Shown: in pieces, positions 1-64,000 of the stretch
Position numbering within the stretch: the stretch's first letter is position 1
How the letters are laid out: every line of letters begins with the position of its first letter
Source of the DNA: Calcarisporiella thermophila CBS 279.70
Lineage: Eukaryota > Fungi > Calcarisporiellomycota
NCBI RefSeq assembly: GCF_041956535.1
Contig: NW_027192191.1
Coordinates: forward strand, 1,629,688 to 1,693,687
Direction of reading: 5' to 3'
Length of the DNA stretch: 64,000 nucleotides
Program-made: the position numbers and the translations under genes
Notes under the pieces: model-generated
The model's database searches: none
Told to the model about the DNA's origin: nothing
Seen by the model: the letters and a program-made list of their open reading frames with translations, nothing else

Positions 1-1736
1 CACGTGTTCCCGCACGCGCAGGATGCGCTCGTACACGGGCGCGTCCCGGTCCATCTCCTCCTTGACGCGCTTATACTCGCGCTCCGCCATCCTGCGGTTG
101 AAGTCCGCCAGGACGCCAATGTCCTGTAGCACGTTGCCCAGGAACACCTTGGCCGGGGTCAGTTTCGATTTGGAACGATTCTCGAGAACAAATGCGCGCA
201 GGCAGCTCTCGAGCCGAGAGAAGTCATCGTGCGAGGGCTTGTCGTCGGCGCGCTCCGCATTGACGGAGCCCGCGCTCACAAAATGCACCAGCACTTCCGA
301 CTCCTCGTAGGTTCGAGGGGAGAGCTGGCGGATTTGCTCGAGGATCAGCCGGCGACAGCGCTCTTTGTCGCGAATCGAGTCGAACCGGTTCACAACTATG
401 AAGATGTGAGTTTTTTCGTTCGCCGCGTTCCAGAGGAATTCTTTGCCCTAGGTGCGACAACATCCAAATCATTTCCTCATCAATAAACAGGGAGGGGAGG
501 GGAGGGGGGTCAAGGGGCCGGCCAACTTACCGAAAGCGTGAAGTGATTCTCAGCACTAACCACAAACACCACCACATCGATCTCCTCCTGGCGAGCAAAG
601 AGGGCTGTAGTCTTCAAGGAATCGCGATTCAGACCGGGAGAGTCGATCAGCGCAATATCCACCACGCCGTTGTGTAACAGGCTCTCGTTCGACTCACGCT
701 TGTCTTTGCAGTAAACCTTGAGTAGCTGGTATTGGTCCGCGCAATCCGTCACAATCTTCTCCAGGTGACGCATCTCATAGCGTGTGAATGTCGTGTCATC
801 CTCCCGATTATAGATGGAGGGATCCGGAATAGCGTGCACCTCCTCGATGCCATCGTTCTCGTCTGCATCAAGCACCTCACAGAACAGGGTGGTGCAAGGC
901 TGCTGATCCATAGGCATCACGTCTCGTCGCAACAATGCATTGACAAATGTGCTCTTCCCTGCATTGAGGTCGCCCGTCACTAGCACTTTGGAGCTGGTAT
1001 CAGATACGCGTGCGCAGAGATTTTCTAGATGGCGGAGGGCCGACTGGAGGCGGCCATCCAAAAGCTGGGCAATGGCGCTATTTTCCAGATTCTCAAGGCT
1101 AGCCGTAGCTTGCTGATGACCCATTTTAATATCCAATTTCAAAACATTCATCTGCGAATTGAATGAGCACGCTGCTTCCGAGGTGATCAAGCGATTCTCC
1201 TGCTGCGGTTGCTGCTGCCGCTGCGGTTGCTCATGGTTCACGTAGCCCATCGTGTTGGAGCGGCGGAATGCATGGGGAGGCACACTATGTGTCATGGCCT
1301 CCGAAGCCTCCTCGTCCTCGTCGTCGCTTTTGATCTCGAATGAGCGAGTGCGGCGGAGCTTGGGCCGCTCATCGCTCTCGTTCCGCGACGGTTGTGGCCG
1401 CTGCGGCTGCTGCGGATCCGACGCTAGGAAAGGATAGTGGACGAGGAACTTGCTCGTGTTGGCGGTACGGAGATCCTCAAGTAGAGATCGGGTATTTGCA
1501 AGGTATTTGAGTAGGCGGCGGCTTTTGTAGGCAAACAGTTTTTGTTCATTGGAGAGTGCGTGTTTGTTGGGTGCGGACGACGACGAAGCAGTGGAGTTGA
1601 CAAGCGAGGTGGCGGAGGTCTCAAGGGAAATGGGGTGTGATTCAAAGGAGTCGGCCAGCTCGGAGTCAGAGTCCATGTCTGCTTCGAGCTCGCCCTCCTT
1701 TGCACGGCCTTTACCTTTGAAGAATTCTTGTGACAT
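1..1736 (-). CDS. FZO1: Mitofusin / mitochondrial fusion GTPase (runs off the window start)
   Basis: P-loop TGDLNAGKSTFVNALLRR, DQQPCT, DIALIDSPGLN and ARQEEIDVVVFVVSAENHFTLS. Intron 530..448 (GTAAGT...CTAG); exon 2 continues GKEFLWNAANEKTHIFIVVNRFD. Confidence 0.95.
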
Positions 1737-2186
1737 TGTGGTGGTGATTTTTGTTTTCGTTGTTTGAGTTACGGGGGGATTTTCTTCCCTTTAGTCAGTC
1801 CAGTACGGCGCAGCAATGTTGCGATTTTTTCCGATTACTTAACCGGGTAAGGGAGGAGGGAAAATGGCTAGCCGAACTAAGCGAAGACTTCCTACTAACT
1901 TTAAAAATTAACAAAACATATAAAGGGGGGGGGGGGGGTAAGGAGGGGGAGAAAAAAAGCTAATAGGAGACAGGAATCAGATAACGATGGGTGATTTTGT
2001 AGAAATACAAAATGTGTGACGGGAAATAAACAAGTGCATATTTTTCGAGATTTAGCAAACTATAGAAATTAAAAGTGAGTTGGAGAGCGGTATATAAATG
2101 TATAATTAGAAAAAAAAAGAGAATTAGACGGAATATAATACACTCTTATAAAGCACGTACAAGGTATGAGCCGGTTATGAGGGCGA

Positions 2187-4371
2187 TCATTCGAAATAAG
2201 GTTTGTAATCTTCCATTAGCATTCTCCACTTCTGCCCAAACAGCACGCCAAGCAGGAAGATAAGCATCATCCCAAGTATCCACAATATCCGATGGAATCC
2301 ATACAGGCTTTCTCCGACGCCGGCTTTATTCTTTGCTTGCTCTGCGCCAGCCCCATGTCGCATCGCCATCTCCTTCAGCTTTAATCTAAGCTCGTTGATG
2401 CGAGTCTCGGAGAGGTTGGATTCTCGCTCCAGTTGCTCCTGCGCCTCCCGAAGCATTGCTTCCGAATGTCGCAGTGCAGCACGGGTCATCGCGAGCTCCG
2501 ACTCCACAGAGGTCACCGCGTTCTCATACTCTTGGACAACCGGCTCCACCATCTCTTGGAAAGACACCTCGGAAGAGTTCTCGGTTTTGGAGTCATCACG
2601 CCGTCGGATCTCCTTGAGCTCCGTCGTGACCTGGATATATTTCTCCGAAAGCTCGTCGAGGCTTCGCTGCAATTCCTGCACCTGCCGTTGCAAAAGATCG
2701 GCCCCCACTCCTCCTTCATGCATAGGCTGCTCTCCCCGCAAACGAGCATTTTCAGCCTCCAGTTTTAGAATTTTGGCACGCATTGCCTCGGGAGTGAACA
2801 CCAATTCGCAGTTCACGGAGGCGTTGTTCTTGATATTGCGAGCGCGATTCGCGTACTTGAGCGTGTTTATCGTTTCGGTGAGATTGTATTCCGCGGGCGA
2901 CACACACGCGATCATCAAGGTTTGAGCAGAGCCACCCAGCGAATCCTGGAGAAGGCGAGTTAGCTTCGAGTCCCGGTAAGGCACATGGGTCATTTTGCGG
3001 GTGGGGTCGCCAAGGGCGGAAATGACGTTGCCGAGGGCGAGAAGACCAGAATTAATGCTGATCCCCTCTTTAATCCGGTCGCCAGTGGCGCTAGTCTGCT
3101 TCAGCTACATGTGGAAGAAAATTGCCCAGGTACTTAGTGTACTTTATAAAAACACTAAAAACCAAGTTCAGACCAACCCTTTCAGAGCCCGCTAAATCGA
3201 CAAAATGAAACTTTGAGCTGATGACGGTTATCTCTCCTGCGGGTGCCTCGTCGCTTGTGCTTGATCGCGAGAGAATGGAGCTTTTCCGCTGGCGTCCAGC
3301 ACGTAAGGGCGTAGGACTGGCAACCCTAGAAGTGGCTGGACTTCCGATCTTCCCGTTGAGGCTACCCCCTACTCCCTTTTCTTGGCGCAAGCTCACAGAA
3401 AAGATGGCGTGCGATCGGGACGACTTTTCGTTCATGTCTGTTGCACCCACCTGGCGGTTCAGGGAGCCAAGTGCCAAGTACTGCATCACCTCATCGACTC
3501 CATTCACAAAAACCTCCCGTACGCCACTCCAATATATGTGGCCCTGAGGGTCCTCGCGAATAGAGACAATGCCATCAGGATTCAGCAGATCGATTAGTTC
3601 TTCATTGTAAATTTCAATAAACGAGACGCTGATAGTGGTTCGAGTGTTGTGGCGGCTTGGGCTTTGTGGGCGCTGTGCGGAGGTTGGAGTTGCTCGTCCA
3701 TTACGAGTCGGTATACTGGAGGTGCTGGAATTGGGACGGTGGCCGTTAGAAGCGCGATGAATGGTATCAAATAGGTCTGCAATAGCACGGGGGATAATGC
3801 CCAGCGTCTCAGGGCTGTCGTTCTCTGACGCAGTTCCCATGGTGTAAGTTTTGCCCGATGAGGTTTGACCATACGCCAAAATGGTTGCATTATAGCCTAT
3901 CAAATGGGAAAAACAAAGAAAGCGTTACCGACACAGCAATCTTAGATTATCCGTACAACAAACCAAATGGAGCAATCTTACCTTGAGTAAACTTTTGCAA
4001 CAAATTGGGAACACACTCGTTGTATACATGTTCTTGGGACGTTTCCGGCCCAAACACATGATCGAATGTGAACTGTTTGTTCTGTGGAACGACATTAACG
4101 ACGTTATGATGAGGTGGTGAAGAAATGGCCAGCACATCGCTGACACGCTGTTTTGAGAATCGCGGCTGGACAAGATCTTGTTCAGTGAGAGGGCGTATCC
4201 TCAAAGCTTAGGTGCCGAAATAGATATTAAAAATATTCAAAAATCCAACGTTAGCTAGCCGAACATAAAAGACAAGAGCCAAAATCGGATCCGGACTATG
4301 TAAATATACTAACCAACTTGCACCGAAGTTTGTTCTTTTGCCCCATCTTTGGAGGAAATCGAAGGGGTCAT
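2187..4371 (-). CDS. Kinesin motor protein (kinesin-4/KIF4-KIF21-like motor) with a short coiled coil and a C-terminal transmembrane helix; 4 exons
   Basis: [72 protein letters not shown] and [13 protein letters not shown]. The C-terminus reads [22 protein letters not shown]... Confidence 0.93.
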
Positions 4372-5040
4372 GCGATACTCTTCGATCAATCTTGAAAATT
4401 ATAGTGCAATGAATACTTTTGGAGAGGAAAAAAAAAGGAGGGAGGGGGTGGGAAGGGATTTATTTCACTCTAGGCAAATTAACGGTTTCACCTGTCAATC
4501 CGAATAATAAATCAAACAGTTTCAAGATTAAAGATAATACGAGCGTGGTACAGTTGGATTAGCGTTCCTGTTATTTCAAAAAAAGAATCCCAAAAGATTC
4601 ACTTCGCACAAGAAATCACCGATTATAAAGCGATTTCCAAAGCGAGTCACAGCTGCATCAAGAGAGATCATGAAAAGCTTAAGACATTAACTCTATCCAT
4701 GCTTGAGTTTATGTAACTCTTGGTTGTCTAACGGATATATCGCAATGCAAATCCACATCCGCAAGGTATCCTCCCATCCCTTGGGCTTGGATACCCGCCT
4801 GATCGCTGAAACCGTGGTAAAAGCATGCTTACTACGTGTCTTCGAATCTCCGGAACTCTTCAGAATGCCGACTCTCTTTTTTGAAATAACTTAGAGGATT
4901 TTACAGGCACTGATAGAAAAAAAGTTCCAGCCAATATTTGAAAATAAAAGCACTAAGACAACAATCAAGAGCAAGATGAAATAAACAAAATATAACAAAA
5001 TATAACAAAGCAAATGGATAAATTATAGACATTTTTTTTT

Positions 5041-7109
5041 CTATGGCGGACACTCTCGCACCTCACTTTTCCCAGAGATTGCTTTGTGCACGCTTAATCC
5101 TGTGCTGAGGATCATCACCACTATACCAAAGAGAACACATGCCACGCTCGGCAACTTCTTGGGGCTCCACCATTTTCCGCTTGCGAGCTTCAGGTAGCAC
5201 AGTGGCGGCAGAATGAAACAAAGCGCGGTTGCAGAGAAACCACCTGTCAACTCCAGAACAAGCCCGAGATTGCACGTCGCAAGGGATATAATGAGAGGAA
5301 GAAGTACTAGAACAGTGGTGATGGCAACATGGCGGGTAGTGGAAAGGGGTCCGCCATTGAAGAAATAATTTTCAATCACCTGTAGAGGATCGAAGCAAAA
5401 TCAAGAGCATCAGTATCTTTCCGTTGCTGAAGAAAAAAAAAAGCATTCGTCTCATACTTCTCGGCACACCATTGCCTCCAATGGCAGGGTGGTAAACATA
5501 TTTAACCCAAAACAAAATCTCGCAATATTGATCAAAAAGTTATCGGATGGGAAGTTGTTCAAGACATTCGCCGCAGTCTTCTCGGTAAAAGCAAGGTAAC
5601 CCGAAGCCGCGAGTGTGAAGCACGCGAAGAAGGAAATAAGCATGCTCAGGTGGGTTACCATGCCGAAGCGGTTCAACGATGGCTTCTTGAGCGAGCTGTA
5701 TATAAGAAAGATGTTGTGATGACAGACAAAGGCGAAGCTCATGATGCCAATTGCCTAAAATGCGAATGAAAGGAGGGGAAAAAAAGCGGGTCAATCAGAT
5801 CAGTCTGAAGAGTTCTTTTCGAGAACCTGGGAAGCTACCTGAAATACTTGCGAATGCATAAAATCCCACTGCCCCTTCCCCGACCCGCGCAACTCGGTAG
5901 GGGTCCTAGGTCCCTCGATCAATACTGTGATGACGATAACGGTAATTGCTAGCAGGGCCAGTGCGCTTGCCTTGGCTAACTTTGAGATGTCCCGGTAGAG
6001 GGAGAGCGGGTAGGAGACAAGAATGGTTATGAAAGTGATCACGAACCGCCTCGATGCAAAGAGGGAGAGGACGGGAATGGTCCTGATATTAGGGAAGAGC
6101 GAAACGATGACATGTGGAATAGTATCGCCCATAATAACACAATAGGCGCACATCCCTAGAAGTGGAATGATGGAGATCAGCGTGAATAAAGTTAAAGCCG
6201 TTCTGTATGGTTTGTTTAGTGATTGTACCTCCAAATGCGAATGCAAACTGGAATATGCTGATGGCCACGAGCCCTGCATGCCCAAAGCATCTCTCTAGTA
6301 ATGCCTGATAAGTAGTGGCGCCAGCCAATTTTCCATTAAACACCAATAATCGGACCGTCCAATCTGTTGAATCGAGAGAATTAGAGGAGAATAGTGAGTG
6401 TGTTAGAAATGCAAAGGCGGTAAAGATCAATCCGCTACCCACCTCCAACCCATGTGACGAGAAGCAAGAGAATAATGCCCATAAAGAAACCCTAATAATG
6501 AGAATCGATTTTAGCCCTCTAGGCCTAAGCAAATCCTTCTAAATAGAATGTTCTTATTCTTTTACCGCTTCACTAAATGCGAAAGGCATTCCAATGATGC
6601 CTGTCCAGTCAGAAATGCAGAGAAAGAAGAATCATTATAGATTAGCACAGATCGTTGGACACAAACACATTCATGTCTAACCTGCTCCAATAATGCTATT
6701 TGACATGTTAAACTATTATTTGCAGACAAGCATTAGTTTCCACTCCTCTACATCTTCAGCATCAAAAACAACGTACAAAACTTTCTAGAATTGTTCCCCC
6801 ATCCTTGGGGAGCTTTACCCAATTGCTATCAAACAGATGAACATTGTTGGCCACTTCTTCCGCGCTAGTATCTTCCTGCATCCCATTTTCTTCCGTTGCT
6901 AGAATCAAGGCTGGAGTAGAAACCTGCGATTTCACGGCCGGAGAGCCATCTGCTGCAAGCAGAGGAACTTCGTCCGCCTCTTTTGCGGAATGCACAGAGG
7001 ATCGTGGATGGTCGTTGTTGTGATGAAAGTCCTCTTCGTCATCGTCGTCTTCATCGAAGACAAATACCGTTTCATCCGCGGATGTAGGTCGCTTGTTTCT
7101 CGAAGACAT
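5041..7109 (-). CDS. AVT2: Amino acid transporter, Aa_trans / SLC38A11-AVT2 family; multi-exon
   Basis: Spliced NMSNSIIGAGIIGMPFAF, DWTVRLL, GMCAYCVIMGDTIPHV, MSFAFVCHHN, NNFPSDN and TTLPLEAMVCREV; many TM segments. Confidence 0.88.
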
Positions 7110-8480
7110 GAATATACAAGAGAGGGGAAGCTGGTGTGATTCTTTGGGCTTGATAAGAGAAATATATGCAAAGAATAAATCGGCTTTTTAACAGATTAAA
7201 GGCATTGAGTAAGATGAGAAAAGAGATTCACTTCCCTCCACCATATTCGGCTCAAATGCTATTTTAGCTGTGTGCCACGAGCTCCCATTCAGCGAGCCAA
7301 CCATATGGATTGACGTCAGAGTTATGATCGAGTCTGCAAAACTTTGCCCAATTTGCTCTCACCATCATCCTCAGTGAGCCAAATAAAATCTATTCCCTCA
7401 CGATATCGTGGCACATCCACCCTCCACACTAATAAAGGGATCTGAAATCTATGTATTAGCATGAATAGATTCTCCGCGAGATAACAGAGCCATTAGCCAT
7501 AGAATTTAGATGCTTGCAAAATATGCTACAGCAGACTGGATTAAAATCGATCCCTAATAGTGCTAGCTGCTGGGAAAAAATGTAGCTGGGCTGAGCAGCT
7601 CCAAATTTTGCAGCTGCTCACTTATGCATTAGCACAGGATACGAGCATTAGAATGTTTACTATTCATATACAACCGTTACATAGTAAAAAGTTAAATTAT
7701 TGGTTTTTGTATTCTTTTCTGTTGAAAAAGAATACATGTAATCTTTTGAAGCTCCAAAATTTCGGGTTCAATTTTTATTAAGATTGCATAAATCGTTCAG
7801 AACCCAGAATCCTCTGCTTCCGATACCAGCCTTCATTCAACTCTCGAAGAGGGTTAAATATATCTATTTCCATCGGCACTTTGGATTAAATGAGCTTCAG
7901 TTCCCTCCAGATAAAACATTAATCGAAATAAATATTCACTATATATTCGATAACTGCTATCAAGGCAAAGGTGATATACAAGATCGAAGCTCCGATTATG
8001 GCAACTTACGGGCTCTTGTAAGAGACAGTTTAGCCAGTTCAAGTTTGTCTTAAACTGGCGGATTTCCTTGAACCTTCTAATTCTATAAAACTGTTGCCCT
8101 AATAACATCTGCAATGAGTCGGATTCCTCTCGCAAAGTCAATTTATTTCTTCTGGACTGGCAACCCAATTCTCCAGATGGGATGATCTCAGAGTTATCCA
8201 TTGGTTTCCACAGAGAGTTTTTTGCATGGAGCCAGGTAGAGTATTAATAAATAAATTTGTCATAATTTATAGCAGCAGTAAAAACATAGCAGATAATAGC
8301 TATGGATAAATATACTTGTTTTTAAAAGTCATCCAGGGGTTTATACTGTTGCAAGTCATTTTCGGAACACTAGCGTGCTCTGTGTTGAATTAATATAGAA
8401 AGATTTAAATGAATAGGACACATGTGAAGGAGAAAGTTAACTACAAAAGGTATATGTATGGTAGAGAAAAAAAAAATACT

Positions 8481-9218
8481 CTAGCAATAGGAAAGTCGAC
8501 CAGTCCCTTGGCACTTTCGGCATATCTCATCATCTCCGAAGAAATGAATTCTTCGTCCTGACCCATCGCACTTGTAGCATATTTCCCGCACATGAGGGAA
8601 AGCTTGGGCAGAGGCAGAGTTTGTGCCAGACGACATTGGCTGCGCTCCATAATTTCCAGCTGCACTCCAATATCGTGAATATTGATTCTGGTATTGTTGG
8701 AAATGCGGATACCGTTCCAACCATGCTCGTCCTTGTTGTCCGCCCCAACTTGAACTTCTTTCTCTTCTTCCTCCGTCAATTATGTAATCCAAAAAGTGCT
8801 TGCCCGCTTTTTTAATGCATCGAGTACAAGGGCGCTGTCCATTAGGTGTGGAGATAAATCCTGTGGTACCACACTTGTAGCAAGTGTAGCCGGCAGGCAT
8901 GATATTTCTGATCCCAAGCATGGAAGAAAAGGAATTGGTGGAATTGGAGGAGGCAGAGGATGTTGTTAATGCAGGGGGATTTAGAGGCATGGAAGTGAAG
9001 GTAGTAGAGGGGCTTGAGGATGGAGGGGTTGAAAGATGTGAAGTCGGTTGGAGGTAGGGCTGAAAAGGAGTATTTTGTTGAGGAGGGGCGGGATTCTGTT
9101 GTGTGCGGGGAGGTGGCGCGGGAGCGAAAGGACGTGTAGGACCTTGCTCAATAGTTTGCTCTCCGTGTGTTGGAAAGGGAGAATAAGGGGGTGGTTCTGT
9201 GCTTGTTGTATCGGCCAT
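8481..9218 (-). CDS. Proline-rich protein with DnaJ-like CxxCxGxG zinc-finger repeats (Hua1-like)
   Basis: N-terminal PPPY motif, CYKCGTTG...PCTRC, and CYKCDGSG...CRKCQGTG at the C-terminus. Confidence 0.75.
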   Translation of the reverse strand: MADTTSTEPPPYSPFPTHGEQTIEQGPTRPFAPAPPPRTQQNPAPPQQNTPFQPYLQPTSHLSTPPSSSPSTTFTSMPLNPPALTTSSASSNSTNSFSSMLGIRNIMPAGYTCYKCGTTGFISTPNGQRPCTRCIKKAGKHFLDYIIDGGRRERSSSWGGQQGRAWLERYPHFQQYQNQYSRYWSAAGNYGAQPMSSGTNSASAQAFPHVREICYKCDGSGRRIHFFGDDEICRKCQGTGRLSYC

Positions 9219-9587
9219 ATGCAGTTTGATTATGAAGTTGGTAAATGAAAATGGAATTAGTGGATAATCCGCTATAATCCTCGAAAAAAAAAATTGCTTC
9301 CTATATAATCGTCGCAATCTCACTTAGCCAAGAATTCTTATGGAAAAATCCGATGAGGTGGACAGAAAATTATGATATCAGTGAGTGACGTTTACGTTGG
9401 TGAGGTGTCAAAATGGTTATGAGTTTCCTATTTCTATATTATGTTAAAACGCGACTAACGGCTGTTACGCGAATTTGTTCCGTATTATAAAGGCGAGTTT
9501 AGGTCGATTCAGCCATAAATGTTACCCCTACTAAATAATTGAACATGCTTCATTTTTCAGACAATAGAATAGAACGTGCAATTTATT

Positions 9588-10277
9588 ATGGCAGTGGTCG
9601 AGATTTTGTTCATATTCATCTCACTTGGACTCTTCGCGGTGCACATAGTAAATGGAAATCTCCCATCGGGTCTCCCACCCCCCTCCTTAATATAAATGTG
9701 TAAATCCCACATTGATTCTAGGTGAACATTATCTACTCTGGAAGTGCTATTTCGCTTGAGTTTATGAACTCATGCGATGCGCCACTGCAGGCGTATTTGA
9801 TTGGGGGACTTGTTATCTCCTCTTGCGTATTGCTACTGGGCTTTATTGTTCTTTGGTCATGGTATTCAGCAAGCTCGTTTGGTGCCCTGACACTTCTATT
9901 TATGCTAGTGTGTGAGTATCTTTAGATGTACCAAATTTCAAGAACTGGCTAATGGGGAAATGCATCCATTGGAATTAGGGAATATTATCGGTAGTATCTG
10001 GTATAATTCAGGTAGGGGATGCCAAAAGACAGCCCCTATAATATATCAACAAGTGTTCTTCACGTTGCTCGTTAACTGGGTGTCGTTTGGGGTAAATATT
10101 GCATTCTTTTCAAATATTCCTCCATATGTGTTTTCTAGACCTAGTTATTTTTTCCCCTATCCTGTTATGCAGGTAGGTTTTACGATGGCCCTGGGATTAG
10201 CCATTATGTACAACATACATACCTATTTCTTGCGCCCCACTGTTTGGATTCAGCCCCAAGGACCACCACCAGTTTAA
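9588..10277 (+). CDS. Small multi-pass membrane protein of unknown function; about 4 exons
   Basis: Hydrophobic spliced exons MAVVEILFIFISLGLFAVHI|VNII...SCDAPLQAYLIGG...GNIIGSIWY...CQKTAPIIY; GT-AG introns. Confidence 0.55.
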
Positions 10278-10659
10278 ATGGGTTTATTTTTGCGTATTTA
10301 TTATTTTATGGACTAGCTTCATATTATTTTATCTTCATGCTTTATTTTACTTATTTTCTACTTGAAAGACTGCAGAAAGATGAATACCACCAATTCCCCC
10401 TTTACCCTGAAACTTAATTTTCTCACTTTTCAAAATGCCTTTTTTGAATTTCTTTTATATTTCATTATGGGTTTTTATTGCGCTACTTCACTCTCATTCC
10501 TCTACGCCTATATATTATTTTCCTTGCTTATTTGCATATATAATAAATATCTATGGCATCGCTAATATCCATGTTCTCGAATTTTCACACGCGTTTGTGG
10601 CAATTTAAACGTGACTGTTTCTTCACCTTGGTCGCTTGCCATCCTAATCTCTATTACTT

Positions 10660-11252
10660 ATGTCTCATTCTACAACGACTTCTCACTTCCCTTCACTCCT
10701 TCCTCGTGCAACCGAGTCTCTATGGTATGTCAAATCGGAACCATCCGCCGAAGCCGATGATGTCGATTTAGAGGAGGAATTGCTGGAAAAAGAGGTAATT
10801 TCTTATCAATTCGGTTCGTAGAGTGGATGAGAGAGAAAGAGATTAATGTGTTCGCACCTCACCATACTAGAACGAAGCTATCAGAAAACATGGGGCGTGG
10901 TTTACTCCTATTGGATATGCTGCATCGTCAACGAACGTAAATGTCCTTACTATTTTTATTTTTTTACGCGTCTCTTTTTGGATTCAGACCTCACCATGAT
11001 CTTCAATATTTTAATCAATATTCATATTTTAACTGTAATTTTTAGGATGCCAGACACGCTACTACCCAACCAGACAATGGATCTATGGCTCAAGGTCCTG
11101 CTTCTGAAACTGAAACCATTGAAGAAGACGATGATGAGGTCGAGTATGCGGATGAAACAGGCGAAATTGACATGGACGCTGATTTAGATGCAGATATTAC
11201 TGAGATGGATCAAGAATACGATGACGAAGAGATAGAAGGCGATGACTTTTAG
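10660..11252 (+). CDS. APC15: Anaphase-promoting complex subunit 15 (ANAPC15/Mnd2-like); 3 exons; absent from the ORF track
   Basis: Spliced translation MSHSTTTSHFPSLLPRATESLWY...EEELLEKE|NEAIRKHGAWFTPIGYA|...Asp/Glu-rich tail ending at TAG 11250-11252. It matches the animal ANAPC15 N-terminal motif FPSLFPRVTETLWF, the PIG motif and the acidic tail. Confidence 0.8.
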
Positions 11253-11423
11253 CGGTGCTTTGGAAATATCCGCATATACCTGATGCATTGTGTCCTTGTC
11301 ATTTATTAGTATTTTCACGCATAATAGCCGCTAGGCCTCTTTAATGTCTTTATATAAAGTTGAATATAGATGAAAGATATCGTATTTAAATATATACAAT
11401 TAGGATGTGCCTCTCCCCCAAAT

Positions 11424-12630
11424 TTAAACATTCATCTTCTGCAGCGAATCCATGATATCTTGCAACTGCATCAATAGTTGGTGTGAGTCGCTTCCTCCAC
11501 CTCTCCGCGCCACCGCATTTCCAACCTCAGGATCTTTCTTGGCCGCCTCACACTTTTCCATCGCCTTTTGCCGTCTCCTGCCCAGCGAAGAGATAACCGG
11601 AACTTCTTCTCCGTCCACCTCTTCAAACTCCTCTACCTCCTCTCTCCATTCCTTTGGCTTTTGGTGATTAAGCAGATTCGATTCGTCGCATGCAAGCTGC
11701 GAGAGACGTATCGTCAGGTCATCTAGAGTGCTAATTAAAGAAGATGTAAAGGGTGAAGATGCTTTTGAGTGCGGGGTTATAGGAGAGGGTGCAGGAAGGG
11801 CGAGTAATCGGCGGGAGGAGCTACTGGATATCAGATACCATCTTAGAATTTGGGCGATCTAATGGGATGAAACAAAGGTCAATAGAGTGGAAGAGAAGCC
11901 CTACTGGGATAGTATATACTGACCATCAGTACTTGTTTCAGCGAGCCATTCTCGGCTGCAGCCTCCCAACCATTGCCCTCATCATGCATAGCATCGTTGC
12001 GAGAAAGCAGTAGCTGGAGGCGAGATTGTGCTAGAGATAGAGGGGAGCGTTTTGACATTGAATCAACTCGGGCTCCGGCTTCGAGCAGCAGCAAAACGCA
12101 TTCAGCACTGTTCGAAATGACAGCTATATATATATACAAACGTAATCCATTATAAAATTGTATTGCAATTGGAGCAAGGGGTAAAACAAAGAAGAGAGCC
12201 TACCAAGATCAAGCGGCCTGTTTCCAATCAAGTCTGTGATCTCGTTTACCTCTGCCCCATACTGGAGCAGGACTCGTACCACATCGGCCTTCCCCCCACT
12301 ACATGCAATGAGCAGCGGTGTCCTTAATTTGCTGTCTTGGCAGTCGACTTTAGGCGGAGGTGAAGATTCCAGCAGTTTCTTCACTACCGTTAGTTTCCAG
12401 AGACAAGACACAGGTTAACCTTGTGCATTGGCAAAGCCAAACAGTAAAAACAATAGATTAGGCCATGATCATTACTTACCAGCTTCTGCATCCCCTTCGC
12501 CCGCTAACTCCAACAGCTGCCGCTCCTCCTCCGAGAGTGTTAGTGCTGCAATAAGCTGTTTAGAGAATCGATGGCTTTTACGGGCAATGCGAGGACCGGT
12601 AGTTCTATGTAGGCGATCTTTTGGATCCAT
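11424..12630 (-). CDS. Ankyrin-repeat protein; multi-exon
   Basis: LLELAGEG..., RTPLLIACSGGKADVVRVLLQYGAEVN, GNRPLDLAVISNSAECVLLLLEAGA and SPLSLAQSRL. Confidence 0.82.
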
Positions 12631-13546
12631 AAGATCTTCAATAAAAGCTTCTCTGTACTTTTTATTGTGGACCAGTTCATTAAATGGGAAAATCGAGTAG
12701 ATAATCGGGATATTTCATGACAGATTTAGGAAATTTAAGATGGAAAACTCTCGAAGTGATACCCTATCAAAATCATATTCAACAGAGGCAGCGCTTTAAG
12801 CAACACCTAGTTACGCGGCAAGTTACATTCGCCTTAATAAATGGTCTTTAAGAGCACAGAATTACGATTTGAGAGCAGAGTATTGACCACTTCGTTGGAC
12901 AAGCCCCCAAATTTTTACAAGGAATATTCAAATACACTGAATGAACCGCATTTCCCCATTTTGAATCCTATCTTTCTGGCCTATGTATGTTGTAGCGAAA
13001 TAATGGTTTGAATTTGATGCCGATGTATTAATTCGTTAGAGAATTTCTTGTTCATCCTATTCTATCTTATTGGTGTAGATTGGTTTACTCTAGCCTAGCG
13101 GGAGATAGAACGCATGTTTGAAAATAGTGTGTATGAATATAAATGTCGGAATTCATTTCAATGAAGTGGTTCTCATCTCTACATCCACTCCACTAGCGAA
13201 TAAAATAATGAGAAAATGTATCAATAAAGTGGAATAAGAGTGAAACGTTCCCTTGAATAAGAGGGAAATTCTTAACCGACACACATTTGGCTGTATCAAG
13301 ATATAGACTTTTATAAGCTGTTAAGCCTCGATTCTAATTTTTATATACCTTTCCTACAAAAGACCGAATATATAAAATGTATATGTACTTGGAAGCGATT
13401 TCACAATATCAGCATAATAATTTGCTCCTTGATATTGTGTTAACATAATGTAACCTATTATCTGTTGAGTATACTAGTACCTTAGGCTATATCCCTTAAT
13501 TATTTCTTTACGAATCTTTTAAGTTATAAAACAAAATAGGTCAAAA

Positions 13547-14540
13547 ATGCCACCAAAACGAGTGCTGTGCAATTGTTCTGCGTGCATTTGTAAATGGGTG
13601 AGCAAATCAACAAAGTTGAATCATGAAAAATACTATGTGAAGAAGATAAGGACCAGAAATAACTGAAATTTCTACAGAAAATATTTAAAGGGAGAGATGG
13701 TATTGAGTATGCTTAGGATCTTTTCCGTTTAGTTTACACACATTTCTTAGTAATAATAATTTAGGTTATCATTTTTTAAAGCTTCGATATTTCAGTATCA
13801 TCTCCCCTCGCAAATACAATGGATATTAGTTATGAAGAGGCCGCAGAAGGGTCACCACATGCACTGAACTGTGAATATTTTGGCAAAGAAGATGGTTGCT
13901 ATATAAATGAGAGTGGAGGTCAAAACGATATAAGTCAATCCCAAAGCAGTGAAAGCGAAAGTATGCATTCTGAACCTGGGCAGGATTATGAGTTCAGCTA
14001 TTGCTTGGTATGAGTCCATTTTTAAAATTATGTTTTAAACATGTTATTTTATATAGACGAATTGGCATAATGTCTTATTAGAAGCATAGAACTCCTTGAG
14101 GTGAATGTTGAGTTTAGAGTTCTCAACGATGATTTTAGTATTATAAATAGAAGAGTAAGTACTGATACCGAGTCAACTTATTTAATTGAAAAAGAGTTAC
14201 AAGCACTAGTGGGAATCAAACTAGATTTGATAGATTGTTGTATCAATAGTTACATTGCCTACACTTGTGAATATACCCATCTTACCATTGTACAATTTGT
14301 ATAAAACATCGTTACAAAACAAGTTCTTCGCTTAGTAAAGAGCTACCACGAAAATTGTTTCCGTACTTTTCACTTGTTGACCGATTTTCGGGTTCAAATT
14401 AAAAACTCGGCGAGATTAAATGAATTGAAATAGTGATTATCACATGCTAATACTATTCGACTCAAACTTGTTAAAAAATTATATATACAACATATTAACC
14501 CTTAAAAATAGATATAGAGCACGATATGTCGGCCAATCTA
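13547..14540 (+). mobile_element. Degenerate CACTA/EnSpm-type (Tnp2-family) transposase relic
   Basis: N-terminal MPPKRVLCNCSAC...H zinc-binding-like motif; LVGIKLDLIDCCINSYIAYTCEY followed by frameshifted RYK...PRKLFPYFSLVDRF, typical of fungal Tnp2-family transposases; stops and frameshifts throughout. Confidence 0.7.
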
Positions 14541-15202
14541 GCTACAGCGCTTCCATTCAAGTTCAACTAGCATTCTTTCTGAAGCTGGATTCGTCCAAAA
14601 CCAGTAAAGCTTAAACTAGCATCAGAGTGGATGCTCGCTTTGGTGGTGATATTGTTTCATACTATACGGAGATTGACGTGAATGAATGGCCATTTCCCAG
14701 ACGGGAGCCCTCATTTGACAAGTATTCGTGTATCGGTTCAAAATGAAGAATATATAGATTCCTTTCAATTTGCTCGAGGTGATACCTTACCATATATACT
14801 TCTCCTTTGAGCTTTATGTGAAAATAGACTAGCATGCATTAGCTTATTTTTTGGTAAGCTGGCATTATAAATTAATAGGATAGAATTTACTGTACTATTG
14901 ACTTCTTTAAATCATCGGTTCGAAACAGCTAACTAATTAGGATCAATTTAAGATAATCTGTATTTATTTGTAGCCGAGCACTCGTGATATACTCTGAACT
15001 CTTCTTGATAATTTCCAACGATGTTGTTGCATCTTTTATTATGAAAGCATAATAAATGATATTCAGCAGGAGCTAGAAGTAGTAAATGTGAAACTCTACA
15101 TGACTATTTAAATGTCAATGTTTTCTTTGAGACACAAAGCCTAGGGAGACATCTTCTTTCGATATCGCTTCTTTTTTTATTTCGTATTCACGAAAGATAA
15201 CA

Positions 15203-15568
15203 ATGGAGGCTGTTAGAGAAGGATATTTTAGAGTGGGAAATTGGATCATTAAATACGATCTTGGACGTAAGGCTTTGAGAGATTCTTTCGGATCTCATGT
15301 GCAATTCTATAGAGATATTACTCGCATCCTAACTGAAGAGGGATACGTGCGAATTCAACATAGCGTGTATCGGCGCCAGCAAGAATGCCTACTCCTAGAG
15401 GTGCTATTTCCCCTTGGCCGAATTCGGAATTTACATTGGGTGAATGGCCTCTCACCTAACTGAGAGCCACATATCCTCAGCATCAGAGTCTCGGTTCAGA
15501 AAGAAGAATTTATGGATTTTACACTCTATATCCGTGGCGAGGACTTGCCCTATATCCCTCTCTTTTGA
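15203..15568 (+). pseudogene. vapD: VapD / Cas2-like endoribonuclease gene interrupted by one in-frame TGA (15461-15463)
   Basis: WIIKYDL...QFYRDITRILTEEGYVRIQHSVY...IRNLHWV. After the TGA the same frame continues EPHILSIRVSVQKEEFMDFTLYIRG. This parallels VapD AIAFDL...AYxDI...GFxRxQGSLY...W....VRDIRAFRIEQWSDFT. No introns. Confidence 0.72.
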
Positions 15569-16579
15569 TCATCGAGAGACTGAAGTGAGCTTAATTTACT
15601 TACGATTTGCTATTGGGCTTGTTACATGCGTGTCAGGAGGATAATAAACCATAATGTGTCGAATGTTAAAATCTTGAATGAACATGATGTTGTAATTAGA
15701 TTTTTTTATATACATATAAATGCATTCCTATAGAATAAATTATTTTAATGATTTCGCAGGCATTGATATTATCCCTGTAATATTCTGAAACCAAACCCAC
15801 TTCTAGCATTGCCATAATAAATAAAAATAAAAGAGCAATTTGATTGAAAATGAATTCCTGCTCATCAGTGATCATATAAAAATATTTCTAGTTCGCTTGA
15901 ATATTGTATGCTATTTGTATGCAAGAGAAAGTAATGATGTATTTATTTTCGCATTTAGCAAATGATAACAAGCATTGTATATACTGTATATAAACTACGA
16001 ATGATTTCTGCACTTATTGAAAGAATCTCAGCGGGGTTTCATATTTGAATCGTACTCAATTTCGTATTGATCCCATACGCCCTCTTCCACCTCTTCATTT
16101 ACTTCCAAAGTGACAGAATTCTCTGTCATCTTGACTGCAATTACCTTGACATAGGTATCGCCAATACTGACCTCACTGCCAACGAGTTGTGCTGCCTCGC
16201 TGAGCAAAGAAAGGAGCTCCTGCACGAATATCAAAATAAAACCCAACTAGTCATAACAATGAAATTCGACTTTATATATATTACACTCTTTGACTGCTTT
16301 CCAACCTGCTTCTGGAGTTTTTTTGGAATAATACGTTGGGCCGCTTTGGAAACTGAGGATATAATTTTCTGCAAAGAATTTAATTAGAGCGTAGGTAGCC
16401 ATAAACTTATAAAATCAATCGAATCTCTTACGTTTCTTGGTCGCTTTTCAACCCGCATTTGAGCCTGTTTCGGAATATGAGAGGCCTCTGAAGGACGTCC
16501 GGTGTGATGTTTCTTATGATTCTTAGGCCTAAAATGTATGGTGGCATCATTTCGCATTACATTTAACGGTTGCAACTGG

Positions 16580-16647
16580 TACATCTCTTCCAAATTGCGT
16601 TCACATTTATTACATCTCTTCCAAATTGCGTTCACATTTATTACATC
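16580..16647. repeat. Perfect 31-bp tandem duplication (2 copies plus 6 nt)
   Basis: tacatctcttccaaattgcgttcacatttat at 16580-16610 and 16611-16641, then tacatc. Confidence 0.9.
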
Positions 16648-17713
16648 GCTTACTTACGCGAGTGATGCTATCACTTTATCTGCTTCACGCCAATCAAGCA
16701 TATTACTAATATCGCTGCAATATTTCGCAACGAGTCTGATCCTCATTGCTTCCTCATTACTAGCCCTATTATTAAAATATGTTTTTTTTAGCTTTTCATG
16801 AATCATACCATCAACTATCTTACTTTATCGGATCGAAATTATTAGCCTCGCATTTTTCGGGATCGAGATATTCTTGCCCATATTTATTGGTAGTCAAGCA
16901 CTCGTAATACAAGCGACTTGCTTCTCGGCTTTCTCTAACAATGTTTTTGCATTCTATTTTATGAAAGTACAACAAATGATTTTAAGATATAAAACTAGAA
17001 TAATGGAAAACTATACAGGATCATCTAATGCCTACGATTTCTTATATGTTCGATAGCTAGAGAGGTATTTCCTTCTGACATCGCGTTATTTGGCGAAGAT
17101 TACAGGAGAAAACTTATGACAATTTCTCTCTTTAAATACTAATCAGCATATGTCATTATCTTAAACCTAGTTAGTATTTAATTTATCTAGATTGAATTTC
17201 ATGTTATTTGTAAATATTGTACTGTTTATTTTCATATTCATGAAACATAACAAAAACTATTAGAAAAAGCATTAGTTGCCTTATTACCATGGATAAATAG
17301 TAATACCCATATTATAAGGCTTGAACTTCAGTTCAGGTCTTAAATATTATAGATGCTGATTTTTATATATGAAGACGTGATATGCCTGCTATATTATTTT
17401 TTTTTAGCACGACACGAGTTTGTCTTGCCATCAGTTAGTGTGATTGAACAAATACTTTCCTAGATAGGTTTACATATACTCTGTGTGCAATGTAAAAGGT
17501 TGACGCATTTATTTTCCCATTTAATGATAACAAACATCGTATTCTCTGTATATAAACCATGAGTAAGTGCTACATTTTTTCGAAGAAGCTCAGTGCGGCT
17601 TCATTATGGAATCGTATTCGGTCTCGCAATTATCCCAGACGTCCTTTTTCACCTCCTCATTGACCTCCAAAATGATAAAGATCTGTCACATTAGTAAAAA
17701 TTACTTTGACATA

Positions 17714-18149
17714 AAGTATCTCCGGAAAGTTTTGGGCAGCTCTTTATTTTAATAAATTGATCATATTTCCTATAAAATTTTTATTACAAATAAATATTAT
17801 TTGTGTTTTAAAAACTAACTGTGCCTGCTTTCATGATGTTCGCAATATGTGTTATTTTGTTTTCAACTTTACAGGGATATAACGATTTATTATGAAAAAT
17901 GAAGTGAATAAAAGGTTGGCACCATGTAAAATCTCTATATCTGGATTTAAGAAATTTTCCGAAATATATTAATATACTAATATTTCACTTGAAGAGAGTT
18001 AGCAAAGGATATTCAGCTGTATATGCAATGGTAACGGCGTAAGTGGGGTTTCCAAATATTTAATTGTTTTTCATATGGACGTTGTTTGTAGAGAAATATT
18101 TAGGTAAAAATAAAAATTTAAGGTGCCCCAAAACTTTCCAGAGATACAT
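17714..18149. mobile_element. Degenerate non-autonomous TIR element (Tc1/mariner-like MITE)
   Basis: Left end gtatctccggaaagttttgggcagct (17716-17741) is the near-perfect reverse complement of aggtgccccaaaactttccagagatac (18121-18147). TA dinucleotides flank both ends (17712-13, 18150-51). Confidence 0.7.
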
Positions 18150-19558
18150 TATATCCCACCATCCTGGGTAAATCATTGTTTTATTTATAGTTTCTAACTA
18201 ACTTCGCTATGAGGTTTATTTGTAGGGTCTACTACTTAACTGTTTACGTGTATGTTATTTTTTTTTAATAGTTAGTAGCATCTTTAGGCATTACTATTAT
18301 CCAGAAGGTCCGGGACAAGGCAATCGCAAACACGAATAAGTAAATACAAAAAAAAAAAAATAGCGTGTGACGATACAGAAACACGCCTTTTTACAATATA
18401 GATTGATAAGCTAGATTAATAAACGGCCGAGGAGGCTTATCCCTGGCTTAATTCGTGTGATTAAAACCATATTGCCTTGAGTTTACAAATAAGCAGAGTA
18501 TGGCATTATGCTTTATGAGGTTTTAGACAGAGAATGCGATTTATTGTCGGTTCCTCATGGAAGGACGGAATGGGTGAAGTAGTGGCATTGTGCAATGATA
18601 TATTCTCTTAGAAATAAAACATGTTGGTGAACTTTCTTGTCTAATGATGAGTTTCCGACTAAAAACAAATACATAGAGCCACTTTGTCATGTGGTATCTT
18701 AGGAAAGATTAAGAAAGAGTGTGTGTCCGATAAATCCAATCAAGTACCATCGAATGCAGTTCTTGAAAGTTGAGAGAGCGAAGGGTTGTGCGCTATTGCA
18801 AAAGTCGGACCCATGGCCGAGTCGCTCACCGCGGATGCCCCTTGCTACTCAGATCGAGCATATACTGACTTCAAATAAACCAATCGGCCCTGCCATCCCT
18901 CCAACTCGCCATTGGGGATCCCCTGTGGGTTGTACAGGAGAGTGGCGGATTTTTCCAGCAACCCGCCACAAGGATTCCCGGGATTATCCACTGACTAATG
19001 CGCCAGTTATCATATCAGAACGAAAAAATGATGCGATGAATTCCCATGCTCCAATTTCGACGATTGGTTGAGAACCTTGAGTTTGGGATCCATTTAATAA
19101 ACCTAAATCTCACTAGGTAGCACAGAGCCAAATAGGATGAGAGGGAGCAGAAGGGCTAGATGAGGACGGGGTGGAGGCTCGGCTAGAGATGACTGCATAT
19201 CCATCCCCCTCTAGTGGCGGGAAGGCTGCAGTGTCCGGCTTCTGCTCTAGCTCCTCGGTAGAGCTTTGCAAGCGGGCAGCAGGAACCAGCTCTAACCGTA
19301 AATTCGAGTCACAAGTGAATCATTTTTAAAGATGAGATCGGAGTAGGCCCGCAATCAACGCGGTGAAACTCTAGAAAGCCACATCTCCATACGCGTGTCT
19401 TTGCTGAACCATGCGGCCACTGCTCTTCTTTTCCGGAAACTTCAAAGGAAGGTTGCGGTAATGCTGGATTGCACAATTCGGAGCAATCCATGACGCCGCG
19501 AAGGCGGAGGGGAATCACCAGGCTGACAGAAGCTTGCCATCTCATGCCCCTGCGTGTG

Positions 19559-19566
19559 TATAAATA
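19559..19566 (+). promoter_or_regulatory. TATA box
   Basis: TATAAATA about 55 nt upstream of the ATG at 19616. Confidence 0.55.
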
Positions 19567-19615
19567 GCCGGCTGCCCTTCCTCAGCTTTTGAAGCTCTAG
19601 ACATCTGAATCAAAT

Positions 19616-19996
19616 ATGCGCGCCGCTCTCTTCTTCTCCGCCCTTTTCGCTCTCGTTGCCCTCGTGCTCGCTCGCAGCGAGCGCATTTCTGGAACCTTGA
19701 ACAAGGACAGCAGCATCACCTCTTTCAGCGTCAGGCGCACGACCTCCCGCACGGGCGATATCGTCCTCAAGCTCGATAACTTCCCTGACTGCGTGTGGAG
19801 AAACTTGAAGATCCGCGTGAACCCCGTGAACAAGCCTGCCTTTGACTGGCGCACCTGGGTCTACGGCACCGATGTCGTGGAGTTCATTATCGGTAATGAC
19901 GTGCTTGCAGGCACCACCTTTACTTTGGACGGAAAGCTTGAGCCTGCCGTCGGATCAAGATGCAACACCAACTTCGGTGGTGTGCTCACATACTAG
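19616..19996 (+). CDS. Small secreted beta-rich protein of unknown function (126 aa, 2 Cys)
   Basis: Clear signal peptide MRAALFFSALFALVALVLA; intronless; strong C-ending codon bias; TATA upstream and AATAAA-like signal downstream. Confidence 0.85.
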   Translation: MRAALFFSALFALVALVLARSERISGTLNKDSSITSFSVRRTTSRTGDIVLKLDNFPDCVWRNLKIRVNPVNKPAFDWRTWVYGTDVVEFIIGNDVLAGTTFTLDGKLEPAVGSRCNTNFGGVLTY

Positions 19997-20306
19997 GAAT
20001 CTAGGACATTTAGCTTAATCATCTCTTAATTCTGTTCAATATTACAAATAAACCCGGATTAGCTACTTTTCGATTGTTTTTACCGAATTTCCCATAAAGA
20101 AAATAACAAGTTTCAGCCCACAAAATTATATTAAAATACATGAAATGGGAGAGAAAAAGAGTGGATATAGGCGAGGTTTATGATAAATATATTAAAGTCG
20201 GCAGGAGAAAAGTGGTGAAAAAAATATACAAATCTATCATGGAATATACAGTTGGGGAGGCGACTGATATTTATTCACTCTTATCGGCGTCTACTGGCTC
20301 TTTGAC

Positions 20307-21500
20307 TTAATAATAAATGCTCATCCCTTTAAGCTATAATGGAGTGATGGTAGGTTAGCATGTCTATTTTCGAACGCAGGACAATAAAAGCATGCTTACC
20401 CAATGCTCCGTAACGTGACAATGAAACAGCCACTTCCCGACGTTATCGGGAATCATATCCACGGTTCTGAACGACGCAGGCATCAAATCTACGACGTCTG
20501 TTCGGTGCCCGTGATAAAGCACCGTATTCCCATCCCAATGCGCAGTATGCATATCAAAGGTGCTTCCCAGGGAAAAGACATACCATCGCACCCTGCTTCC
20601 TGCCCGCATTACCAGACCGTCTAAATTGTTATAGATAAACCCGTTGATATTGGCCATGAAATTCGATGCGCGGAATTCTGCGTCTGACTTCAAGCCTATC
20701 CCGTTCTCGGTGTACTTCTGGATGTTATCGTCGATGTAAGGGGATCGATTTTCATCCGTCTCAAGAAGAGCCATTATAACCTCCTGATCGATGTAAGCTG
20801 TCGGCTTGCCAGTATCATCAAGCATTCCAGGCTTGTAAACAATCAGAGCTCCCATTAAACCAGCAAAGATATCCTCGGGATCCATCACATGCGAATGGTA
20901 TGCATATAGGATGGACGAGGGATCGTTCGGACCCGGTGCACTTCGCATGGCTACATCCCACACATAGGTCACCGTTTCACCCGGTGGGACAGCTGCTGTC
21001 TTCAACTTTTCTGTGCCCATATAGAGGGCGCCTTCTGAGATCAGGGTGTATTTAACTCCATGGGGGTGAACTGAATAGGGTTTTGATGCCATATTTCGGA
21101 AATGGACTCGCACTCTATCCCCCGTTTCAGCTCTGATGGTTGGGCCAAGCAATCCCAATACCGGATCATGAGGCAGCTGTGTACTGAAAGTGGCATCCGA
21201 ATAGGCACGGTATACGGCTTTTTTATATTTTTTACCGATGCGCCGGGCATTGTTTTCAGTAAACTGTTTGGCTATAGTAGATTCAAGTTGATCGCCGTGC
21301 ATATAGTCGTAGTTTAAGGGGGCGTAATCCCAATCTAGCTCAACGGCAGCAATGAAGTATTCTCTCACAAAGCCAGAGAGTGGGTAGCCGCCAATTCCAT
21401 CTCCCTTCTCTATCGGATGAACAATGTGACCATCATATTGTGCGAAAGTGACTTGAAATAAGAAGATAGTAAAAAGAGCAAATATCGAGATCTTCATCAT
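20307..21500 (-). CDS. Secreted two-domain ceruloplasmin/hephaestin-like multicopper oxidase
   Basis: Signal peptide MMKISIFALF...; REYFIAAVELDWDYAP, IGKKYKKAVY, LGLLGPTIRAETGD, SVHPHG, YHSH, HTAHWDG and HCHVTEHW|LKGM (intron 20399..20334). Confidence 0.88.
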
Positions 21501-21952
21501 GATCCTTCCACACACTTTCCAGTGATTCGACACTGACTGTGACAACTTAAAATAGAGTGATGAGAATTCCGTTAATTTTAAGCCACCATATAAAGCATGA
21601 AATTGATTGCTGTTAAACTTGGCTAAACAGTAACCCGTCAGTGTCTCTGAATAGCAAACTGCAGTAGCTCTAGGGGGGACGCCTTTATCTACGAACAATC
21701 CTACAAAGTTGGGTGCCTTTTCTTTGAGAGGCGTGTCGACTCAGAATTGATATCAAATTTGGAATTCCTTGAGGGTGGAGGCCAATATTCGATAAGCCGT
21801 GCCCCCCTTAATTTCAGACGAATATGTGTGTAACCAAAAATGATGTCGTCAGCCAAATACATCATCACTATTTACTAGGAGAGCCCCTGAAGTATCACTA
21901 GTCGATCTGTCGAGAGAATCATCTTGATCTCGTCAAAACATTTGCAAAATAA

Positions 21953-24296
21953 ATGCTGCGTGCCAAGCATATCGTTCCTTCGGCTCGGAGCCTGTTATGG
22001 CACACAGGAGGTATATACTAGCTTCATATATCGTGGCTAATTATATGTTTATAAATTCCATCTTTTTTTTTCTACTTTATCATCTAGCCAAACGATGTTT
22101 TAGTGCTACAACAGTAAAAAAGGAGGAGGTCGAAGTGTTTGTCGATGGCAAATCTGTGAAAATTGAACAAGGTTCTGCTGTTATTCAAGCATGCGAGAAG
22201 GCTGGTACCCCCATTCCGCGCTTTTGCTACCATGGTAAATAATAAACAAATTTTGCAATTTCCAATTTATCTTCGACAAATGACTGATGGATAATTCACA
22301 TGCAGAGAGACTTTCGGTTGCTGGTAACTGCCGTATGTGTCTGGTAGAAGTTGAAAAGTCTCCCAAACCAGTCGCATCGTGTGCGTTCCCTGTCGCCCCA
22401 GGAATGAAAATTAAGACCAACACTCCTCTCGTGCACCGTGCACGTGAGGGTGTGATGGAATTCCTTCTTGCCAACCACCCTCTCGACTGTCCCATTTGTG
22501 ACCAGGGTGGTGAATGCGATCTGCAAGATCAGTCTGTACGCTATGGTTCCGATCGCGGGCGATTCCATGAAATTGTTGGAAAGCGCGCTGTCGAGGATAA
22601 AGATTTTGGACCCTTTGTTAAAACGGTCATGACACGTTGTATTCACTGCACTAGATGTGTGCGGTTTGCAAATGAGGTTGCTGGTGCCACGGACCTCGGA
22701 ACCAGCGGGCGAGGAAATGATATGCAGATTGGCACTTATGTCGAGAAGGCCATCGACTCGGAAATGAGCGGAAACATTATTGACCTATGCCCCGTCGGAG
22801 CTCTCACGTCGAAGCCATATGCATTCACCGCAAGACCTTGGGAGTTGAAGCGCACTGAATCCGTGGATGTGATGGATGCGATTGGAAGCAATATCCGCAT
22901 CGACTCCCGAGGAGTTGAAGTGATGCGCGTTGTCCCACGCCTGAATGACGACATCAACGAGGAATGGATTTCGGACAAGACACGGTTTGCGTATGACGGG
23001 CTTAAGCGTCAGCGTCTCACCGTTCCGCTTATGCGCAATGGCAATGAGTTCGTCCCCTTGAGCTGGGAGCAGGCACTGACCAAGGCGGCGGAGAAGTTGC
23101 GCGAGGCCAAGGGTAATGAAATCAAGGCCATTGCCGGCCATTTGGCAGACGTGGAGAGCATGGTTGCGTTGAAGGACCTCTTGAACCGCTTGGGGTCAGA
23201 GAACTTGGCGCTTGATCAGCCTTTGGGCAATCAGCCCCCTGCTCACGGAGTGGATTTCCGTATGAATTACACCCTCAACACCTCCTTGGGTGCCGTCGAG
23301 GAAGCCGATGCGGTGCTCCTGATCGGCACCAACCCAAGACACGAAGGCCCGATTCTGAACACTCGCTTACGTAAGGGTTATCTCCACAACGACACCAATC
23401 TGGCCGTCGTCGGCCATCCCGCCGATCTCACCTATGAGTACGCGCATATTGGCGAGAGCAGCGCCGCGATTGAGGAGGTGTTCTCCGGAAAGCATCCCTT
23501 CGCTAAGCAGTTGGCGGAAGCGAAGAACCCAATGATTATTGTCGGAAGCGGTGTGATGGAAACCGAGGATGCTGATTATGTGCTGTCGAAGGTGGCGGAG
23601 TACGTGGATAAGAATCGTTCACGCTTTGTTCGCGACGACTGGAACGGATTCAACGTGTTCCAGCGTGCGGCAAGTCGCACGGGAGCCTACGATATTGGAT
23701 TCGCAGGATCTGCAGAGGGTGCCGCCGCCAAACCAAAGTTTGTGTACCTACTGAATGCCGACGAGGTCACAGGCAACGATCTCCCCAAGGATGCATTTGT
23801 GGTGTACCAAGGCCACCACGGAGATGTGGGCGCCCAATATGCTGACTTGATCTTGCCTGGAGCAGCCTACACCGAAAAGAACGCCACCTATGTTAACACC
23901 GAGGGTAGGACGCAGATCACGCGTGCCGCCGTCTCACCTCCTGGTGCCTCGCGCGAGGACTGGAAGATCGTGCGAGCGCTATCCGAGGTGGCCGGTGCTG
24001 CTCTCCCCTATGATGACATACTCGCGCTCCGCGAACGTATGACGGAGATTGCCCCGCATCTCATTCACTACGATGTTGTCGAGTCAAGGGCCATTCCTTC
24101 CCTTGCCCTAAACTCGCTCAAGAAGGCCGGCGTCAAGTCCTCCGGCGTGTCGTTCAAGCCCGTGATTGAGGACTTTTACCATACCGATGCCATTTCCCGC
24201 ACCTCAGCCAACATGGCCAAGGGTTCCGCCTATTTCACGAAGAAGACCGTGCCGGTAGGAGAGTACAAAGACGATCAGATGCGAATTGCAGTTTAG
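21953..24296 (+). CDS. NDUFS1: NADH:ubiquinone oxidoreductase 75/78-kDa subunit
   Basis: Mitochondrial presequence; [47 protein letters not shown] and DLCPVGAL; introns 22011-22087 and 22235-22305. Confidence 0.98.
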
Positions 24297-24907
24297 ATTG
24301 TTTGTGCTTTTATCAATTGCCTTTTTAGACTTTATATTTTTTTTTTCTTCCTCTTTTTTTTTTTTCCTTTTATATATCATCTCTCCCCCTTTCTTTCTCT
24401 ATATAAAGATAATTAAAAATCTGAAAATTTTCTATTCAATTCTGTCTCGTAAAAGTAAATCCTCAGCTAAATAGTGTTTAGTCGACATCATTTGTCATTG
24501 GGTTAAGGTGGTAGTAGATATCGAAGGAGTGTTTCCTCTCTTGACTTGGTCGACACTAAGCACCCCAGCTTCTCCTTTTGACGAGAGAGGGTTTAAGTCT
24601 GCTTTTCTGGGAGAGTAGAATTTATCCGGAAAAAGCAAGCCCACTTTCATGAGCTTGAGCACAATACAACTTTATTTTACTCTCATTATATTACTGATAA
24701 GTTTCAGCGATATTACAGATAACTTGCTATAATTAAACAAGAGGGTACGTCCACACACCGACACTACCAGAAGAAACAACTCATGGTTTCCCTCGAGCAG
24801 GGGCGGGGGATTACAAAACTCGAAGTGGCCTGTCCTGATCTCCAAGTATCTTGAGAATGCAAGGCTTTCATAGCTGCGTTGAAGAGGATCACGGCTGAGC
24901 ACCGGGC

Positions 24908-26560
24908 TCAAAAGAATCTTTGATTTGCTCGCTGATTTGGTGCACTTGCAACCAGTGGGTCCAAATCGAGCAGGGCCGACTCCTGGGATTTCTTCCTATT
25001 ACCGACTGATGTGGTGTCTTTTTGGGGGACAGGGGGAGGGGGGATAGAGAACGTGGCAGGCATGGACGTGGCAGCCTGAACAAACTCCCCAAATCCGCCT
25101 TCGTCTTCTTGTTGAGATGTGAATGGTTGATTTCCTACACCAGTTAGAGGGCCGCTCGTGGTTCTAGGAGGTTGAGGGGGCTGATTCAAGGAGAGATCTA
25201 ATACGATACATGCATTTACAGATATATGCAAAATTGGTAAATAAATGTATTTAGGAGGATAACTTCGATTATACCTTTCATATATCCTTCCAGAGTATTC
25301 AAAGGCGGTTTTTGTTGAAGGTTCTCATACAATTGCGGTTGGAAGGAAGAATTAGATCCTAGTGTAATTAGGAGTATTTAAAGTGCAAGGGAGGATAAAG
25401 CAGAGATGATCTTGATATATTACCGGAAAGTTTTGTATCTTTTGTAAGATCGCTTCTCGCGCTGGTGGTTCCCCATAGATCCATTAACTCGGCTATTCCA
25501 GAGCTCACCGGTGTGATGTTTTTTCTCTGTGAATTCGTTACACGAGTTTGGAAAGGAGGAGATTTTGGAGAGCTTGTGCTCTTTGGTGATTGCTGTCGAG
25601 TCCAGTCAAATGACGCGTAAGCAGGAGCCGTCTGAGGGCCATTGTTAGGGGTAGTGATAGTAAATGGGATTGAGATTCGTAAAGGGTAATTTGTGTTTGG
25701 AGGGGCCGGAGCTGGGGCCGGAGCTGAGGCAGAATTAGGGGCATCCCAGTCGCTCAGTAAATCGCCAGTAGGCACGCTATTAATCTCTTTTACCTATTAT
25801 TATATGGAATGAAGTAAAATCCCTCCCAGTCGTGCAGCCGTATCTTTGGGTAGTGCTTACATGTGGCACACTCTTTGTTCTAGGTCGATCAGGTGCTCTT
25901 TGCGTCGGAGACTGAGTTCTAGTCTCATCTGACTCCTCTCCCTGCCGTACCATCGCCCTCACCGTCTGTTGCATGGCTCCAAGAGCCTCTTTATCTACCC
26001 ACTTCAATTCCACGTATTTTTGTCTCATAAAATCGCGCACTGCTTCGTTACCCTCGGGTTCAGGAAGCTTGTGGTTGTATTTAGAGAGCCAAACTCGTAG
26101 TCCGAACTTCATTTTCATAGCATTCTTAGGAATGAAGCACTGCAAGTGAAGAAATTCTGGGAAAACCTACCTGATTGCCATACATTTGGAGACAGTCAAC
26201 TTCATGTTGTGTAAAATTCGATGCCGAGACAGACTTGACACGATGCCCAAATTCTCGTCTATTGTCCAAGGTTATTTTATCACTTATTCCAGCTACGAAT
26301 CATATAACCCTTACACTAAGCCTGAGCACCGCGGGCATATGAATGTCCAGGTGTGTAAATTGGCATACACAGGGCTCTAAGCACAGGGCCAGGCGTGAGC
26401 GAAACCAAATAATTGTCGTGGGGAAAATGAAAAGTACCTTGGAAGGGCAGTCAAAACATTTCCTGTTCTGAGGTAACTTGATCAGTTCTCGCACTCTGCG
26501 TAGATTTAGGTCGTCTTGTGGGGGCGAATGAAAATGTATTTGCAGGGAATGACGCTTCAT
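24908..26560 (-). CDS. ArfGAP-domain protein (AGFG1/Gts1-like); multi-exon
   Basis: NRKCFDC...TFICPRCSGL zinc finger, HRVKSVS, FMRQKYVELKW. The low-complexity tail carries GFGEF (adaptor-ear-binding-like) and LLDLD (clathrin-box-like) motifs. The 3' end is approximate. Confidence 0.8.
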
Positions 26561-26975
26561 ATTTTTGCCCTGTATTCAAAATTGGTGGGAGTTTGGCCTT
26601 AATACGAAACCTACGAAAAGAGGAGGTGGAGATTCGAACGTTAAGATTTTCTTTGCCACCTTTTAATACAAAAGTGATTTGTCATTTGACTGGACAGATA
26701 TCCAAGCCGCGAGAAAACTCAAAAACACCTTAAGCCATCGAGCAATCCACTTTGTTATTAACCTCCATGATGACTTTATTGCAACACTACCATCGAAGCA
26801 CAAATGATCATTCTAGAAAAAAATGTATGCAGAATGGATTCGAGCATGTAGCATGGTTGTAAAACAAGTGGAACTTAGTCGTATTTTATTGAACTGCTAG
26901 AATGATAATTTAAAGAAATATTCGAAACACTATAAAATGACTCAAAGGCGAGGTTTAAGTTAGTAGAGCTTAGGG

Positions 26976-27353
26976 CTAATCCAGTAATCTATCCAGTACA
27001 CGCCGGGTTCTGTTCCTGTCCCCACAAGTGCAGTTCACGTAAAATACTCGTCCACCGCTAGTCGAACAACGATCTTGCTCTGACGCTATGTAGTTGTTCT
27101 GTGAGCAGAGATCGTCACAGGCGTTCAGAAACCGGTTGCAGAAAGAGTTGGCCATACTTCGTGGGGGAACGACTCTCGTGTTTCTAAAATTTTTTCGACT
27201 CTTTTCCCAGAGCGACGGGTTTTGCAATATGGGACCGAGGATATTGTCAAGCAAAGAGTCAAGATTAAGTCTCTTCTCGTGCGGCAGCGCTATCGCACTC
27301 CCCAGAGAGACAACAGTGGCCAAAATTGTGTAGATAAGGAGAATATATTGCAT
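26976..27353 (-). CDS. Small secreted Cys-rich protein with a Kex2-type KR site
   Basis: Signal peptide, ALPHEKR pro-region, 6 Cys in the C-terminal half (FCNRFLNACDDLC...C...CTC). Confidence 0.78.
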   Translation of the reverse strand: MQYILLIYTILATVVSLGSAIALPHEKRLNLDSLLDNILGPILQNPSLWEKSRKNFRNTRVVPPRSMANSFCNRFLNACDDLCSQNNYIASEQDRCSTSGGRVFYVNCTCGDRNRTRRVLDRLLD

Positions 27354-27807
27354 ATATGAGGTGGTATATAGCTAAAGATTGCAAGGATTGCGACAAGAAA
27401 TATGGGGAGATGCAAATTTTTAAAGAAGAGCAATCTGTTTGACCCTAAAGAGAAGCTTTTTAGGCCAAGAGCAGGGCCGGGCAAAAAAACAACGGTTGGA
27501 CAAAAGTGAAATCAAAATTATGAAACGGCCGTCATCGAAATATATTTCCAGGCCCATCGTCAACCAAGAGTTTAAATATTTTCTTGTTGATTCCCTGCAT
27601 TATTTGCGGTTGGGTTGTGAAGCCCCTGCAGCATGCTCCAATGCTTCTTTTTGATCTCTCTGATCGTGTCTCGAAGCGCTTGGCCTAGCCAAAAAAATTA
27701 AAAATTAGTTTGAAAAATTTCTAGACGATACTGAAGTCTTAATAAAAAAAAGCCCTTTCTTTCTATCTTTTCTTTATCGTTGTAATGGCATAATGTTCTA
27801 CTCAGTC

Positions 27808-28200
27808 TTACTTACTATATCCAATGTCGTTAATTTTCAATTCTTTCATCATTCTGTCCTCGCTCACTGCGTAGTATAAGAACTCCTCAAGAAGGCGCAT
27901 ATTGTCGACCCGTTTTTGGTTAGCGCGAATACGATTCTTGATCATCATGCTCACCCATGTCGGTTGGGGCTTAGTACGGAGCAGTGTCAATCCATTCTGA
28001 ATAGTGATTTGTTTGATCCGTCTGCGTTTACGAAGAGAATTTTCCGTAGGCTCTAGTGAAGAAGAATGCTCTGCAGGGGCGGTGGATTTATTATTTAATG
28101 GAATAGAATAAGCTCGTCTTGAGGAAACAAGAGAAAGCAAATGAGCCCAATAACAGTGCGTTGAGACCTGTAGTGCGTGCGCTCTTAACTTGATCAACAT
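27808..28200 (-). CDS. Probable small mitochondrial protein of unknown function (may have a further 3' exon)
   Basis: Basic presequence-like N-terminus and LRTKPQPTWVSMMIKNRIRANQKR motif. The ORF ends at a GTAAGT-like donor, so the end is uncertain. Confidence 0.45.
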   Translation of the reverse strand: MLIKLRAHALQVSTHCYWAHLLSLVSSRRAYSIPLNNKSTAPAEHSSSLEPTENSLRKRRRIKQITIQNGLTLLRTKPQPTWVSMMIKNRIRANQKRVDNMRLLEEFLYYAVSEDRMMKELKINDIGYSK

Positions 28201-28287
28201 TTGAATAGGAAGAAATGGGAGGATATGAAAAATAGTCACACTATTATTTCATTCTGGTTGTTTTTTCGCTATACAATAGAATTTAAA

Positions 28288-29212
28288 ATGCTACGGCATT
28301 TTTCTTCTGCATGTCAACCCACTCGCCATATACTCAATACCCTGCCCTATATCCATCTTGGCCGAATTCCATATCTCAAAGCTCTAGACCTACAGCGTTT
28401 CCTAGTTGAGAAGAGATTAAGATCCAGGGATGTACTCAAACATACCCCCGAGCTCGCAACTCCAGAGACGGTGACATGGGCGGACACGGATTTATTGCTA
28501 TTATTAGAACACCCTCCTACGTACACCATGGGGAGGAGAGGAAGAGCAGGATTAACTGATCATGATTTAAAGAGGTTAGAACAACTTGGAGCAGAGTATT
28601 ATGAGGTTGATTCAAAGGCAGAATTGGACATGGTGAACACTCTCTAACTATTTCTTTATTAGACATTACGAGGAGGATTAATAACATTTCATGGACCTGG
28701 GCAATTGGTTGCATATCCCCTTATTGATATTCGCAATTTCCAGGTGATTAAATTACAGTAGTAACTATCGCTTTTTTCAAATTGAAATCTCATTCCCGAA
28801 ATCCTAGCTATCGTCTCGTTGCTATGTTTCCCACTTAGAACGAACTATAATAGATACCTGTTCGCAGTTTCAAGTCCCTGCCATGACCACCGAACATACA
28901 GGCGTATGGGTCGATGACAAGCACAAAATTGCTGCTATCGGTGTCCATTTGCAGCGATATGTTACTTCCCATGGTATTGCCCTAAACTGCTCTACGGATT
29001 TGCAATGGTTCAAGCATGTGGCTGCTTGTGGGCTAGTCGACAAGGAGACAACCTCGCTTTCTCGCGAGCTCGGGAAAAAAATAGAGGTGGAAGAAGTATT
29101 GCCAGCATTTTGCAAGAGTTTTGGAAGCGTGTTTGGAGCTAACATGATAGAAATGGGGAGTTCAGAGGCCCAATTTGGGATGATCAAGGAGGAAATACTA
29201 AAAAAAATATAG
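28288..29212 (+). CDS. LIP2: Lipoyl(octanoyl) transferase LipB/Lip2; 3 exons
   Basis: [44 protein letters not shown]...TSHGIALN and ACGL. Confidence 0.95.
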
Positions 29213-30029
29213 AATGTTAGGCCGATGATGAGTCGAATTGTTGAAAACCAATTTTACACTATACTGTTGGTTCGTTCGTTTAAGTATTATTTATTAGAGC
29301 ACGCTGTACGTTTAAAGTTCTTGTTCAATCGGAATAAATTGGTCCGAAGAAAATGGGGTGACCGGCCTTATTCGGCCTTATTAAGTTCGTATTGCATTTG
29401 CCATGCGAGTAGGAGAATAGCCCGAAGAATTGCAGATATCTGAAGAGGAGCGCCTATGGAACATCCTTGGGGTCAAGTAGAAAAAACTGCGCTGTTTGCG
29501 CAAGGACCATCCGGGGGAAAGCGGATTTATGTTAAAGTTTCTTGACCAACATGGCTGTGAGTGAACCCCCCGTGATCTTATCGATTCTTCCAAATTGCAG
29601 ATGGGACACAAAGTTCGCGAATGACGGCAAAAAGGGCCTAATTACATGAAAGCGGTACTTTGATTTTGATTAATTAGCCCATTTCTGATCAAGGGCACTA
29701 TCCCTATTACCTAATTCTACAAGTCTTGAGGCGGGTTGCTTGTTTAGAAAACCGCATTAATCTGGATGTTCCCAGGAGTCGAGTCATACAATTTCTTTTT
29801 TATTTATCTAAAGATTTTACTCGTTTTTTTCTTCCTTATTAAATTACCCTTTGATGCTAAATAGAGAAAGTAGGGACCGGTTTTTTCAATCAGCTTGTGA
29901 TAAATTCTTTCACCAAATATCTCCAGGTGGTGAATCCCTATAATTTTCTTTTAATAGTAAATTTCTAACAACAAGAGTTGATTGTTGGAGTAGGGAGCAC
30001 GGCGATAACTTTTCTCCGATTGCAGAAAT

Positions 30030-31949
30030 ATGAATATGGAACTCGATTCGAAAGAAGAAAAGCTCATTGCTTCGCCCGAGGCTCCTTTGTCGGATCGTGC
30101 CAGCAATGCGGAAAAGAAACTTTTGAGAAAACTTGATAAAAGGATCATTCCGGTATTGTATTTACCTCAATGTTTAGCTCCCTATGCTACAACCCTTTTG
30201 CTCTTCCTAGTTTGGAATGCTGGTCAATACCCTCTGTTTTCTCGATCGCGCCAATATATCAAATGTACGGATATTATCAAGTTTTGCTTTTGATACTTTA
30301 ACACCGCCTCTCACTATAGGCAAGGCTGGCAGGACTTGAGAAGGACCTCCATCTCTCTGAGAGGGAATACCTATGGTGTCTAATCATATTCTTTTTCGGG
30401 TTTGCCACTATGGAGATTCCATCAAATATCGCTTTAAAGAGAGTGAGTGCTCTTCATCTTTGAGCATACAAATAGATGAAAATATTAAATGGGGGACTAA
30501 TGCTTTACTCCAAGTTCCGCCCTTCGCGCTGGTTAGCTTTTATCATGGTTGGGTGGGGGGCTGTGGCGACGTGCATGGCTTTTGTTTCGGATTTTCGAGG
30601 TTTACTAGTGACCCGATTGTAAGGCAAATGTGTCTCGACAAGAAACCATTGAATAAACTATAGACATACACGCATCTCTACAGAATTCTCGGGATATTCG
30701 AGAGCGGGACATTTCCGGGTCTCATTTATTGTAAACAATGCAATTCTCGCTGTCAACGTATATAGCTACAACTTATTTCTCCTCTAAAAAATAGATCTTA
30801 CACTTTGGTATAGAAGACATGAAATTGCCTATCGACTGGCCTATATATTCGGTGGAGCCAACCTTGCAGGTGCTTTTGGCGGAATGATAGCTTTTGGATT
30901 AACGCGATTGACTGAGCCGCTTCGACCGTGGCAATGGCTGTTCCTGATTGAAGGAATTCCGAATTTTATAGTGGCCGTGCTCACCTTTTATTTTCTTCCG
31001 GATTTTCCCTCTGCAGCGACGTTTTTGTCCGATGAGGAGCGTGAACTCGCTTTAGCGAGATTGAAGAAGGATGCAGAGTTTGCCGAGAACGAGATGACAC
31101 GAGTAAACTGGAAGTGGGTTTTAGAGGTATTCAAGGAGGCCAGAACCTATATTTACGGCGCAATGTCTCCTACATTTGTACTGCCTATCTATGCGGTGAC
31201 TTTATTTCTTCCGTCCATCATTAATCGTATGTATATGAATTCCTCGCCATTCTCGACATGTTTACATGTTAATTATTTTATGTTTCAGAAATGGGATTTG
31301 ATGCCCTTACTTCCCAGGCTCTTACAGCAGCACCCAATATAGTGGCATGCTTTCTTACCATTGCGGTTGCTCTTCATTCTGACTACCGCTTTGAGCGCGG
31401 ATTTCATGTTGCTGGTGTCGCGACGGTGGGAGCGACTGGATTCCTAATATTAATATTATCCAGGAATAATGCAGTGCGCTATTTTGCCATGTTCTTGGTC
31501 ACATTTGGCGTTTTTGCATCGACGGCGCCTTTATTGACCTGGGTGGCTTCCAATTATTATCCTGCGGAAAAGAGAGCCGTAGGAATCGGATTTGTTATCA
31601 CTACCGGAAACGTATTCGGCTCGGTTGGGACTCAAGTCTACCGTAATGATGACCAACCTAATTATGGTAATAACAAAACAAAATGCCAATTATCGATATT
31701 AAGATGGTACTCTCTTCATTGCTTATGGTGTGAGCTTTTTCTTTGTTAGTACGCGGTCATATTATTTGCTTTTCGGTCATGTGCCTAACTATAGTGTTCG
31801 CGTTGCTCCAAAAGTTGCATCTCTTTACGGTCAACCGAAGCCGAGAAAGAAAAATGCTAAATCCTTCTCAATCTGAACTCCATTCCGAAGAGCAAGAAAG
31901 GGCGCAAGAGATGACGGATCGCGACATTCGTTTTCGATTCGCTTTGTAA
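30030..31949 (+). CDS. MFS transporter, anion:cation symporter (allantoate/nicotinate permease, TNA1/DAL5-like) family
   Basis: EKKLLRKLDKRIIP, FLDRANI.NARLAGLEKDL, EIPSNI, WQWLFLIEG, LPDFP..A.FLSDEER, SD...ERGFH and terminal FRFAL. Confidence 0.92.
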
Positions 31950-32389
31950 CCATCAAAACTTAACTTAAATATATAATAAATAGCTCTCCACATTTGAAGA
32001 GGGACCATTTGGATAATATTCAAGATATATATTTAGCTTTGGTCTACGCTTAATGGCCTTAAGATACACGTATCTTATCGATCATGTAGCTTTGTTTTTA
32101 GGAGAGCGAAAGTCATATTGCGTCTTGACGCTCATAGCATCAAAAATATAAATTAGCACTGAGAGTTTTCGATCATTTGATATTTGATTAATTGCATCAG
32201 ATATGTTATTCAAAAACTGACCATCTGTCTGTATAACCGCAAATCGCAAAAGCAAAGCAGCCATAGCGAGATATAAAGAGTGCTTGTTTCTATTAGTAAC
32301 AACAAAAAAAAAGAACGACATTCATAACGACCAACAATAAATTATATGTGTATATAGGAGAAGGTATAAATGGGAAAAGTTGAGTTCAG

Positions 32390-33912
32390 CTATATCTCCA
32401 TTGAAATTAAATGAGAACGTACAATGCATTTTTTCTTTAACTTACGGACTGAGGTTTTCTGGACCTCTTTTTCCGTCTCTACACGGATATTAAATAATAT
32501 TAATATAAGCAGGGAATATAAACACCGCCGAAATGCACTTACAGTTTTCCGAACAGGTGGCTCGTTTGTAATTGTATACTCATTCCCTGTCGACTCCGTC
32601 ACCTGCCCTTCTTTATTTGTTTCAATTTCTTTCTGTGCTGCCAGTTTTCGCTGCATTTCCCGTTCCAGTTGAGTCCATTTAGGCAGAGTCAAAGTCGATG
32701 GAATATACAGCTTGTCCATTTCGCGGTATTCGTTCAATCTTTGGCGGCAGAGTGCATCTTGGTGTGTCATTATCCCATGGTGCTGCGGCGTGTCCTCACA
32801 CAAGTAGCCCATCTTTGTTGCAAGGAGAGTAAGGGCGGCCTGATCCTGCCGGTGATTTTCTCTAGAGCTCCCTTCAGGAGCAATACATGCATGCTCATGT
32901 GAGCATGCAACCCATGGCCGTAAAAGTTGATCCATTATGGTTGTATTGCTAGCATCAAAGGCAAGCGCAGCCCCATTGCAATTGGGGTTTTTGGCGTATT
33001 TTCCAGGATTTTCATGGTAGTAAGCAAACATTCCCTAAGTGGCAGTTGAATGAGATTTGGCTGAATCTAGTATATGATAAAAACAGATCGGTTATGCTTA
33101 CAGGATGAACCCATTGCTTCATGGTTCCGCTGGATCGCGCAGACCAAAAGCCATATTTCTGTAGATATCCTGGAATCCATTTAAAGAAGCTAAGTTGTGC
33201 CCTGTCACCTGCGTCCATCCACACGACACGTCCGCCAAATCGCTGTGTCATTTCAAATATTATCCCACTCTTCCACGCGTATTCTCCTCTCGGAGTTACT
33301 ACTGGGTTCCAGAAAGCGGGATAGCGTGAAAAATCAAAGAGAACGTATTCTTGTATGCGCCCATGCTGTTGGAGATTTTTAAGGACTTCAACTTGTCTAG
33401 GATGCAGTCCAAGATCGTAGATGATAACGCGGGGACGCTCGCCATCAGGAAGCTGTGATGTGACATCATATAATGTGTATATAAATGCTTCTAGCTCACA
33501 AAAATGGCCTACGCTGGCTGCGGAGACAATAGTGAAAGCCCAACCGTCGTCTTTTAATTTCTCATCAGCGAACGTATTTTCGTTTTGCTCCACAGCATTC
33601 GAGTTGTGTTCATTCTCTCCCTTCACCTCAGCCCCATCTAATGGAGTAAGAGATTGCTTTGGTACGTCGGTTGATGTCGAAGGGGGGCAATTTCCCGTAT
33701 CACATTGGGTTAAATGATTGGCTCGAAAATAGCCTAAGCATTAGATAATTAAATGAAATGTTTAATCAATTCAATAACCATAGCTGAGTCTCTATCATCT
33801 ATAATATACCTATCCATTCGTCCCATTCACCATTGAATATAAAATTGCATAATAAGATGATTCCAATAACGAACACAGATATTTGAAGAGTCAAGTAGCG
33901 TTTTGATTTCAT
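32390..33912 (-). CDS. Type II membrane protein with a DUF1647-like (glycosyltransferase-like) domain
   Basis: N-terminal TM (MKSKRYLTLQISVFVIGIILLCNFIF), IVSAASVGHF, IIYDLGL, YAWK, WMDAG, CIAPEGSSRENHRQDQAALT. The 3' end is approximate. Confidence 0.7.
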
Positions 33913-34116
33913 TGCATATTAATGAGTAGAAAGACGTTAGTGGGATGGATAAAAGCAGAAAAGAATGCTATGGGTTGTCAGGTATTAATACACTATGGTC
34001 GGAAGGGGAAAAGAAATTTTATTTATGTAAAACCTTCTATGTGGAACATGCCCTATGTGAAATATCAAATCCCGCAGTAGGATCTGAAGCATACGCGAAA
34101 CAGTCCAATTTTCAAT

Positions 34117-34936
34117 TTACGCTTTAGAGCGCTCGCGATAGAGCTCCTCTACCCATTCGCATACGTTTGGGTGAGTAAACACTCCACGTGTTGATGCAAA
34201 GAAAGGCTCCAAATCTTTTCCGTCAGCTTGAACGCAAAATCGAATACCAAGTTAGAAATGAAAGGAGAATCGAGATAGGATGATCCCCTATCAATAAAGA
34301 AGCTCTTACATTTCTCATACTCAAGCGCTTGCACAATCATTTCGAATTTGTCGAGGTCTTTCACAAGTTTTGCTTCAGGTGTCTCACCCTGCTCATATTC
34401 CTTCCAAAGGGAAACCATTTCGAGAGCTGACGCCGAGTGTCCAAGAAGCTCGCACATGTTCTCCATAGCTTCCTGCAAATATTTAGATTTAATCAGATAA
34501 TTAAAGTCTTTGACGTCTAGTGTATACAGTAAATCATGTTCTATATAGAGAAATCAAATAATCTTCATATACCTCTTCCATACGATACTTTTCCTCTTTG
34601 CTAACACCGTCATAAGGTGTTATATCTCCAACAATGCTCTCTGCTAAATCATGGACAATGGCCATCTTTACGCATCTAAACAAAAACAAAGGTATTTCGT
34701 TCATGTATTACATTTTATTTGGCTTGGGAGAGAAAACATCAATTTCATTACTTGTTTTTGTCGAGGCTCGGATCCTCTATCAGCATGGCCATTATTCCCA
34801 TACGATGCATGTGATCTGCTATGGATTCTGGCTCTCGTATTGCATTATTCACCCATCCAGTACGTTTTGTGCGCTTCAACTTCTCGATGGTGTGAAAAAA
34901 GTCTAATGTGCCAGCATTCGATCCCTTTGTTGTCAT
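34117..34936 (-). CDS. HDDC2: HD-domain 5'-deoxynucleotidase (HDDC2/YGK1 family)
   Basis: [36 protein letters not shown] and [19 protein letters not shown]. Confidence 0.93.
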
Positions 34937-35095
34937 GACTTGAGTCTGGATTTGTTGAAAGCCCTTATCACAGAAACTAGGCCGAGAAATTCGAGCAAGT
35001 CACAGGCAGTCACATTTCTAACTATGGCTTTTGTATTATCCAAAATTTGGAAAGAATGGATAATGATATCGAAAATTTATTTGTTTTTCAACTAT

Positions 35096-37170
35096 TTACA
35101 TGATCGGGGTAATTTCATAGAAGAGACAGGCATTCGTTGAACTACCTTCCCAACCCCTGTTCCCCGATGCGCTCACCATAAATCTGCATGTTGGGTCGAA
35201 TACTGAACGGTAAAAGAGAGAAAAACAAAGTTGCAAGAGCTAATTAGTAAGAGAAAGGCCCTGTGAAAATAGTTGTACTCACATATTTGGGAAATCATCC
35301 CACCATGGTGTCCAGGAACAATTTGGAATGGTATGGACCGAGATTTAACGCTGTCATCGGCCAGATTCCACAATCGAATATTGTCCGTCGAAGCACTGAG
35401 CGCAAAGCAAGAGGAATATAAAAATGGATTTCACAACAGATTAGATATCACTGTCGCTTTTTACCATATGATGTTTTTTCCGTTGGGCATACTGGCAACA
35501 TAGGACACAGGACCTGAATTGGTGGGCATCCGTATAGAACGCAGAAGCTTCTGTTCACCTAAATCCCACTCGTCAACTAAACAAAAGACATTAAAATTAA
35601 TATCCAACCATTAGAGCCATTGATGGATTTGGTTAATACCGGTTCCATTTCGCCTCCCCACATAAATCTTTTTCCCATCCACGCTCCAACATGTCGACAC
35701 ACACCAGGGAGGAACTCGTTCTGGTGAGCCGAAACGTGTCACTAAAACAGGCTCCGGAGCCCGTCTATCCCATACAAAACTCTGACCATCTATAGCAGAA
35801 CCAAGTAGAAGATTGCTACGTTCACTCTCACTACCACTGGCATTCTCGGAGAACTCTCCATCCATGCTATCAGGCACATTCGAACTTGCAGTGGAAATGG
35901 TTGGCTGAAAACTGATGGATGTGATCTGAGAAGTAGGCCCAGGATAGTTGCGGATGCATGCACCGGTTTCTAAATCCCAATGCTAACAGACAGAAAGTTT
36001 ATCAAGATTTTGGCAAATTTTTTCAATTTGAAAAGCTGTAAAATACTTACGAGGATCTGCTTATCCCATGAACCACTCACCATCTCCAGCTCATCAGGAG
36101 TAATCTTAAGAACGGAAACAGGCGCAGTATGCCCACGAAATACATAGTGGCATTTTCCCATATCATGTCGAACTGTCCATAAATTAATTGCCCCTGACTA
36201 ATAATAGATATGGTAGAAGTAAAATTGGTACCGAAAAGGAGCAACGTTTGCCTTGTTATTATAAATGGATTACCTCAAGGCCAGTGACAGCCCACACTGC
36301 CTCCGAATGCACATCAATACTGTATACAGGTGTTAAACGTAGTTCAGGATCTGCTAGTGCATCAGCCGGCTTCTCTCCAAGAGTAGCAGATTCTCCTTCA
36401 GCTGTAGAAGCTTCACCCGTAGCTGCAGCATTTTCTTCTTATAACGTCGTTGAAAATATTTGAACCTTACGTATTTAAAAAAAAATATTTACCGTTGGGG
36501 GATGTTTGTTCTTCATTGTCCCAGTAGCCAAGAGGTACACCAGACTATAATATAAACACACGTTAATTAAATCAACAAATAAAAAGTTTAAAATAAAATA
36601 GATAATGAGGTTAGAAGAGAGCCATTACCTTTGTCACTGATTCAACAAATGCATGTCTCTGTGCCTGAGTGAGCGGGGTCTTGCCATTCATTGTGCCGTA
36701 AAAATCCCATTTTCTAACATAGCCATCCTCGGACCCTGTGAATACCCATTGAAAGTCACGTGTTGCAGCAAGAGAATGGATATGTGAAGGATGCAAGGCA
36801 GCAGCCTATGTATTGTAATAATTCATATAAAGCAGGTACCAAAATTATTGAGAATGTAAAATTACGTATGGCACAATATCGTAGGATCGACACACATCTG
36901 CATTTGGTTGAAGTAGAAAAGGCACTCGTTCACGAGTGAGTGTACGTGGAGTAACTGGTCCCGATGGGGCAAAAGTGCTTGTTGGAGTAGTAGGGGCTCG
37001 TGCAGAAGTTAATTCGGAAAATGATTCCTCTGAAAAAAAGAATAGGATTTAGAAGAATAACTTAAACGCATGGAAACAATCTCACCCTTGAGATCATCTT
37101 CTTCAACATCAGATTTAGAAATATCCAGATCTTCTCTAAGATCTACCTCGTCGTCTGAGTAATCGTCCAT
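35096..37170 (-). CDS. SPT8: SAGA complex WD40 subunit Spt8; multi-exon
   Basis: Acidic N-terminus; TGSEDGYVRKWDF...NGKTPLTQAQRH, GYWDNEE, INLWTVRHD.G, VPPWCVSTCWS.DG..IYVGRRNGT, PFQIVPGHHGG and SASGNRGWEG. Confidence 0.92.
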
Positions 37171-37279
37171 GAATAAATTCCATTAAAAAAGTTTAGGAAA
37201 AAAATTTCCACTAAAATTTCGATCCAATTTTCATATGTATAAATATATTCTGATTAAAAATTGGATAAGCAAGATCCTC

Positions 37280-37351
37280 GGCTCAATGGTTTAGTGGTAT
37301 AATTCTCCCTTAGGGTGGGAGAGGTCCTGGGTTCAATTCCCAGTTGAGCCC
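37280..37351 (+). tRNA. tRNA-Pro (anticodon AGG), intronless
   Basis: GGCTCAA/TTGAGCC acceptor stem, D-arm TGGTTTAGTGGTATAAT, anticodon arm CTCCC-TTAGGGT-GGGAG, T-arm CTGGG-TTCAATT-CCCAG, then a T6 Pol III terminator. Confidence 0.96.
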
Positions 37352-38077
37352 GATTTTTTGTAACTATGAAATTAGCTGCATTTGATATGTCATGAAATTT
37401 TTTTCCAACACCGCATCGATTATATAACTATCTTAATCTTAAGCTGATGTACTTGCTATTCACAGGTTATGCTGCTAAGTGTAAGTAGTATAAACATTAT
37501 ATTTATATTTTCAGCGATTCTATTCTTATTCTAGTTCATTGGAGCACCAGTGGGTTGCTACATGTGGTTACATTTTTTTTTTATCCTGCTTCGTAGTTTT
37601 AAAAATTGGTAAATATTGTGTAAACAAGATGTTTATCTTGGTGATTAAACATTTTAGGTTATATATTCGTGTATCTGAAAATCTATATCCATTTTGGAAA
37701 AGCCGAATAAAAGATATGTAAGAGTATGCACAGCAATTCTGCCCAAAAGATTCTACTAACAGGTTGAGAGCTTCATTGATATATTTAAATATTAGTTGTA
37801 ATGCTACTTTATCTCCAGGAGAGTTGTAGAAAAGGATAGCAAGTCTATCTGAACTATACAAATTTAGAGGACAGCTATCCACCTTTTGGTTCACAAAATG
37901 GTGAACGACAAAGAAACGCAAAAATTGATGAAATTCGCGCCATATAATCGTGATTTTGTCACGATTTCGCCATTTCGTCCCTCAGAATTCGAATCCTTAA
38001 TTCATATACAAAATTTTGGATGTCTTCAATCTAAACCCTCAGTTTTCTCTCGACGCTCATATTTTAGATTATTTATC

Positions 38078-40035
38078 ATGGCTTCTCGATACCTGTTTTC
38101 AATTACAGCAATTTTCCTGCTCCTTACAGCATCAGCTTTGTTTCTAGCTTCAGTTGTGTTATCGGATGAGATATTGAAAAAGCCAAATATTGTTTTTATT
38201 CTTACTGATGACCAGGATGCGCGTTTGAATTCGATCGACTTCATGCCGAAGCTTCAATCTCTTCTTGTAAAGCAGGGTATCTCTTTTACCAACCATTATA
38301 CCACTGTTTCGCTCTGTTGTCCAGCACGAGTATCTATTTTGCGTGGCCAATATGCACATAATCATAACGTTACTGATGTCTCGCCACCATAGTAAGAATA
38401 TATCTTTGCACCTAAGACAAACTGTTTTTAAAACTGTGTTATGGGTATTTAGCGGGGGATATCCACAATATGCTCAACTAGATCTTGGAAACGACGCGCT
38501 TCCAGTCTGGCTTCAGGCATCTGGGTACGATACGTATTTTATCGGCAAATACATGAATACATATGGCGTGAAAACTTACAATAAGCCGACCCCTCAGGGC
38601 TGGACCGATTTTGATGGTTTGGTGGATCCCTATACATATGATTTTGAAAACGTTTGGTTCGCCAAAAATGGTAGATGAATGCTGGAAATCAGTTGTTTTG
38701 CATTCTATTTAATGCTTTTTTTTTGTTGATCAGGCAATCCACCTCAAAACTTTCCAGGAAAGCACCAAACCGAGGTTATTATAGAAAAGGCAAAAACGAT
38801 TCTCGAGCATGCTGGAAAAAATACCAAACCATTCTTCTTATACCGTAAGAATTCTATCCACATTGATTGGGAGCATGCCGCTTATCACTATTGTTTTCTA
38901 ATTAGTATCACCGGTAGCTCCTCACAATTCTTTTATATATTCAAACGGGAGCATCAAGGTGGGTGCTCCAGTTCCTTTGCCCAGACATAAGCAACTGTTT
39001 GAAGGAGTCAAAGTACCAAGAACCGGAAATTTCAACCCATCAGGCGAAAATGAGAAACCTTCTTGGCTTCGAAATCTACCTCCACTTACAGAATCCCAAA
39101 TAAACGAAGTTGATAGTCTCTATCGCGCAAGGCTACAATCCTTACAGGGAATCGATGACCTTGTCGAGACCGTGTATAACTCGCTTAAAGAACAAAATCA
39201 ACTGGATAACACGTATATATTCTACTCGTCTGATAATGGTTTTCATCTTGGTCAGCACCGCATCTTTTCTGGAAAAACGTTGCCATACGAGGAGGACATC
39301 AATGTTCCACTTATTGTTCGCGGACCTGGAGTTAAACCAAATCAAATAAATAATAGGATCGGATCCCACCATGACCTCGCACCAACCTTCGTAACTATTG
39401 CTGGAGGAAAGTACCCTGAATTCGTAGACGGTGGTGTTATTTCAGAGGTTCTATCAGATAGCGATAGGAACAGGGTCTCGGAAAATCAAATAACTAGCAG
39501 TGTCTTTGCTGCGGAGTTTTGGGGTGAAGGGTTAATTGAGTATGTAGGAGAGAATTTGAAAGGATCAAGTAATAACACTTATCGTGCCCTTCGAATTCAT
39601 GAAGAGGATGCAGACTATTTATATACAGTATGGTGCACACAAGAGCGAGAACTTTATGATCTCAAGGTATCCATTGAAGAGAAGAGGGATAGTTTGATAT
39701 TTATCTATGCCTACTAACGACGTTCGCTTTCTAATTTGTATTTGTAGAAAGATCCCGATCAACTTCATAATCTCTATCGTACTGCCGATAGGCGCTTGCT
39801 TTTGCGCTTGGATGCCTTATTATTTGTGCTAAAACGATGCAAAGGAGATCAATGTCGTAATCCTTGGAGGACATTACATCCTTCAGGCGAGGTTGGACTT
39901 CTCAATCAGGCCCTGCAAGAAAGCTTCGACCAATATTATGAAGAGCTTCCTAAAGTTAGTTTTACCCAGTGTCCTCCTGGTCAATTCCTCAACGTTGAGG
40001 GAGGACCATATGATTTTAACAAACATCATGCATGA
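38078..40035 (+). CDS. Secreted arylsulfatase (N-acetylglucosamine-6-sulfatase-like family)
   Basis: Signal peptide, KPNIVFILTDDQD, sulfatase signature CCPARVSILRGQYAHNH, GKYMN, SSDNGFHLGQH and GKTLPYEEDINVPLIVRGPG. Confidence 0.93.
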
Positions 40036-40211
40036 AATACTTTAGAGAATTGTATAATAAACATTCAGCTTAGTCTAACTAAAGAGGAATACCGAAGAGC
40101 ATGTAATCTAGACACATATAATATGATGGCAATTCAAATGGGAGGGATTCATGCTATTTGTATACAAAATCTGGCTATATCGCAACTGTTAGGTATGAGT
40201 ACTTGGGTTGT

Positions 40212-41178
40212 TCAATTGGGCGATTTTAGTGCCTTTTCTTTCAATTCTTTTGCAAGCTCAGCTCTTCGAAGATTGGCTGCGTCAATCGCTTCAGCGATTA
40301 TACCGGGAAGACCGAATCGTTCCATTGTTTCGAGGCCGGCCTGAGTTGTTCCGTTGGGTGAGGTAACATTTCGGCGTAAAGTACCAAGAGGATCTGTAGT
40401 TTTCAATACCATTTCAGCAGCTCCTATTTGCCGTCAAGGGAATACACATTAGTAAAACTTTGACTTGAACATAATGAAGCTGCATATAATAACCTAAACA
40501 TGTTTGTGCACAAAGCTCACGTGCAGTGTTCTGTGGGAGGCCCATTTCTACGGCTTTACGTATCATCGAATCCATGAACAAGAAGAAATAAGCCGGGCCA
40601 GATCCGCTCAATCCTCCTATTGTATCAATTTGATCTTCATTTTCTACCCAACACACAATTGGCGACACATTCTTTAAAATCTTTTCCGTTAAAATTTTCT
40701 GCTTCTCAGTAACATGTTGAGTTGCAAATAGCCCTGTTACTCCCTCTCCCACGAAGGTTGGGGTGTTGGGCATGCATCTTATCACGGGAATGTCACAACC
40801 AAACCATTGAGTAATGGACGAAGTGCTGATTCCCGCAGCAACAGAGAGGACCAACATATTTTTCGAGACTATGGGTTTAATTTCGGCGACCACTGATGCT
40901 AATATTTGCGGCTTGACACAGAGGATCACGATATCGGCTGGTGCGCAATTGAAGGCTTTGCCAGTAATGGCAGCGCGATTGTCAGAAGTTAAAAGAAGTC
41001 CTGGGAATTTCAATTGAAGATTATTCAGTCTCTCTTGCCTCGGGGCCGTAACTATAATGTGATCAGCAGGGTAGTCTTGCCTAACGAGACCACCGAAGAT
41101 TGCCTCTGCCATGTTTCCACCTCCGATAAATACCAGTCGATGAGCAGTTTGGCAAGGGTATGCTGTATCTGTAGTCAT
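40212..41178 (-). CDS. PRO3: Pyrroline-5-carboxylate reductase
   Basis: FIGGGNMAEAI, LCVKPQ, IRCMPNTP, SGSGPAYFF and LRRNVTSPNGTT; one intron near 40430-40495. Confidence 0.96.
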
Positions 41179-42222
41179 TTTGTACTGTTATATTGTAGAA
41201 GCAAATTAATAGATCAATTCCCTCTTTATTAGGTTGCTTAGGGTATTTATATATCTTTTAGCTGCAATTTTGCATAGTTTGGTTAGTATATCTAGCCAAT
41301 CTAAAGCTTTGAGAAGGGTACAAGCTCTATACAATGTCAGCTGCTAGGGTAGTTTCGGCCACTATGCCAAACCAAATGAATTAGTTCATGTTCTTTGCTT
41401 TTGCTGGGCTTCTTCATTTCTTGATTCCAATAGCAAGGACATTCAATTTCTAAACCCCTTATGGCGTACCAATTTTATGACTAATGATTAGTCTTCCACT
41501 TCAGGAAATTGTCTTCCAAGCCAAAATAAAAAATGCGCTCTTTCTCAACTTCTGCAAAATCATGGCTAACGATTTAATTTAGTGATCGTGAGGAGATAAT
41601 AACTGATAATTATATATGATACATTTGGTCACTGACAACTTTTCTAAGATGTTCTATGACTAAAAGCATTATAACATTACTCTGCAAGAAATGTATGTCA
41701 TGAAAAAAGCTCTCACCCTTAATTAATGGTTCCACGAAATTGAGCGCTTAGAGCTAAGAGGAATAGCATATAGAAACAGATGAGCCATACTAAATGACTG
41801 TAGGATTTAAGCTCTCCGTGGTTGTAAGGCATTATATCATGCAGATTATACCAAAACTTAACTCTATTAATATCTGTATCAATACTGCTCATCGCTAGGA
41901 AGTGAACATTGAATTTTGCAAACATATCCTTTATATTGGCATGTCTATATTCAAAATCACTTTAAATTGACATATTTTATAATAAATGTTATCATAGAAG
42001 AAATTATATTTTAACCTTCAGAAATTCAAAAAAATCTGTATTTTAAATGATTACATCTTGGTATATAGATTGCTAAATCTACTTCGAAATTTTTTCAGTT
42101 CTCGATAGAATATAATATATCAAATTTATTAATAGGATATTCTAAGCCATTACTACTCTGTTCGTTAAGATACAATACAAGTACAATTATTAGCTTTATA
42201 TCATTTTAGAATACCCGGCAAC

Positions 42223-44265
42223 TCAATCTTTCTTAGCCTTGTTCGAAGGTTGCTCACATTCCTGTGGTAATTTGAAGCTCTCCTCGCGAGTTCCAGGACC
42301 CGAAACTGGATTGTTGGTGACACGAGCCCCAACGCCCAACCCACGTTTAGCGAAGCCACGCCAGATATCACATGCGAACTTGCCACCAGTGAGCACTTTT
42401 TCTGCCTGCAAAATTGCGTCACGAGCTTGCGTGAATGTAGGCTGACATGGCTGCAATTTCAAACCATCGAGCACGATTTGGAGCGACAGAGTGTTGCCTT
42501 TGGAGGTAATGTAAGTGCGCAGTGCATTGGGGTCAGTCGTCTTTGGCGGGAACCATTTAGGGTTGTAACCATGTTTATCCACGATATTCCAATATACTTC
42601 ATAAAGCATGTTGGCCCAGACAGCTCCCTTAGGATGAACCCCCGAGTAGGACGAATTGTTGTTCATGATACCATAGGTTTCAGGGTTGGTCTTCAAGCTA
42701 GTGGAGTAAGGATATCTGCGAATACCTTTACCGTTGGCATAGTCACCCATGCTGAATTCAGATTCTCGGGTGTGACTCGAGTTGGTACGAAGAATTGTGG
42801 CAAAAAAGTCACCCCATCCTTCTCCCATGCCACCCGCCTCACCATAAGGAAGGCAGCCCGAGTTTCCAGGTCCACCAGTAAGGCGATTGCTGATACCGTG
42901 TGCATACTCGTGGATAATAATACCAGCCTCAAGATCACCATCGCGGTAAGGATCAGACTTATTCCACACATACATGCGCATTTTACCGCGACGACCATCG
43001 GGTGGAGTTGCAAAGTTGGCGTTGTTATATCCAGCTCCATCTTGTGCCTGCGCAATCACTGCGTCACCACCAATACCCCCTCGGTTTCCATTATCTTCTT
43101 GGAAATTACCAGCAGCCTCATCGAAGCCGTAGCGATAGAAGAGATCATGGATAATGTTGTTCCAATAAAACAAATTGGTAATTGAAGCGTTAACATAGGT
43201 CTCTGGCCCCTTTGTAAGATCCAACGGGAAGTCGAATTCAAGGTTTTTACCACCTTCAGCGCGCTGTTTTTTCTTCCAATCCGCATTAAGTTCACCGTTG
43301 AGGTTCTCGTAAGCATAAACATTATTGCCGATTGTATCGGTGAAGCTCTTATCTCCTTGAATGTGCCAACCTTTTGGTGAAGCTACTTGATCATGAGGAT
43401 CTTTAACTTTCTGTCTGGGTCCTTCGGAAGGGTCATTTTGGCCAAACGGAAACACGTTGTAGGATGCATCCGCAACCCAGTCAATAAGCGAAAGTACTTT
43501 CCCGTTATTAACTTGGACATGGGATTGGAGCCAGTTATTTTCCATCTCAACCTCGATCTCCCAGACGGGTTGCAGCTGTCGCCCACCATCAGTCTGAATC
43601 AGGACTTGACGCACGGGAACCTTGCTACCGGGAACGGCAAAAGGCACGTTGGTGAGCACGGTGGTCGGCTCGCCATCGAGTGAGTTTTCAACCTCAACCT
43701 TAATTTTATCTGCTCCTGAAATATCAGCTTTGATATGCTTTGCGAGAGATTTCAATGCCTCGATCGGGTCAATGGTTTTGCCTGTTGCGTCGCCAGCGAG
43801 TTTTGGCTTAGGATCATTGGCCTCATTAGCCTCTTTAGCCTGCCTCCTAACATTTCGTGACTTCCGGCCGCGATAGAATGAATTGCCATACGAGATGACC
43901 CGACCCTTTGAGTCAACGTTGATATTAAAGTTGCCGTTGACCACCTCCACCCCATCTACCACTTGGCGCAAATAGACGTGGGTGATCCCGTTCACTTGGG
44001 ATTTGTAGACATTCTTTACCACGAATTCCGAGTTAGTCAGCTGTTTTTGAGCAAATTGTCTGGCTACTTCCAATGCGTCCCGCTGTTTAAAACCGCGCAG
44101 ATCTGCCTGCACTTCTGACGATTGATCGACATTGAAGACTTGGATGTTAGTTAAATCAGGACCGAAAACTTCTATTTGCTTGCGAGCACTGGAGCCTGAA
44201 GGCTTCGCGGCCACCAGAGATGCCATAGATACCAATAATATCGCACTAAGGGAGATGATCTTCAT
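42223..44265 (-). CDS. Fungalysin (M36) extracellular metalloprotease, intronless
   Basis: Signal peptide, FTP propeptide (THVYLRQVVDGVEV.N), TIGNNV, YGFDEAAGNFQ, NNANFATPPDG, HEYAHGISNRLTGG, GMGEGWGD and FAKRGLG. Confidence 0.97.
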   Translation of the reverse strand: MKIISLSAILLVSMASLVAAKPSGSSARKQIEVFGPDLTNIQVFNVDQSSEVQADLRGFKQRDALEVARQFAQKQLTNSEFVVKNVYKSQVNGITHVYLRQVVDGVEVVNGNFNINVDSKGRVISYGNSFYRGRKSRNVRRQAKEANEANDPKPKLAGDATGKTIDPIEALKSLAKHIKADISGADKIKVEVENSLDGEPTTVLTNVPFAVPGSKVPVRQVLIQTDGGRQLQPVWEIEVEMENNWLQSHVQVNNGKVLSLIDWVADASYNVFPFGQNDPSEGPRQKVKDPHDQVASPKGWHIQGDKSFTDTIGNNVYAYENLNGELNADWKKKQRAEGGKNLEFDFPLDLTKGPETYVNASITNLFYWNNIIHDLFYRYGFDEAAGNFQEDNGNRGGIGGDAVIAQAQDGAGYNNANFATPPDGRRGKMRMYVWNKSDPYRDGDLEAGIIIHEYAHGISNRLTGGPGNSGCLPYGEAGGMGEGWGDFFATILRTNSSHTRESEFSMGDYANGKGIRRYPYSTSLKTNPETYGIMNNNSSYSGVHPKGAVWANMLYEVYWNIVDKHGYNPKWFPPKTTDPNALRTYITSKGNTLSLQIVLDGLKLQPCQPTFTQARDAILQAEKVLTGGKFACDIWRGFAKRGLGVGARVTNNPVSGPGTREESFKLPQECEQPSNKAKKD

Positions 44266-46637
44266 TGTTGTAGGAGTGTCGAGTTAAAGAAAAGGGAGTG
44301 CGAGGAAGAAGGAGTGGTATTGGATTAGATTGAGAGAAAGGTTATTGAAGATAGCTACGTTTCGAGGTGGCCTCTATTTATACGTCTTTGCCACGCTTTA
44401 ACAAATCTCGGAGATCTCTTAATTGATTTACGCAATATCATAATCTTTAAGGGAGTATACTTTCTGAACTCCTGATGATCTGCAAAGTTACTAGGTCAGC
44501 TTAGAGCCTCGGGAGAAATAGGGCTTGATTATTGTTAAGGATATGGTCTTCTTGTGATTCGAAAGAAATGACCATATTAGATAATATGGTCGTACTACCG
44601 AAAACATCCTTAAATCGGGCTTTAAAAATGGAAGTATAGTGCTTACATAAATTTCAACTTTTCGCTATTTAAGTTGTATAGCGTCAATCAAGGCAATTTT
44701 GTCATGGTAGCGGTCTGTGTCCGTTTATTATTCAGAAATTGCTCCATCTTTTGGAGAATTGGCGCCAGTTTATGTGAAACTACGACACGCCTTTCTGTAC
44801 ACCGAAAGTTGTAACTAGTCATAGCACAAAATATTCTCATTTGGAGTACAAAAGTGAACTTACGTTAGCCACATACATCACTTGATCTCTACCAAGTGCA
44901 AAAGTGGGTTGAATAGAGTAGAGTGATTAGTTAGGATTTATTCCTGTTGATAATATTAATAGGTGGCTAATTCAGTTTGGGTGGCAGTAGAGAGATGCTT
45001 GCGTGTACAGCATCTCTTCTTTATGAATTAATGGATTATACATTAATAAGCCTGACAGTCTAAAGCATAAACTTTGTTGAATTATCTAGGAGGATATGTT
45101 CTATCATAATGACGATTTATTGAGAAAATCTGAATCTCACCATTTCTCTTCTGATTTCCATCACTATTACATTTTTTTAATAATTGAAGATAGTACAATA
45201 TGTCGTTATCTGTGCTCCAAAAAAAAAAAATCTCTAAAAAACACAAAAATATAAAAAAAGTTTACGATTAACTCATAAGTAATCACAATTCAATATACCT
45301 CATATTGGTTAGAGTTACACTTATCACATGTATTTCACTTTATGCTATAAGCAAGAAAATCCTCCGACTAAAGCAAAGTTTATGCTTAGTTGAGGTCGAA
45401 AAGTTAAACACTTATTATCTTCAGAAACAATTAGGTAAATAGAAACACGCGTTCTATAACGAAAGAAGTATCCACGATCTCCATTAAATAAGAATATACC
45501 ACAAATATATTCAACATTGCTAACGTACCTAACAATTAGTGCTTCGTTCCATTTGCCAACGAGAGAATTAAAAAAAAATCTAATCTACATATTAGTATAA
45601 TTGAAAAGTTAGATTTAAAATTAAAGTGATTAATACTGGACTGTAGAGAATCCTATCTTGAATCGAAATAAAAAGCATGTTTTCAGTTCAACTCGAACCC
45701 ATCATGCGATCTAAAGTAAAAGCTACCCTTATTATGCAATGGATCAATTCAACAAAGCCACATAGCAATAAAGGGTAGTAAATCTAATTAAAAAAACTAG
45801 TTTATCATCCTAAAAAGAGTATCATAGCTAATTTACTCTTATCAGCGATGAATAGTTCTATCTTGGATGAAAATGCGTTCAATTATTTATCTTTTTTTTG
45901 GGTTTGGGATATCCGAAATTGCTAATGGGTATGAGATAGTAATATATTTATTATTTATACATTGGTTGCTTAGAAATCTACTTATAAAATCCGTGGTAAT
46001 AAATTAATATCTGAAGGTTAGTAAGTAAGGTTTTTAGATAAAGAGTGGCAATATTTTAATCTAATACTCTCTGATCCTAGTAAATCGTACAGTATCTTTG
46101 CTTTGCATCCAATTTAGAAGTAATATTAATAATTTATTGAATTAGACTACATAATTTAAATTTAAATATATTAGTAACATAATATATATTTTCTTAGTGC
46201 ACACCCTTAACTGTATAAATAAATTTTAGATATCCCGCCTACTAGCAATCGCTCATATGTCATATGATTTAAATATTATTGTTAGACTAAGCAAAGTATG
46301 TCAAGCATATTTATATTTATATTATTATATATTATTATATTACTCTATTCTTCTCCATCTTTGCTCTCTATATATTTAGACCACTTTAAATATATTTTAA
46401 TGATATAAGCTATCGTAGATTCTCTGTAAATTGGTTATCTAAAGATTAAATATACTATATAAAGTAATAAATTACAACAATGCATCTTGGGAAATCTACT
46501 CGAAAAACTATTTTCCAATGCTGATTAATTGCGACTTAATCATCAATTATCCTTAGGCATTTTCAATCGGATAAATCCGACTGCAATCATACTCTTATTG
46601 CTCTAAAGTTCTCTTCAGAAATTATCACATTGGCTCC

Positions 46638-48042
46638 TTACTGATCACTCGGAACGCTCTGTTGATTTTGAGCTTCTTGCAACTTCATAAGAAGCTCTTG
46701 CATCAGAGTTGTCTCAAGCGGGACATCGGCCCGACCACTGAGCTGGCCAGTGCATCCTGTTTTCACGCCATTAAATCCGAAATGCTAAAAATAGTCCAAT
46801 ATGTAAAAAATGATATTTTTCTGTTTTGAGATCCTTATCATAACTTACATCTACACTCTCCAAATTGAAATTAAACTGAAAAGCAGCTTTCGCTAGTTCA
46901 AACAGCTCGGTTCCGAGCTTACTAAGAGCACTTTGATCGGCCTCGCATTCCGGATCAGTTCCAGAAATACAATGAATAAACTTGCCGTTAGTATGTGCAT
47001 GAATTACGAAGTTACGGCTTTTATAATTGGGAAAATCCTCGAGTAGGAACGAATCTTTTAGAAGTTCGGGTTTAAATGGCACAAAGGGTATAGGATCATG
47101 GCGATTTGTAAGTCGTTTTTGTAGAATGGGCAGGTTATTCATGAACTGAGTGAAAATTTCTCCTCCTACCCTCGGCTGGCCCAGAGTGATAAGAGCCACT
47201 TTGGAATCATCAAAATGCTGGCTAACCTCCTGACCATGGTTTATCAATTCTGCTGCTAATATTCAAAAAATAAAGGCGTTAAGAAAGAAAATTTGATATT
47301 GTTAGAAAAAACCGACTTACTGATGAGAGTTGCAATAGCTCCGCCAAGAGAGTGTCCAATTACCTCCACTTCATACTCTATAAATATCTCACCCATATCG
47401 GCTATTTCACTTTGTAGCTTTGGAAATAGATATGCTTTGGTTTTCATGGCCGTCACATAAAATCCTAAACGAAGGAGGTAATTGTGGATATAAATTTAAA
47501 CATTAATGAAATTGCTTTCTCGATCGATAGCTTGGCTTTCGCATATACCTTTGTGTACCTCTGCACCCGCTATATCTGGGTGGATGATTTCTGTTTTTAA
47601 TAAATCCGTTTTGACATTGTCTACCGATGAGGTTCCCTTGAAGACAATGATTAAAGTCTTGCGTTTGTCATCTCTCCCGAAGAAGCCCCCAATATCACCC
47701 GTTTGGGAACGGTCAAATCTATATTCCAATTTGGATAAGTGAAGATGGAAACCCATTTTACCTCAGTGAACCATCTACTTACTTATCTATCACTTTGACC
47801 TCTTCAAAATTCGTACAGAGATTGGTATTAGAACAATCTATCGACTCTTTAAAAAGCTTTCCTGGTTGAAAATTAGAACACGCTGCGATAGAGGCTAGCC
47901 TGGCGTAGGAAGTGGCTGCATCTAGTTGCTGCTGGTTAAGTTCCGAGTTTTGTGTATTAGAAATGCTGCGAAGTGCCTGTGAGAGTAGGTTTTGCGCATT
48001 TACTAAGGTAACGAGCGCAAATAGAGCAAAAAGAGTAAACAT
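46638..48042 (-). CDS. Secreted class-3 lipase, paralog A (5 exons)
   Basis: Signal peptide, IVFKGTSS, VHKGFY, GHSLGGA nucleophile, TLGQPRVG, RLTNRHDPIP and a catalytic His at the start of the last exon (HFGF). Confidence 0.9.
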
Positions 48043-48988
48043 TTTGAGAATGCAATTATGTAGTTGTAGAAGGAAGGGTAATTGAGAACAGTATTTATAA
48101 AAATCAGCTTCCATTGATAATGACTATCTATACCCTCATTTCATTATCATGCTATACATAATGAAGCTGACGTATTGAATAATAAACTTATTTGAACCGT
48201 AGAGTGCATCTTTTATGTGCCACACAATTATTGAAGCTTTTACTGCGGTGGCTAAGACATGTCCTATTAAATCCCCGAAAATTCATTTGAATCCTCTCGG
48301 ATAGATACTAAGGTTTATTCGATATATAGAAAGATGATGATAGAGACACCGGGGTATTCGAAGGAGAATTGAATATAAGTTAGATTATTTCACCGTTCAT
48401 CATCAGTGGAGCCTTCATATCCACTCTGCCCCATACCCCATATCACGTTGGCCATTTACTATAACTCGACTTTACCCTTTATAGTTTTATATAATCGACA
48501 TTTTATTAAGGGCTCTTAGTCGTAATATAATATAATGACTGGGAATTTAAAAAGGTGCAGTGTTTGAGTAATGAAGCGGTATTGAACACTAAAAATCAGA
48601 AGTTGGATAGACCATTTCTCCATTGTAATACTGCTAATGGAGGATTTATTTATTTATAAATATTTATTAGAGCTAGTTAAATTTGTGTATAAGATGGCTA
48701 TATTTCTAAAGTAAAGCGGCAGCCGTGATATTTTTCCAGAAGAATCAATGCAGGGAGGAAATCACCAGTTCAATTGACAACTACATAGTGTAGAGTCCTG
48801 TGGATAAATTCATTAAATTAAAATGTAAAATACAAGAGCTTTGAATATCTATAAATAAGATATTAGCTTAAATAAGTGTCTCTAGAATTAAAACTGAATG
48901 CTTTGATTCTATACAAGCATTCCAAGATTTTGGTATACGTGGTATTAAGACAGTATTTTAAATTAATCGCCAAGGAAATATCTTTCGA

Positions 48989-50400
48989 TTATATCTTTGG
49001 AGTGTTGACTTTGGGGTCTTTCTGGTCCTTCTCGGCAATCTCTCCCAACTGCATAAGAAGTTCTTCAAGCAGAGTTGTATCGCCAATCGATCTTGTGGAC
49101 TTGTTGTTATCTGTTGGGCAACCAGTAATCACGCCTCCAAACTCGAAATGCTAGAAGTCAGAGTTTTCAATAAGTATATGAATCTTCTTAACTTATTCAC
49201 CATTACATTCACTTACATCTAAATCGTCCAAATTAACCTTTGATTTGAAAAACGACTTTGCCAGATCCAACAATTCGGATCCTATTTTTCTGAAAGCTCC
49301 TTTGTCCGACTCGCAGGCACTATCGTTTGCGGATATACAGTGAATCACTTTTCCGTTATTATGTGCATGAATTTCAAAATCACGGCTTTCATAGTTGGGG
49401 ATGGATTCGAGTAAAATAGAATTTCTGGCAAACACTGGTTTAAATGGCAAGAATGGTACGGGATCGTCACGGTTCGTAACTCGTTTTTGAAGGAATGGTT
49501 GTTGGTTTATAAATTGAACAAATTTTCGATCGCCCACTCTTGGCTCGCCCAACGTAACGAGAACAATCTTCCTCTTATTGAAATTGGGGATAGACTTAGG
49601 CCCATGGTTCACTAATTCCGCAGCTTAAATCAATACACAATTAGATCGGAGGTAACACTTATGAAATATGCGAAGGATAGTTTACTGAATAGAGTTGCAA
49701 CTGCGCCACCGAGTGAGTGCCCAATAACTTCGATCTCATACTCTCGAAACATTGCACCCATTTTGCTTGCCTCATGCTTGATCTTTGGAAGTAGATAATT
49801 TTTCGCTTTGATGGCCGCATTATAAAATCCTATTCAGAGGGATTAGGGGATAGATTTTGAGTTGGTTGATTTCAAGGGTCCAATTTTTCCGTGTTTACCT
49901 CGATGCACCTCCGCACCCGCGATATCCGGGTGCTTTACTTCGTTAGCAGTTAGGTCAGTCATTATATTCTTGAACGAGGAAGTTCCTTGGAAAGAAACGA
50001 TCAAAGTCCTGCGTTTGTCATCCCTGGCAAGATAACCTCCAATATCTCCGGTTTGAGCGCGATCAAACCTAAATTCCAAATATAAGCATTAGGAAGGTTC
50101 AGGGGGTATACCTTACTAGGCACCAGAGTGAATATCTTACTTGTCCAGTACTTTAACATTTTCAAAATCGGTACAAAGAGTGGTTAGGGAGCATTCTCGC
50201 GCCTGCTTGAACACCTGCCCTGTCTGCATCCGGGAGCATGCTGCGATGGAAGCTAGTCGAATATAGGACCGTACAGCATTGATTTGCTTTTGATTTAGCT
50301 CCGTGTTTCGATGATTAGGAATGGTACGAAGGATCCTGGAGAGTGGATTTTGTGCATGTACCAGGGCAAAAAGCGCAAGCAGGACTATAAAGATGCGCAT
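48989..50400 (-). CDS. Secreted class-3 lipase, paralog B (5 exons)
   Basis: Signal peptide, VSFQGTSS, VHRGFY, GHSLGGA, TLGEPRVG, RVTNRDDPVP and HFEF; same intron positions as paralog A. Confidence 0.9.
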
Positions 50401-52363
50401 AATAAGGTATAATACAAGGGAATTAAAAGGAATGACAAATGTGTGTGGCTCTTTAAGGGCTTCGGCATGAATTTATATGATTTTAACGTGATACGGATGC
50501 TTGGATTTCTCCTGATAATTTGTATTCTATAAATGGCACCGCTGATCTTTTGAATGATTTTTCTCGCAGGCTTATCCACTTTTCACGAACAGTAGAAGCC
50601 TGCTTTTAGTGCCACATGGATCAAACGCCCATCACATGAGTTTGTAGGTGGGAAAAGAGGTCATTAGCTAGCAGTTTTCCTGCATTGACAGCAGTATCCA
50701 ATATTGTTTGTATTAATATAAGAATTGCCTTTGTGGATAGCATCCTGCTATGATTACTGATTTGGGTTGACCTTCAATTCGAACGGATCATCCCAATTTG
50801 GTCAAGCCACTCGCTTACACTATACAACTTCATTTGATTCGATTGTAATTCCGCAATGATGGAATCTGCCACAAATCCATAAAACGTTGGTCACCAGCAA
50901 ATGTTGAGTGTTTGATCCCTTTAACTCCGCCGCTTCCAGCCTGACTTAATGACATGGTGTGGCTTCCTCTGCCATGCTTATACAATGCTTATTTTAATAG
51001 CCAACCCCAACAGCGGCTCTTTTATTTTGTAACGCTTCTAAGCATATTTTTTCCCTCTTACTACATGTCTAATCATCTGAGGACTCGCCTTAAACGGTCA
51101 GCTAATAGCTGAGCTGATAAACTAATTTAATTCGTCCTCTTTCAACATGTACGACGATGATCTTATCTACTGTATCTTGAGCTTTGATTTAAAGCTCATA
51201 ACTGGCTATTAAGTCCATTTTGATGGGACGGCAGATTTCAGATAACTTATACCTCGATTTTAGTAACGAAAATTTGGCTGCAAAACAAAACTCCTCTAAT
51301 TCATGAAGAGTGGCAATGGAATTTGGTCACCAGAAGTCAGTTCTCGGTGATGACATCAGATTCTTTCGCGCCATCCCTATGTATCTATAAAGGCCAGTAA
51401 TATGGAAGACTCGCAATATTGTTTAACTAGCTGTCAATACTTTGTGAACCATGGAAAAAAGGAACCAAATAAAATGTTGGGGAAGAGTACATAAAAAAAT
51501 TAAACCCAAAAAAAGAAATGGTACTATAAAACAACTAAGCTTAGTTACTCGGATTTTTTTTCTCTCACAGTCCTTTATCCCCAGGTTTTGGCTAGAATCT
51601 CGTTAAGTTTACAGTTTCAATGTGGAGAAATCCAAGCAATCGGGCTGTATATAACTAAGTTAGCTGTGCTTTTAATAAAATCAAAGTATATTAGAGGACA
51701 GCTAGCCCAAATAGAGTAGCTATCTTTATCATACTGAAAGATTAGCGCCAACTTCGTAGTTATCAATATAACACAGTAGAGATACTGGGAGTGTCAATAT
51801 ATGAAGGCGGCAATGAAGAAAAGATTTTTCTGGTTGAGGGTAGTCTACACTTCCAGATCTATACCCTGCGCAAAAGCCAGTTGGCAATGGCCATGCCGAT
51901 TCAGACTTAACCTCCACTGACTTTCCACTTGGAAGGGACTTGTAATCTAGTCCTGTGGCTCTCCGCGGGAGCCTGGTAAGATGTTCGGCGCTGTTTTTGT
52001 TCTAAAGATTGGGGTCTACAAACAATCAATCATATGATTCTCCAGTAAGGTTCAATACTCTTATCATTACCCATACGTGGCAGCTTTCATGATTAAATTA
52101 ATTTTCGCACAGTCCAAGAGTTAATGACAGGTCAGCCCAAGAATGGCTGTAATTCAGGTGGTACTCGCCCACTCTTGTGAATGAGTTATGTTCCATCTGG
52201 AAACCGGGCCAAAACAGGTTTCACACAACGAATTGCCGAGCAAAATCTAGTTGGTGGTATTAATAATGATTGAAAGGCGCATTGAAACGCGGCTTGTCTT
52301 TTTCGTTATATAGAAAGCCAACCTCTCTCCCCGGGATTCAGCCTCATTCATCAATTCATCTCA

Positions 52364-54376
52364 ATGCCTCCTCCCAAGTTGAGCAGGTGCGATTACACGA
52401 AGCCTAAACTAACTCGCGTTTTTCAAGCATGTCAAGAATGCCACAGAAAAAAAAAGAAGTGCGATGGGAGCCCCGAAGGGTGTTTACCCTGCAAAATGCT
52501 CGGCATCGAGTGCAAGTACGGGTTTAGAAAGAGTCGAATTGGACGCCGCCCTAATCAGCACAAGCTCCAATACGAGCAGGTCATATTTGATATCAGTAAT
52601 TCGATGAGAATCCACAAGATGTATAGTAGGATGTTGCAGCCTTTAATTTTAAAATTCGATCAAATGTTCCTTGCGCCTCTTGTAAGTTTTCAATTTTTCT
52701 TTCTTTGTCATTACCCACGTGAAGAACCAACCCCCACACTTCAATGATAGTGCGAGCCCGTGTCTCCTTCACACCCCATTTCATTATGGCAGAGAAATTG
52801 GGCACAGAGCTTACCGAGTACCTGGTCACACGGTCACAGCATTATTACCAACGACATGCTCAGTATTATCATTCATGAGATGAGCTCATTAAACATGGGT
52901 GAAAATGTTGCGAAAGTTTTTCCTCGCATTGCTAACATCGAAAAGTGGGGAATCGAGACTCAATCCAAGAAACTCTCTCGCGTAGATCCACTCAAGCTGA
53001 TCACATTTCAACACGCAAGAAACCTGATCGATATATGGTTCAAGATATATGCTTTTCCCGGTGTCCTTAGCCGCGCCATGATGATTCAAAATTTTATTGA
53101 ACATCGAATTGATCGCTTCCTATATTCCGTTGTGTTTGGATACGTACTGAGCAAGCAAATCTCGGTCGCTGTGGGGGCAGTGTTCATCGAATTTGCTATG
53201 GAATTGCTTGAGCATGAGATGTATGAGGCCTCACTCACAAAATTACAGGGTATTTTTATCTTGAGCGGTTATCTTGCCACCATCGGAGAGCCGAAAAAAA
53301 GCATGTCCTTATTGGCAATAGCATGGAAGATGGCAAAAGAACTGGACACTCATGAGAAGACAAATGAGTTACCCAAGAGAATCTCAAATGCTGTTGAGAA
53401 AGAGTTGCTCCTGAATCTCATATGGGCCATTCGCATTGTTTACACTTGGTTATATATGCAATGCGGGTCTAAGATTGACAGTGAAATCGTCAAGCTAAAA
53501 TTGAAGTTGCCCCCTAAGAGCCCAGATGAATCGGCGATATATACATTCGAGCAAAAACACGATTATTCCACCTCTCCCCGCGAGCATTCAGAAATCATCC
53601 GCACATTCTTCAACTGCGCCTATCTGACTCTTACTTTTATAGAGTTATGGTTGCAAATTGCCCCGTCTTCGCGGGGACTCTCGTTAGTGGATCCAATGCG
53701 GACCAACAGCGAGGATTACGAGATCTCTTCACAAGGGGAGACATTATCAGCAAAATTGGCCAGAAGGATAATGGAACTTCCTGCCAATCTCGATACGGAA
53801 AATACAGTAGAGATTCTTATTTGCCTCAACGTACTTATTATTCATTCCAATTTTCAGAAATTGGATGCTAATCCATTGCTCTATCTCGAGGAAAGGAATA
53901 TTGGAGAGTGTAAAATGTCGGCGGACGCGATCCTAAATACTGCCGATATCATTCTCCATTCTTCCCATAGTCCGACATTGGATCCAATTGTTGCTTTTGG
54001 ACTGAACTCGTGCGCTTGTGTTTACCTAATATTAACTGAAGTGGATGTCCCAGAATTCCGTGATTCGGCTCTACTTTATTTGCGCAGAGTCTTAACATTG
54101 TTAAGCAGCTTGCATACTGTATGTCATGATCAAAATCTTTTGCAAGTAATAGCCGACAAATTAATGCAGGCAGAGCAAGGCCCGATTAGCCTAGCTAACA
54201 CAGCGAACGTGCAAGGGGAATCAGCCCAGTTGACCTTAATGTCTCTTCAAGTCCCTCAGCTGAGTCTAGCCCCCATTGCCAATGTTAAAATGTGCAAGAT
54301 GCTGTCCCCCAAACCGACCATGGTCGCAATCATGGATCATGGGTCGAAATTTTCCTCGTCAATCCAGCAACATTAG
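52364..54376 (+). CDS. Zn(II)2Cys6 transcription factor
   Basis: ACQECHRKKKKCDGSPEGCLPCKMLGIECKY; phase-0 intron 52682-52750 joins it to the long second exon (fungal TF middle-homology-like region). Confidence 0.9.
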
Positions 54377-55733
54377 GTTCCTTATTCTTCAACAACCTCG
54401 GCATATTTGTAATACAAACCAACTTATAATGTGAGTTCTCGCTGTCCAACACCTACTTCAATTTGCATAGTTAGTTATAATAACAATCAGCTATGATATC
54501 TTCGACATCCTATAGAAGCTATTCTCTCGAACGTCGTGACCAATCGTTTTTCCCCCGATTACTCTAATGGAATTCAACCTTTGCAGATTCATTTTTCTCA
54601 CTCAAGTTGTCTTGACCCCATCAATAATGAGCGTTTAACTTATCTGAGCGGAGCTATTTATCAATCAAACATGATCGACGCTCTACTTATCCAGTTAACA
54701 CGGAATATTCGAATCTGTCATCGTCTTGATTGCTAGGCGTGAATATAAAAGGTGGATTTCTACTATATACTGGAGTAGAGTGGATAGAAGATGAGTCAAT
54801 AAACTTGAGCTTTCATCGAGGATATATTGTATAATTTTTGTACATTTATTTGTGAATTAAATTCAAAGTAATATGTGATTTCGTTTTTTGTATTTTATAT
54901 AAATATGTACAATCCACTTTCTTAGATATGTTTTGTGTTATCAAGACGTTTTGAGAAAGCGTGGCAGTACACGCGAAAATTGATAGAGGGCGATAACTAA
55001 AAGTGATTTAGACTAACAAGAGCTAGGGTAGCAAGAATGAAATGGGACACAGCTCCAAAGCAATCCTTACATTTCCTTTTCCGTCCTCTTGTTCATCCCT
55101 TCCGTGTAAGGAGCTAGAACATTATTACTTTTGATTTTTTAAACCTATTTGTTTATCCATATGGCTTTGAATATGGAAGGAGGTCTATTTCCGAATAATG
55201 GAGCCTTCTTACTAATTATTTTAGTAGATAAAAACTATTGTTAGATTGCATATATATCAACATTTGGATGAATACTAAGATATATCAAAAATATATTGCA
55301 GAAGCCTTTCAATCAGAATATGCTAAGGAGCGGATCTACTCGTAAACATTGGCAACTTCCATGAAATCAACCTACTACAGCTGAATTTATTAAAATGCAG
55401 TTTCAATAAATTATATATTTTATTCACCTGAACGTTCTCTCATTTTATCTTAACAAAATATACAGCATAATTCCTTAACAATATGGCCCAAAATTCACTT
55501 GATGATCTTGCAAATACAACAAATGAAAAGACCAATATCCAAAACTGACTTGGAGCGAAATACAAAATAAATTATATTTTACGATGTATTGATAGCAAAT
55601 TAGTAAATAGATCTATGATAAGAGTTAAATAAAATAAATTACATTAAGAAATAGACGGCGCATCATATCCGTGCCATAAAGGTGGAAACAGTTAGATTCT
55701 GGTCGATATAAGTGCTTTCGTTAAAATACATCG

Positions 55734-56630
55734 TTATTTCAAGTGATTGGACACATTTTCAGCCAAGATCCGAGAAAACTTCGAAGTAAAATGAAATGAA
55801 TCCCAGAAAAGGTGTTGGTCAGGATTGGCACACACCACAGTGCCATTCAAGCAGGGCTTTTCTATTTCGGTAAATCCATGTTTAGCAGGCTTGGAGAATA
55901 TTTCAGACACTAGTTCGTATGTGTTGTGTAAATTGACCTTCACCGCTTTGTGACAATTCTTCGATTCAAACTCATGTATGTTCGCACTTAAGTTGCCGTT
56001 ATGCCACAAAGCGATTTGTTCAAATAGCTGACGCTCTTTAGGTTTGTCAAGAAAGTATGGAAGCCTGCCTAAGGGGGGTTGCTCTAAGATTAGAAATCGG
56101 TTTGCACCAAAGAGATCTACGAGTGTCTGCATATTTTCGACAATATTGCCGGTTACTATTGACGCACTGATGCTATTATTAAAATAATAGTCGTTGCCAC
56201 CCCCCCAAATGGTGTAAATTGTGGTGTCAGTTGGAAAGGATGTTGGCCGGTTCTTAAACGTTGAAGCAAATTCCTCAATCTGTTGGTTAATGGAAGGCAC
56301 AGGGATATCCGAGTTCGCTCCTGAATACCCTTTGGTATCGGCGCTATTTGTTGTGGCTGCACCATATGCATAATCCAGGAGCGAAGCATATACAAACTTT
56401 TTAGCCGTCATTTCCTCCACCCAAATCGGACCATTGGAGAAACGTCCTTTGTAGTAGGGGGGCGATGGTGGCCATTGTTTGGAACTCAATTTTGAATAAA
56501 CATTTCCTGTGTCGGTCCAAGAATCCCCGAAGGCTATGACTTGTCTGATTGAGTGATTGTCCTTATATGCGGCTGCCGCAGCGATGGCAATTATGGCAAA
56601 CAGGGAGTGGTAATAAAGGGGCTTCATCAT
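55734..56630 (-). CDS. Secreted GDSL/SGNH lipase-esterase, intronless
   Basis: Signal peptide, block I AFGDSWTDTGN, GRFSNGPIWVE, YAYGAA, block III WGGGNDY and block V FWDSFH. Confidence 0.93.
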   Translation of the reverse strand: MMKPLYYHSLFAIIAIAAAAAYKDNHSIRQVIAFGDSWTDTGNVYSKLSSKQWPPSPPYYKGRFSNGPIWVEEMTAKKFVYASLLDYAYGAATTNSADTKGYSGANSDIPVPSINQQIEEFASTFKNRPTSFPTDTTIYTIWGGGNDYYFNNSISASIVTGNIVENMQTLVDLFGANRFLILEQPPLGRLPYFLDKPKERQLFEQIALWHNGNLSANIHEFESKNCHKAVKVNLHNTYELVSEIFSKPAKHGFTEIEKPCLNGTVVCANPDQHLFWDSFHFTSKFSRILAENVSNHLK

Positions 56631-57451
56631 GACAATGATCGGGATTATGAATCTAGAAAAAAAGTTGAAGATAAAGATTGTTCTCAGATTGGCCAATGCT
56701 GAGGAATGGTGGCGTTAATGTAACGAGTATTGTTATGCAGCACTGAGTTAGCTGCAGAAGAGGGCAAGTACTGAGGATTGTTAATGATAGATTCAGGAGC
56801 ATTTTCATTTATATTCGTAAAATAGGGCTAATTAACAAGAATCGGAAATAATGTAATCACGGGGTAGGCACAATGAAATTGCTAATGATCTGTGGCAAAA
56901 CTCGGCCAAATTGCCTGACAGTAAAAACTCATGCAATGCTAGATATCTTTTAGTAGTCAACCATAAATGTAAGCAACCATATCCTCTAGGTTTAGTTTTA
57001 ACGAGAATGATTAAAATATCATAAGAAAGGACCTTCAAACTACAAACGTGAATAAAGGTTTCACAACGGTTATTTTTTTCATCAATAAATTTTTAGCCGA
57101 AATAATGTGTTTTGCCTTCGGATATATTTTTCATTTTTTAGCGATCTCTCCATCAGCAATATTAAATGTCTTTAAACCCAATGTCATGCCGATTCTTATT
57201 CTAATACGTTTCAAAAATCCCCTCCCTGCACAAATCAATTGACCCATACAGCATACCGAAATACTTCAAATAGGCAAAATCAGCCACATTTAGATAGATT
57301 TTCCACGGTGATTCAAAAGTTTCAAGCAAACTTAATTTGCCACATTGCTTCCTATAAAATGCTCGGAAGAAAAGTCATTTTCTTCACTGCAACGCTCCTT
57401 TAGTTCATATTAGATCAAACACGTATTAATAACTATTAACATCTATCTCCC

Positions 57452-57697
57452 ATGAATATTTTAAGTCTTTTGCTGCTATTGTCAATTTTGAGTTGCATTC
57501 ATGCTCGAATGATTGGATGCTTTTGCAATAACAACAAAATATCAAACTATTTACTGATGGAACTGGCTATTACGGATTGCTGCTTTAGACTGCGTGGAAT
57601 TCCAACATTAAGTAACTGTTTAATTGACGAGGGTACTATGAGTAGCTTCAATGCCTGTTGCAGCAAGTACAATGGTGCGCAGATCCAATGTATGTAA
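57452..57697 (+). CDS. Small secreted 8-Cys peptide (KP6-like cysteine spacing)
   Basis: Signal peptide ending IHA; mature pattern CxC-x17-CC-x11-C-x12-CC-x9-C; TATAAAA at about 57353. Confidence 0.78.
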   Translation: MNILSLLLLLSILSCIHARMIGCFCNNNKISNYLLMELAITDCCFRLRGIPTLSNCLIDEGTMSSFNACCSKYNGAQIQCM

Positions 57698-58757
57698 TAT
57701 TGGATTTCTTTTGGACATTTTAATATGTAATAAAACACTTCTTATCCACTGTATTAATAAAATATCTAGTATATTTATCACGTTAACTAACATTTTATAT
57801 TATTGTATTGTAAAACAAGCCAAGTACAATTCACTTATTCTTAAGTTTCAGAAAAGATTAACCTCTTTGAAGCATTTTTGTTTCGTTAGTAGTCATCATA
57901 AGATGAGGTTTATCTGAACATTTTTCTTATCCCGCGTTTATAACTGCTTAGGAGAGGCTGAATAGAAGAGTCAAAACATACTATTAAAGATTATACTAAA
58001 AAAGATGTATATATATGTGGAGCCGGATGTTTTAAGATTAATTTGATAGAAATAGATACCATTTCAAACTACCATTTTCTCTCAATGACGTGAAAGTAAT
58101 TGATGATTTTCTGAGAGCTCCACAAACAAAAAATAAAATGCAAATCACTATTTATAAGCTACAGGCTCTGAGAATGCGGCTCATGAGCTTTTCAATAGTG
58201 TGTATCTCAATTTCTATATGACTCGAAGATCAAGATATATTTCCTTAAACCACTTACAGAAGTGGAAATATGAGGAAATAATTGGGTATATAACCCAGTA
58301 CTAATGATCATTCTGTCGAAGATGTAAATATGACATGTCCGGGAAGGGCAGTTAAGAGTTTCGTGCATCCTATGTGATAATTAAATATATTAATTTAATT
58401 CCTCTGCTATCCGTTTACAACTCAAATACAGGTATTATCGTTTCAGTTGGTTTCGACGAGTATATGGACTTCCTCCTAATCTAAGAGCTGCCAGTTGATA
58501 ACTTTTTGGCCATAAATAGCTCCTAAACGGACCAGCGATTGGTAACCGGCTCTGGGCATTAAGAATATGTAAAAGCTGAAAAAAAAATTGTAGGGGTATA
58601 TTTTCGACTTTAAACAATAAGTACCACGGAGTAATTTATTTTCCAGGGTTGTGAAATAATGACGTGTGCCCTTATCTCCAAAAAAGCTCCAACCATTAGA
58701 ACGCTTCTTTCTAACCTAAATCATCTACCATTTGTACTTTTTGGAAGCATTATAACT

Positions 58758-59504
58758 ATGACTCTTGCAGGGAAGATAGCTATTATAACAGGTAGTTCTC
58801 GCGGACTTGGTAAGGCGATTGCACTCCGTTTCGCACGTGAGGGAGCTGCTGGAGTAATTGTCAACTATCTATCCAATGGCAAAGGTGCAGAAAATACAGT
58901 TGCTGAGATAAATAAGCTCGGCGGCAAAGGACTAGCAGTTCAAGCGGATGTTGGAAAGATATCGGATTTAAAGCGGCTGGTAGATGAGACGGTCAAGCAG
59001 TTTGGTCGAATAGACATTCTTGTTAACAACGCTGGAATTGGGAGGCCCAATGAGCTTAGCAACATTACTGAACAAGAATTTGACCAGCTCTTCCAGACCA
59101 ACGTCAAAGGCCCAGTATTTCTGACCAAGTATGCTGCACCTCATATTCCAACAGGGGGTAGAGTGATATTTATTAGTTCCGTGTTGACGGTGGTGAATCA
59201 ACCTGTCTTGGGCTTTCTTCTTTACACAGCCACTAAGGGTGCTATTGAACAGATTACACGCATTCTATCCAAAGATTTGGGACGTAAAGGAATTACTGTT
59301 AATGCTGTACGCCCTGGGGCTATACTAACAGATATGAATGCCAGTCTCCCTCAAGAGAGCATTGCCATATTAATAGAAAGCTCGCCATTCAACAGAATGG
59401 GTGAACCAGAAGATATTGCTGATGTAGTCTATCTAGTTGCATCAAGCGACTCGAGATGGATATCAGGTCAGATGTTAACATGCGATGGTGCGATTGCCGT
59501 GTAA
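58758..59504 (+). CDS. Classical short-chain dehydrogenase/reductase, intronless
   Basis: TGSSRGLG, DILVNNAG, YTATK catalytic motif, ITVNAVRPG and RMGEPEDIA...WISGQ. Confidence 0.95.
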   Translation: MTLAGKIAIITGSSRGLGKAIALRFAREGAAGVIVNYLSNGKGAENTVAEINKLGGKGLAVQADVGKISDLKRLVDETVKQFGRIDILVNNAGIGRPNELSNITEQEFDQLFQTNVKGPVFLTKYAAPHIPTGGRVIFISSVLTVVNQPVLGFLLYTATKGAIEQITRILSKDLGRKGITVNAVRPGAILTDMNASLPQESIAILIESSPFNRMGEPEDIADVVYLVASSDSRWISGQMLTCDGAIAV

Positions 59505-59694
59505 AGCTACAACACTTTGCATTTGTAAAAAAAAAAACATCCTTAGCGGCTCAATGACAGTAAAAATTCGAATGCTTATTAAATCCATGAAAAAGGCGAG
59601 AAGTAATAAATCAGCAGAAATGAATATTACATTGAGAACCCTCCCGAAGTAAAACAATGGTGCAGGCATGATTAAGCACATGAACACGAAGCAT

Positions 59695-60102
59695 GAAAAA
59701 GAAAGTGGCCATCAAACGAGAGAAGAGATCAAAGCTTGGGCGGGTAAGACCGGCTGGGTTAAGGGGGAGGCCACCTAGATACGCCGCAACCACCCGTGCA
59801 ATGTTGGCCCGCCGAGGGTGATTGGGCTCAGCCGCGAAAACGGTTCTGTTGCAGCCACGGTCGAGGCCAATCCTCGGACCGGCAATCCATGGGCGGCGAA
59901 AAGTTCCGGGAGAGGAGCAGAGCGGAGTGGGAATCCACGCATTAAACTTTTGTTGGCCGAGAGGAGAAGTAGTGGACCTCAACCCAGGATTGGGTGGAGG
60001 ATACCCGATATGCACATATTGGAAAATGAGCCTATCAGGACCGGGTTTTTGCTAGCGACGGGGAAACCGCCGCCCTCCCTCCCTCGCTTTTTCCCCTCTC
60101 CC
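59695..60102 (-). ncRNA. Candidate structured non-coding RNA of unidentified class
   Basis: GC-rich island in AT-rich DNA with several hairpins and a 13-bp terminal helix closing the 5' and 3' ends. G-U pairs work only on the minus strand, and the element ends in a U-tract. Confidence 0.4.
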
Positions 60103-62245
60103 TAAATCGGCTCTTTTAGATCCATAGGATGTTAATATTCAAGGTTGTTCTGCAAGCCTCATCTTCATCCTGCCATGCTAGAGCATGAGCGGGTACCTAT
60201 TCTAAGTCTCGGCAGCAATGCTAATGTGCCATGCTGGTGGATTTAGAGAAGGCTAACTAGTCAAGTGCGGAGCCGGAAAATCAAAGCTTACGCCCGTTTC
60301 TATTCCCCTAGCAATTACCAGCTGGAATTAGGGATAAATCTGCTGTATTTCTGGGGAATAGGGAAAGATATTTTACCGGCTTTTACACCGTTTATAAGCA
60401 TACCCCTATCATGAATATTGGATTCTCGTGCAATGCCAAGTTAGGTAAACATTAATGAGCGGTCGATAGTTTATTCCCATTAAACGAATGAATTAATAGG
60501 ATATAATAATAACTTGGTAGAATGGGCATTATTTCTGGATTTACTCTATTAAATTTTCTGGGGCTAATTTCCTCATCTTTCCAATGACTTCACTCAACCC
60601 AATCACGGTTGAGACCCGAACCTTTGCGATTCACATGTCTCTAATCTCCCAATTCATATACTGCACTAAACCAACTATTTCATACCGACATATCGGGCAC
60701 AGCATCTAGTACCTACTTTGCTGCTGGGTGCGATAGTGGGTCAGACCGCCCATTCTGGGAACTATTCTATGGGATTCACTACCCCTTTTCAGAAGGCCGG
60801 TGCAAATAACGGTACAATATATTCTCTTTGTGAAAAACTATTCAGGCCAAAAACAACAATTTGGCTGAGCTTCACGTCAATATACAGTACTGAGAATAGA
60901 GTATGCAAAATACAATCTATTAAATCCTATTTGATAGTTAACTAATTCTCAGTACTATTTTTTTTTTAACAAAAAGTCTAATGTTTTATATTTTCTGTGA
61001 TTAATTTCGCACTTGCGAATGCTTAGTCTTCTTTGGAATGGCTCTGTCTTATTTGCTCTATTCAAACCAAATATCGATCTAAATAGTCGGTGGCTTTTTG
61101 GAAATCGGTTTCGAATCGTATATAAAAACTTCTAGGGTATAACCTGAACTACTATTGGATGCAGTGACAGACTGGTGAGTATGTCCACCATGATCACAAA
61201 GGTTGCCGCCTCTCGTGTCATTAAGGTACTACCGGTGCATTAGAATCATGGTCATAAATAATCATATTGTTATTATGATAAGAATGATGCACATCAGTTG
61301 TCATGTATTCAATTGAAACACTTGTAAATAAAAATGGCCTGTTTTAACACGAGTGAAATAAAAAATTATTATAACACTGAATAATTATATCGGCTTTACA
61401 GTCGGATAATTAACTGGTAGTAAAGCATGCCAAGTTTTTAGAAAAGAAGTGAGCACCCGTGTTGTATCTGTTGGAAAAAGTGTTTATTGAAATGGATCCT
61501 ATTATTACACGGCAGATTGGGATAATAAGTCAGGCTCAGTGTATCAAGATCAAAATAAAGACTTGTCAAGGCAGAGTAATGCCATCATGATACACAGTTT
61601 AAAATAAAAGACAGGATTTAAATTTTGAAACTACTTAAGAGAGAGGTATGATATACTAGGGTGAAGCTTGACGTGAATAGAATGTTTCGAATAAATATAC
61701 TTTTTAGACATAAAAAGGTTCTAAGGTATTTTATTTTACAAATCAATACAAGTGTAAGCGGTTAATTTCTACGGGATATTAAGTAAAGGAATCTCCAGGT
61801 AACGAAAACATTAGTTTGACTTGAGTAGAAGCCAATCAAGTTTAGCCAAGCTACTCTTACGTTATGGTAGTGTGCCTGGTTCAAACCGAATATTTGCTTA
61901 TGTGCTTTAATGGATTCAGAAGTCTCCCTCTTTATGGGTGTATGTTTTAGTTTCTAGTATATATTAGGCAAATTTTCCTTCTCCACTAATGCTTGGAAAC
62001 CAGTTAAACGTGGAATAGTTTTAGTTGCCAGATTACTTGATACAAACTTCCCACGAAAAAATTCGTTTCAGGAGGTATTTTCGTGCCCTAATCAATTTGC
62101 AGTTTCATTTGCCGTAAAGGTCGAAATTTTTATATAAGGGGTCTGATACTTTCGTCCCTCCACCTATTCCCAGGAATATATTCATATATAATTTATTTAC
62201 TCATTCATATATCTTATTAAATTTAACATCATTGTCAAAATAGAT

Positions 62246-63510
62246 ATGAAACCAAACACTTCCATTTTCCGTGGGATTTTCATCCTATGCATTCTCTCCA
62301 GTTTCTTTTCGTGGACTCATTTCTTTCAACTAATTTCTTTCGTCAATGCTGACTGTGCTAACCCAACTGTACGCAAGGAAATCCGTCAGTTTACCGATCA
62401 AGAACGCATCGAGTTTATTGATGCCGTAAAGCAGTTGAATCAAGGGGTACGACCAAGTCGATATGACTTATTAAGCAGGTTGCATCAGGAGGCCCGAGAG
62501 CAAGCGCATAATCAACCACAATTTCTGCCGTGGCATCGAGCGTTCCTTCGCGAATTCGAAAAGGCGTTACAAAGTGTTAACCCGAATGTTGTGTTTCCCT
62601 ACTGGGTAAGTGATTGTTACTTAAAGAGGGACTTAGGGGCGACGAAATTGATCCCTTTCCAAAAATAGAATTGGAGTGTAGATCATCTTAACCCCGTCTC
62701 GAGTCCCGTATTCTCGGGTGATTGGTGCGGTGGCAGTGGTAGCTGCGTTAGCACTGGCCCTTTTGCAAACTGGCAAGTTACCTACAAGGACTACTACTCG
62801 GTCGCCCCCCATTGTCTCCAGCGCAATCTTGTCAATCTCAAAGGCAATGTGGTTGACCCGGTGACGATCCAACACATCATCTTCAGTAACAACGGATTCG
62901 AAGAATTTCGCCGGGCGATTGAAGGCCATCCCCATGCGGGTATTCACATCGGAGTTGGTGGCGATTTAAACACATTGGCGAGCCCAAATGAGTAAGTAAA
63001 GGCTGCTCAAGTAATTGATTCGAGTCTCTTGAGCTAATGCTCTGTTATTTTCTTAGTCCTCTATTTTATATGCATCATGCATTTGTGGATAAAATCTGGG
63101 CCGATTGGCAAAAACGTGACCCTCAATTCGTTTATCAATACGGAGGAACCAATAAGGACGGAAGTCAAGCAGCCCTCACCGATTATATTCAGCCATTTGG
63201 TGTTTCGGTAGAGTCAGTTATGTCTACTACCAGTGATAGCATGTGCTACGTGTACAGTGATTACCCAGAGGTCACCATGACATCCAAAGGCATCGACGAG
63301 GATGGTAGTGAAAGTAAATCTAAGCCACCTACACCATCTTCATCCATTCTTCCAACTCTCAAAAGACTTCCCGACTCGTGGATTGAGATGACGGGAGGAG
63401 ACGTTGTCAAAGCTCGGGCAGAAGAAAATCGCCTATTTAAATTCATTGAACAGTTCAACAGGAACGTTACATCGAATAAGCCCCTTAATGTTGCCGCCAA
63501 AGTTCATTAA
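62246..63510 (+). CDS. Secreted tyrosinase (type-3 dicopper); 3 exons
   Basis: Signal/TM N-terminus, VRKEIR, H...AHNQPQFLPWHR (CuA), PYW|NWS, EGHPHAGIH...SPN|DPLFYMHHAFVDKIW (CuB). Confidence 0.95.
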
Positions 63511-64000
63511 TTTACTTTTTAATTAATATATCCTTATAACAGTATACTTTAATTTCTAATAAATGCTAAAGATATCTTGGTTTATTGTTGAAACCCCAAT
63601 GCTCCTCTGAGGTTCCTCGAAATAAATTTGTATGGCTGACTCAATATTCAAAAATGCGTCAAAAATTTTATCAAACAGCTATACAATAAATTATCATTAT
63701 ATAGAAATAGGAACTAGTTTAAAAAAATTCAATAAATAAAGTCGTTTTTGCTTTAGCGCCACTCGAATGTTAAGGCAAATTATTCACAGCCATCTTGTTA
63801 AAGATGTTTCACATTATAGAGCACCTTTTCAGGGGGACTGATTGAATTGATGGTTAAGCTTATTGGAATTCAGTGAAAAGATGCCACTGTCGCCCTGGTA
63901 GTTGACAAGATACAAAGAACATTAACGAGGTACGATGACAATGGAAACTTGAACAGTATTTTATCTGACATGTATGGTTGCTCGGAGTTGTTTGATTATT

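Follow-up and report, generated by a model that had tools for sequence, protein, structure and literature searches.

The genome of the fungus Calcarisporiella thermophila CBS 279.70 contains an intronless frame that resembles the bacterial VapD ribonucleases and is interrupted by a single in-frame TGA. The question raised by this locus is whether the frame represents a bacterial gene that was recently brought into a fungal genome, a gene whose internal TGA is decoded, or a broken member of a resident gene family. Nucleases of the VapD/Cas2 fold, like type II toxin-antitoxin pairs, are generally considered prokaryotic. The window analyzed here is a stretch of 64,000 nucleotides (contig NW_027192191.1, positions 1,629,688 to 1,693,687 of the forward strand); positions given without a contig refer to this window, and its features are collected in Table 1. 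Most likely, the copy in the window is a dead paralogue of an old and unannotated fungal VapD/Cas2-fold family, which forms one half of a two-gene cassette together with a spliced partner gene (gene B).

Table 1. Features of the VapD-like locus and its surroundings (positions in the window)
Feature	Positions	Strand	Remarks
Older relic of a second VapD-like copy	14548..14807	+	5'-truncated, several stops, frameshift
Remnant of exon 2 of gene B with a single stop	14939..15031	-	what is left of the gene B that stood head-to-head with the VapD-like copy at 15203
Intronless VapD-like gene copy of 121 codons, followed by a TGA terminator	15203..15568	+	premature TGA at codon 87; catalytic Asp19 and Ser54 kept
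In-frame TGA at the site of the family-invariant Gly87	15461..15463	+	Gly codon (GGA, GGG or GGT) in every intact paralogue and in the Gigaspora genes
Intact partner gene B, six exons, 218 aa, GT..AG introns	16028..17081	-	tail-to-tail with the VapD-like copy; C-terminal exon predicted as SH3-like barrel
Exons of gene B (stop codon 16030-16028)	17081-17036, 16953-16824, 16765-16658, 16528-16432, 16368-16285, 16219-16031	-	from four-copy nucleotide alignment
Relic of another gene B exon 6	17593..17676	-	
MITE-like internal-deletion derivative (448 bp) of a TIR element (about 1.65 kb) that is dispersed in the genome	17708..18155	.	46-nt imperfect terminal inverted repeats

Translation of the frame confirmed the outline given in a preliminary description of the locus: the TGA at codon 87 is the sole internal stop, and there are no indels. 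The 86-aa piece before the stop matches the NCBIfam model for VapD (NF041506) with an E-value of 3.8e-6 (27 bits) and Pfam Cas2 with one of 0.014. Downstream of the stop, the remaining 34 aa gave no family match when searched alone, and are about 70% identical to the same segment of six intact paralogues in this genome (see below). The NCBIfam VapD model was matched by every VapD-like copy (E 4e-6 to 1e-2), and PADLOC Cas2 was matched weakly (E 7e-5 to 1e-3). All scores of the family lie under the curated cut-offs (16-27 versus 100 bits for NF041506, and 14-16.5 versus 23.8 bits for Pfam CRISPR_Cas2, PF09827), and the family is therefore, as judged from profiles and models, a distant VapD homologue that shares fold and catalytic residues, and not an equivalog.

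A family profile was built from the six intact copies and searched against the PDB, where it matched H. influenzae VapD (6zi0, 6zn8, 6zi1) at E 7e-6 to 3e-5. The alignment covers nearly the whole bacterial chain (profile positions 14-111 on chain residues 4-93) and extends past codon 87, where the fungal sequence is matched to the C-terminal strand of H. influenzae VapD and to its 'DFT' motif. A broader profile of 12 sequences reached E 1e-5 to 4e-3 with six VapD structures, which come from four bacterial genera, and no better than E 0.4 with Cas2 structures. The AF2 model of an intact paralogue has the topology beta1-alpha1-beta2-beta3-alpha2-beta4 at modest confidence (pLDDT 61.7, C-terminus below 50); when this model was compared to the PDB with Foldseek, the first seven ranks were taken by VapD structures (E 8e-5 to 8e-4), ahead of Cas2. 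Residues D19 (15257-15259) and S54 (15362-15364) align with the catalytic Asp and Ser of VapD; they are invariant in 12 family members and kept in the window copy. In characterized VapDs the catalytic residues are D7/S44 or D11/S46, and the active cleft lies between two subunits that are joined via their C-termini (PMC11980593). Hence, the assignment of the frame to the VapD/Cas2 fold, the continuation of the VapD resemblance beyond the TGA, and the retention of the key Asp and Ser, all of which had been proposed beforehand, were borne out by profile, model and fold searches, with scores below the curated cut-offs.

In comparison with bacterial VapD (6zi0/6zn8, VapXD; 9kan, C. jejuni VapWD; 3ui3, H. 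pylori HP0315; 5dyr, X. fastidiosa), the fungal family has in common the ferredoxin-like Cas2/VapD fold, a similar size (121 aa versus about 90-150), the aligned and invariant strand-1 Asp and Q-x-S Ser, the aligned C-terminal D-F-T strand, and a small partner gene alongside. The identity, however, is only 16-24%, and the fungal genes, unlike bacterial VapD, are multi-copy in nuclear genomes and carry a C-terminal extension (VRGGxxPxIP) and an N-terminal extension of approximately 13 residues; furthermore, the fungal partner is transcribed divergently from its own promoter, whereas the partner of bacterial VapD is located in an operon. CRISPR-associated Cas2 belongs to the same fold superfamily and gave weak profile matches (PF09827, E about 0.01), but VapD structures and models consistently outscore Cas2 (PDB profile E 1e-5 versus 0.4 or worse), and there is no Rfam match at 14400-17300.

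A six-frame search of the C. thermophila genome (28.2 Mb, 116 contigs) yielded 17 matches, corresponding to about 17 copies or fragments of the VapD-like gene. Six of these are intact, intronless frames of 121 codons (one each on C2, C18 and C110, and three on C34, e.g. C34:225194-225556) that are 56-64% identical to the window copy; the remaining copies carry stops or frameshifts or are truncated. A collection of 15 billion proteins contains none of the six intact copies, which are thus unannotated. Two public gene models splice around the damage in broken copies, i.e. P0003 (C107, locus 538-891) around a stop, and the Funneliformis model P0017 (locus L024:10001-11503) around a stop/frameshift; they are chimeric artefacts (79 aa and 133 aa).

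Between paralogues, synonymous sites are saturated (pS 0.66-0.83), at pN of 0.10-0.25 and dN/dS of 0.05-0.3 where computable; the six intact copies are under purifying selection. The pN of the window copy to the intact copies (0.215-0.247) falls within the range of the paralogues, which argues that this copy, too, was under purifying selection for most of its history and that the stop was a late event; in a simple simulation of neutral decay of an open frame, P was about 0.25 for one stop or none, a value that taken alone is also compatible with long neutral evolution.

The intact copies also provide the residue at the site of the internal TGA. Codon 87 is Gly in six of six intact paralogues and in both Gigaspora genes, and this Gly is invariant in the 12-member family alignment; the terminator at codon 122 is TGA in nine of nine full-length family members, the window copy and the Gigaspora genes included. 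With Gly at this site in the intact copies and in Gigaspora, and with all of them ending in TGA, the TGA at codon 87 is best read, from these alignments, as a real and ordinary nonsense mutation of a GGA Gly codon, which was one of the origins that the preliminary description had offered for it.

The other origins offered there, a read-through site or the relic of a donor that reads UGA as Trp (Mollicutes-type), would, like selenocysteine, lead to a full-length protein of 121 aa, and a frame that stays open and family-like past the TGA is what such decoding would leave. We assign to decoding in any of these forms a probability close to nil. UGA-as-Trp is ruled out, since TGA terminates all nine full-length members and is thus a stop codon in this family and genome, and since the aligned residue is Gly. 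Selenocysteine, already deemed unlikely beforehand, is rejected as well: genome-wide, no tRNA-Sec was predicted above the Rfam cut-off (best 43.2 versus 47 bits), neither a SECIS nor another Rfam element was found at 14400-17300, and the aligned residue is Gly and not Cys. Programmed read-through found no support; the first base 3' of the TGA is a G, which is not known as a context that favors read-through.

The TGA might also be an error of sequencing or assembly, or a polymorphism confined to the culture that was sequenced, in which case the gene would be an intact seventh functional paralogue; this is unlikely, though less so than decoding. A single base separates TGA from a Gly codon, the remaining frame is open and without indels, and the catalytic residues are kept; the pattern of replacements, however, differs on the two sides of the stop. 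At sites that are invariant in the other Calcarisporiella copies, nine private replacements were found in the window copy and zero to four in the intact copies. Four of those in the window copy precede the TGA (in 86 codons), all conservative and two of them representing the Gigaspora state, and four are located in the 34 codons after it, three of them radical (D100K, A101E, G113E; G113 is invariant in 12 of 12 aligned family members). Although the numbers are small, the radical replacements after the TGA fit a relaxed constraint on an untranslated tail. Against an error there is also the finding that the gene B paired head-to-head with this copy is by now a relic, and that broken copies are frequent in this family.

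A truncated product that is nevertheless functional, e.g. as a non-dimerizing decoy that tempers the intact VapD-like paralogues, appears more improbable still than an error. The bacterial VapW antitoxins are a precedent in that they are VapD homologues that lost the dimerization interface (PMC11980593), and the private changes within the first 86 codons of the window copy are conservative throughout. VapW, however, also lacks the catalytic residues, and its fold is still complete, the C-terminus being packed against the core of the same chain (PMC11980593); a ferredoxin-like fold minus its last strand is unlikely to be stable, and no second copy is truncated at the same place.

The window copy is thus most likely, from its sequence, a nonsense-inactivated paralogue, i.e. 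a pseudogene or at best the source of a truncated 86-aa product. Termination of translation at codon 87 would remove strand 4 onward, and with it the DFT motif and the C-terminal segment for dimerization and cleft formation; this segment is present in the intact paralogues, where it aligns up to VapD residue 93 and is modelled at low confidence. An 86-residue product without these parts is very probably inactive, and the window copy would most likely be dead, with an intact gene B left beside it.

With respect to distribution, the only species in which a word-based search detected the family were Gigaspora margarita, G. rosea and C. thermophila. When 1.84 billion representative proteins were searched exhaustively with a family HMM, 20 matches at E 1e-3 or better were obtained, 17 of them of the fungal type (E 4e-52 to 1e-8), which originate from Gigaspora, Funneliformis geosporum, the Calcarisporiella model, and short (soil) metagenome/SRA contigs; the other three (E 2.6e-4 to 7e-4) are longer, bacterial proteins. 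At least one of the latter, P0021 from a Lachnospiraceae MAG (336 aa), contains two tandem VapD-like repeats in one chain. P0021 and P0022 (253 aa) are the nearest bacterial matches, and their tandem VapD-like repeats are reminiscent of fused VapW-VapD. Scans with one short peptide pattern, which are not sensitive, gave no relative among 185,579 bacterial and archaeal genomes, and no confirmed relative among JGI metagenome contigs. In a maximum-likelihood tree, the fungal-type sequences are split from the bacterial domains on a long branch (support 89/88), and Gigaspora forms a clade with one metagenome protein (93/88); support is limited to these two nodes, with none among the Calcarisporiella copies.

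The preliminary description had also taken the gene as a recent horizontal acquisition, possibly mobilized by the neighboring CACTA/MITE DNA. A superfamily that is otherwise prokaryotic, an intronless gene, and a MITE at 2 kb distance, further copies of which adjoin three other VapD-like copies (C34:237586, C34:232824, C107:986), would fit a recent transfer from bacteria, e.g. from endobacteria, with subsequent spread by such MITE/CACTA-type DNA. We regard this as extremely improbable, and recent transfer from bacteria is not supported: the family is old and multi-copy, with the synonymous divergence between its paralogues saturated, and it is shared, together with a spliced partner gene, between Calcarisporiella and Glomeromycotina, i.e. 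two fungal phyla, whereas the bacterial matches are by far the weakest of the HMM search, the insensitive pattern scan of bacterial and archaeal genomes gave no relative, and the phylogeny with the nearest bacterial domains set the fungal-type sequences apart on a long branch. By the criterion of the preliminary description itself, i.e. fungal homologues that form an old clade, a recent acquisition is refuted. An ancient bacterial origin of the family is plausible, given that the superfamily is otherwise prokaryotic.

The locus had furthermore been described as a transposon island. Of this, one MITE-like element stood; the large ORFs on the flanks encode ordinary fungal proteins, namely a dynamin-like GTPase, a kinesin, a multicopper oxidase and the 75-kDa subunit of NADH dehydrogenase, and no transposase ORF of at least 180 aa is present between 9.3 and 20.3 kb. 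The element has 53 matches in the genome (full-length copies of about 1.65 kb e.g. at C7:774387-776052, C5:1085441-1087104 and C3:1159417-1161073), some of them near other VapD-like genes and most of them not. It adjoins the cassette but does not contain it, and the proposed mobilization of the gene by this element was not sustained.

Gene B was found by comparison of the flanks of VapD-like copies. Its coding sequence comprises 654 nt, with five introns. Approximately 12 copies are contained in the genome, nearly all of them beside VapD-like copies; the two genes are adjacent at C1, C2, C3, C32, C34 and C110, and also in G. margarita and G. rosea. In single units (C2, C3) and in the best-preserved unit of C34, the pair is divergent (head-to-head) with the starts roughly 550-700 bp apart; for the closest pairs, taken over C34, C2 and G. 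rosea, this distance is about 550-790 bp, and the pair in G. margarita is likewise divergent, with 2.2 kb between the starts. In arrays the units alternate, which results in tail-to-tail junctions too. In the window, the head-to-head gene B of the TGA-containing copy itself is decayed, and the intact gene B follows downstream, tail-to-tail. The genes are therefore not co-transcribed in one operon; they are divergent, and gene B is spliced, which is a eukaryotic layout. There are exceptions to the linkage: for some VapD-like copies the nearest few kb contain no gene B, and on C21 a gene B stands by itself.

The solitary gene B on C21 (C21:129012-130125) has one stop in exon 6, and its DNA is 82% identical to window positions 15960-17115; a 62-nt trace of a VapD-like 3' end (C21:130362-130423, compared to window 14796-14857) is located beside it. 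At the intact VapD-like copy of C18 (C18:7494-15298), a match to gene B exon 1 (8401-8445) lies about 545 bp from the start, and exons 2-6 (14448-15298) lie about 6 kb past exon 1, or about 6.6 kb from the VapD-like gene; this split reflects a rearrangement, unless intron 1 has received a large insertion. In the window, a perfect tandem duplication of 31 bp (16580-16641) is located within intron 3 of gene B, which duplication is absent from three aligned C34 copies that lack the surrounding stretch of the intron.

In G. margarita and G. rosea, an annotated and spliced homologue of gene B (183 aa and 180 aa) is located divergently upstream of the VapD-like gene. Exon 2 matches these homologues at E 3e-12 and 1e-11 (55% identity for G. 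margarita), and exon 6 at 43-45% identity and E about 1e-7 (G. margarita 43%, E 2e-7). Beside the broken copy of Funneliformis and the homologues P0005 and P0007 from metagenomes, gene B was not detected by single-exon tblastn, which does not speak for its absence, as contigs are short or the genes divergent there. That the VapD-like gene and gene B have stayed linked in two fungal phyla although their divergence is saturated speaks for a functional pair.

Gene B exons, searched singly, gave no match in Pfam, NCBIfam or PADLOC, and an alignment profile of exon 6 gave none in the PDB; the middle of the protein (exons 4-5) is very basic, as read from the translation. The C-terminal domain encoded by exon 6 is predicted as a helix and a small antiparallel SH3-like barrel (pLDDT 92.4). 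Foldseek with this model gave weak matches to SH3/Tudor/eIF5A-N-like domains (E 0.2 or worse), and a search of the ESM Atlas gave no usable match by features and only generic small barrels by shape. In a second structural alignment, Z-scores of up to 6.2 were reached for many SH3-like domains; VapX (6zn8_F, from the VapXD complex) superposed over 55 of 62 residues with an rmsd of 2.4 A and Z 5.5, at rank 31 and within Z 1 of many unrelated Tudor, KOW and EF-P domains, SH3-like folds being very common. A complex prediction for two VapD-like chains and the exon-6 domain gave a score of 0.04 (mark 0.34) without controls, and counts neither way.

VapX and VapY, the known antitoxins of VapD, are SH3 folds (PMC11980593). 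Gene B resembles them in that its C-terminal 63 aa are a predicted SH3-like barrel which superposes on VapX, as a non-specific fold match, and in that gene B directly adjoins the VapD-like gene, a linkage kept across phyla. It differs in that it is without sequence similarity to VapX/VapY, has 218 aa and five introns, and carries parts that VapX/VapY do not have, namely an N-terminal region with Cys residues and a long linker of basic character. The parallel between the SH3 folds of VapX/VapY and the barrel of gene B is thus suggestive of an antidote, and not specific.

Fungal spore killers and nematode peel-1/zeel-1 are eukaryotic toxin-antidote or killer elements, with which the cassette shares a tightly linked two-gene unit in multiple copies, rapid birth-and-death with many broken copies, and repeat-rich and contig-end sites; these killer elements, however, are without a VapD-fold component, and we know of no drive or killing phenotype for the fungal VapD-like family. 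Turnover by birth-and-death is evident from the tandem arrays of the gene pair. The largest of these (C34:225000-241882) contains at least eight VapD-like and five gene B copies or fragments and runs to the contig end; it includes an inverted VapD-like pair (232237-232738) and 3946 N bases, and may be subtelomeric.

On this basis, we tentatively propose a toxin-antidote function for the pair. The VapD-like protein would be a dimeric nuclease toxin that gene B neutralizes through its C-terminal SH3-like barrel, and the cassette would be the eukaryotic counterpart of a vapXD/vapYD-type toxin-antitoxin module. In a reading that goes further, and to which we give rather less than even odds, this putative pair would descend from the bacterial module and would have persisted in early-diverging, coenocytic fungi (Calcarisporiellomycota, Glomeromycotina) over hundreds of millions of years, either as a selfish addiction element or as a system for defense or nuclear conflict; the locus in the window, with its toxin gene dead and gene B intact, would then represent an 'orphan antidote' state.

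The arbuscular mycorrhizal fungi, among which the pair also occurs, are ecologically important. Our search of the literature found no report of a fungal VapD, and a recent census of VapD-like proteins describes no eukaryotic member (PMC11980593). New, then, are a multi-copy VapD-fold family under selection in fungal nuclear genomes, which was missed by gene callers, and the pairing of this VapD-like gene with a spliced, SH3-like partner in two fungal phyla. The window copy itself is of less importance, as a broken member of the family which illustrates birth-and-death turnover and rules out ideas of recoding; of interest beyond the pseudogene is the conserved VapD-like/gene B pair in Calcarisporiella and Glomeromycotina. 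Should this pair work as a toxin with its antidote, it would provide a rare example of a toxin-antitoxin module from bacteria that was domesticated, or has persisted, in eukaryotes.
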